Program-made: the position numbers and the translations under genes | Origin: a virus | Taxonomy: Duplodnaviria > Caudoviricetes | IMG/VR virus record: IMGVR_UViG_3300011102_000170 | Coordinates: 1 to 43,333 of that record | Strand: one strand, 5' to 3' | DNA length: 43,333 nt | Notes under the pieces: model-generated | Databases searched by the model: none | What the model was told of the DNA's origin: nothing | The model's input: only the letters and a program-made list of their open reading frames with translations | In this document: positions 1-43,333 of the stretch, piece after piece | Numbering within the stretch: the first letter of the stretch is position 1 | Layout: the number at the start of each line of letters is the position of its first letter

Positions 1-123
1 GCCTCCTGGCCTCCGCCGACGTGATCCCGGTGGCCGACGCCGCCGCCTGCATGGACCGCTTCTGCATGGACGCCGCTGACACGATCCTCGCGCACGAGGG
101 GATGCAGCCATGAGCACGATGCC
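1..123. repeat. Terminal direct repeat (circular assembly overlap), copy 1
   Basis: Identical to 43211-43333; cuts through coding sequence. Confidence 0.95.
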
Positions 124-361
124 CCTCCGTGCCCAGTTACGCGCGATCCGTCGAGCGGTTGCGTTCGCGCAATCAGGGAAGGCTGGGTCTCCCGAACATC
201 GGCGCGAAGAGGAATTAGTAAGCAACGCCGTGTATCGCGCGTTCAGGCAGCCGCTTATTGGTGAGTACACAACGCCAGAGACCGATCAGGTGCGGCTCCG
301 TCTCATCGGGATCGTTAAGCGGATATCTGGCGACGACTGGACGAAAGGGTCCACCCCATGA
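110..361 (+). CDS. Hypothetical early protein
   Basis: ATGA overlap with the upstream gene across the circular junction; stop overlaps next start. Confidence 0.7.
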   Translation: MSTMPLRAQLRAIRRAVAFAQSGKAGSPEHRREEELVSNAVYRAFRQPLIGEYTTPETDQVRLRLIGIVKRISGDDWTKGSTP

Positions 362-672
362 CCCCCATGCCTCTCAGCGCCCTGCGCGACATGACCGACC
401 CGTACAACCTCTGGCGCCACTGCACCAGAAACCAGCCGTGGGAGGACACCGCCCTGCCGACCGCCATGAGTCGGGACAACTGCCGACCGTCAGCCGATCA
501 CCACTGGAGGCCCACCGTGCGCCACACCGCCGTCACCCACACCCCGATCCGCACCGCTCCCCGCGTACGCCGCGCCCGTACCGTGGGGCTGGGGGAGGTG
601 GTGGTGCTGGTGGTGGCCGGGCTGGCCGTGATCGGTGCCGGCGCGGTGGGCCGGAGGGTGTGGGGGAGGTGA
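358..672 (+). CDS. Hypothetical protein with C-terminal TM helix
   Basis: Coupled ATGA start; VVVLVVAGLAVIGAGAV hydrophobic stretch. Confidence 0.65.
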   Translation: MTPMPLSALRDMTDPYNLWRHCTRNQPWEDTALPTAMSRDNCRPSADHHWRPTVRHTAVTHTPIRTAPRVRRARTVGLGEVVVLVVAGLAVIGAGAVGRRVWGR

Positions 673-881
673 GCGCCGTGTACGAGCTCTGGACACTCGA
701 CCCAATGACCGGCAAGCAGGATCGCAAGATCGCGCACAACATCGACCTCTACCAGACGGCGGAGGAACGTGCCGAGGCCGAGGCCAGGGACCGCGAACGA
801 AGTGTCCTCATCCTCCGAGACAACGATTTCGTCAACATCATCTACCCCGGCGAGGGCTGGCAGTTCGCCGCCCCGGCATAA
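669..881 (+). CDS. Hypothetical protein (70 aa, MSAVYELWTLD...)
   Basis: GTGA overlap; 3' part of ORF 258-881. Confidence 0.7.
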   Translation: MSAVYELWTLDPMTGKQDRKIAHNIDLYQTAEERAEAEARDRERSVLILRDNDFVNIIYPGEGWQFAAPA

Positions 882-898
882 CCCGAAAGGCCCCCTTT

Positions 899-1393
899 GT
901 GATCGCTCGTATCTCCATCACCACCCTCGTCATCACCGCCGCCATGTTCGCCACCTTCGGCAGCACGTCGGCCCGCACGTCCACCAACGAGGCCGCCTAC
1001 ATCGCCCCGGATGGGAGCGTCATCATCGGCGCGATGTGGACCGACCACACGACCACACGGGAGGCGCAGTACGTCGCCAGCCAGCTGGACGGGCCGTTCT
1101 TCGCGGACACGCTCGACATGTGGATCATCTACGAGGACCACGACGCCGCGTATTCGATGTACGGGCTGACGGACGGCACGTTCATGGCCGCGGCGGTGGT
1201 GACGCAGGTCGGCACCAGAACCTCCGTCACGCTCGTGATTGCCGAGGATGAAGCCGCCTTCGCGCGGATCGATCCCGACGACCTGGCCGCCTTCTCGTTC
1301 AGCGCGGCGATGGGCCGGACACCCGCGCCGATTCCCGGATTCCTGCCGTACGACACCGACGACAGCGGCTTCCCGCTCGGGTCCGCCGCCTAG
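899..1393 (+). CDS. Putative secreted protein
   Basis: GAAAGG SD then GTG; signal-peptide-like N-terminus (ARISITTLVITAAMFATFGSTSA). Confidence 0.7.
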   Translation: MIARISITTLVITAAMFATFGSTSARTSTNEAAYIAPDGSVIIGAMWTDHTTTREAQYVASQLDGPFFADTLDMWIIYEDHDAAYSMYGLTDGTFMAAAVVTQVGTRTSVTLVIAEDEAAFARIDPDDLAAFSFSAAMGRTPAPIPGFLPYDTDDSGFPLGSAA

Positions 1394-1413
1394 CACCGAA
1401 AGGACACCACCTC

Positions 1414-1629
1414 ATGCCCATCACGGCTCGCATCCTCTTTTCCCTCATGGCCGTCGCCTTCGTCGTCTGGGCCGTCCTGATGATCGCCGCCACGGCGTCC
1501 GCCCAGGACATCACCACGTGGGCCACGCCGGTGCCGGTGACGCCCGACGTGCCGGCGCAGGTCATCGAGGCACTTGTCCGGGCGTTGGTTGCCGTGCTGA
1601 GAACCATCATCGCCAGCCTGCTGGGCTAG
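1414..1629 (+). CDS. Small secreted/membrane protein
   Basis: AAAGGA SD; signal peptide ending ASA-QD; amphipathic C-terminal helix. Confidence 0.7.
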   Translation: MPITARILFSLMAVAFVVWAVLMIAATASAQDITTWATPVPVTPDVPAQVIEALVRALVAVLRTIIASLLG

Positions 1630-1757
1630 GACGGAAAGGAACCGCCCATCAACGCACGTTCACCGCCCGCGGCGCTGACCGCGGGACTGCTACCGGAAGA
1701 ACACCAGGCAATCAGTCGATCACCAATCAACCATCATCAGCAAAGGACACATCACCA

Positions 1758-2279
1758 ATGACCACGCTCACCTTCAAGAAGATCGAAACCGCCGATGTCG
1801 AGTGCCCGCCAGAGGACGTCTACGTACTCGAGCTCATCGAGATCGGCGATTTCCACGACAAGCCCGCGTTCAAGGCGTCGCCCAGCGACCCGGACATCAT
1901 CAACACGCAGTCGCGCTTCGACTTCCAGATTGTCGACTTCGACTACGACGAGGACGAGGACGATCGGGATTGGAATGGCGCCCGCGTCTCCGACTACTAC
2001 GTGTTCTTCAAGCAGTACCCGGACGGCAAGAAGACCGACACCTGGCTCAACGAGCGCTCCAACGCCTTCGCCATCCTAACGGCGCTCATGGGCCACACGC
2101 CAGAGGACGGCGAGGACATCGACCTCGAGTCCCTGATCGGCAAGCGGATCAAAGCGACGGTCACGCCGAAGGCGAGCGGCTGGCCCAAGATCACCAAGCC
2201 GCTGCCGTTCAAGAAGCGCCGCAAGAAGGTGGAGCCGGCGCCTGTCGCGGACGATGACGACGCCTTCGATGACGAGTAG
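1758..2279 (+). CDS. Putative phage single-stranded DNA-binding protein (DUF669-like OB fold)
   Basis: AAAGGA SD; 'DLESLIGKRIKATV' pattern; acidic aromatic tail DDDDAFDDE; lies upstream of the replication gene. Confidence 0.6.
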   Translation: MTTLTFKKIETADVECPPEDVYVLELIEIGDFHDKPAFKASPSDPDIINTQSRFDFQIVDFDYDEDEDDRDWNGARVSDYYVFFKQYPDGKKTDTWLNERSNAFAILTALMGHTPEDGEDIDLESLIGKRIKATVTPKASGWPKITKPLPFKKRRKKVEPAPVADDDDAFDDE

Positions 2280-2313
2280 CAGCAGCAGCATCTAGCCGCT
2301 CGCGGCTTCATCC

Positions 2314-2351
2314 GAGGGGAGCAGACAGAGAGGCACGCTGCTGCTCCCCTC
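2314..2351 (+). terminator. Stem-loop after the SSB-like gene
   Basis: GAGGGGAGCAG...CTGCTCCCCTC, perfect 11-bp stem; no U tract. Confidence 0.45.
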
Positions 2352-2419
2352 CACTGAGGCCGGGACCGCGAATCACACAAGGGATATTGCCTCATGGTGT
2401 GTACGTGCAATGCCGATTT

Positions 2420-2428
2420 TGGTATAAT
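2420..2428 (+). promoter_or_regulatory. Extended -10 promoter for the replication gene
   Basis: TGG-TATAAT in an AT-rich intergenic region. Confidence 0.65.
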
Positions 2429-2519
2429 GAGAAGACAACACAAAACGAGAGCCGGCGGCGCCTGCTACAACGCCATCCGACTCTCTGACCGACCCCTTGG
2501 TCCTAGCAAGGAGCGGCTG

Positions 2520-2600
2520 ATGGATACTATTGTATTCCATTCCCCCCATTGTCAATATTCACCGTCCACAATTGAGCGAACGTGCCGAGGTGCAGCATGA
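2520..2600 (+). CDS. Putative 26-aa leader peptide coupled to the primase gene
   Basis: AAGGAG SD, ATG at 2520; TGA overlaps the primase ATG (ATGA). Confidence 0.5.
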   Translation: MDTIVFHSPHCQYSPSTIERTCRGAA

Positions 2601-4948
2601 GCACGAGTAGTGCTGTCACCATCGGCGAGGCGTTCGATGCACTCGGGTATGCGCTCAAGGACAGCGAGACCGTCTGCATCGTCACGATCACGGGATCCCG
2701 TGTCACCAGCGCTCCACTTGAGAGCGTGGCCGATACTCCGATTCCAGCGAACACGTACTTCTCGACCGGCACGTTCCGCAAGGGCACGACGTTCACCGCG
2801 AAGGGTGACCGCGCGGGCAAGAACGTCCGCCGTATCCTCGAGCTGCCGTTCGACTTCGACCTCAAGGACTTTCTGAACACCAGCAAGGAAGACCTCTACG
2901 ATCTGTCGGACGATGAGCTCCAGGTGTACATCCGGCCGATGCAGGACGCGATCGAGGACGTGTTCGCCAAGATCGGCCTCCCTATTCATCGGCTCGACTA
3001 CACCGGCTACGGCATGTCGGCGCACGTCGACCTTCCGGTTCACGGCGCCGACCACGTGAAGACGCTTCGTGAGTACCATGCTGGGATTGTCCGGAAGATC
3101 AACAGTATCTTCGGCGCGACCTTCGCGGATCCGCAGGTGAGCGATGCGGGCTCCCGGATCATGAGGTTGGTCCCATGTGAGAACGTCGGGACGTACAGCG
3201 ACTTTCGGCCCGCTTCACCTCGCCAATCCCAGACCCTCTATCGGCGTGACGGCTACGTGAACGAGACGATGCTTGAGTCCGCCGCCGGGGCAATTGCATG
3301 GAAGGGCCAGCCCGTTGACGTCCCTGCGAGTGGCGAGCTGCTCAGTCAGGCCGATGCTCAAGAGATCATCGACGCCTATGCGCCGTATCACCAGCTCGGG
3401 CAGAAGCACTTCATGGCTCTCGGGATCGCGGGACAGTTGGGCAAGGCCGGCGTTCCTGAATCCCAGGCGCTCAAGATCGTCGAGGCGATCTCCGTTGATG
3501 ATCAGAAGCCGTGGGATCGACGCAAGGCCGTCGAGGACACGTACGAGAAGATCCGGCAGGGTGTCGAGGTCTCCGGCTTCTATCGCCTCAAGTCGATCGT
3601 CCCTGACGATGTGATTGCACGCGTGGACGAGACGTTGGATAAGGCCCGCGCCGCTCGTGGGCCACGCCTTACGTTCATCCGGGATCGACAGCACGATGCC
3701 GAGGCGCCGGTGAGGCTATTCGATCCGCCGCTCCCTCCACGAGAAGCGTTCTACGGGTGGCACGGTCGTTATCTCGACCTGGTGTATCCAACCACCGCGG
3801 CCTCACCGGCCTTTCACCTTGCAGCGTCCACCACGCTGCAAGCCGCCATGATCGGCCGCCGCATCTGCACGATCTACGCAGGGAGTCGCGTTTTTCCGTG
3901 TCAGTACGCCCTTGTCGTCGGCCCCACCGGGTCATCGTTCAAGGACACCGCCTACTACCGCACGCGCGACATGATCGAGTACGCGCAGAACAAGGCCGGT
4001 CATGACCAGACGCTTCTCAATACCCCGTTCAGCATCGTCAACGACGTTGCCTCTCGCGAGGGGTTGATCCGATCACTTTCCCGCCACAACAACATGTACC
4101 TGTTCGCGACCGAGATGACGTCGATCCTCAAGAATGCCTCGCGGGAGGCGACGTCGACCCTCCTGGATGCCCTCATCAACATCTGGGACTCTCCCTCGAT
4201 GATCCAGAACAACAGCATCGCGGCCGCGCAGGACGGAACCAACATCGCCTATGAGCCCACCCTGAACATCTACGGCGGCATCCAGCCGCTCCGGATGGCC
4301 GAGCAGATGACCGAGACGATGATGACGTCTGGACTCGGCAACAGGCTCGCAATCTTCATGGGGAATGGGCGCGGCAGGCTCCCTATCACCCCACGCATGG
4401 ACCAGGACGGTGCGGCTGCCCTCTACCACGAGCTCAAGCGCAAGATCCAGGACTATCCCGATCGGTTCGAGTTGGAGATGTCCGATCGCGCGAAGCCTCG
4501 CTGGATCGACTGGTTCATGGCCGTCCCGGAGGAAACCGAAGAAGTCGCGAACGACATGAAAGTTCGCTACCCGGTGATGATCCAGAAATGGGCGCTGATG
4601 TTCGCCGTGAGCGATGGTGCTCGGGTCGTTGATCTCGAGCATATCGATGCTGCGATCTCGCTCGGTGACTGGATGTGGGAGTGCGTGAAGCAGTCCATCT
4701 CGTCATGGGGGACCAGCACGGAGCGCAAGATCGAAGAACGCATCATGACCGTGCTGCGTCAGCGGCAGCCGATCTCCAAGCGTGTCCTCACGCAGTACGT
4801 GCGAGGCAAGTGGACCTCGCGTGAGGTCGCTCAGGTGCTCCGGTCCCTCGAGGAACTCCATCAAATCACGTACTCCACGGACAAGAAGGTCATCTGCACA
4901 ACCGAGTTTGCCGAGCGACAACAAGAGGGGGGGAGGAACGTGTCATGA
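2597..4948 (+). CDS. Replication protein: primase-like N-terminus + DUF3987/YfjI-type P-loop helicase + winged-helix C-terminus
   Basis: FDFD, TGYG-x-H and D...RIMRL primase-like motifs; 'ALVVGPTGSSFKDT', 'SREGLI' and 'LNIYGGIQP...GLGNR' as in DUF3987 proteins. Confidence 0.75.
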   Translation: MSTSSAVTIGEAFDALGYALKDSETVCIVTITGSRVTSAPLESVADTPIPANTYFSTGTFRKGTTFTAKGDRAGKNVRRILELPFDFDLKDFLNTSKEDLYDLSDDELQVYIRPMQDAIEDVFAKIGLPIHRLDYTGYGMSAHVDLPVHGADHVKTLREYHAGIVRKINSIFGATFADPQVSDAGSRIMRLVPCENVGTYSDFRPASPRQSQTLYRRDGYVNETMLESAAGAIAWKGQPVDVPASGELLSQADAQEIIDAYAPYHQLGQKHFMALGIAGQLGKAGVPESQALKIVEAISVDDQKPWDRRKAVEDTYEKIRQGVEVSGFYRLKSIVPDDVIARVDETLDKARAARGPRLTFIRDRQHDAEAPVRLFDPPLPPREAFYGWHGRYLDLVYPTTAASPAFHLAASTTLQAAMIGRRICTIYAGSRVFPCQYALVVGPTGSSFKDTAYYRTRDMIEYAQNKAGHDQTLLNTPFSIVNDVASREGLIRSLSRHNNMYLFATEMTSILKNASREATSTLLDALINIWDSPSMIQNNSIAAAQDGTNIAYEPTLNIYGGIQPLRMAEQMTETMMTSGLGNRLAIFMGNGRGRLPITPRMDQDGAAALYHELKRKIQDYPDRFELEMSDRAKPRWIDWFMAVPEETEEVANDMKVRYPVMIQKWALMFAVSDGARVVDLEHIDAAISLGDWMWECVKQSISSWGTSTERKIEERIMTVLRQRQPISKRVLTQYVRGKWTSREVAQVLRSLEELHQITYSTDKKVICTTEFAERQQEGGRNVS

Positions 4949-4990
4949 GACAACAGACCTTCTCCCTCTCCGTCACCCTCTCCGCTGCTC

Positions 4991-5255
4991 GAAGTGTTGA
5001 AGGTGTTGAAAGCGTTGAAAAACGAGTTTCAACACCTTGGAGCGGTCGTTTTGCCCGAAACGACGGGGAATTTTTCTCGGTGTCGGCCGAGTGTAGAAAT
5101 GTTGAAACATTTTCTGCCCCCCTCGCTTGGACCAATCCGTCTTCAACATTTCAACATCACGAGATCATCACGCCAAAACCCCCGTAGTTTCGGGCAAAAC
5201 CATGACGTCCGGGTGTTGAAAACCCCGTTTCAACACGTTTCAACATTTCAACAAT
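4991..5255. repeat. Probable replication origin: GTTGAA/TTCAAC iterons within a large imperfect inverted repeat
   Basis: 11 hexamer copies; GTTTTGCCCGAAAC/GTTTCGGGCAAAAC 14-bp inverted pair; AT-rich; directly after the replication gene. Confidence 0.75.
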
Positions 5256-5319
5256 CCAGATGAAGAAGTCCTAAAACCCTAGGGCTCAAGCTCGCCCTAT
5301 ACCCGAATCGAGGCGCACG

Positions 5320-5751
5320 ATGCCAAACCTCAGACTTCCGATACCTGATCTCTCCGACGATGACGCAAAACATAAGCGGGAGAAGCGAGGGGCACGGCGC
5401 TCGGCTCGACGGAAGGAGGATCTTGCATCTGCCCCAATACCTGCCCACAGCTGTTCGACGTGTGCGAAGTGGCGGGACGCTGATGGCCAGTGGGGCGAGT
5501 GCGATGCCGCCGTTGTCGTGGCGACGCACGTATCAGCGGAGAAGTACCCACCGAACGGACTTGACGCAGGTGTGGTTGTCGGTCGCGCCGATGACGCCTG
5601 GTGGTACGCAATGGCGTTCGGCAAGGCGACCAGGCTTAGAACCCACCGGACATTTGTGGCGTGTTTTCAATACGAGCCAAAAGGGGCCGATAGCCCGGTG
5701 GAATCCCGGCCACGAATCACGCTGCTGGAGCGTGTCCGGACAACCAGGTAA
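5320..5751 (+). CDS. Hypothetical Cys-containing protein
   Basis: GAGG SD; CxxC...GEC...C pattern. Confidence 0.6.
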   Translation: MPNLRLPIPDLSDDDAKHKREKRGARRSARRKEDLASAPIPAHSCSTCAKWRDADGQWGECDAAVVVATHVSAEKYPPNGLDAGVVVGRADDAWWYAMAFGKATRLRTHRTFVACFQYEPKGADSPVESRPRITLLERVRTTR

Positions 5752-5777
5752 ACAACGTGAGCGGAGATCAAACCATC

Positions 5778-6128
5778 ATGAACTCAAACACTCAAACCCT
5801 CATCGACAAGTTCCTGAAGAGTGCCCGCAACGCCTACAACGCGAAGAACCGCGCCCAACGAGAGGCGGCGCAGACCTTTCTCATCAAGCGAGCAGATGAG
5901 CTGCGGGAGCGGCGGGACGCGCTGTACCAGAAGCTCGAGCGCCGCTGGGACGCGCTTGACGCTGATCCGGACATGCCGAACTACGAAGCGCGTGAGACGC
6001 GCACGATCGACATGCTCCACGAGTACGAGGCGATCTGCGATGCGTTGTCTCGTGGCCTTGTGCTCTGGCTTCACGAGGAAAGTGAAGAGCACCAGCGCCT
6101 TGCCGCTGTGGAAAGGCTGGTCGCGTGA
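5778..6128 (+). CDS. Hypothetical helical protein
   Basis: GGAG SD; overlaps next gene. Confidence 0.7.
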   Translation: MNSNTQTLIDKFLKSARNAYNAKNRAQREAAQTFLIKRADELRERRDALYQKLERRWDALDADPDMPNYEARETRTIDMLHEYEAICDALSRGLVLWLHEESEEHQRLAAVERLVA

Positions 6129-7075
6129 TGATGGCGAGCACACCGATCGCCATTGGCGGCGAGACGTTCCCGACCAAGCAGGCGCTCAAGCAGTTCCTGT
6201 CAGAGAGCCTCAAGAACACCAGCCTGGGGGCACGGGTGAGCCGGCGAGCGGCCAGCGTGCTCCGGGAGCTCATCGAGTTCCACCCGGACGCGGAGCGGAA
6301 GATCGGAGACGGCATCGTCGGGATCACCGTGAGGACGCTGTACGTGGGGCCCGGCAAGGGCATGGGGAGGTCGTTCTTCATCGAGCGCCTCGATGGAACC
6401 AGAGTCGACTTCAGCTTCCACAAGTGCCTGAGCGAGATCAGTGGGACCGGCTTCCGGGAGCGGGAGGTAAAGAACAAGCTCCGGGCGATGGTGGCGGCGG
6501 ACATCGCGGCGTACCGGAGTGAGTTGCCTGACGTCACTGAATGTGCGCTCACCGGACGCTCCATCCGCCGGGACGTCGCGCATATCGACCACGCGTACCC
6601 GTGGACCTTCTCCAAGATGATCGAGCGGTTCCTGGTGCAAGAGCGGCTGACGTGGACCACGTTCCCGATCGGGCCCTCGGGAGATGCGTGGATCGGTCGC
6701 ATCGTGACTGATGCCGGCGTTGCTCACCGATGGCGTGAGACGCATCGCTTCCGCAGTCACCTGCGACCCGTTGACCCTGACGTCAATAGCAAGGTGGGCG
6801 AGCGGGATCCTGCCACCGTGGAGATCGTCCGGGGGCCATTCAACGACTGGGTGGAGGACAACAGGCGAACGTGCCGCGGCAAAAGCGTCGCCGACAAAGA
6901 ACGTCAGCGCGAATTCATGCTGCCGCGCATCACCGAGGTGTTCTGGGCCCATCAGAAGTTTCTCCGATCCATCACCCATCAGCACGAGATGCTCGCTGAG
7001 AGGCTCACTGGTGATCTGGAAGACGAGTGGTTCGAAGCACTGCTCACCTTCCTGCAAGACGAGAAGGCGGCGTAA
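6125..7075 (+). CDS. DCL/DUF3223-domain protein with HNH-like C-terminal part
   Basis: 'HPDAERKIGDGI...FFIERLDGTRVDFSFHKCL' DCL signature; 'CALTG...HIDH...N' His-Me-like motif. Confidence 0.7.
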   Translation: MMMASTPIAIGGETFPTKQALKQFLSESLKNTSLGARVSRRAASVLRELIEFHPDAERKIGDGIVGITVRTLYVGPGKGMGRSFFIERLDGTRVDFSFHKCLSEISGTGFREREVKNKLRAMVAADIAAYRSELPDVTECALTGRSIRRDVAHIDHAYPWTFSKMIERFLVQERLTWTTFPIGPSGDAWIGRIVTDAGVAHRWRETHRFRSHLRPVDPDVNSKVGERDPATVEIVRGPFNDWVEDNRRTCRGKSVADKERQREFMLPRITEVFWAHQKFLRSITHQHEMLAERLTGDLEDEWFEALLTFLQDEKAA

Positions 7076-7080
7076 CTCCC

Positions 7081-7638
7081 ATGGGTCTGCTGCTGAACGG
7101 CAAGAGCGTCGAGGCGCAATCCAAGCCCATCCCCGCGAAACCAGACGCCGCGGCGACGGAGCGTATCGCCATCTTCATGCGATTGGTGGCACTCAACCTC
7201 GAGGCTCGACGTGAGCTTGCGGAGGCCGTGAGACGTCTCCGCAAGCTCGAGGGGGATTTGGCGAATCCAGAGCTTCGGGACCACCCGCGGCGACCCGAGG
7301 CGACGCGGCGTCTTCCGAAGCGAGAAGCCGAAGAGCGGGACGCTGTGATCAAGCTCGCGGAGGCCAATACGCAGCTTGCTCGATGCTGGGAGACGATTCC
7401 GCCCGCGGATAAGAACAAGTTCGCCCTCACGACTGTTATCGGGGCGGATCCGGAGGCCAGCATCGACATGGTGCTATGGACCGACGACCGAGGCCTGGCG
7501 CTGATTGTCCCGTTCCCGGAGGACTGGAGCGTCCCGCACGACATTGCACACAGAGCCTTTGATCCCGAGGGACCGGCCAGCCGGAAGTCGTTCTACACCA
7601 GACAAGAGCTATTAACCGCGGAATACGCGCCCTTCTAA
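7081..7638 (+). CDS. Hypothetical protein
   Basis: ORF in operon; coiled-coil-like. Confidence 0.6.
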   Translation: MGLLLNGKSVEAQSKPIPAKPDAAATERIAIFMRLVALNLEARRELAEAVRRLRKLEGDLANPELRDHPRRPEATRRLPKREAEERDAVIKLAEANTQLARCWETIPPADKNKFALTTVIGADPEASIDMVLWTDDRGLALIVPFPEDWSVPHDIAHRAFDPEGPASRKSFYTRQELLTAEYAPF

Positions 7639-7729
7639 ACGGGTGCTGCGGGCGCTCCGGAAGATCACCGGACGCCCTGCGGCCTAGGCGACATAGCCCA
7701 AGGGGATACGCCCCCGGAAAGGACCGACG

Positions 7730-8056
7730 ATGACCACGACGCCACACCCTATCCCCGTCACGACCCTCGAGGACCTCGCGCCCTTCCTGGCCCCTGGCGA
7801 CACGATCACCGCGCCGCCGTGTGTGTATCCCCTGCGCGTCCTGCAGCTGCATGAGCATCCGGGCTGGAATGCCACGGTCGTGCGGGCCGCGTGCCGGCTC
7901 CCGGACGGCGTGAACGAGGCGTACCGCGACCTGCTGGTCATCAACGGGACGCTGCTGACGGTCGACGCATTCGCCCGTGGGCCGGTCTACCAGCCGGTCC
8001 GGGTGCATCGGGATAGTCAGGCGAGACAGCTCGCCATGTTTGGAGAGATCGCATGA
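7730..8056 (+). CDS. Hypothetical protein ending QLAMFGEIA
   Basis: GAAAGGA SD; coupled to next gene. Confidence 0.75.
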   Translation: MTTTPHPIPVTTLEDLAPFLAPGDTITAPPCVYPLRVLQLHEHPGWNATVVRAACRLPDGVNEAYRDLLVINGTLLTVDAFARGPVYQPVRVHRDSQARQLAMFGEIA

Positions 8057-8415
8057 GCCGGCACGATCCGCCCACCACGATGGACCCGCGAGCATGGGCG
8101 TTGTGGCATGTCCGGGGGGACGTTGAGCGGGGATACAGCACCGACATGATTGCGGATGGCCACCACGGCAGAAGCATCCCGCCGCGCTTCCACGGATTCA
8201 GTGTCAGGATCTCCACCGGAGATGACATCTGGTACGGCGAGGAATACCACGGAACAGGCGGCATGCTGCGGTGGCCACACCGTCTCCGTGTCCGTCACAC
8301 CGAGATTGGCGTGGTGCTGGATGATCGCGTCGCCGCCACCTTCCGGATCACTGACCTGGCTCGCGAGATTCGCAGCGGGCTTACGCAAATCAGCATGTTT
8401 GGAGAGATCGCATGA
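8053..8415 (+). CDS. Hypothetical protein ending QISMFGEIA
   Basis: ATGA overlaps at both ends. Confidence 0.75.
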   Translation: MSRHDPPTTMDPRAWALWHVRGDVERGYSTDMIADGHHGRSIPPRFHGFSVRISTGDDIWYGEEYHGTGGMLRWPHRLRVRHTEIGVVLDDRVAATFRITDLAREIRSGLTQISMFGEIA

Positions 8416-8717
8416 GCCAGACGAGCAGAACCAGCACCAACGAGCACCTACAGGCGATTCACGCAGAGTGCAGCGGATTCGTGGACGGTGAACCGCCTGA
8501 TCTGGAGGTGATCATCCAGCACGCCGAGGCGCTGGCCGCGCGGGTCGAGCGGCTGCAGGAGGCTTTGCGGGTGGCGGCTGCGCTGGCCGACATGCGGGGT
8601 AAGCAGATTTCTCCCTACTACCCGAGTGTGCTGTGCGGGCAGGGACAGAGCGAATTGGGCCTCCAGCCAGGCGATATGCCTGACCTGCCGAACAACGACG
8701 GGAGCAACGGACGATGA
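8412..8717 (+). CDS. Hypothetical protein
   Basis: ATGA overlaps. Confidence 0.7.
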   Translation: MSQTSRTSTNEHLQAIHAECSGFVDGEPPDLEVIIQHAEALAARVERLQEALRVAAALADMRGKQISPYYPSVLCGQGQSELGLQPGDMPDLPNNDGSNGR

Positions 8718-9097
8718 GCACCATCTACCTCGCCGCCCGGTTCAGCCGGCAAGCCGAAATGCGGACCGTCCGCGACCGCCTCGAGACAATGGGCCACACC
8801 GTCACCTCCCGCTGGATCACCGGCGTGCACGACGACACCACCGAGGGCGGGCTGGACGGCGCGACGCTGGCCCGGTTTGCCCAGGACGACCTCTCCGACA
8901 TCGACGGTGCTGAGCTGGTCGTCGTGTTTACCGACCAGCCGAGCACGAAAGGTGGAATGTGGGTCGAGTTCGGGTTTGCGATGGGGCGGGGCATCCCGGC
9001 TGTCATCGTGGGGCCAGCGGCGAACCTGTTCTGCCACCTGACCCGGTGCTACCCCGATGCCGAAGCGTTCCTGAGCGCGATGGAGGACCAGCCATGA
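8714..9097 (+). CDS. Nucleoside 2-deoxyribosyltransferase-like protein
   Basis: IYLAARF start; 'DLSDIDGAELVV'; 'GGMWVEFGFAMGRG' catalytic Glu motif. Confidence 0.8.
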   Translation: MSTIYLAARFSRQAEMRTVRDRLETMGHTVTSRWITGVHDDTTEGGLDGATLARFAQDDLSDIDGAELVVVFTDQPSTKGGMWVEFGFAMGRGIPAVIVGPAANLFCHLTRCYPDAEAFLSAMEDQP

Positions 9098-9330
9098 CCA
9101 CCATGGACCGCATCGCCGCGCACAAGCGGGCAGGGACGCTGTACAGCTGGGTCATGGCCCCGTACAGCGATCGGGAGGTTGTTGTGCTCGCAGTCGTGGA
9201 CGTGTCCGGCAAAGGTCGCTTCCAGCCCACCACCGCCAGCGGGATCACCTGGGAGGCAGCCATGCGCGACCTCGCCGACCAGTGCGACGCGCTGCCGGGG
9301 GCGGGACGAGTGAAGGTGAGGGCAGCATGA
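9094..9330 (+). CDS. Hypothetical protein
   Basis: GGAGG SD; ATGA overlaps. Confidence 0.65.
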   Translation: MTTMDRIAAHKRAGTLYSWVMAPYSDREVVVLAVVDVSGKGRFQPTTASGITWEAAMRDLADQCDALPGAGRVKVRAA

Positions 9331-9643
9331 GCAGTCTCATCCTGACCGAGACGCCGACAGAGCGGTCGCAGTGGTATGCCAAGACCCGTCTTGATGCCAA
9401 CGATCTTGCTGATCGACATGAACATTGTCGAGATATGCACATGCAGATGGCACGTGGGTATATCGCAATGACCTGGACCGTTTGCGCATTGAGGACCCGG
9501 AGGAATATGCCCAGTGGGATCGCGATGCCACGATTGGGGAGCACGTTGAGATGGCGCGCTGGCACAACCGCGTTGCGTGGCTGATTCGCTGGCATGACCG
9601 CACCCGGCCGCGGCAGCTGGACATGTTTGGAGCAGCAACATGA
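9327..9643 (+). pseudogene. Hypothetical gene apparently split by a frameshift near 9421; ends QLDMFGAAT
   Basis: The coupled ATG at 9327 and the coupled stop at 9643 lie in different frames. Confidence 0.45.
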
Positions 9644-9948
9644 ACAGCAACAGCAACGACCTCCCCATCCACGCACGGAACATGCAGATCCTTCTCGCCT
9701 CACGACGGATGCGTGTCTGGGATCTTGCGAGAGTCACCGGCCTAACACCTGCCACACTCCACAGCATCATGTCGGGCCGGACACGAGATCCGCGCGTGAG
9801 CACGATGCGCCTCATTGCCAAGGGGCTCGGAGTGCATGTCGGCGCATTGCTCGACCTCGATGGTGTCCGCGTGGTCACGTCCGTTCCTGAGATTACGCAA
9901 GACGAGCAGCACGTTATTGACGCACTGCTGCAGGAGCAGACGCTATGA
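9640..9948 (+). CDS. XRE-family HTH regulator
   Basis: 'DLARVTGLTPATLHSIMSGRTRDPRVSTMRLIAKGLGV'. Confidence 0.85.
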   Translation: MNSNSNDLPIHARNMQILLASRRMRVWDLARVTGLTPATLHSIMSGRTRDPRVSTMRLIAKGLGVHVGALLDLDGVRVVTSVPEITQDEQHVIDALLQEQTL

Positions 9949-10196
9949 GCAACAAGCAGGTCACGGTCACGGCGTTCCCGGACAATGCCGAGCCAGTTGA
10001 ACTGCCCGGGGAGTCCACCGGCATCTACGACGGCCCGGTGACGGTGTTCCCAGCGAGGTTCAACGACAAGGAACATCTCGCCCTCGCATGGGACCGCAAC
10101 GACGGCAAGAAGCAGGTCGTGTTGCTTGATCGTGAGGATGCGGTTCGTGTCTACCCGGTGCTGTACTGGTGGTTGAGCAAGGAGCAGGGCAAATGA
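9945..10196 (+). CDS. Hypothetical protein
   Basis: AGGAG SD; ATGA overlaps. Confidence 0.7.
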   Translation: MSNKQVTVTAFPDNAEPVELPGESTGIYDGPVTVFPARFNDKEHLALAWDRNDGKKQVVLLDREDAVRVYPVLYWWLSKEQGK

Positions 10197-10561
10197 GCAA
10201 TGATGTCACCTGCCCGAGTTGTGGTCATCACTTCCGCGTCGGTTTCGATCCAAAGTGGGCAATGCAGATGCGTGCCCGCAGACAGGAACTCGGTCTCACG
10301 CTTCAAGATGTCGCGGACCGCGTCGGGTACACCAAGGTGCACATCTCCGACGTTGAGCGATGCCTGCGCGCCAAGCCGGCGAACGGCGTGAAGCTGGCGC
10401 GGTGGTATCAGGTTCTCGGGCTCTCGTCGGGTGATGTCACCGAACGGCCAGAGCATACGCCAGAGGCCGTGGGATCGCCTGAGACGCGCGAGAAGGGGCC
10501 TAGAATCGATTCTGAGGCCCCTGAACGTACAAACAGGCATCAGGAGACCTTGGAGCCATGA
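10193..10561 (+). CDS. XRE HTH protein with N-terminal CxxC
   Basis: CPSCGH; 'RRQELGLTLQDVADRVGYTKVHISDVER'. Confidence 0.8.
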   Translation: MSNDVTCPSCGHHFRVGFDPKWAMQMRARRQELGLTLQDVADRVGYTKVHISDVERCLRAKPANGVKLARWYQVLGLSSGDVTERPEHTPEAVGSPETREKGPRIDSEAPERTNRHQETLEP

Positions 10562-10938
10562 TGGACGAAATGAGCGCCGATGAGTTCCGGGCGCGCTACG
10601 GGAACCAGCGGGGCAACAAGTACCGCGCCGAGCCCACCGTCGTGGATGGCGTCAAGCTCGCATCGAAGGCCGAGGCGCGTCGGTTCCGGCAGCTGCAGAT
10701 GATGGAGCGCGTGGGCGCTATCCAGGATCTCGAGGTTCACCCGAGGTTCGACCTCATCGTGGCCGGCGTCAAGGTGGGGGTCTATACCGCGGACTTTCGC
10801 TACACCGACTGCGAGAGCAAGAAACTCGTGGTCGAGGACGTGAAGGGCGGGCGGGCCACCATCACCGAGGCGTATCGGCTTCGCAAGCGCATCGTCAAGG
10901 CCCTGTACGATGTGGAGGTTACGGAGGTGGAGGCATGA
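10558..10938 (+). CDS. DUF1064-family PD-(D/E)xK nuclease
   Basis: 'NKYRAEPTVVDG..ASKAEARR', 'YTADFRY', 'VVEDVKG', 'YRLRKR'. Confidence 0.85.
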   Translation: MMDEMSADEFRARYGNQRGNKYRAEPTVVDGVKLASKAEARRFRQLQMMERVGAIQDLEVHPRFDLIVAGVKVGVYTADFRYTDCESKKLVVEDVKGGRATITEAYRLRKRIVKALYDVEVTEVEA

Positions 10939-11135
10939 CCCCGAAACAGGCCCAACGCAAGATCGCCAAAGCATTCAAATCCGCCGAAGTCGCGTATGTC
11001 GAGATCGAGGACGTCGCCCGCGAGTACCCGCTGCCCGCCGAGCTCGTGCAGGAGGTGGTTGACTGTCAGGTTGCGTGGCATCGATCGGTTAGGCGACTCA
11101 GGCAGATTGTGGAGCAGGAGGGGAAGCAGCCATGA
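10935..11135 (+). CDS. Hypothetical protein
   Basis: GGAGG SD; ATGA overlaps. Confidence 0.65.
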   Translation: MTPKQAQRKIAKAFKSAEVAYVEIEDVAREYPLPAELVQEVVDCQVAWHRSVRRLRQIVEQEGKQP

Positions 11136-11752
11136 GCGCATACCGACACGAGCGCATGCTATGGACCGATGGATTCGGCGAGACGCACGACGTTGTGCGG
11201 TTCTATGTCCCCGGAGATGAAGCGGACTGGGCCACATACGTAATCAGAGCCGATGGCTGGCTTGAACGCCTCATGGCAATGGGCCCGGTGTTCATGCGCA
11301 CTGCGCGAGGATACGCAACGATCGAGCAGGCAGCGGCGGCGGTGGAAGCTGCGCATCGGGAGTGGCTGGAAAGAGATACCGAATCGTGGCGACAAGCGAG
11401 CGGCGTGCTGGCAGGCATCGACACCACCCGCCCGGCGGGCGCGGGGGGAAGGAGCGGAGTCGTGAGTGACGACTTTGACCTGATGCGAGAGATTCGGCGA
11501 GGCGGATCGGCACACATGGACAGCAGCGGCAACGCGACATTCGAGCCAGGGTCACTACATCCCTATGACCAGATGCGAGACGAACTCAAGCAACTGAGAG
11601 AGAACCAACAGCGGCTCGCTAGGCACATCCGCCATCTGCGAGGCCACCTGCAGTCTGTCGCTGGGAACGAGTACACCGAGGCCACACTCAACGCCATGGC
11701 TCGGATGGATGGCGTCGCGGAGATGCTCGAAGGCGACCACCCGCCCCATTGA
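11132..11752 (+). CDS. Hypothetical protein (possibly two fused genes; internal start at 11462)
   Basis: ORF with internal AAGGAG SD + in-frame GTG. Confidence 0.6.
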   Translation: MSAYRHERMLWTDGFGETHDVVRFYVPGDEADWATYVIRADGWLERLMAMGPVFMRTARGYATIEQAAAAVEAAHREWLERDTESWRQASGVLAGIDTTRPAGAGGRSGVVSDDFDLMREIRRGGSAHMDSSGNATFEPGSLHPYDQMRDELKQLRENQQRLARHIRHLRGHLQSVAGNEYTEATLNAMARMDGVAEMLEGDHPPH

Positions 11753-11778
11753 CACCCGACCGCCCACCATGCGATACT
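11749..11778 (+). promoter_or_regulatory. Putative late promoter upstream of terminase
   Basis: TTGACA - 18 nt - (TGC)GATACT. Confidence 0.5.
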
Positions 11779-11819
11779 CGTCCCACGCACGGCCGTCACG
11801 CATTGCGGGCGGTCGAGGC

Positions 11820-12341
11820 ATGCCGAATTCTTCCACCTCACAACCAAAGACACAGCGTCGGACTGGAAACAAGGCGGATGGAAAGGCCATCAATGCTGTT
11901 GAACGGCAACGGCGTGCGCTGGAGCTTCGCAAGGCCGGACACACCTTCCAGGAGATTGCTGACCAGCTCGGATGGAAAGGGCCGCAGGGCGCGCACAACG
12001 CCGTGATGTCGGCCCTGAAAAAGACGCTCCAGGAACCTGCCGACGAACTCCGCACCCTCGAACTCGAACGCCTCGACACGATGCTCAATGCGCTTTGGCC
12101 CGCCATCCTCCGCGGTGACCGAGGCTCGCCCCGTGCAGCTGAGGTCGCGCTCAAGATCATGGACCGTCGCGCCGCGCTCCTCGGACTCGATGCCCCCAAG
12201 CAGGTCGAGGATCACCGTACCGTTACCGTCACCCTCATGGCTGAGCAGCTGGCTCAAGAGACCGGACTCGACAAGAACGAGATTCTGGCCGAGGCTCAGC
12301 GCATCGTCGCTGCGGCTGCCGCCACCGGAGCGAGTGACTGA
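11820..12341 (+). CDS. terS: Terminase small subunit
   Basis: N-terminal HTH ('ALELRKAGHTFQEIADQLG'), 'RRAALLGLDAP'; precedes TerL. Confidence 0.8.
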   Translation: MPNSSTSQPKTQRRTGNKADGKAINAVERQRRALELRKAGHTFQEIADQLGWKGPQGAHNAVMSALKKTLQEPADELRTLELERLDTMLNALWPAILRGDRGSPRAAEVALKIMDRRAALLGLDAPKQVEDHRTVTVTLMAEQLAQETGLDKNEILAEAQRIVAAAAATGASD

Positions 12342-13633
12342 TGGTTGCCACGCCCGTGCTCCCTGTGGATGAGGAGGCACTGCGCCTCGCCGTCGTGTCG
12401 TTGCAGCACAAGCGCAACAACGACCCGTGGATTGGCCCCAACGGCGCCGCTCGTCCCAAGCAGATCCCGCCGTCGGGAGACTGGCGGACGTGGCTCATTA
12501 TGGCGGGGCGTGGGTTCGGCAAGACGAGGACAGGCGCGGAGTTCATCCGGCTCCGTGTCCAGTCTGGTGTGGCGAAACATGTCATCATCGCCGGTCCTAC
12601 CGCCGCCGACATCCGGGACATCATGATCGAGGGTGAGTCGGGGCTGGAAGCGGTCTGCGAGCGCGCCGGATTCGGCATGACCTACGAGCCGTCCAAGCGA
12701 CGCGTGACGTTCGCTAATGGCGTCCGGGCCATCCTCGTCAGTGCCGACGAGCCCAAGCGATTCCGCGGTCTCCAGAGCGATACCGTATGGGCCGATGAGA
12801 TCGCGTCCTGGCGATACCCCGAGGCGTGGGACCAGATGGTATTCGGGAACCGCCTCGGCAACGATCCCCGCCGTGTCGCCACCACCACACCTCGACCGAT
12901 TCAACTCCTCAAGAAACTTATCGCCAACCCGAGGACCGTCGTGACCCGAGGGTCAACCTTCGAGAACGTCGACAACCTGGCTGAGGATTTCATCACTGAG
13001 GTTCGAGACGCCTACGAGGGCACGACGCTGGGGCGACAGGAGTTGCTAGGCGAGCTCATTGAGGACGTGGAGGGCGCGCTGTGGAAGCGGTCGATCATCG
13101 ACACATCCCGCGTTACCACCGAGGACGTGCCAGCCATCAAGCGTATGGCGGTTGCGGTGGACCCGGCCACAACCTATGGCGAGAACTCCGACCAGACCGG
13201 CATTGCGGTCGCGGGGCTCGGGACTGACGGCGAGTACTACGTGTTCCACGGATCGGGACACCGCATCAGCCCGAACGCCTGGGGCACGATGGCGGTCAGC
13301 TTGTATGACGAGATGGATGCTGACGTGATTGCCGCAGAGTCCAACCAGGGCGGCGAAATGGTGAAGCAGACGATTCTTAACGCGTGTGGGCCGCGCCCGA
13401 TCCCGCCCAAGATCACCCTGATACATGCAAGCCGGGGCAAGATGGTGCGCGCTGAGCCGGTAGCCGCACTCTACGAGCAAGGCAAAGTCCATCACGTCGG
13501 TATGTTCCGCGAGTTGGAGGACCAGATGTGCGGATTCCCGGTGAGCGATGAGAACGACGACATGGTGGACGCACTGGTACATGCGTTGGTGGCATGTGGC
13601 CTCAAGCGATACACCCGGATTGGAGGCGTCTAG
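12341..13633 (+). CDS. terL: Terminase large subunit
   Basis: Walker A 'AGRGFGKT', Walker B 'VWADE', nuclease 'AVDPA' and 'DDMVDA'. Confidence 0.95.
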   Translation: MVATPVLPVDEEALRLAVVSLQHKRNNDPWIGPNGAARPKQIPPSGDWRTWLIMAGRGFGKTRTGAEFIRLRVQSGVAKHVIIAGPTAADIRDIMIEGESGLEAVCERAGFGMTYEPSKRRVTFANGVRAILVSADEPKRFRGLQSDTVWADEIASWRYPEAWDQMVFGNRLGNDPRRVATTTPRPIQLLKKLIANPRTVVTRGSTFENVDNLAEDFITEVRDAYEGTTLGRQELLGELIEDVEGALWKRSIIDTSRVTTEDVPAIKRMAVAVDPATTYGENSDQTGIAVAGLGTDGEYYVFHGSGHRISPNAWGTMAVSLYDEMDADVIAAESNQGGEMVKQTILNACGPRPIPPKITLIHASRGKMVRAEPVAALYEQGKVHHVGMFRELEDQMCGFPVSDENDDMVDALVHALVACGLKRYTRIGGV

Positions 13634-15109
13634 ATGGATCAGCCCGAAGCCCTCGCGTGGGCCGTCGCGGAGTTCGCCCGCAAGCCCAACGACACGTACC
13701 ACCTGTACCATCGCTACCTCAGCGGTGACCAGCCCCTCGCGTTCGCCACCGAGAAGTTCAAAGAGGCGTTCGGCACGGTGTTCAAGGAGTTCGCCTACAA
13801 CCTCTGTGAGACGGTCGTGGACGCCCATACCGATCGCATGGAGATCACCGGCTTTGGCTCCGACGATGATGACGCCATGCGTGAGGCACGGCGCAAGGCC
13901 ATCGAAGCAGGCCAGGAGATCGAGGCGTCCGAGCAATCCCTCGCCCAGCGAGCCCAGGACATCTGGGACGCCAACAACATGGACGAGCGCGCCGGCCAGG
14001 TGCATGCCGACATGTTCGCCTACGGTGACGCCTACGTGATCGTGGACGTGATCGATAACCAGCCGGTGATCTGGCCGGGCAAGCCCACCGAGATGCGGAT
14101 TGCCTACTCCGACCAGCGACCGGGCCAGCGCATTGCCGCGGCACGTCTCTGGGGCGAGGGTACGCTGTGGCGGCTGAACGTGTGGACGGAGACCGAGCTC
14201 GCGAAGTACCAGGCACGTCGCACCAAGGACGCGAAGGACTACCCGCAGAAGGCAAGCGAGTGGGAGCCGTACAGCGAGCAACCCGAGCCGATCCCTAACC
14301 CCATCCCCGGCATCGTGCCGGTGTTCCACTTCGGCAACAACGCCCGCGTCAACGACTACGGCGTCTCCGAGCTCCGCAGCGTGATCCCCCTGCAGGATGG
14401 CGTCAACAAGACGGTCACCGACATGATGGTGGCGATGGAGTTCTACGCGTTCCGGCAGCGGGTGTTGCTGGGCGTGTCGCTCGACCCGAACGACGAGCAG
14501 GCCAAGCAGATGCTGGAGAATTTCCAGACTGGCCTCACTCGCATGATCTACCTCGACGGGGCGGACGGCAAGCTGCCCTCCATCGAGGAGTTCAGCGAGA
14601 CCAACATCAAGCAGTACATCGACGTGATCGAGCGGTACGAGAAGAAGGTCGCGATCATCACAAAGGTGCCGCGCAACTACTTCGGCCAGCGCAATGCCGA
14701 CGCCATCTCTGGCGAGTCCAAGCGCATGGACGACACGCCGTTCACCAAGAAGATCGAGAAGCGCGAGAAGGCGGCCGGCTCGGTGTGGTCTGAGGTGCAG
14801 ACCTACGCGCTGCAGGTGACCGGGGCACCAGCGCAGCCGGGCGATCTCCGCGTCAACTGGGCACCGGCGGACCCGATGAGCGACATCGAGGAGTGGACGC
14901 TCGCCGGGATGAAGAAGGGCAACGGCATGCCGTTCGAGCAGATGCTCAAGGAAATGGGCTACGAGCCGGAGCAGATTGCGGCCATCCAGCAACTCAAGCA
15001 ACGGGAGGCGGAGGAAGCCATCGAGCGCAACCGCCGGCAGTTCGACATGGGCAACGGGCCGGACGGTCGACCGTCTGACGCCTTCGCGGTGAACGGGAGC
15101 CAGAACTAG
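13634..15109 (+). CDS. Portal protein (SPP1 gp6-like)
   Basis: Follows TerL; 'YGDAYVIV', 'VPVFHFGN', 'YGVSEL..VIPLQD', 'SGES'. Confidence 0.9.
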   Translation: MDQPEALAWAVAEFARKPNDTYHLYHRYLSGDQPLAFATEKFKEAFGTVFKEFAYNLCETVVDAHTDRMEITGFGSDDDDAMREARRKAIEAGQEIEASEQSLAQRAQDIWDANNMDERAGQVHADMFAYGDAYVIVDVIDNQPVIWPGKPTEMRIAYSDQRPGQRIAAARLWGEGTLWRLNVWTETELAKYQARRTKDAKDYPQKASEWEPYSEQPEPIPNPIPGIVPVFHFGNNARVNDYGVSELRSVIPLQDGVNKTVTDMMVAMEFYAFRQRVLLGVSLDPNDEQAKQMLENFQTGLTRMIYLDGADGKLPSIEEFSETNIKQYIDVIERYEKKVAIITKVPRNYFGQRNADAISGESKRMDDTPFTKKIEKREKAAGSVWSEVQTYALQVTGAPAQPGDLRVNWAPADPMSDIEEWTLAGMKKGNGMPFEQMLKEMGYEPEQIAAIQQLKQREAEEAIERNRRQFDMGNGPDGRPSDAFAVNGSQN

Positions 15110-15112
15110 CCC

Positions 15113-16114
15113 ATGGCTGACCGCTCCGCCATCACCGCCGCCATCTCCGAAGGCAAGCAGCGCATCGGTGACCTCGACTCCGAGACCCGTCGCCGCCTGG
15201 CCCAGCGCTACGCCCAGACGTGGCTCAACGTCGAGGCGGAGTTGCGCTTCACGGACTACCAGCTACGCGCCCTGCGCGTTACCGAGTGGTTCACCGAGGA
15301 TGGCCGGCTCACGGAGTACGGCGAGGTTGCATTCCGTCAACAGCGCCTCGAACGACTCTTGCCGATGATTGAGGACGAGTACCGGCGCACGGCCAACGTG
15401 GCGCTCTCGGACCTCAACGACATGCAGCGGCAGGCCGTCAGCATCGGCACGCAGACCGCTGGCACGATGAGCATGGAGGCCGGGGTCGGGGCAGCGCTCA
15501 ACGTGGAAGCCTACGAGCGCATCGTCGCCGCCACGGATCCCGGCTCGCCCCTGCGGCTCGTGCTGGACCGCTACGGCATCGAGGCACGGGAGGCCATCGC
15601 CCGGCATCTCATCGAGGGCATGATTGCCGGCAACGGCATCGAGGACATCATCGAGGCGATCCGGGGCGAGATCGGGGACGGCGTGCCACGGTGGAAGCTG
15701 GCGGCCATCAGCCGTACCGAGGCCATGCGGGCGTTCAGGGGCAGCCTCGGTGCGTCCTACGAGGCGATGGGCGTGCAAGAGGTCCAATGGACCGCGTCGC
15801 TCTCGCAGCGGACGTGTAAGGCGTGTCTCGCGATGCACGGGCGGCGGTTCCCGGTGACGTACGAGATGGAGTCGCACCCGCAGTGCCGGTGCGTGCTGAC
15901 GCCGGTGGTCGAGGGGATCGGCGGGCCAACAGGTGACGAGTGGTTCCGGATGCAACCGGAGGCGTGGCAGCGTGAGCAGCTGGGCAAGGCGTATCCGTTG
16001 TACCAGTCGGGCGTCATCGACCTGGCAGCGTTCGTGGGGCGGCGACGCTCGAGAATCTGGGGGATGAGTGTCACCGAGCGGTCGATAACGGACGTGATGG
16101 AGAAGGTGGCATGA
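15113..16114 (+). CDS. Minor head/morphogenesis protein (MuF / SPP1 gp7)
   Basis: 'ISRTE', 'RTCKACLAMHG', 'HPQCRC'. Confidence 0.9.
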   Translation: MADRSAITAAISEGKQRIGDLDSETRRRLAQRYAQTWLNVEAELRFTDYQLRALRVTEWFTEDGRLTEYGEVAFRQQRLERLLPMIEDEYRRTANVALSDLNDMQRQAVSIGTQTAGTMSMEAGVGAALNVEAYERIVAATDPGSPLRLVLDRYGIEAREAIARHLIEGMIAGNGIEDIIEAIRGEIGDGVPRWKLAAISRTEAMRAFRGSLGASYEAMGVQEVQWTASLSQRTCKACLAMHGRRFPVTYEMESHPQCRCVLTPVVEGIGGPTGDEWFRMQPEAWQREQLGKAYPLYQSGVIDLAAFVGRRRSRIWGMSVTERSITDVMEKVA

Positions 16115-16371
16115 CCGAGTTTGAAGGGCTCCGCTTCCGTGCCATCCGTAACCCTGAGTCCGGCACCCTGCGCTACGAGGCCACGCCGGAATACGAGGCA
16201 TGGCTGAAACAGCAGATTGCCCGTGCCGAGGCTGACGAGATGACGGTGGATCGATGGATCGTCGGCGGCATGGTGGGGAGGCTGGTCCGGCGTAACGGTG
16301 GCCCCGTGGAGATCGAGCCGTGTGACCCCGCACACGACGGCGAGCTGGTGATTCACGAGGAGGGAGACTAG
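16111..16371 (+). CDS. Hypothetical protein
   Basis: ATGA overlap. Confidence 0.65.
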   Translation: MTEFEGLRFRAIRNPESGTLRYEATPEYEAWLKQQIARAEADEMTVDRWIVGGMVGRLVRRNGGPVEIEPCDPAHDGELVIHEEGD

Positions 16372-16512
16372 ATGCACGAGTGCCGGTGCCCACACTGCAA
16401 CAAGCTCTTCGTGAAGCTGCGCCTCGTCGCGGCAAAACACGTTGAGGTCGAGGTGTGGTGCGATCGGTGCCGGCGCATGGTGATGATTCCTGTTACTCGC
16501 CGTGCGGCGTGA
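16372..16512 (+). CDS. Com-like zinc-ribbon protein (46 aa; absent from the ORF track)
   Basis: MHECRCPHCNKLFVKLRLVAAKHVEVEVWCDRCRRMVMIPVTRRAA; GGAG SD. Confidence 0.75.
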   Translation: MHECRCPHCNKLFVKLRLVAAKHVEVEVWCDRCRRMVMIPVTRRAA

Positions 16513-16531
16513 CAAATCCCGTGCAATAGCG

Positions 16532-16648
16532 TGATATAATCAGGACAACGCAAGATTGGCGTGAACACGCCCGGACCGTACTGCCGTGAGGGACACCGAT
16601 CCCCGTGCAGCATGGTCCGGGCGTTTCTGTTTGTCCCAGGAGGACACC
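16532..16648 (+). promoter_or_regulatory. Extended -10 promoter + structured leader of the scaffold/capsid operon
   Basis: TGA-TATAAT; ACGCCCGGACC...GGTCCGGGCGT stem followed by TTCTGTTTGT. Confidence 0.7.
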
Positions 16649-17194
16649 GTGACGGACCAGCAGCAGGCGCAGGACGCCAGCACCGACGTTGAGGCGCAGG
16701 ACGCCACGACCCAGGACGAAGCGCAAGAGTCGCAGCCCACGGGGTTCGATGCGCTGCCCAAGGAGACCCAGGACGAAATCCGGGCGCTCCGCCGCGAGAA
16801 CGCCAAGTACCGCAAGGCGGTCAAGGAGTTCGAGGACTCGCAGAAGTCCGACCTCGAGCGTCTGACCGGCGAGCGGGACGAGTTCAAGACCGAGTATGAG
16901 CGGGCGATGTCCGAGCTCCGGGATCTCAAGACGCAGGGCGTCTTTACCGAGGCGGCCGCCAAGGCAAACGCTCGGGCACCAAAGACGCTGTACCGGGCCT
17001 ATCGCGACCAACTCAAGTACGACGACGACGGCAACGTCACCAATCTGGAAGAGGTGATCGCGGCCGCCAAGCAGGATGAGCCGGACCTGTTCAAGCCAAG
17101 CACCGGCCATTCCGATGCCGGACGTCCTGGAGACAGCACCGGCGACAAGCCGACGATCAACAGCTTCTTCCGCCAACTGGCGGGGAAAGAGTAG
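16649..17194 (+). CDS. Capsid scaffolding protein
   Basis: AGGAGG SD + GTG; 'LRRENAKYR' coiled coil; precedes the major capsid gene. Confidence 0.85.
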   Translation: MTDQQQAQDASTDVEAQDATTQDEAQESQPTGFDALPKETQDEIRALRRENAKYRKAVKEFEDSQKSDLERLTGERDEFKTEYERAMSELRDLKTQGVFTEAAAKANARAPKTLYRAYRDQLKYDDDGNVTNLEEVIAAAKQDEPDLFKPSTGHSDAGRPGDSTGDKPTINSFFRQLAGKE

Positions 17195-17212
17195 ACAGAA
17201 AGCAGGGAACCC

Positions 17213-18160
17213 ATGGCGTACGACTCCCTGACGACGCGTGCTGACGTTCAGGCAATGATCCGAGAGCAAGTCTCGGATGTCATGCTGTCTGGGCTCCAGA
17301 CCTCCAGCGCCGTCCTCAACAACTTCACGCGGATCAACGTCCCGACCAACCAGACCCGGTTCCCGGTGCTGGCGGCGCTGCCTGACGCCTACTGGGTGAA
17401 CGGCGACACCGGCCAGAAGCAGACGACCGAGGCCAGCTGGGAGAACAAGTACCTCAACATCGAGGAGCTTGCCGCCATCGTCCCGATCCCGGACAGCGTG
17501 CTTGCCGATGCGTCGTTCGACATCTGGGGCAGCATCCGCCCGCTGGTTGAGAACGCCATCGCTCGCAAGCTCGACCAGGCCGTGTTCTTCGGCGTGAACA
17601 AGCCGGACAGCTTCCCCGTGGCCATCGCCCCGGCTGCTGTTGCGGCGGGCAACGTGGTGGCCCGTGGCACGACCGCGGCCAACGCTGGCGGCATTGCCGA
17701 GGACATCAACCTGCTTATGGGCGAGCTCATCGAGGACGGCTACATGCCGACCGCGTTCGTGGCGAACCCGACCTATCAGACGCGGCTCCGCTCCGCCCGT
17801 GACACCACCGGGCAGCTGCTGGCCGACGTCGGTGGCAGCGCCAACCAGATTTGGGGACTCCCCACCTCCTACCCGATGCCGGGCCTGTGGCCCACGGGCA
17901 ACGACGCGGCCGAGCTCTTCGCGCTGCAGCGGGAGAACTTCATCGTCGGCGTGCGCCAGGACTTCACCGTCACGGCGTCGAACCAGGCGGTGATTCAGGA
18001 TGGCACCGGCGCTATTGTCTACAACTCGTTCCAGCAGGACATGACGCTCTTCCGCATCGTGTTCCGGGCTGGCTGGGCCGTCTCCAACCCGATCAACTAC
18101 CAGGAGGAGACCGAAGCTGACCGCTACCCGGCCGCCGTCCTGCGCAGCCCCGCCGGCTAG
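17213..18160 (+). CDS. Major capsid protein (HK97 fold)
   Basis: 'AYWVNG', 'EELAAIVPI', 'FQQDMTLFR'; position. Confidence 0.92.
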   Translation: MAYDSLTTRADVQAMIREQVSDVMLSGLQTSSAVLNNFTRINVPTNQTRFPVLAALPDAYWVNGDTGQKQTTEASWENKYLNIEELAAIVPIPDSVLADASFDIWGSIRPLVENAIARKLDQAVFFGVNKPDSFPVAIAPAAVAAGNVVARGTTAANAGGIAEDINLLMGELIEDGYMPTAFVANPTYQTRLRSARDTTGQLLADVGGSANQIWGLPTSYPMPGLWPTGNDAAELFALQRENFIVGVRQDFTVTASNQAVIQDGTGAIVYNSFQQDMTLFRIVFRAGWAVSNPINYQEETEADRYPAAVLRSPAG

Positions 18161-18177
18161 AAGAGGAGCGCTGATTC

Positions 18178-18582
18178 ATGGCTAAGTCCCCACTGACGCA
18201 AGTGATTTCCGTCCCGGCCGCGCCGGTATCCACGGCCGCCAACGACCTCAACACCGTCCTCTTCGTGGCGCCGTTCGCGGGGACCGTGACGTCGGTGTCC
18301 TACGCGCCTACCGCTGACATCACCGGCGCCGCGACCAACAACCGCAAGGTCTCGGTGGTGAACGCGGCTGACGACGGCGACGGCACGACCGAGGTGGCCG
18401 AAGAGCAGTTCGTGAGCGGTGTCAACGCATCGCAGTACGCGGCGCTGGCCCTCACCCTCGCGAGTGACGCCGATGACCTCGAGTTCGCCGCTGGCGACGT
18501 GCTCGTCTGGAAGTCCACCCACATCGGGACCGGCATCGCGGATCCCGGCGGCACCGTGACCGTCACGATCAGCCGGAGCTAG
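18178..18582 (+). CDS. Putative capsid decoration protein
   Basis: Small, beta-strand- and Ala/Thr/Val-rich; directly after the major capsid gene. Confidence 0.55.
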   Translation: MAKSPLTQVISVPAAPVSTAANDLNTVLFVAPFAGTVTSVSYAPTADITGAATNNRKVSVVNAADDGDGTTEVAEEQFVSGVNASQYAALALTLASDADDLEFAAGDVLVWKSTHIGTGIADPGGTVTVTISRS

Positions 18583-18584
18583 CG

Positions 18585-18797
18585 ATGAGCGAGGAGGAGC
18601 GGGCGGCGGCGTACCGCCTCCAGTACGCGCGACGCAAGGCCTTTCAGGAGGCACAGGACGACGCGCTCGCTGGAGATGACGATGCCCTCGCCGCGCTCAC
18701 CGAGCGCTGGCAACCCATGATCGACTTCGTGAAGGAGGGCCCCGATGTCGGAGAACGAGACGAACCCGAATCAGAGGGCGGACAGCGCATCAACTGA
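18585..18797 (+). CDS. Hypothetical protein
   Basis: ORF in the head operon. Confidence 0.55.
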   Translation: MSEEERAAAYRLQYARRKAFQEAQDDALAGDDDALAALTERWQPMIDFVKEGPDVGERDEPESEGGQRIN

Positions 18798-18954
18798 CGA
18801 GTACGTGGATGTGGTTCGCCCCGATGGAAAGCCGTCTCGCATCACCCGCGCGGCCTTCCGGGGGATTTACCAGTACCGCGGGTGGAAGCTGGCTGACGAC
18901 AAGCCGGCCCGCAAGACGACTCGCAAGCGCACCACACGGAAGAAGGCAAGCTGA
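18745..18954 (+). CDS. Hypothetical protein with basic C-terminus
   Basis: AAGGAGG SD; stop overlaps next ATG. Confidence 0.6.
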   Translation: MSENETNPNQRADSASTDEYVDVVRPDGKPSRITRAAFRGIYQYRGWKLADDKPARKTTRKRTTRKKAS

Positions 18955-19367
18955 TGGCTGCCACGGACCCGATCACCAACGAGGTGCAGGCCCAGACGCT
19001 CATCGAGAACGCTGTGGCCTGGGACACCGATCCCGTGCTCACGGCGGATCAGGTGGCGCTGCTTGTAACGATGGCCACCTCGCAGGCGGACGACGATTCC
19101 GACCAGTGGACGGTCAGTGACCTCAACCGCGTCGTGTCGCTCGGGTGGAACTGGAAAGCCGCGGCTACCGCCTCGTCATTCAAGGTCGGGGTAGGCCCGG
19201 GCAAGACGTTCGACCTGCAGCAGCAGTACGAGCATTGCCTCCAGATGGCAGCGGCCTACGGCAACGGCACGCTCTCGGTGGTCGGTTCCGCCGACGCCAG
19301 CGACGGCACCGCCAGGCTCGGCGCCAAGATCGGGACGCTCACCATGACCTCGGTGATGAACACATGA
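18954..19367 (+). CDS. Head-tail adaptor/connector
   Basis: Position and size; 'WNWKAA'. Confidence 0.6.
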   Translation: MAATDPITNEVQAQTLIENAVAWDTDPVLTADQVALLVTMATSQADDDSDQWTVSDLNRVVSLGWNWKAAATASSFKVGVGPGKTFDLQQQYEHCLQMAAAYGNGTLSVVGSADASDGTARLGAKIGTLTMTSVMNT

Positions 19368-19744
19368 GCACCGCTGACCGCCTCTCTGGCATCGTGATCG
19401 GGCTCCGGCCCCTACACGACGATCTGGCCCTCCCGGACACCTGCGACATCGAGCGCGAGACGGAGACGCGGGACAGCCGCGGCAACATCGTCCGGACGTG
19501 GGGGACACACCTGGAGAACATCCGGTGTGCGCTCGACGTGGCGGGCCAGATGGGCCGTGAGTACGTGGTGGGGAGCGTGGAGTCCACGGAGGCCACGTAC
19601 ATCATCACGGTTCCGTACGACACCGACGTCACGGACAACGACCGGGTGGTGATTGGCGATCGCAGGTTCAACGTGATCACGGCGCGGCAGGGGGAAGGGT
19701 ACGAGATTGCCCGGACGCTCGAGTGCCGGGAGGTGTTCGCCTGA
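19364..19744 (+). CDS. Head closure/stopper protein (SPP1 gp16-like)
   Basis: 'DSRGN', 'VPYDTDVTDNDRVVIGDRRFNV'. Confidence 0.75.
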   Translation: MSTADRLSGIVIGLRPLHDDLALPDTCDIERETETRDSRGNIVRTWGTHLENIRCALDVAGQMGREYVVGSVESTEATYIITVPYDTDVTDNDRVVIGDRRFNVITARQGEGYEIARTLECREVFA

Positions 19745-20091
19745 TGGCCTCCGCCACGCTCAGCGTTCGCTCCAATCTCTTCCCGCGCATCGCCGCCCGG
19801 TTCCCGGTGGCGGCGGCTGGCGCCACCAACCAGGCGATTGCCCGGACCATTGAGGTTGCTGACCCGCTCACCCCGGTTGATACCGGCGCGCTGCGGGGTA
19901 ACAAGGTGATCCGAGCTGCAACCGGCGGCGATCCATCAGGCGAGATTCACTGGGCGCAGCACTACGCGGGGTATCAGGAGTTCGGCACCGTGCGCGGCAT
20001 CGTCGGCAAGCGCTACGCCCGGCAGGGGGCACAGGCCGGCGCGGCGCTGTGGCTGAATGAGCTCTCGCGGCTCGAAAGCGAGTTGCTGTGA
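19744..20091 (+). CDS. HK97 gp10-like neck protein
   Basis: 'TPVDTGALR', 'YAGYQEFGT'. Confidence 0.85.
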   Translation: MASATLSVRSNLFPRIAARFPVAAAGATNQAIARTIEVADPLTPVDTGALRGNKVIRAATGGDPSGEIHWAQHYAGYQEFGTVRGIVGKRYARQGAQAGAALWLNELSRLESELL

Positions 20092-20522
20092 TGTTCGGTG
20101 CCGAGATTGCCGCCGTTGCCGTCTACCAGGCGCTCGCGCCCGACGCGACGATTCAGGCCGCGGTCGACAACCGCATCCTCGCCATCGAGATCGTGCCGGA
20201 GGGCGTCGGGACACCCGCGGTGCTCCACCATCCGACCGGCAGCACCTACGAGGGGCCGATCTCCGGCCCGGCGGCAATGGAGCGGGTGCTGTACGCCGTG
20301 CGGCTCGTCTGTGAGGGCATCAGCACCGATCCGATCTGGGCAGCGGCCGAGCGCCAGATGGCGATTCTCGACGGCAACCAGTTCGCCGTCGTTGTGAACG
20401 AGGAACAGTACACGGTGGGCTTCACCGCTACGGGCGAGACGATCCCCACCACGGTCTATGAGGACGGGAACTACTACCGCCTCCTCGGCACCAACTACGA
20501 CGTGGACGTCACGAAAGGATAG
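20091..20522 (+). CDS. Tail terminator protein
   Basis: Lies between the gp10-like and major tail genes. Confidence 0.65.
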   Translation: MFGAEIAAVAVYQALAPDATIQAAVDNRILAIEIVPEGVGTPAVLHHPTGSTYEGPISGPAAMERVLYAVRLVCEGISTDPIWAAAERQMAILDGNQFAVVVNEEQYTVGFTATGETIPTTVYEDGNYYRLLGTNYDVDVTKG

Positions 20523-20528
20523 CGGACT

Positions 20529-21527
20529 ATGGGACGCTCGATGACCTATCAGGGTCTCTACCTCAAGAAGGAGACCACGCCGGGGACGGCCAACACCACC
20601 GGCATGCAACGCTACCTCGGCATCGGCGGCCGGCCCGGCTGGAACGTGGAGACACAGGAGTTCCGCGCCGAGGGGTACAAGACCAACACGACCTCGCAGC
20701 CGCTCATGGAAACCGGCCAGCACACCATCAACACCCTGCAGGACTACAACGCCCTGTTGCCGGTGCTGGCGTCCGTGCTGACCTATGACGGTGCCACGCA
20801 GCCCGACGCCGAGAACGCGGCCACGGCCTACGAGCACACGTTCCACCTCAACCCGACCGCGATGGACACGCTGACCACCTTCACGGGCATCTGGGGCGAC
20901 GCCACGCAGGCCATCCAGATGCTGTACCTGGTGTTCAACTCGCTCTCGTTCGGGATCCAGCGCGGCTCGCTCTCCGTGGGCACCAGCGCCATCAGCAAGG
21001 AACCGACTACCGGCGCCTCGCTGCCCACCTCGCCCACCACGGTCCCCTCGCAGCCGATCCCGGCCCGCTCCTACAGCGTCTACATCGATGACGCCTGGGC
21101 GGACCTGGGCAACACGAAGGCGACGGCGGTGTACGACTGGAACCTCAACATCGGTGACAAGCTCACCACGGACGCGCCGATCGACGCCGCGGTGACCTCG
21201 TTCGCCGGCCTCATCGACAATGAGGGCGTTGCCTACGATGGCAACTTCCAACTCGGGTTCGATGCCAGCGCCGTCAGCATGATTGGCGACTACAAGGCGG
21301 GCACGCAGAAGTTTGCCCGCGTGCATTCGGTCGGTCCCACGATCGGCGGGGACGTGACCTACGAACTGGAGGTAGACGCCTCACTCCTCGTTGTGCGACC
21401 GGGGGAGATCACGTCGGCGCCGAACGCGCCGGTGGTGGTGGTCCCGTTCGATTACATCCTCGTGCCGGACGCGACGTCGGGTAACGAGCTGACCGTGCGA
21501 CTGGTGAACGAAGTCGCCACCATCTAG
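20529..21527 (+). CDS. Major tail tube protein
   Basis: 'KETTPGT', 'YEHTF'; Thr-rich; position. Confidence 0.8.
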   Translation: MGRSMTYQGLYLKKETTPGTANTTGMQRYLGIGGRPGWNVETQEFRAEGYKTNTTSQPLMETGQHTINTLQDYNALLPVLASVLTYDGATQPDAENAATAYEHTFHLNPTAMDTLTTFTGIWGDATQAIQMLYLVFNSLSFGIQRGSLSVGTSAISKEPTTGASLPTSPTTVPSQPIPARSYSVYIDDAWADLGNTKATAVYDWNLNIGDKLTTDAPIDAAVTSFAGLIDNEGVAYDGNFQLGFDASAVSMIGDYKAGTQKFARVHSVGPTIGGDVTYELEVDASLLVVRPGEITSAPNAPVVVVPFDYILVPDATSGNELTVRLVNEVATI

Positions 21528-21539
21528 GAGACACAACCC

Positions 21540-21932
21540 ATGCCGAGTATCCAGCAGTTTGCTCGCGAGTCCGAGGATACCGTTCTCACGATCCGGGACA
21601 TCGACATCGCCGTCACCTTCAACCCGGATCGTGTCACCGTGGGCGCGATGAAGTCTGTCGCCCAACTCGAGCGGACGTACGACTTCGGCGCCGTGGCCGG
21701 TCTGCTCGACAATCTGGTGGAGGCGTGGGACGTGACCGGCCCCCTCTATGGGGAGGATGAGGACGGCGAGCCGGTGGAGCTCGTGGCCGATGGTGAGTCC
21801 ATCCCGTTCACGGAGGAGTGTCTGGAAGCGCTCGGCATGAACTTCGTGATGGAGTTCATGAACGAACTGCTCAGCAAGGCGACCGAAGGCCCAAACCCTA
21901 CCAGGGCGACACGCCGCTCCCGGAAGCGATAG
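21540..21932 (+). CDS. Tail assembly chaperone (G-like)
   Basis: Acidic; follows the major tail gene; slippery site near 3' end. Confidence 0.8.
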   Translation: MPSIQQFARESEDTVLTIRDIDIAVTFNPDRVTVGAMKSVAQLERTYDFGAVAGLLDNLVEAWDVTGPLYGEDEDGEPVELVADGESIPFTEECLEALGMNFVMEFMNELLSKATEGPNPTRATRRSRKR

Positions 21933-22153
21933 CGTGGGCATGGGTGAACCAGGACGCGTACGAAACGAACGTGGCTGAGGGGCTGATGGAGCCGTACCTG
22001 CCGGAGTGGCTGTCAGACTTCGCGATTGCGGAGGTGCTGAACATTCCGGTGCCAGAGGTGCGGCACCAGCCGCTCCGGATGCTGTGGCGGGCCAGCGTCG
22101 TGCTCAGGGCGCGGCAAGCGGCGGAGGCGATGCGAAAGGATCAGGGGACATGA
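21890..22153 (+). CDS. -1 frameshift extension of the tail chaperone (GT-like)
   Basis: C CCA AAC heptamer at 21890-21896; the -1 frame is open to 22153. Confidence 0.75.
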   Translation, partial: PKPYQGDTPLPEAIAWAWVNQDAYETNVAEGLMEPYLPEWLSDFAIAEVLNIPVPEVRHQPLRMLWRASVVLRARQAAEAMRKDQGT

Positions 22154-22335
22154 GGATCGCGCTCCGCTGTGATCGCCACCGCCACGCCTTCTACGACCCC
22201 GACGAACAGATACTCGAGATCCACTGTCGCAAGTGCAGCAAGGAGGCGGGCAAGCCCGTCTACCACCGCTGGCGCATCAAGGACGGCGTGTTGATCGGCG
22301 CCGACGACCCCCGCCCCATTAATCACCGGACATGA
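22150..22335 (+). CDS. Second, divergent Com-like zinc-ribbon protein (61 aa)
   Basis: 'LRCDRHRH...ILEIHCRKC'. Confidence 0.6.
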   Translation: MRIALRCDRHRHAFYDPDEQILEIHCRKCSKEAGKPVYHRWRIKDGVLIGADDPRPINHRT

Positions 22336-22384
22336 ACCTGCGCTATCCTAGGGGCGTCGTTCGGTGATTCGGAGGAGAGAGGGG

Positions 22385-22888
22385 ATGCGTTGGGTACTCG
22401 TCGTGATGCTGTTTGGGCTGGTGCCGACGTCGGTGGCCGCACAGACGCCACAGGCCACACCACAGGCGACGCCGGCCGTCATTGATTGCGGGTGGATTGA
22501 GAGCTACATGACCTTCTACCGCGACGCCGTGCCGGAGCGATCCGCCGACGAGTGGCACGTCATCGAGAAATGGCGCGACGGCGGCATTAACTACGCGACG
22601 GCACGCCCTTCCGAGGCGCGCATCCTGAGCGACTTCTTCGATGAGTTTGCATCGAACCTCGAGCGTATCCCTGAGCGCATGGTGCCGCCCCCGGTGGCGG
22701 AGTACCACGACGCCAGAATCCGGCAATACAGCATCTTTGCCGCTGGGTACAACGCGGTGGTTAACGGTGACATGTTCGCCGTGATGTTCTATTCCGAGCA
22801 GGAAGAGGATGTACGTGGGGCCATCAGGGATGCCTCCGACATACTTGAGCAGGCGTGCGGAGAGCGCTGGTCGTCGCATTGGGAATAG
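22385..22888 (+). CDS. Secreted moron protein
   Basis: Signal peptide (VAA-Q), QATP repeats, two Cys; own -10-like TATCCT at 22344. Confidence 0.75.
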   Translation: MRWVLVVMLFGLVPTSVAAQTPQATPQATPAVIDCGWIESYMTFYRDAVPERSADEWHVIEKWRDGGINYATARPSEARILSDFFDEFASNLERIPERMVPPPVAEYHDARIRQYSIFAAGYNAVVNGDMFAVMFYSEQEEDVRGAIRDASDILEQACGERWSSHWE

Positions 22889-22907
22889 CCCAATAACGGC
22901 CAGAATC

Positions 22908-22996
22908 TGATACACTAGGCACAGATTATCCCCACCGAGAACGCCTTCGAGCGCAGGGGCTGGTAACCAGCCGTCCACGCTCCGAGGCGTTTCCTC
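22908..22996 (+). promoter_or_regulatory. Extended -10 promoter + structured leader of the tape-measure gene
   Basis: TGA-TACACT; GAACGCC..GAGCG...CGCTC..GGCGTTT stem with inner GGCTGG-TAA-CCAGCC hairpin. Confidence 0.6.
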
Positions 22997-25900
22997 TTGG
23001 CAATCACGGCCGCTGACATCCGCGTGAAATTCTCGTCGGAAGGCGCTGGTGCTGTCCGTAGCGACATCACCGGTGTGGGCGGAGCCGTCGACGCTGTACA
23101 GGGCAAGCTCTCCTCCTGGGGCAAGAATCTCCGCACCACCGGCACCTGGCTGACAGCGGGGGTTACTACGCCGCTCGTCGCCTTTTTCACCACGGCCATC
23201 AACGGCGCTTCCTCGCTCGAACAGGCACAGGGCAAGGTCGACGCGGTGTTCAAGAACAGCGCCGACGTGGTGCAGCAGTGGTCCAAGACGACCGCCGACT
23301 CCATCGGCGTCTCGGAGACGCAAGCCCTCCAGTGGACCGGCACCATCGGCAACTTCTTCACCTCGGCGGGCATCGCGCACGACCAGGCGGCGCAGATGAG
23401 CCAGGACTTCATCACGCTCTCCGCCGACATGGCCGCCTTCAACGACGTCTCCGCCGCCCGCGCCTCAGACGCCCTTATCTCCGGTCTCGCTGGCGAGTAC
23501 GACGCGCTCCAGCGCCTCGGCATCAACATCAAGGCCGCCACGGTCGAGGAGGAAGCGCTCGCGATCGCAATGGCCGATGGTCGCGAGGAGATCACCGAGA
23601 ACGACCGCGCGCTGGCTCGCTACAACGTCATCATGCGGGAATCGGCCAACCAGCACGGCCAGTTCAAGCGTGAGGCGTCTGGATTCGCCGGGCAATTGGC
23701 GATCCTCAAGGCGCAATTCTCCGAGCTTGTCACCGAGATTGGCGGGCACCTCATTCCCCACGCGACGGCGTTCATCGGCGTGTTGCGGCAGTTGGTCGCG
23801 GGCATCGATGCGCTCAGCCCGTCCATGCAGCGTTGGGCCGTGGTGGCAGGGCTCGTGGCCGCTGCGCTGGGGCCGATCCTCATCGCCATTGGCCTGATGC
23901 TGCCAGGGCTCGGCGTCATGATCGGGCTCTTTGCCGCGATGGTGTCTCCGATCGGGCTGGTCGTGGCTGCCGTGGCTGCACTCGCCGTGGTGTTCCGCGG
24001 CCCGCTGATGAGTGGCCTGCGGAGAGTCGGGAGCACCGTCAAGGACGCCATCGACGCGTTCCGGGACATGTGGGACTCGCTCTCGGGGATCACGGAGATT
24101 GTCGAGCGATCGCAGGGCTTCTATGCCGAGTGGACCCGAACGGTCGAGGTTGCCACCAACGCCACAAACACGCTGAGCCGGTTCCTGTACTCCCTCGCTG
24201 CCGCGTTCGCCTCGATCGGCGGAGAGAACACGCCGGCATGGATTGCCGCTGTCTCGCGTGGGCTGATCGAAATGGCCCGAACCGTCGAGGAGCTGGTGGG
24301 CTGGTTCCAGACATTCCGGGAGCTTGGCATCAATCCGGTATCGTCGGCGTTGCTCGCGCTCGGGGCAACGTTTGAGCCGCTGATGCCGCTGATGTCCGAC
24401 CTGGCCGACATGGTAGCCAACCTGCAGGACGCGTTTCAGGCGTTCATGGATGGCAACTGGTCACTCGGCTTCGCTGAACTCGGCAACGCGGCACAGGATG
24501 CGTGGGGAGCTATCCAGGCCGGCATCGGGCTTATCAGTGAACTTGCGATGCAGGTGGCCGATTGGGTGCTGAACGTCGGCGCGCCCGCCGTTGTTGGCGC
24601 CGCTCAGGACATCTGGGACGCGGTTTCTGACTGGGTGGTAAATACCGCGTGGCCAACGGTGAAGGCTACGGCAATTGCTCTCGGTGATGTCGTTCTTGAC
24701 ATCGGTGGTTGGGCGCGTGGCAAAGCCCCGCAAATCTGGGAGTTTGTTTCGGGTTGGGTCCGTGCGTTGATCGCGACTGCCGGGAATGTGGCAGGCGAGA
24801 TCGCAGAGGCGACGCTGGACATCCTCGTGTGGGCGCGAGGGAAGGCCCCACAAGTTCGGGAGTTCGTCTCAACGTGGGTGGACTCACTGGTATCTACGGC
24901 GGGCAACGTCGCCGGAGTGATCGAATCCGCCACCGTGAACATCACGTCATGGGTGGAGGGCGAGGTTGCGGACATCACCAGTGCAATCGAGTCCTGGCTG
25001 GGCACGCCGCTCGTGCCGGTAACCGCCAATGGTGACGTGTCGTGGGGCGATGTCGGTGTCCCAGCCAATAGTTCAACCGCGCTGATGATCCGCGACAAAA
25101 TCGGTGACCTCACAGTTGGTGGCATCGTTGCGACGCTCGACTTCATCGGCGAGTTTGGGAGCCTTGAGGGGGTCGCGGAGACGATCACGGGCGCGAAGGA
25201 CTGGCTCGTGGGACAGGCACTCAAGGTTGCCGGCGTTGCGCTTGAGGTCAGCTTCCTTGCCAGCCTCGGCCCACTCGGGGTGAAGGGGCTCGCTGGCGTC
25301 GCTCTTGTCGTGGCGAATAACGTCGCGGACTACTTCGCCAATAACCCGCTCTCGCTGGTTGAGCTCGCCGTTGCGTTCAAAGCGATTCTCGATTCCGAGG
25401 CGTCCGACTTCGCGCTGGACATCGCCGCGATTGAGTTGGCGATTCTTGATGCGTTGGGCGTCGTGCCTGGTGCCCCGCTTCTGCTCGAACTGCCCACCAC
25501 GATCAAGGCCATGTGGGATGGCGAGATCGATCTAGGCTTTACGAAAGAAGACATTGTTGAGGGCATCATCAATAGCATCGTCCCTGGTGGTGGTGCGCTA
25601 GACATCGAGTTGCCCGTCGACATCAACCCCTTCAACAACGGTGATGAGAAGGACGGCGAAGGTGGCGGCACGTCAGGATCCACCCTGTTCGGTAGCAACT
25701 GGGGTGCTAGACTCGACGGCATCATCGAGGATATGCGGTCGGCTGCGGTCGCAGGGCTTGAATCCATCCGAGGCGACATCCAGACCAAAGCCGGGGAGTG
25801 GGCTTCTGCGCTCCAGGGCGGCATCGCGCCGCTCGGCGGAATCGCGGCTACCGCCTTCGGCGCGGTCAGCACGAGCGCGACAACAGGCCTGGGGGCTGCC

Positions 25901-26827
25901 ACGGCGGCGGTGATCGCCGGAACCGGGCAAATCCTGGCCGTGACCGTTACCAACCTCGGCAGCATGGCGGCGAGTGCGCTCGCCAGCTTCACCAGCATCC
26001 GCACAACGGCCACGACCAACACCACGGCGATGCAGGCGGGCGTCACCGCCGGTATGAACGCCATGCGGGCTACCTCCACCGCCGCTGTCGCCGGCATGCA
26101 GGCCGGGATTGCCGCCTCGATGCTCGTGATGCGGTCCTCGGCGGTCAGCAGCGCCAACGCGATGCAGAGCAGCGTCGTGGCCGCAATGACCAACATGGCG
26201 CTGCGCTCGGCTGCCGCTGTCCGATCCGGCATGGGCCAGATTCCCGGCATCATCGCCTCGGTCGGCGGGGCCGCGGCCGGCGTCGCCTTCAGTGTGGGCG
26301 CCGCGATCGGCAACGGTGTCGCCGCCGGCATGCTCTCCGCGCTCGGCACCATCCGGGCAGCGGCCAACGCCATGATCAGCGAGGCGCTACGGGCGGCACA
26401 GGCGCGCGCCATCATCGCCAGCCCCTCCAAGCTCTTTGAGCGCGAGGTCGGCGTCCACATCTCCGAGGGTGTCGCGGAGGGCATCGAGCGGGCGTCTGGC
26501 GTGGTGCAGCGGGCCGTCTCCGACATGCTCGACGTGAATGGCCTGCTCGATCGGCTCGTCTACCTCGTCAACGAGGAGGTCATCGGCGCCGTTCGCAACT
26601 CCATCCCCGAGGCCGGCACGTTCAGCAACCCGTACACGATCGGCCTGCCCGGCACGGCTGGCCGCCGCTACCCCACGCAGTTCGACAACCGCGTGATCTT
26701 CGAGGCCGGCAGCATCGTCCAGCGTGAGGGCGAGAGCACCCCGGAACTGGCGGAGCGCATCGCCAGCCTCATCGCCAAGATGCAAAACCGTGATCTGGAG
26801 ACCGTTATCGGAGGGTCGATGGTATGA
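22997..26827 (+). CDS. Tape measure protein
   Basis: 1276 aa, Ala/Gly-rich; Trp-spaced repeats; TM-like segments; C-terminal 'IASPSK'. Confidence 0.92.
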   Translation: MAITAADIRVKFSSEGAGAVRSDITGVGGAVDAVQGKLSSWGKNLRTTGTWLTAGVTTPLVAFFTTAINGASSLEQAQGKVDAVFKNSADVVQQWSKTTADSIGVSETQALQWTGTIGNFFTSAGIAHDQAAQMSQDFITLSADMAAFNDVSAARASDALISGLAGEYDALQRLGINIKAATVEEEALAIAMADGREEITENDRALARYNVIMRESANQHGQFKREASGFAGQLAILKAQFSELVTEIGGHLIPHATAFIGVLRQLVAGIDALSPSMQRWAVVAGLVAAALGPILIAIGLMLPGLGVMIGLFAAMVSPIGLVVAAVAALAVVFRGPLMSGLRRVGSTVKDAIDAFRDMWDSLSGITEIVERSQGFYAEWTRTVEVATNATNTLSRFLYSLAAAFASIGGENTPAWIAAVSRGLIEMARTVEELVGWFQTFRELGINPVSSALLALGATFEPLMPLMSDLADMVANLQDAFQAFMDGNWSLGFAELGNAAQDAWGAIQAGIGLISELAMQVADWVLNVGAPAVVGAAQDIWDAVSDWVVNTAWPTVKATAIALGDVVLDIGGWARGKAPQIWEFVSGWVRALIATAGNVAGEIAEATLDILVWARGKAPQVREFVSTWVDSLVSTAGNVAGVIESATVNITSWVEGEVADITSAIESWLGTPLVPVTANGDVSWGDVGVPANSSTALMIRDKIGDLTVGGIVATLDFIGEFGSLEGVAETITGAKDWLVGQALKVAGVALEVSFLASLGPLGVKGLAGVALVVANNVADYFANNPLSLVELAVAFKAILDSEASDFALDIAAIELAILDALGVVPGAPLLLELPTTIKAMWDGEIDLGFTKEDIVEGIINSIVPGGGALDIELPVDINPFNNGDEKDGEGGGTSGSTLFGSNWGARLDGIIEDMRSAAVAGLESIRGDIQTKAGEWASALQGGIAPLGGIAATAFGAVSTSATTGLGAATAAVIAGTGQILAVTVTNLGSMAASALASFTSIRTTATTNTTAMQAGVTAGMNAMRATSTAAVAGMQAGIAASMLVMRSSAVSSANAMQSSVVAAMTNMALRSAAAVRSGMGQIPGIIASVGGAAAGVAFSVGAAIGNGVAAGMLSALGTIRAAANAMISEALRAAQARAIIASPSKLFEREVGVHISEGVAEGIERASGVVQRAVSDMLDVNGLLDRLVYLVNEEVIGAVRNSIPEAGTFSNPYTIGLPGTAGRRYPTQFDNRVIFEAGSIVQREGESTPELAERIASLIAKMQNRDLETVIGGSMV

Positions 26828-29544
26828 GCCGCCTAGGGTATCGTCCCACCACACGCGCCCAGGGTGTTGGCGAGATGGCCGGGGACACCACCCGCGCCAG
26901 CATCCTCGGCAGCTTCCAGGCTGCGACGTGGGTCACGTCCGTGTCGTGGTGGGGTGGCCGCAGCACCAGCACCAACGGCTCCGCCGGCCCCGCCATCTAC
27001 GCCGTGTCCGGCTCCACCGTCACCGATGAGCTGTGGTACGGCGGGCCGCAGGCGGTGACGCAGTTCATGTCACCCTCCGACCCGGCCACCGGCGCCCTGA
27101 TGACGCGGAGTGTGTCGAACCTCCTGCTCCTCGCCGGTCAGACCGTCGCCGGAGCGATCGTGAACGAGGGGGCCGCGTCCATCGCGTACGGCCAGGACAA
27201 CTCCGGCCATCCGATGCACTACTCGGACGATGCCCCCACCGACCCGTTCACCTACCGGGCGACGAATCCGATTCTGCCGCAGGGCAAGATCCACGTCTCG
27301 CTCGAGGGCGTGACCAACCGCGCGCCGAACCGCCCGACGATCACGAGTCCGATCAATGGCTCGTCCACCGTGGCGACGGCGCCCGAGGTCGAATTCACGT
27401 TCTCCGACCCTGACGCCACCTACGGCGACTACATCGCTGCCTACCGCGTCGAGGTGTTCAACGAGACCAATACCTCGCGTCTCCACGATTCCGGATGGAC
27501 AAGTACGGACAGCGGCGAGCAGAGCGCCGGCGCGGCATCCTACACGCTGCCCTCCCTCTCCACCGGGCAGGACGTGCGCATCGTCGTCACCGTCCGGGAC
27601 CGGGCCTCAGCGGTGTCGCCACCGGCCGAGGCGCGGGTCTCGATCATCACGGCGGGCGTGTACACCATTCTCGGCATCTCGAGCGACGCCGGCTCACGGA
27701 CGGTCTCGGGTGTCGGCACGGTCCGGGTGCTCACCGACGATGAGCCGACCCTGACGGCGCGCTGGGACCATGACGACGCGCTCGCCGCCGATACCTCCGA
27801 GATTCGGGTGGTGAAGGTGAGCGACGGCAGCGTCTACCGCACGGCATGGACGCTCACCACCGACGTGGCGGACGGCGACAGCCACGCCTTCACCTACGCG
27901 GCAACCGGCTGGGATGCGCTGGCCGCCGGCAATACGGTGTACCGCTTCGAGATCCGGGGCACGGACACCGATGGGGGCGTGAGCCCGTGGATGCAATCGC
28001 AGCCCTTCATGGTGAACGCGGCGCCCACCGAGTTCCTCGCCAGCCCCGGCGATGGCGTCACTCGCTCGACGGTCCCGAGCGTGACCGCGATCCTGTCCGA
28101 CGCCACGGACGACCAGTCGACCCTCACCGTGTCGTTCGAGTTCGAGCACATCGACTCCACCGACACGTTCGTGATGCCGGGGCGCTATGTCGCCACGGGG
28201 CTCGCCTACTGGGGGGAGACACTGGATACCGTCCAGCGCCTCGCCAAGAGCGTGTTCTTCGCCACCAAGGGGTATGACGATTACCGCTGGCGGGTGCTGG
28301 CGACCGACCCGTGGGGCGCAACCCTGACCGGGGCGTGGCACACCTTCACCTATGCCGAGCCGCCCGACATCACGGTCACCAATCCCGCGGACGAGGACAC
28401 CATTACAACCGGCACGCCGACGATCACGGCGACGGTCGACCGCACGCTCGCCAAGTACCGCATCACGATCAAGCGGGCCGACTACGGCACGCCGATCTAT
28501 GACTCGGGCGAGGTCGACAACGCCACCTCATCGATCAGCCACGACATTCCCGGCGGGGTGCTGCCCAACAAGGTCGACTATGACCTCACCATCTGGGTCC
28601 GGGCCGCCGACACGCTCGAGAACACGGTCACCACACAGTTCACGCTTGAGTACGAGCCGCCCGACGTCATGACCGGCGTGGCGGCGCAAGCGGTGCGCTC
28701 GTCGGAGTTCGACCGCGAGCAGCCATCCATGACTGAGCAGAAGCCCAACGTGGAGATTGTCTGGGACGAGGTGTCGACCGGCACGGTATCGGATGAGGAT
28801 TGGCTGTGGGTGAACATCTACCGCATCAGCGGGGACGGGCGAAACCGCCTCTGGCGCATCGAGAACCGCAACCAGACCACATTCATCGACACCACACCGG
28901 CGGCCGGTGTGCCGCACGACTACTACGTGGGGTACGAGCGCCGCATCAACGACGGCATCGACACCATTGAGTCGGTGCTGGCGAAGGTCACGGTCTCCAT
29001 CACCCTGCACTACACCACGATCACCTCGGAGAGCGCCGACGACCCGGCGGTGTGCTTCCACTTCTGGGAGGATCGCGAGGTCGAGCCGGTGACCGATACC
29101 CAGCTGGTCGAGGTGTTCGGGGAGCGGGCGCCGGTGGCCTTCCAGGGCGCCACGGATTACGACATCGCCTCCGGTGAGTTCCTGGTGCTCGATGACCGCT
29201 CCGGGCAGGGCTGGTACACGGCCCAGGACGTCGTGAACGCCGTGCGCGAGCTCAAGGGGGTGCAGCACCCGACGCTTGCCCAGCAGGTCTCCAACGCCAT
29301 CTCAACGGTGCTCGGACAGGGCACGCTCTACGGCCCCAAGGCGCGCTCGCTGGTGTGGCGGGATCCGCGTGGCCGGGTCATCCACGGGCTCATCACCCGT
29401 GGTCCGCGCGAGCGTGACGCCCACCGGCTCGATCGGCAGCGCTTCGAGCTCGAGTTCACCGAGACGGCCCGTCCGGTGTCCGCGATCGTCTCCGTCAATG
29501 ACGAGGAGGCGATTGACGTGACAGAAGGGTATCCCGAGCCATGA
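26824..29544 (+). CDS. Minor tail protein (distal-tail-like with Ig/FnIII-like domains)
   Basis: Follows the tape measure; Thr-rich beta-sandwich repeats ('NRAPNRPTITSP', 'YRWRVLATD'). Confidence 0.65.
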   Translation: MSRLGYRPTTRAQGVGEMAGDTTRASILGSFQAATWVTSVSWWGGRSTSTNGSAGPAIYAVSGSTVTDELWYGGPQAVTQFMSPSDPATGALMTRSVSNLLLLAGQTVAGAIVNEGAASIAYGQDNSGHPMHYSDDAPTDPFTYRATNPILPQGKIHVSLEGVTNRAPNRPTITSPINGSSTVATAPEVEFTFSDPDATYGDYIAAYRVEVFNETNTSRLHDSGWTSTDSGEQSAGAASYTLPSLSTGQDVRIVVTVRDRASAVSPPAEARVSIITAGVYTILGISSDAGSRTVSGVGTVRVLTDDEPTLTARWDHDDALAADTSEIRVVKVSDGSVYRTAWTLTTDVADGDSHAFTYAATGWDALAAGNTVYRFEIRGTDTDGGVSPWMQSQPFMVNAAPTEFLASPGDGVTRSTVPSVTAILSDATDDQSTLTVSFEFEHIDSTDTFVMPGRYVATGLAYWGETLDTVQRLAKSVFFATKGYDDYRWRVLATDPWGATLTGAWHTFTYAEPPDITVTNPADEDTITTGTPTITATVDRTLAKYRITIKRADYGTPIYDSGEVDNATSSISHDIPGGVLPNKVDYDLTIWVRAADTLENTVTTQFTLEYEPPDVMTGVAAQAVRSSEFDREQPSMTEQKPNVEIVWDEVSTGTVSDEDWLWVNIYRISGDGRNRLWRIENRNQTTFIDTTPAAGVPHDYYVGYERRINDGIDTIESVLAKVTVSITLHYTTITSESADDPAVCFHFWEDREVEPVTDTQLVEVFGERAPVAFQGATDYDIASGEFLVLDDRSGQGWYTAQDVVNAVRELKGVQHPTLAQQVSNAISTVLGQGTLYGPKARSLVWRDPRGRVIHGLITRGPRERDAHRLDRQRFELEFTETARPVSAIVSVNDEEAIDVTEGYPEP

Positions 29545-30743
29545 GCACCGGACGGTACGGCACCGGCGTCTACGGCACCGATACCTACGGCGGTGGCACG
29601 TCGTGGCCTGCGGAGCCGATCTGGCAGGACGACCGCCCGTCGCGCGGCCCGTTCACCGCAATCCCCGCGATCTGGCTCTCTGACGCCTCTCGCCACCGCA
29701 AGGCCCCGCTGGTTCCCGCGTATCCCTACCGTGCGACGGTCACCTTCAATGAGGACCGTTTGTACAAACGGGACATGCGGGTCGAGGTCGTGAACCCGGA
29801 CACGATCGAGCCGCTGGTCGATTACCTGCTGGCGGAGCTCTTCATCACCGACGCCGATGGTCGGCAGGCGACGTTGCCGCTCGGGCATTTCCTCGTCACG
29901 GAGCGCGACATCACCACCACCAAAACGATGCGGACCGGCGTCCTGCAGGCCCAGGAGGGCACGCGGGCGCTCGGTGACGCGGTGATGCCGGTGTGGGTGC
30001 GGATGCTGGCCGGCTCCGATCCGGGGGCCACGGCGCGCCAGTGGCTCGGCATCTACGGCATCCCCCCCGACATGATCGACATCCCCAACGCCGGCATGGT
30101 GACGACCTCGGAGCTTCGCTGGGACGCCGGGGAGACGTGGCTGACGGTGCTCAACGACATCCTCAGCGCCGGCAACATGTACCACGTCTGGTGTACCGGC
30201 GATGGGCGGTTCCGGTCCCGCAAGTACGAGGACATCGCCCAGGCGACGCCAGTGGCCCACTACGGCAGCCACTCCGGCGCGTACATCGTGCCGCCCGTGC
30301 AGGAAGAACCCGATTTCGGGCGCCTGCGAAACCGCATCATCGTCCGCAAGATCAGCCCGACCGAGGATCCGATCGTCGGCAAGGCGGAGGTCACGGACCC
30401 CTCGTCGCCGGTGCATCCGCTCCGGCTGGCGGCGCGACGCAACAGCACGTACCCCGTGTGGCTGGCCGAGACGATCGATGACCCAAACGTGGCCGACCAG
30501 GCCGCGGCGGAAGCACGGGCACAAGCGCTGCTCTCCGAGGGCGCGTCCTACTACATGCCGCTCACCATCCAAACGCTTGCCGATGACGTGCTCGACGGCC
30601 ACCAGACCGTCAGCCTCGATCTGCGGCACGACACCGAGACCTATTACACGGGCAACTGGCGACAGCGGACGTGGGAGCTCCGGCTGCAGGGCTCCAGCGC
30701 GATCGTCAAGCGGCAGCTGTACCGAACCGAGAGGTGGAAGTGA
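29541..30743 (+). CDS. Tail hub/baseplate protein
   Basis: 'LPLGHF', 'TWLTVLNDIL', 'NRIIV'; position. Confidence 0.65.
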   Translation: MSTGRYGTGVYGTDTYGGGTSWPAEPIWQDDRPSRGPFTAIPAIWLSDASRHRKAPLVPAYPYRATVTFNEDRLYKRDMRVEVVNPDTIEPLVDYLLAELFITDADGRQATLPLGHFLVTERDITTTKTMRTGVLQAQEGTRALGDAVMPVWVRMLAGSDPGATARQWLGIYGIPPDMIDIPNAGMVTTSELRWDAGETWLTVLNDILSAGNMYHVWCTGDGRFRSRKYEDIAQATPVAHYGSHSGAYIVPPVQEEPDFGRLRNRIIVRKISPTEDPIVGKAEVTDPSSPVHPLRLAARRNSTYPVWLAETIDDPNVADQAAAEARAQALLSEGASYYMPLTIQTLADDVLDGHQTVSLDLRHDTETYYTGNWRQRTWELRLQGSSAIVKRQLYRTERWK

Positions 30744-31165
30744 TGAGCGGCGAGTTCGTCCAGACATTCAACCGCATCGCCGGGCTGGTCGACCGGGCGG
30801 CGTGGCGCCTGTTCAGCCGTCGTGAGGTGACGGAGGTGAGCGAGGGGACGGTCACGGTCAAGACGGTCGACCCGGCCCAGGAGACGGAGCGGTACGACAC
30901 GATCCCGATGCTGAGGTTTCGACCGCCCCATACCGGGGACCGCATCGTCGTTCTCAACGCGCCGGCGCTCGGCGGCATGGTCGGGCTCGGCGTGGTGGGC
31001 GGGGACGATGACGACCTGATTCAAGGCGTGATTGCACGGCTGGACGCGCTGGAGGCAAAAGTCGCGACGCTGGAGGCGTCCGTCGCCGTCCTTGTCCTCG
31101 AGAACGTCGCGCAGCAGGCCACGCTTGACGACCACGAGTCGCGTATCGCGGCGCTGGAGCCGTAG
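30743..31165 (+). CDS. Minor tail protein (OB-like + coiled coil)
   Basis: 'PHTGDRIVVL'; C-terminal 'HESRIAALE'. Confidence 0.6.
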   Translation: MSGEFVQTFNRIAGLVDRAAWRLFSRREVTEVSEGTVTVKTVDPAQETERYDTIPMLRFRPPHTGDRIVVLNAPALGGMVGLGVVGGDDDDLIQGVIARLDALEAKVATLEASVAVLVLENVAQQATLDDHESRIAALEP

Positions 31166-31178
31166 GAAGGAGGGCAGG

Positions 31179-32102
31179 ATGGTGTTGTCGTTCATCAGGC
31201 GCAAGCGGGGCGAGGTCATCCAGGCCGAGCACGTCAACGAGTTGCAGATCGCGGCGGAGCAACTGGACGCGGGGAAGGCGGAACAAACCGACCTCGAATC
31301 GCTCGAGACCGAAGTCGCCGCCAAGCTCAACATCGCCGACGTCCTCAACGAGCCCGACATGGCGACCGGCGCCATCGACAAGCCGCCGAGTCAGGCGAGT
31401 GTGGTGGAGTATCTCGCGGCGCTGCTGGCGACCAAGGCTGATGCGCCGGTCACGCCGGCCGCGACCACGTTTGTCACCACCGGCATCAACCTCGCTGACC
31501 CCGACCTGTACGAGGCTGGCGTCCTGAACTCCAGCGGCACGCTCAACGCCTCCGTGGAATACCACACGACCGGCTTCATTCCCGTCACGGGCGGGCAGGC
31601 GTACACGTTCAGTGCCTCGGGCGCGTTTGCCGGGCCGCGCTGGATTGCCGTCTACGACGCTGACGGGTCGCTCGTGGACTACATCGACAACAGCGGCAAC
31701 CCCACGGCGACCGTCACGCCCGCCAGCGACGGCTATGTGCGCGCCTCGTACCGGAATGAGGTGCTGGAAACCATCCAGATCGAGGCCGGATCGATCGCGA
31801 CCGACTACGAGCCGTACGCCCTCCTGATTCCCGAGCTCCGGGTCGATGAGGACAACCTCGGGCCGTCCGTGATGGCGCTGATCGAGGCGGCGATCGGGGC
31901 GGCGCTGCCGACCGGCGGCATACCGGGGCAGGTGCTGGTCAAGGATGGCACCACCGACTATGCCGCCGCATGGGTGACACCGGTGGGCGTGGTGGAGCCG
32001 ATGCTGTTGCTGCCGTTTGAGTCAGACCTGGCGGGGTACGACCGCACTGGCCGGGTGGACGCGGACGGCGCCACCGCCGCGCCGCTGGTGGAGGTGTCCT
32101 GA
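31179..32102 (+). CDS. Tail fibre/adaptor protein
   Basis: 'AEHVNELQ', 'IQIEAGSIATDYEPY', 'LPTGGIPGQVLVK..TDYAAAW' are typical fibre motifs. Confidence 0.7.
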   Translation: MVLSFIRRKRGEVIQAEHVNELQIAAEQLDAGKAEQTDLESLETEVAAKLNIADVLNEPDMATGAIDKPPSQASVVEYLAALLATKADAPVTPAATTFVTTGINLADPDLYEAGVLNSSGTLNASVEYHTTGFIPVTGGQAYTFSASGAFAGPRWIAVYDADGSLVDYIDNSGNPTATVTPASDGYVRASYRNEVLETIQIEAGSIATDYEPYALLIPELRVDEDNLGPSVMALIEAAIGAALPTGGIPGQVLVKDGTTDYAAAWVTPVGVVEPMLLLPFESDLAGYDRTGRVDADGATAAPLVEVS

Positions 32103-34765
32103 TGCGCGCCGTTCTGATGCACGAAGCGACCACGAACTACGTCACCAACCCGGTCGCGGGGGTGGGGACCTCGGGCTGGGCAACGGGAGCCAATCGCACG
32201 ATCACGCGGATCACGACCCTGCCGCCGGGCCTGCCGCTCCACGGGGTCACCACCGGCGTGCGTGTGACCGCAAACACCACGTACGGCGGAGCCGTGGGCA
32301 TGCTCTGGCAGAACGTCACGGTGCCGTCTGCGGGCAACTACATGCTGTCCGCGTGGGTGCTCATCCCCGACGACTGGACGGGCGGGACGATCTCGCTGCG
32401 GTCAAGCGTGGGCGGGGACTGGACCGGCGCAACCGGCAACAGCCCGGTGGACGCCGACATGAGCGCGACCGGGCGATGGCAGCGGGTCATCATGGGGCCG
32501 GTAGCGATCGATGCCGGGGACCTGGTGGGATCGATCGGGTTGCAGGCCGAGGGGTGGACGAGCGGTCAGCCCCTCTACGTGACGGGGCTGATGGTGCACC
32601 CCGGCACGCGCCCGGTTCCGTTCTGCCCGCAGTTCGACGGCGACGGCACCCTGCTCGATACGTATAGCTGGTCCGGCACCGCCCATGCCAGCGCCAGCAG
32701 CCGCACCGGCGGGCTGATTCGTCTCGATGCCGCTGGCCGGATCAATCCCGATCGGGGCGAGATTGCGGTGCGGTTCCGGACGCCACTCACACTGCCTGAT
32801 ACGGGCGAGCAGTACGTGCTCGCCCACAGCGAAGGCATCTTCCGTAACCGCATCCTGCTCGCGATCTACCAGGGCGATCTGATCCTGACGATGGGTGACG
32901 GCGATACCGTGACGATCATGGCCGTGCAGCCCAATACCCTGATGACGCTCTCCGTCGCGTGGGACGGTGGCACCGCGAATGTCTACGTGGACGGGCTGCC
33001 GGTCCTGTTCGGCTACCACTTCGGCGGCATCGGGGCAACCGACAGCACCATGCACGTCGGCAGCCTGAGTAGCGCGTCGCAGCTCAACGGCCCGATACTC
33101 GGCGTCGAAACGTTCGACCAGCCACTGACGGACGCCGAGCGGCTGGCGCTGGTGGGGCAGGATACGTGGTCATGGACCGGCGTCTCGACGGAGACGGATC
33201 AGTACAGCGTCCGTGCGCGCACGTTCTCCGTTGTAGGCGACCTGCACACCGGCTTCACGCTGCGCGAGGGGAACGAGGAACGGCTCGATACCGCCTTTGC
33301 CGACCTCGCCACCCTGAAGCACCTGCACGGCCATCGTATCTATGTGGGCGACCTCGTGGAGACGCCGGGAGACGGATACAGCGGCACAACTCCGGGGGAA
33401 CACGATACGGAGATTCTGGCGCGCATCAACGCCCTCGACCCCGACCGGGACACGTGGGACGCCGTCGCCGGAAACCATGACCTCCAGCAAGGCCGGTCAG
33501 CCGACAACTGGGCCGCCATCTACGGCTATGACGATCAGAACTGGGTACGCGACCTCGGATTCTGTCGGATCGTTGCGGTGGCTGCTGACGATCTCGCCAG
33601 CAACCCCGGCAAGCCGCAGACGCTCTCCAGCGCGACGCTCGACTGGCTCGACGAGCGGCTGGCGGAGGATCACCGGGATACCATCGTCCTGAGCCACGGC
33701 ACGATTCGCGGCACCACCACGACCACGCTGTACACCGGGGACTTTGGCGGGGGATACAACGGCGAAGCCGAAAACATGCTGACGTACCCCATCGACGAGG
33801 TGTACGAGATTCTGGACCGCCACCCGCACGCGCGGCTCTGGCTCTGTGGGCACGCGCACACCAGCCCGGAGGCGGTCGGCTCGATTACCCGGCAATGGAC
33901 TGGCAGCCGCTATATCGCCTACGTCAACGCCAGCGCGATCAATACCGTAAACCACAACGTCGATTCCGAGGACGACCCGATCCGCTCCCTGTTCCTGACC
34001 CTTTTGGACGATCGCATAGACGTTCGCATCCGCAACCACGGCACGCAGGCTTGGGACCCGATCCGGGGGCAGTACCACGTCTCCCTGCCGCGCTACACGC
34101 CACCGACCGGAGACAACCCCACGGCGTTCGTGTTCCCGCTGAATGACACGCTGGTCGGCGCGTCGCAGGACGGCACGCCAACCCTCGGCCTCGACGCCAC
34201 GCCGGTATTCACCGAGGTGGACGGGGAAGCCGGGCTGGTCCTGCCGGAAAGCGGATACAGCCTCGCGTACCTCAATGCCAGCCAGTACCTGCTGCCCGAG
34301 GCGGGCAGCGTCGTGATCCGGTGCGCCTTCGCCACGCCAACGTCGTCCACGTCGCAGCGCCTGCTCCACCACCCCACGCTCGACGGGTCCAACCGGCTGC
34401 AAATCTACCGGGAGAACGCCAGCGGAGCGCCGGTCATGGTGATCGGCGGCCCGGCCACGTACAGCGCGGGCGCGCCGGTGCAGATTGCCGATGACGAGAT
34501 CGTGACCCTTGCGATCGACTGGGGCGACGGGGAGGCCATCCTGCGGGTCAATGGAGAAATCGTCAAGCGTCGGGGGTACCGGGGCCTCTGGACCTTCGCG
34601 AACAGCAGTTCAAGCCTGCGGTTTGGTGACGCCGGAGCGTCGACCGGGTTCGATGGCGTCCTGTTTGGCGTGGCGGGATTCCACCGCATGCTGACGGGAC
34701 AGGAACACATGCGGCTGGTGACGACACCCACAGACGACTGGACATTTACGACGGTGCAAGGGTAG
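32102..34765 (+). CDS. Receptor-binding tail protein: CBM-like + LamG + calcineurin-like metallophosphoesterase + LamG
   Basis: GDLH, GDLV, GNHD, LSHG and GHAH motifs; two concanavalin/LamG-like segments. Confidence 0.75.
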   Translation: MRAVLMHEATTNYVTNPVAGVGTSGWATGANRTITRITTLPPGLPLHGVTTGVRVTANTTYGGAVGMLWQNVTVPSAGNYMLSAWVLIPDDWTGGTISLRSSVGGDWTGATGNSPVDADMSATGRWQRVIMGPVAIDAGDLVGSIGLQAEGWTSGQPLYVTGLMVHPGTRPVPFCPQFDGDGTLLDTYSWSGTAHASASSRTGGLIRLDAAGRINPDRGEIAVRFRTPLTLPDTGEQYVLAHSEGIFRNRILLAIYQGDLILTMGDGDTVTIMAVQPNTLMTLSVAWDGGTANVYVDGLPVLFGYHFGGIGATDSTMHVGSLSSASQLNGPILGVETFDQPLTDAERLALVGQDTWSWTGVSTETDQYSVRARTFSVVGDLHTGFTLREGNEERLDTAFADLATLKHLHGHRIYVGDLVETPGDGYSGTTPGEHDTEILARINALDPDRDTWDAVAGNHDLQQGRSADNWAAIYGYDDQNWVRDLGFCRIVAVAADDLASNPGKPQTLSSATLDWLDERLAEDHRDTIVLSHGTIRGTTTTTLYTGDFGGGYNGEAENMLTYPIDEVYEILDRHPHARLWLCGHAHTSPEAVGSITRQWTGSRYIAYVNASAINTVNHNVDSEDDPIRSLFLTLLDDRIDVRIRNHGTQAWDPIRGQYHVSLPRYTPPTGDNPTAFVFPLNDTLVGASQDGTPTLGLDATPVFTEVDGEAGLVLPESGYSLAYLNASQYLLPEAGSVVIRCAFATPTSSTSQRLLHHPTLDGSNRLQIYRENASGAPVMVIGGPATYSAGAPVQIADDEIVTLAIDWGDGEAILRVNGEIVKRRGYRGLWTFANSSSSLRFGDAGASTGFDGVLFGVAGFHRMLTGQEHMRLVTTPTDDWTFTTVQG

Positions 34766-34911
34766 CGGGATGGCCACACCACGCAGAAAGGAGGCGCCTG
34801 ACACCGGCTGGAGCGTAGTGAGACGGGGGGATGGATGGACAGCGGTAACGAGTATCAGGAGGCACGACATGGCGATGACGGTACGCAGCCGAGACGATCC
34901 GGGAGGCGGGG

Positions 34912-35247
34912 ATGAGCGAGGGACTCATGATCGCCATCATCACCTTCGGGATTCCCGCCCTCGGCGCCGGCATCTGGCGATTGCGCACCGACCTGCGAGG
35001 GGAGCGGGAGAAGCGCGAACAGGCGATCAAGGCGGAGGCGTTGGCGCAGGCCCGCAACGAGCACCTGATCCGCGAGGCGAAGGCGACGATCGCCCAGAAG
35101 GACCGCGAGCTTTCAACGAAGGACAAGATCATCGCGCGGCTGGAGGCGCAAGTCACCTGGTACGAATCGGAGGAATGTCCGCGGCTCAAGCGGCGTATCC
35201 AGGAGCTTTCCGATGTGATCACGAACCTGTCGGAGAAGCCATCGTGA
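34912..35247 (+). CDS. Membrane-anchored coiled-coil protein (lysis region)
   Basis: N-terminal TM helix; heptad repeats. Confidence 0.75.
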   Translation: MSEGLMIAIITFGIPALGAGIWRLRTDLRGEREKREQAIKAEALAQARNEHLIREAKATIAQKDRELSTKDKIIARLEAQVTWYESEECPRLKRRIQELSDVITNLSEKPS

Positions 35248-35483
35248 GCACTGTGCTGGCGTGGCTGCGGCGGCTCACCCACCGGGACGATCCCGAGCTG
35301 CCCGAGTATGACCCGCGCAGGGATCCCGCCGCCTGCTGGCTTGGCATGAAGCAATCCGAGTCGAAGCGGGCCGAGCGGGAAGCGCTCGAGCGGTTCCGTT
35401 CGTTCAACCGCGGTGGCCCGACAGGCAATGTGATGGAGGATGACGTGTTCTACCCGCCACGCCGAGGGGAGCGGGACACATGA
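35244..35483 (+). CDS. Hypothetical protein
   Basis: GTGA overlap; stop overlaps next gene. Confidence 0.6.
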   Translation: MSTVLAWLRRLTHRDDPELPEYDPRRDPAACWLGMKQSESKRAEREALERFRSFNRGGPTGNVMEDDVFYPPRRGERDT

Positions 35484-35866
35484 CCCACCGCATCCTCACG
35501 CATCCCCTGACCCACCTGTACGCCGCCGTAGTGATCCTGTTCGCGGTGTTCTGGGTGCTGCCCGAGAGCATCAAGGACATCACGGACGCGGTGCTGGCGG
35601 CGTCGCTGGTGATCGGCTTTGGCCGCGCCATGATCGTGATGCTGCAGCGCACGGAGGTCTGGACGCACCGGGGGCTGGGATTCCTCGGCACCATCACCGG
35701 CGACATGATGCTGTACGCCACGGTGCTGGCCGGTATCGCGTTCGGCGCGTCGTGGCACCTGCTGGATTTGGCGCGGGCGTTCCTCGCGGTGGGCGTGGTG
35801 CTGCTGTGGATCGGACTGGGGCGCATTCGATGGTCGAGGCCGGCTCCACCGACGTCAGACGACTAG
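35480..35866 (+). CDS. Four-TM membrane protein (holin candidate)
   Basis: Four hydrophobic helices; immediately upstream of the endolysin. Confidence 0.65.
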   Translation: MTHRILTHPLTHLYAAVVILFAVFWVLPESIKDITDAVLAASLVIGFGRAMIVMLQRTEVWTHRGLGFLGTITGDMMLYATVLAGIAFGASWHLLDLARAFLAVGVVLLWIGLGRIRWSRPAPPTSDD

Positions 35867-35877
35867 GAGGCGGTTAT

Positions 35878-37590
35878 ATGGCGACATACACACCACAATC
35901 ACCCATCGCCGGTGACAGCCGCGGCACCGCTGACGACTGGATCCGATGGGCAGAGCAGCAGGGCGTCCACCGCTTCGATGACGTCGAGCTCTACATCAAC
36001 ACCGTCTACGAATTCGCCCCGCAGGTCGGCATCGGCGCCCACAAGATCATTTGCCAGTCGATCCACGAAACCAGTGAGGCACACCCCAAGACGGGCAAGT
36101 ACATCCCGTGGACGTCCGAGGCGTGGACGGAGTGCGTGAACCCGGCCGGCATCGGCGTGACCTCCGACGCGATGCGGACCTGGCACGACTTCAAGAACGG
36201 GCGCAACGCCGCGCTCGCCCATCTGGTCCGGGTCTGCAAGTACGTCTTCGGCCCCGTCCCGGACATCCTCAAACCCTACGAACACCTCGACCCACGAGGC
36301 GCGGTTCCCGCCAGCGTCTACGGCCAGAAGAAGACGCTCGGCTCGTTCGGGCATAGCGATTGGAGGAATTACCCGACTTGGGCGGCAAACGACGACTACG
36401 GCCAAAAGTGGGCCGACACGCTCAACAGACTCGAGCCGGTGTTTGCCGGCACATCCACCACACCCCCGGACCCGCAGCCGGACCCGCAGGAGGGCAACGA
36501 CATGGCAGAGCTCAATTTCGACCCCAAGCTGGTCCCAATGCCACCGCACCGCTTCAAGCTCGCGACCAACAAGCGCGAAGGCGTGGGCATGAACCGATTC
36601 GGTCCGCGCGTCCACCGGGGCATCGTGTTCCACCGCGCCCTGTCCAACAACCAGAGCCTCGACACGGCGGTCGGGTGGCTGTTGCGCTCGGATGTGCAAG
36701 GGCTGACCGATGGGTTCATCGACCACCGCACCGGCGAGATGGTGATCATCAACCCGATGAAGGCCATGTTCCCGAACAACGTGCCGTCCAACTGGCAGGA
36801 CATGGCGGGATGGGCGCAGGGTCCGTACTCGGCTACGGCGTCATGGCCGGACGGCCGCGCATTCCGCAACAAGTACGGTGGTCGCCTCGGTGCCAACATC
36901 ATCAACCAGGACCTCGAATCGATGGAGGTCACGGGGAACTACGATTCGCCCCTCTCCGATGCGTGCAAGGCCACGCTCGTGCAGTGGGCTGCAGCGCGGG
37001 CGCAGTACCACAAGATTCCGTGGGACAAGTACCCGATCAAGCCGAGCGACGGCCTCACGATGATGTACGGGCATCGGGAGTTCTGTGGTGACGGGCACAA
37101 GATTTGTCCCGGCCCGGTGGTCTGGAACTTCATTACTGGTGAGTTGATCGATCGCGTCCGGGCGATTCTCAAGAAGGCACAGACGAGCGGCGCAACGACT
37201 CCGGCACCGAAGCCCGATCCGCAGCAGCCGGTCGATCCGTGGCCGTACCCGGAGGCGCATATCCCGGAGTTCATCACGAACCCCGGCGCGAAGCCATACC
37301 TCGAGGACGGCAACGGCACGACGCTGTTCTGGACCGACAAGCAGTATGTCGCGGTTCGCCCGACCAAGCGCCTCAAGTACGCCTATGACGGCGCGCCCGA
37401 GGTGGGGCCGATCATCCCGGCCGGCATGGACTTCAACGTCGCGTTCGTGTTCACCGCGCACGACGGCAAGGAATACGGCCTCACGCCATACGGGACCCGC
37501 GTCCTGCTGGATGACCTCAAGGTGGTCAGCGACGGGCCGCTGGTCGGTGATGTCATCGACGCGGTGAAGGACACGCTTGAAAACAACTGA
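35878..37590 (+). CDS. Endolysin: glucosaminidase/lysozyme-like + Zn amidase-2-like + C-terminal binding domain
   Basis: AGGAGG SD; 'QSIHET..NPAGIG..WAANDDYG'; 'IVFH..SMEVTG..GHREF..CPG'; Pro-rich linkers. Confidence 0.85.
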   Translation: MATYTPQSPIAGDSRGTADDWIRWAEQQGVHRFDDVELYINTVYEFAPQVGIGAHKIICQSIHETSEAHPKTGKYIPWTSEAWTECVNPAGIGVTSDAMRTWHDFKNGRNAALAHLVRVCKYVFGPVPDILKPYEHLDPRGAVPASVYGQKKTLGSFGHSDWRNYPTWAANDDYGQKWADTLNRLEPVFAGTSTTPPDPQPDPQEGNDMAELNFDPKLVPMPPHRFKLATNKREGVGMNRFGPRVHRGIVFHRALSNNQSLDTAVGWLLRSDVQGLTDGFIDHRTGEMVIINPMKAMFPNNVPSNWQDMAGWAQGPYSATASWPDGRAFRNKYGGRLGANIINQDLESMEVTGNYDSPLSDACKATLVQWAAARAQYHKIPWDKYPIKPSDGLTMMYGHREFCGDGHKICPGPVVWNFITGELIDRVRAILKKAQTSGATTPAPKPDPQQPVDPWPYPEAHIPEFITNPGAKPYLEDGNGTTLFWTDKQYVAVRPTKRLKYAYDGAPEVGPIIPAGMDFNVAFVFTAHDGKEYGLTPYGTRVLLDDLKVVSDGPLVGDVIDAVKDTLENN

Positions 37591-37674
37591 GAAAGGGGGT
37601 GATCCGGCATCTCGCGGGCCGGCGCGCCTCGCGTTACCAAATGCGCGGATTCACCCTCACCAGGAGGCACGCAG

Positions 37675-37752
37675 ATGCACGTAGACGTCGTAACGGTCCT
37701 GCTGATCGTGTTGCTCGTCGTGTTGATCCTCGCCGCCCTCCGGAGGATGTAG
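37675..37752 (+). CDS. 25-aa hydrophobic membrane peptide (MHVDVVTVLLIVLLVVLILAALRRM)
   Basis: AGGAGG SD; single TM helix with basic tail; absent from the ORF track. Confidence 0.65.
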   Translation: MHVDVVTVLLIVLLVVLILAALRRM

Positions 37753-37754
37753 CG

Positions 37755-37976
37755 ATGGACGAACCGGACATCCTCGTGCGCTGGCCGCGCAGGCGGGGCG
37801 GCTACACCTGCTGGCACCGATCGGTCGCCACGGACGCCGACGCGCACGGACGGACGCAATGCGGGCTGAAGCATCCTCGCCGCGGGGCGGAGTTCGGCGC
37901 CCCTGAGCTCGTGAGCGGGCATCGCTGTGTCAACTGCGAGAAGACACGGCGCGGCACCGTGCCGGGGCAGCCGTGA
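37755..37976 (+). CDS. Small putative zinc-binding protein
   Basis: GGAGG SD; WH...CG...CxxC. Confidence 0.6.
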   Translation: MDEPDILVRWPRRRGGYTCWHRSVATDADAHGRTQCGLKHPRRGAEFGAPELVSGHRCVNCEKTRRGTVPGQP

Positions 37977-38080
37977 CCGACGACCCGCTTTTCTGGCTCG
38001 GCTTCTGGGTGGTGGTCATCGGGATCACCCTCGGGCTGATCTACCTCGAACACATCGACAACGGTAAGGGAGACAGGTAA
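37973..38080 (+). CDS. 35-aa membrane peptide
   Basis: GTGA overlap; FWLGFWVVVIGITLGLIYL. Confidence 0.55.
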   Translation: MTDDPLFWLGFWVVVIGITLGLIYLEHIDNGKGDR

Positions 38081-38293
38081 ATGAGCAACGACACCACGAA
38101 CACACGTCCGAGCGTCTGGGGCCGGGAACCGGTCCTCTACCTCGCCCTCGTGCAGGCCGCGCTGGCGCTGGTCGCCGGGTTCGGCCTCGAACTGACCCCT
38201 GAGCAGGTGGGGGCCATCATGGCGTTCTCCGCTGCGGTCCTGGGATTTGTCGCCAGACAACAGGTGACGCCGGTTGAGAAGGTGCAGCAGTAG
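38081..38293 (+). CDS. Holin-like two-TM protein
   Basis: 'EPVLYLALVQAALAL..FGLELTPEQVGAI..RQQVTP'. Confidence 0.75.
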   Translation: MSNDTTNTRPSVWGREPVLYLALVQAALALVAGFGLELTPEQVGAIMAFSAAVLGFVARQQVTPVEKVQQ

Positions 38294-38545
38294 GGGAGGG
38301 TCGACCGTGGGCTACATCAAGATTGAGGTGCCGAAGCCGTCGACCAGGACCAAGCCACCGAAAGGAGCGGGTGTGCCCCGTAAAACCAATCCGGGGCGGT
38401 AGCCATGCCCCAGCGACAACGGAACCTGCTCAGGCGTGAAACCGGGACGTCGTGCCGACTCTGGCGGCGGTCGCATTGGATTCGCTGGATACGCTCGACG
38501 TCGCGGCGGTGATACGATTGGCTCGCCCGGTGGTATACTCGACAC

Positions 38546-38870
38546 AGGCAATGGGCCGGTGACAAGAGGTCCGGGACCTCTTCCCTCGGGATAGCCGGTA
38601 CCGCCGAACGTGGCCGGAGCGAAGTCCGGTCCCTCTGGCAGACGGGGTGACGGTCTGCCCCTCAGCCTGATCTCCCATGTTGGAGAAACAGATGAGCGAA
38701 CCCCTCGGTCATGGCAGGAGTTGATCGCCTTGCCTCCGAGGGGTTCGTTGTCCGTGGTCCCGGCATTGCGGTGTAGAATGGGACGAGGCAGCCCACAAGG
38801 GACTGCCCCATCTCTTCGCACCCGCCGGTCACACTCCATCCCCCGTGGCCGGCGGTGCTGCTTCCCATTG
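38546..38870 (+). ncRNA. Candidate structured non-coding RNA(s)
   Basis: TGG-TATACT promoter at 38531-38539, then at least six stem-loops; no convincing ORF. Confidence 0.45.
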
Positions 38871-38877
38871 TAGACGA

Positions 38878-39079
38878 TTCTGACGCCAATTCTGACGCAG
38901 TGATTTTCCGTTGCCACCCGTTACCCGCTGTCACACCAGCGCAGCTACGGTGATATTCCGTTGTCTGGCGTTGCCATTTGCGGTGTGCTAGACTTCGACG
39001 GTTTACAGCCTGTTCCCCATTCCCCCGGTATTCCAATAAAATCAGCGCATTACGGATCGTTCTGACTCCGTTCTGACGC
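38878..39079. other. attP region with integrase arm-type repeats
   Basis: TTCTGAC(G/T)C pairs at 38878/38890 and 39060/39071, next to the integrase 3' end. Confidence 0.7.
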
Positions 39080-39080
39080 A

Positions 39081-40172
39081 TCAGCCCTCCAGCACGCGGT
39101 CCATCGCGTCCGCTGCTGTCTTCAGGTGGTCGGGCTGCACGGCGGTGTAGAGGCGCAGCATCGTGGTTATGTCATGTCCGAGCATTCGGGCGGCGACAGC
39201 GACGTGGACGCCCTGCCGGGCCAGCAGCGTCGCGCAGATGCGACGGCAGGCGTGGGGCGTGATGCGAGGCACACCGGCCTTCTCGCACAGCGTATCGAGC
39301 CGATCCCGGACGCCCTGCTGCGTCAGCGGGCCGCCCGTGGCGTTGCAGAACACGATATCGCCCGGCAGCCCCCGTTCCCGCTGGCGGCACAGTGCCCGGA
39401 CGGCGCGCTCGGGCAGCATCACCGTGCGGACGCTGGCATCCGTCTTGGTGGCGTCGCTGATCGTCCATCCGTCCGGCGTGTGCTGGAGGGTCCGGCGCAC
39501 GTGCAGCGTTCCGGCGTTGAGGTCGACGGCGTCCCACTTCAGGCCCAGGGCCTCCCCGATGCGCAGGCCGGTCAGGATCAGCACCTGGTAGAGCAGCGCG
39601 TCGTCGTCGTCATCGATCGCGGCGAGGAACGTCCGCACCTGGTCCGGCGTCCACACGGTCGGCTGGTCGCGGCGGTCGGTCGGCAGGCGTCGCTCGTCGG
39701 TGGGGTTGACGGCGATCAGGCCGTCCGCGATCGCGTGCCGGTAGATGCCGCGCAGGACCGTGTGCACCGTCTTGACCGTCTCCGCCCGGTAGGTCTGGCC
39801 CAGCTCGTCGTAGAACGTCTGGACGTCCGAGGGGCGGACCGTGCTCAGCTTGCGATGCCCGAACCGGGGCGCGATGTGGCGATGGTAGGTGATGTGGTAT
39901 TGCAGGTACGTGGACGGTGCCCGCCCCCGCTCCACGCCGGTCAGCCACCGCTGCGCGACCTCCCCGAGCGTGACCGGGACCGGCTCGTAGTAGGTGCCGG
40001 TATCGATCGCGGTCAGCTGCTGCCGTCGCCACTGTTCCGCGGCTCGCTTGGTCCGGAACGACTTGGAGCGGTGCCGGCGCTTGCCGTCGCGGTCGGTGAA
40101 CGAGACGCGGGCCCGGTAGGACACGGCTCCGGTGCGGTCGCTGACGACCTTCGTTATCCCGTCCCGCGGCAT
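39081..40172 (-). CDS. int: Tyrosine integrase
   Basis: 'TGLRIGEALGL', 'HACRR', 'LGH...LY' catalytic motifs; N-terminal arm-binding domain; GGAGG SD. Confidence 0.95.
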   Translation of the reverse strand: MPRDGITKVVSDRTGAVSYRARVSFTDRDGKRRHRSKSFRTKRAAEQWRRQQLTAIDTGTYYEPVPVTLGEVAQRWLTGVERGRAPSTYLQYHITYHRHIAPRFGHRKLSTVRPSDVQTFYDELGQTYRAETVKTVHTVLRGIYRHAIADGLIAVNPTDERRLPTDRRDQPTVWTPDQVRTFLAAIDDDDDALLYQVLILTGLRIGEALGLKWDAVDLNAGTLHVRRTLQHTPDGWTISDATKTDASVRTVMLPERAVRALCRQRERGLPGDIVFCNATGGPLTQQGVRDRLDTLCEKAGVPRITPHACRRICATLLARQGVHVAVAARMLGHDITTMLRLYTAVQPDHLKTAADAMDRVLEG

Positions 40173-40316
40173 CGGTAGTCTGACCTCCAATATGTTGTGA
40201 CAACCGGACATCTTGGGTAACATGGCTCAGGACAGCCGCACACAATGCGCTCATAGAAGTAGAGGGGCGTTTCCCCTCGCGCGACAATCACCGCTACCGT
40301 CCAGGAGGACGAGCCT

Positions 40317-40550
40317 ATGTTGACGGACGATGTTTGGGAAGGGACGGTATTGGTGATCAACACGCGAACCGGGGAAACGCTGCGTGTGGCGTTCATGTTC
40401 ATCGAGACACCCGAGGGCATGGTCACCACCGTGATGTCCTCCGACGCGCCCGGCCGGCGCGAGGTTATCCAGAGCCCCCACGGCCACCGTTGTCAGTTCG
40501 TGGCTCGGGTGTTTGAGGCGATGCGTCGAATATGTCATCCGATTCACTGA
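40317..40550 (+). CDS. Hypothetical protein between int and the repressor
   Basis: AGGAGG SD; convergent overlap with the repressor tail. Confidence 0.55.
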   Translation: MLTDDVWEGTVLVINTRTGETLRVAFMFIETPEGMVTTVMSSDAPGRREVIQSPHGHRCQFVARVFEAMRRICHPIH

Positions 40551-40920
40551 GCAGGTAGCCGCGCAGGAGCAGCCGCGCGGTGCGCAGCATGTGGTCGCGG
40601 TCCTGTTTCTTTAGCCGAAGCAGGACCGGCAGCCACGTTGCCATCACATCTTCGGCATCCTCGTCCTCGACCTGCTCTAGCAGGATGCGCGCCGTTGACG
40701 GCTTCTCCGCATACCCCGCCGCGATGATCACATCCTCCGCAGGCACCTGGAGCGCATCGGCCAGCCGTCGCAGGGCCGATCGGCGCGGTGACTGAATCTC
40801 GCCCCGCTCGACCTTCGAGGCCCATTCCTGCGACATCCCGGCCCGTTCGGACAGTTCTTCCTGCGTCAGCCCTAGTTCACGCCGACGCCGGGCCACCAGA
40901 TCGCGTAGCGATTCCGGCAT
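40465..40920 (-). CDS. CI-like XRE repressor
   Basis: 'RRRELGLTQEELSERAGMSQEWASKVERG'; divergent from the early operon. Confidence 0.88.
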   Translation of the reverse strand: MPESLRDLVARRRRELGLTQEELSERAGMSQEWASKVERGEIQSPRRSALRRLADALQVPAEDVIIAAGYAEKPSTARILLEQVEDEDAEDVMATWLPVLLRLKKQDRDHMLRTARLLLRGYLLSESDDIFDASPQTPEPRTDNGGRGGSG

Positions 40921-40974
40921 GACAGTGTTTCCCTTCACGAAGCCCACCTCGTCAGACTGAATCCTACAAAGTTG

Positions 40975-41010
40975 TTGACTAGTCGTTAACCCATCTGGTA
41001 GACTAGTCGT
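40975..41010 (+). promoter_or_regulatory. Early promoter with two palindromic operators
   Basis: TTGACT-18 nt-(TGG)TAGACT; GACTAGTC at 40977 and 41001. Confidence 0.7.
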
Positions 41011-41036
41011 GTTGGTACTACAGGAGGTTTTCATTC

Positions 41037-41258
41037 ATGCCACTCCCCGAGGATAGCCGCTACACGACGCTATCCACCGTGATACGCAAGGACCAGCGGG
41101 ACGCGATCGAGGCCTTCCGCCGCCAGCTCGAAGCGGAGGCGGGCGGGCGGGTGACGTTCGCTGAGGCGGTCCGTCGATATCTCGATCGTGCCGCCGACGC
41201 GCGTTCGTGTGCGACAATCAGTAGTGACGATACTAGAACCCAGAAGGGAGCCGCTTAG
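41037..41258 (+). CDS. Regulator in the Cro position, ribbon-helix-helix-like
   Basis: AGGAGG SD; strand 'TTLSTVI', then 'VTFAEAVRRYL'. Confidence 0.65.
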   Translation: MPLPEDSRYTTLSTVIRKDQRDAIEAFRRQLEAEAGGRVTFAEAVRRYLDRAADARSCATISSDDTRTQKGAA

Positions 41259-41471
41259 ATGGCTGACAATCCCCGATTCATTCGTGTTGAGGATGCCGCC
41301 GTACAGTACGGCGTCGGACGCGACCTGATGAAGAAGCTGGTGGAGGCGGGGTTCTTCCCATTCGCCTGCAAGGCCGGGGAGCGCTACGTCATCGAGCGCG
41401 TGCCGTTCGAGGCGCATCTGGAAGCGACCGACCCGAAGGTCCGCCGGCTCAACGCGAAGCAGAGCGCCTAA
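41259..41471 (+). CDS. Excisionase-like winged HTH
   Basis: 'EDAAVQYGVGRDLMKKLVEAG.FP..KAGERYVIER'. Confidence 0.75.
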   Translation: MADNPRFIRVEDAAVQYGVGRDLMKKLVEAGFFPFACKAGERYVIERVPFEAHLEATDPKVRRLNAKQSA

Positions 41472-41474
41472 CCC

Positions 41475-41897
41475 ATGACTACCTATCTCTTTTCCAACCC
41501 CCTCCCCAAGCGCCCCAGCGGCGCACCCGACGTCGGACATGCTCACCACGACCGTGGTGCCGCGTCGGTTCTCTCCGCGGACGCGAGCGCTCAGGCGCTC
41601 CGTTCGTGCCGCGGATGCTCGGCTGCCCTCCTGACCCCAACCCAGCCGGGAATCCGCGACACGAGCGCCATCGGACGCATCGGGGCGCTCGACTCTCCTA
41701 ACCCCGCTGGTGGGCCGGTTACGCGGCTGGCCCATCAGCACCCCTCGGGTGGTCCGACCCGCGTCCAGCACGACATCCAACCAGGCGCCATTGATACGGG
41801 CGTGACGGCCATCGTGGCGCTGCGGCTGGATGCGGATCGGCCCAGTTGGGTGGAAGCAACGAGTCATGGATGGGAGGTGGCCTCGCAGGGGACTTAA
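41475..41897 (+). CDS. Hypothetical protein (uncertain)
   Basis: ORF fills the gap but has no clear SD and atypical composition. Confidence 0.35.
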   Translation: MTTYLFSNPLPKRPSGAPDVGHAHHDRGAASVLSADASAQALRSCRGCSAALLTPTQPGIRDTSAIGRIGALDSPNPAGGPVTRLAHQHPSGGPTRVQHDIQPGAIDTGVTAIVALRLDADRPSWVEATSHGWEVASQGT

Positions 41898-42039
41898 ACG
41901 AACTGGCGTCAGGGCGGTGGCGCAACGGGTGGGACAACACGACTCGCCATCAAGCGGATCACACCACCGCCCCGACGACACCACAGTACGCGACGAAACC
42001 CCGCAGTCATTAATCACTAGCCCCAGAAGGGAGCACCAG

Positions 42040-42348
42040 ATGCAGACCCCGCGCTTTACCACCGTGATCGTCGAAAAGGCCGAGACGTTGCTCGATTACA
42101 TCCGCGACGCCGCCAGCGACAACCACATCTGCCCAGCAGAGATCCGAACCATCGACCTGATGGCTGACGACCTCTACCGCCACACGCAGGTCAACGATGC
42201 CAACCAGGCGGACATCATCGCCCGGTTGCGCACCGGTCCCGACTCGCAGCGGGTGCAGGTCACCGGGCGGGAGGTCCGGAACAGTCTTCGGTTGATTCAG
42301 GGGAATGAAAAGCGCCTGGCCGGATGCACCCCGCCAGACGCCGCGTAA
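42040..42348 (+). CDS. Hypothetical early protein
   Basis: AAGGGAG SD. Confidence 0.7.
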   Translation: MQTPRFTTVIVEKAETLLDYIRDAASDNHICPAEIRTIDLMADDLYRHTQVNDANQADIIARLRTGPDSQRVQVTGREVRNSLRLIQGNEKRLAGCTPPDAA

Positions 42349-42388
42349 CTGGGCCGCAGACCCGCTAGCTACACCCGGAGTATAGCAA

Positions 42389-42595
42389 ATGACCACCACC
42401 GCAACGAAAACCACCTACACCCACCGCCCCCACCGCGTGCGCTGCCAACTCTGCGGAGATACCGGCGTCGTCACCGAAGAGGACCGCGCGCCGATCGGCC
42501 GCGCCAGCAACGGCGAGCTCGTCTACTCCAGCCGCCCCAAGGTCTACCGCTACGCCTGCATCTGCCGGGCGGGCTGGAACAGGATCGTTGCATGA
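42389..42595 (+). CDS. Small zinc-finger protein
   Basis: CQLCGDTG...CIC. Confidence 0.7.
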   Translation: MTTTATKTTYTHRPHRVRCQLCGDTGVVTEEDRAPIGRASNGELVYSSRPKVYRYACICRAGWNRIVA

Positions 42596-42810
42596 GCCCC
42601 ATTGCCCTTGAGCCCCCGGACGTTGACACCCGCGACTTCGCGGAGTGGCTGCGGGACTACGTGAACGACGCTGAGGCGGCAGTCGTCGCGGTGACGAGCC
42701 ATGACGATGGAGCCGTACGCCAGTACCGCGGCGGGATCATGGACGCCGCCCGCGAAATCCTCGAGCGCTACCAGGCCGAACAGGAGCAGAACGATGACCG
42801 CGATGCGTGA
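42592..42810 (+). CDS. Hypothetical protein
   Basis: ATGA overlap. Confidence 0.65.
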   Translation: MSPIALEPPDVDTRDFAEWLRDYVNDAEAAVVAVTSHDDGAVRQYRGGIMDAAREILERYQAEQEQNDDRDA

Positions 42811-43072
42811 AGCCCTCGTAGCCGCCGGGATCCCGTTCGAACGGCCCATCCCGAGCAAGACGTACGACTGCCTCAAGCCGCGCTTCTTCCACAACACCAG
42901 CGGCAACCCCAGGAGGTTCGATGACACGCACAAGTGGTGCTCACGCTGCGAACAGTGGCTCACCCACGACTGGTTCACGAAGGACGCCTCGACCGCCTCA
43001 GGCCTGAGTGCCTACTGCCGACCGTGCCGACAACAGTACTGGCGGGACTGGCTCGCCAAGGGGATTGCGTAA
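42794..43072 (+). CDS. Zinc-binding protein (HNH-associated treble-clef type)
   Basis: 'KWCSRC...F.KD....GLSAYCRPC'. Confidence 0.7.
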   Translation: MTAMREALVAAGIPFERPIPSKTYDCLKPRFFHNTSGNPRRFDDTHKWCSRCEQWLTHDWFTKDASTASGLSAYCRPCRQQYWRDWLAKGIA

Positions 43073-43323
43073 TGCCGATCGTCACGAGAATCGACGTCAC
43101 CGCCTGGAACGACCGCGAGCCGCGTGTGGAGCACAACGAGGCGCTGAGCGACGGATATGAGGAAGCGGCCCGCGAGTTCGCCTACGAGGTCAGCGATCGG
43201 GCATGGACTCGCCTCCTGGCCTCCGCCGACGTGATCCCGGTGGCCGACGCCGCCGCCTGCATGGACCGCTTCTGCATGGACGCCGCTGACACGATCCTCG
43301 CGCACGAGGGGATGCAGCCATGA
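43072..43323 (+). CDS. Hypothetical protein
   Basis: TAATG overlap; stop overlaps the start of gene 110. Confidence 0.65.
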   Translation: MPIVTRIDVTAWNDREPRVEHNEALSDGYEEAAREFAYEVSDRAWTRLLASADVIPVADAAACMDRFCMDAADTILAHEGMQP

Positions 43324-43333
43324 GCACGATGCC
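43211..43333. repeat. Terminal direct repeat, copy 2
   Basis: Identical to 1-123. Confidence 0.95.

Follow-up and report, generated by a model that had tools for sequence, protein, structure and literature searches.

Putative Com-type RNA leaders precede the head genes and the likely tape-measure gene of a temperate phage

In phage lambda the promoter pR' is followed by a short leader, terminated at tR', ahead of the late genes, and this block is lifted by Q antitermination. For the zinc-ribbon protein Com we know of one characterised target. This Com site of phage Mu is a short hairpin whose hexaloop, closed by C-G, contains CC(N)2-3GAG, located beside a structure which hides translation start signals (excerpts of PMC6483171 and PMC3299994). 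GP20-a (RF02991), GP20-b (RF03003) and a further six candidate RNAs are positioned upstream of GP20 genes (excerpts of PMC10690425). Here we analysed a 43,333-nucleotide stretch of phage DNA (the window) with two promoter-plus-leader units, one before the capsid scaffold gene and one before a likely tape-measure gene. The original prediction was a duplicated protein-RNA switch, i.e. two Com-like zinc-ribbon genes with a leader each. We tentatively favour Com-type protein-gated RNA switches, at a chance slightly short of even, with the product of the first zinc-ribbon gene, Zn1, as the likely key to both leaders.

All features are on the plus strand. A pattern scan identified an extended -10 promoter-like site before each leader, TGATATAAT at 16532..16540 and TGATACACT at 22908..22916. 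In the window we counted five occurrences of the pattern TGNTAYAMT, where 0.64 were expected; 0/100 shuffles reached five. A site like the first is found at the same place in 9/10 closest relatives, and the second aligns with similar sites in the relatives L179 and L052. Thus, the two sites expected before the leaders are both present as predicted promoters.

Zn1 (16372..16512, 46 aa) is a CxxC..CxxC ORF and the second zinc-ribbon gene, Zn2 (22150..22335, 61 aa), a CxxHxH..CxxC ORF. Both have a ribosome-binding site (RBS), and the two genes claimed are thus confirmed. Zn1 was assigned as a Com-like CCCC zinc ribbon using PHROG, Pfam and a structure model. It matched phrog_6417 (translational regulator, E 2.4e-5) and phrog_13819 (gpCom, E 7.4e-5). 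C6, C9, C30 and C33 were invariant in 7/7 aligned Com-like ORFs, i.e. Zn1 has the ligands of a four-cysteine zinc finger, and the model consisted of four beta strands (pLDDT 82). The proposed likeness to Com is therefore borne out by the Com-annotated PHROG families but not by Pfam, where the score against Zn_ribbon_Com (PF10122) was 10.3 bits with a gathering cut-off of 22.9. A homologue search with Zn1 alone as query gave no candidate. The fold search returned generic zinc ribbons only, none at E<=0.001. This last result suits an explanation without any protein switch, which we regard as doubtful: the hairpins would be plain terminators or RBS dampers which silence internal promoters and set stoichiometry, they would be passed by read-through or a DNA-level activator, and the zinc ribbons would act elsewhere.

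Folding of leader 1 predicted a small 5' hairpin (16558..16571) and a long hairpin followed by a U-rich run with 6 U in 8 (16567..16633). The region 16546-16635 had an MFE of -45.4 kcal/mol (z -4.92). The stable hairpin and the U-rich run together make leader 1 a predicted intrinsic terminator; a simple terminator scan, which requires a short hairpin, did not call it. The small hairpin and the base of the long stem use the same ACGCC, which is the 3' arm of the former. When prefixes of increasing length were folded, the 5' hairpin formed at 16571-16583, at 16595 and at 16613-16619 but not at 16589 or 16601-16607; from 16625 onward it was displaced. The mutually exclusive hairpin foreseen for this leader was thus recovered, and the arrangement is that seen in Com-bearing relatives. 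Forcing the 5' hairpin cost 8.5 kcal/mol and the freed arm paired with another partner. Its loop is not a Com loop by strict or relaxed rules; the only strict match nearby is the RBS hairpin beyond the U-run. This small CAGGA-loop hairpin (16632..16651) contains the scaffold RBS AGGAGG (16638-16643), with a GTG start at 16649. It was discarded as a Com switch of leader 1 on account of its position beyond the U-run and because such loops repeat within the scaffold gene. Predicted accessibility of this RBS was nearly independent of whether the long stem had formed. The tail of leader 1 had been thought to end at the translation start; instead, GTG and RBS are about 20 nt past the U-run and outside the long stem, so that an RBS within the long stem is a property of leader 2 only. 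One contig from an RNA run spans 16621-16798, contigs being of a kind from which transcript ends are not readable. The leader is followed by the scaffold gene (16649..17194; PF06810, E 1.8e-13), whose family we take to be the former GP20 family, and by the major capsid gene (17213-18160; PF05065, E 6.5e-26).

Between Zn2 and leader 2 lies an inserted, moron-like gene with a hydrophobic N-terminus (22385..22888, read directly from the sequence); Pfam and NCBIfam gave no match to it and PHROG a weak one (E 0.18). The long hairpin of leader 2 (22939..22999; z -3.20 for 22918-23010) has the RBS GAGG (22984-22987) in its 3' arm, upstream of a TTG start at 22997. The unpaired probability of these letters was predicted at <=0.09, and the stem is predicted to hide the RBS. 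The gene downstream (22997..26827, 1276 aa) had no Pfam match; length, Ala/Gly content and a position behind the tail chaperone genes make it a likely tape-measure gene. A candidate Com-type site (22939..22953), with a 3-bp stem and a C-N3-GA hexaloop, is part of the 5' arm of this long stem. It conforms to the strict motif, published in PMC6483171 as the minimum that Com binds, in which CC(N)2-3GAG is set in a hairpin loop closed by C-G (22942-22953); this motif occurs 35 times in the window. The site shares 12/14 letters with the Mu target as given in the excerpts of PMC6483171; this is the best match of the window, across which 0.52 matches of this quality are expected by chance. Forcing the Com hairpin cost 13.5 kcal/mol; a local hairpin then took over, so that just two of the four RBS letters were freed. 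The preference for the long stems, by 8.5-13.5 kcal/mol in the two leaders, is again what plain terminators or dampers would show. In summary, of the proposal that the leaders be terminator-like or RBS-occluding, the first property is predicted for leader 1 and the second for leader 2; the RBS of leader 1 is outside the long stem.

A promoter-like site followed by a terminator-like stem, as in leader 1, might also release a free small RNA, about 85 nt long, that has its own function, e.g. in the lysogen, downstream control being secondary. We consider this very improbable, since the inner stems have no sequence in common across relatives, leader 2 overlaps the RBS of its own gene, and an Rfam scan of the window produced no family match: of 4 matches at E<=5 (best E 0.76) none was GP20-a or GP20-b and none was credible.

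Is Zn2 the partner of leader 2? Dedicated pairs, with Zn1 controlling leader 1 and Zn2 controlling leader 2, are in our view unlikely. The loops of the two leaders differ, as such pairs would require, and HHalign of Zn2 against the Com-like set gave a probability of 92.6. The window, L003 and G169 all have Zn2 upstream of the tape-measure gene; in G169, a genome in which a Com-like gene was looked for and not found, it is immediately 5' of a promoter-like site, a hairpin and a tape-measure-like gene. All this would agree with a dedicated Zn2. However, the leader of G169 is devoid of a Com loop, about 5 kb of inserts part Zn2 from the leader in L003, and both phages with a Com loop before the tape measure also have Com. 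In 7/7 cultured actinophages examined the Zn2 relative adjoins the major tail gene with no leader between, and a Com-type loop upstream of the tail gene start was seen in 0/7. Likewise, in G187 the Zn2-family gene is directly followed by another gene, without a leader. The conserved ligands in the Zn2 alignment are C, H, C and C as opposed to the four cysteines of Com, and Zn2 had no Com match in Pfam, PHROGs or NCBIfam. All 8 aligned members matched phrog_5278, and 54 representatives of the family were retrieved at E<=0.001; a fold search with the Zn2 model gave nothing at this threshold. The phrog_5278 profile matched 0/401 genomes of the phylum and likewise 0/14 controls, an uninformative result, and Zn2 searches across the phylum gave weak matches only. 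Atlas look-alikes of Zn2 are unnamed clusters, and the divergence within Zn2 alignments was too great for viral loci to be recruited with them. By profiles and gene context Zn2 belongs to a phrog_5278-like tail-module family; judged from its sequence, this is a separate CHCC family which is Com-like only remotely. Most likely, Zn2 is a tail-module gene that the switch does not need.

With a different family at the second locus, whose usual site has no leader (7/7 actinophages), the second gene is not a Com-like duplicate. The leaders themselves do share a layout, as had been noted: AGATT, ACGCC, a long stem and GGCGTTTC, with both folds stable (z -4.92 and -3.20). ACGCC-N35-60-GGCGTTTC occurs exactly twice in the window, at 16567 and 22941, against 0.08 expected, and AGATT is upstream of it at both; as the pattern was drawn from these two sites, the count demonstrates mutual resemblance only. 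AGATT and GGCGTTTC were dismissed as marks of duplication because both recur at unrelated leaders of the phage group. The closing GGCGTTT is common among terminator-like stems throughout the group and is therefore no sign of leader duplication either. The 5' hairpins of the two leaders differ. Duplicated pairs of a Com-like gene and its own leader are not supported.

We then compared the leaders of related phages. The promoter-plus-leader at the scaffold gene is kept in 9/10 closest relatives, Com in 3/9. In four of these nine an unclassified helical protein is found together with another type of hairpin; the other two, L057 and L095, have a terminator-like leader and no small ORF was seen upstream. 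A scaffold leader thus exists without any zinc-ribbon gene in 6/9 close relatives, contrary to the co-occurrence that was anticipated, and this favours leaders that operate without a protein. The type of hairpin, however, tracks the family of the upstream protein. Among 27 hand-picked leaders, several of which share a phage and all scored by rules derived from these very leaders, a relaxed Com loop was present in 9/13 of the Com class, 0/8 of the helical class and 1/6 others (Fisher p 0.005), a 3x3 internal-loop motif in 5/8 of the helical class, 0/13 of the Com class and 0/6 others (p 0.003). The strict published motif did not separate the classes (4/13 Com versus 0/8 helical, p 0.13). Statements on overlapping arms are based on per-locus folds and reading. 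Of 160 loci recruited by capsid alignment, most are distant and without leader or Com, and these were kept out of this comparison. L479, found by its protein alone, then displayed the helical-type motif, and Com-type loops in L003, L007, L013, L178 and L341 retain pairing despite different stem sequences; both observations speak against plain terminators.

Exact leader 1 patterns gave 0 matches in a first search of viral contigs. The leader 1 pattern gave at least 94 distinct chance-like matches among at least 120 loci; among the matches listed, none was convincingly beside Com, as would be the case if no protein read this hairpin. In a scan for the unrelated GAGCGCC stem, in contrast, 5/110 had a credible upstream zinc-ribbon ORF and three of these precede head-like genes; by the rule applied, 0/110 combined a zinc ribbon with an upstream CC-N-GAG site.

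The relatives also bear on a single key for both leaders. In the Com-bearing relative L003/L179 the head leader and the tape-measure leader both contain the strict motif, and this relative aligns with leader 2 through promoter, site and GAGGCG arm. In L052 Com is directly 5' of a tape-measure-like gene whose RBS is part of a stem arm. L002 combines a helical ORF with helical-type hairpins at both leaders, and no Com-like match was found in the 19 kb analysed; this is the pattern expected for one regulator acting on two leaders. Taken together, a Com-type protein-RNA switch fits leader 2 by its loop, the predicted burial of the RBS and conservation in L003/L179, and probably also fits leader 1. 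As leader 1 lacks a Com loop, a single protein would need to recognise two dissimilar loops.

Contigs rejoined the window at 16621 from different letters in 4/4 runs and departed from it at 16367-16371 in 2/4. Near-identical strains thus appear to swap Zn1 and leader 1 as one block. The regions of Zn2 and leader 2 were still covered in runs whose contig depth mostly lacks Zn1, which would be compatible with Zn2 serving leader 2 by itself. That different small proteins occur at one leader position in related phages, each with a hairpin type to match, suggests exchangeable late-gene switches. The exchange of regulator and leader as one unit is the new part.

In the mechanism that we propose with Zn1 as key, host RNA polymerase would start at the extended -10 sites, each giving a two-hairpin leader. 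Without Zn1, e.g. in a lysogen, the long stem of leader 1 would form beside the U-run and stop transcription, and leader 2 would bury the tape-measure RBS in its fold. The terminase-portal block ends with Zn1, whose product, when available, would bind each leader at its 5' hairpin while the RNA is still being made. With this hairpin held, the base of the long stem could not close; this would prevent the terminator of leader 1 and free the hidden ribosome site of leader 2. Small gene, promoter and leader would be a cassette passed between phages, and in relatives the same place would be taken by an unrelated helical protein together with the hairpin type that belongs to it. A broader possibility, to which we assign a rather low chance, is that interchangeable cassettes of a small protein and an RNA gate the late genes of these temperate phages: the block would swap between near-identical strains, Com-type and undescribed zinc-free helical families would each recognise a hairpin type of their own, and a single key would drive a head terminator switch and a tape-measure ribosome-site switch, a private lock shareable by satellites such as the G169 island.

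If the leaders work as predicted, Com-type proteins would be late-gene regulators of temperate phages acting on termination and translation. If true, the helical family would add a new class of small regulators that bind RNA and have a defined target motif, and the matched protein-loop variants a ready specificity test set, possibly of orthogonal RNA switches. As judged from the excerpts of PMC6483171, the likeness to Mu Com/mom lies in a small CCCC zinc-ribbon protein, as Zn1, and in leader 2, with its loop motif next to structure over start signals. Differences are that the genes here are structural (scaffold, likely tape measure) and not mom or a DNA methyltransferase, that leader 2 comes with a promoter-like site and is 6.4 kb away from the Com-like gene, that leader 1 is terminator-like without the motif, and that Zn1 is below the Pfam cut-off and the ligands of Zn2 are CHCC. 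With the GP20 RNAs the locus shares a structured RNA directly 5' of a PF06810 scaffold gene; the excerpts of PMC10690425 name no protein partner, whereas here a candidate partner is proposed. The promoter and terminated leader ahead of late genes, to be relieved by a phage protein, recall lambda pR'-tR'. Yet lambda Q loads via a DNA site, whereas the evidence in our case suggests competition between an RNA hairpin and the terminator stem.

Every feature behind the original prediction of a duplicated Com-like protein-RNA switch was found in place: two small zinc-ribbon genes, Zn1 (46 aa, 16372-16512) and Zn2 (61 aa, 22150-22335), with hairpin leader 1 before the scaffold and capsid genes and leader 2 before the likely tape-measure gene. 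The extended -10 pattern occurs five times in the window versus 0.64 expected. The paired ACGCC..GGCGTTTC pattern, which was derived from these same two leader sites, occurs twice, once per leader, versus 0.08 expected. Fold z-scores were -4.92 (leader 1) and -3.20 (leader 2); an Rfam search of the window returned no fitting family. The leaders had been proposed to be terminator-like or RBS-occluding. Downstream of leader 1's U-run, outside the stem, comes the scaffold RBS, whose predicted accessibility is nearly independent of the long stem; the 3' arm of leader 2 contains the GAGG preceding the TTG at 22997 (unpaired probability ≤0.09). Therefore leader 1 is terminator-like and leader 2 RBS-hiding. 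Anatomy, predicted folds and motif match are observations; promoter activity and termination are presumed. Free small RNAs as the products of these leaders are very improbable.

Two further extended -10 sites lie at 2420-2560 and 38531-38680. The stretch after 2420 folds with a z-score of -3.21, that after 38531 with an unremarkable -0.23. Three CAGGA-loop hairpins sit at the scaffold RBS and first codons (16632-16646, 16666-16678, 16693-16705), with similar repeats in relatives; with a z-score of -1.18, the region is no more stably folded than its shuffles. Possibly they are sites of scaffold autoregulation.

Ten close relatives had a capsid identity of at least 59% and enough upstream DNA. 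In nine a promoter-like hexamer and a T-run precede the scaffold gene. The leader is thus kept in 9/10, but a Com-like ORF is present upstream in only three of those nine (whole in L003, cut by the contig end in L007 and L013). Four others carry a short Arg/Leu-rich helical ORF in its place (L001:2065-2160, L002:9179-9283, L104:5987-6058, L019:3756-3851) and two carry neither. The helical family, which also includes L479, L475 and L183, had no PHROG match (6/6 members) and is a candidate for a new RNA-binding regulator. Among 192 genomes of the order, Com-like loci were found in eight (at least one a host gene) and helical loci in eight, several of them weak.

Motifs were scored in 27 hand-chosen leaders, 13 of the Com class, 8 of the helical class and 6 others; L022, L041, L064, L468, L469, L472, L476 and L480 were left out (no promoter anchor set), as was L466, a near copy of L463. 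The strict Com motif occurred in 4/13, 0/8 and 1/6 (p 0.13), the relaxed Com loop in 9/13, 0/8 and 1/6 (p 0.005), and a hairpin with a 3x3 internal loop overlapping the terminator-like stem in 0/13, 5/8 and 0/6 (p 0.003), p-values that are optimistic because the relaxed and helical rules were drawn up after most leaders had been seen and three phages are represented by two leaders each. In shuffled sequences the relaxed rule was matched at rates of 0.03-0.22 and the helical rule at ≤0.03. L479, picked up by protein alone, then showed the helical-type hairpin; L475, picked up likewise, lacked it. Because both leaders of L002 are of the helical type and both of L003 of the Com type, the pattern speaks for a single regulator shared by the two leaders. 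In the window we regard protein gating of both leaders as probable; that Zn1 serves both is our best reading, tentatively held. The co-occurrence pattern is observed; direction of control and timing are conjectural.

A C-C-H-H zinc-ribbon variant (L181:8194-8364 in genome G016; L419) is a third protein type at the leader position; the head-gene leaders behind it have AGCGCC repeats and a terminator-like stem. The Com-like ORF of L472 (G174:C40) is doubled and has several CC-N3-GAG repeats behind it; L339 (G187:C37) has a Com-like ORF and a repeat-plus-terminator leader before a lysin-like gene.

According to PMC6483171 the Mu Com target comprises 19 letters, of which Com binds CC(N)2-3GAG held in a loop closed by a C-G pair. 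Leader 2 agrees with the target at 12 of its first 14 letters, and no other stretch of the window, whichever strand is read, agrees better. Since 0.52 such matches are expected by chance per window, which also contains 35 strict hairpins, the weight of this site rests on position and conservation. The site forms part of the long stem's 5' arm; L003/L179, which share the GAGGCG arm, have a strict site at the corresponding position. The 5' hairpin of leader 1 has the usual position and the shared arm without the Com loop. These differing loops are the main weakness of the reading in which Zn1 serves both leaders; a recent cassette swap could have caused them, or leader 2 could be read by Zn2. 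Protein binding remains putative at either leader. Keeping the small hairpin folded has a predicted cost of 8.5 kcal/mol for leader 1 and 13.5 for leader 2, whose RBS would be freed only partly. To switch, a leader would have to be captured while it is being transcribed; prefix folding left room for this in leader 1 but hardly any in leader 2. That both are ordinary hairpins free of protein gating is rather unlikely.

At the first joint, X2 and X8 (sequencing runs) have contigs departing from the window at 16367-16371; both also contain, at lower depth, the version seen in the window. Eighteen runs contain at least half of the region's words, one being a possible source of the window. At 16621 a contig joins the window from different letters in 4/4 runs examined (four studies), X2 and X8 among them, and these letters include a different inverted repeat, which likewise ends at the leader 1 U-run. 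Because no contig spans both joints, we only infer that Zn1, promoter and leader 1 are replaced as one block between strains. Coverage of the Zn2 and leader 2 regions was retained.

Zn1 matched two Com-annotated PHROG families and scored 10.3 bits against the Pfam Com family (cut-off 22.9). The Zn2 family conserves C, H, C, C and one further His; out of 1.84 billion representatives, 54 match it at E≤0.001, and 8/8 aligned members matched the unannotated phrog_5278. The proposed kinship with Com found remote support in profile comparison (Zn2 family against a set of seven Com-like proteins, probability 92.6, 37 columns), but neither protein passed the Pfam cut-off. In the predicted Zn2 structure (pLDDT 77) a helix is added to a beta-ribbon; a fold search with this model gave no match at E≤0.001. 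A family member matched 116 of 50,697 annotated phage records. In 7/7 of those examined the homologue adjoins the major tail protein gene without a leader, and the 110 bases before that gene's start contained a Com-type loop in 0/7. G187 has the same abutting layout, then a probable tail gene. In the window, L003 (two copies) and G169 the homologue instead precedes a tape-measure-like gene. G169 hints at Zn2 reading leader 2; that each leader is gated by its own zinc-ribbon protein has a minor share of our belief. The G169 locus (C10:111000-127000; L323, L324) is a small satellite-like island of integrase-like gene, Zn2 homologue, promoter-like site, hairpin leader and tape-measure-like gene, with no capsid-like ORF recognised within the 30 kb read.

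The window, a whole virus record of 43,333 bases (G+C 65%), contains terminase, portal, Mu-F, scaffold and capsid genes by family search and, near 39-41 kb, an integrase-like and a repressor-like ORF, labelled by sequence reading. The host group is likely Thermomicrobiales, since a MAG of that group carries the closest capsid relative among named genomes (81% identity). A slippery-type heptamer at the overlap of two tail-chaperone frames (21890-21896), kept in L003 (14503-14509), fits a -1 frameshift. An inserted gene without family (22385-22888, hydrophobic N-terminus) has two diverged versions in close strains.

The original observation is thus confirmed, its interpretation supported in part. 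Mu Com and homologues before methyltransferase genes (PMC3299994) and structured RNAs before GP20 scaffold genes, with no partner named in the text available (PMC10690425), have been described. Our search, mostly of literature outside subscription, found no account of head or tape-measure genes being controlled in a Com-like way; the supplement of PMC5737381 may discuss such motifs. Most worth testing is the exchange of regulator and leader together, the zinc-free family included. Zn1 and Zn2 both fall under the family cut-off, yet the window would work in a manner similar to Com and mom of Mu.
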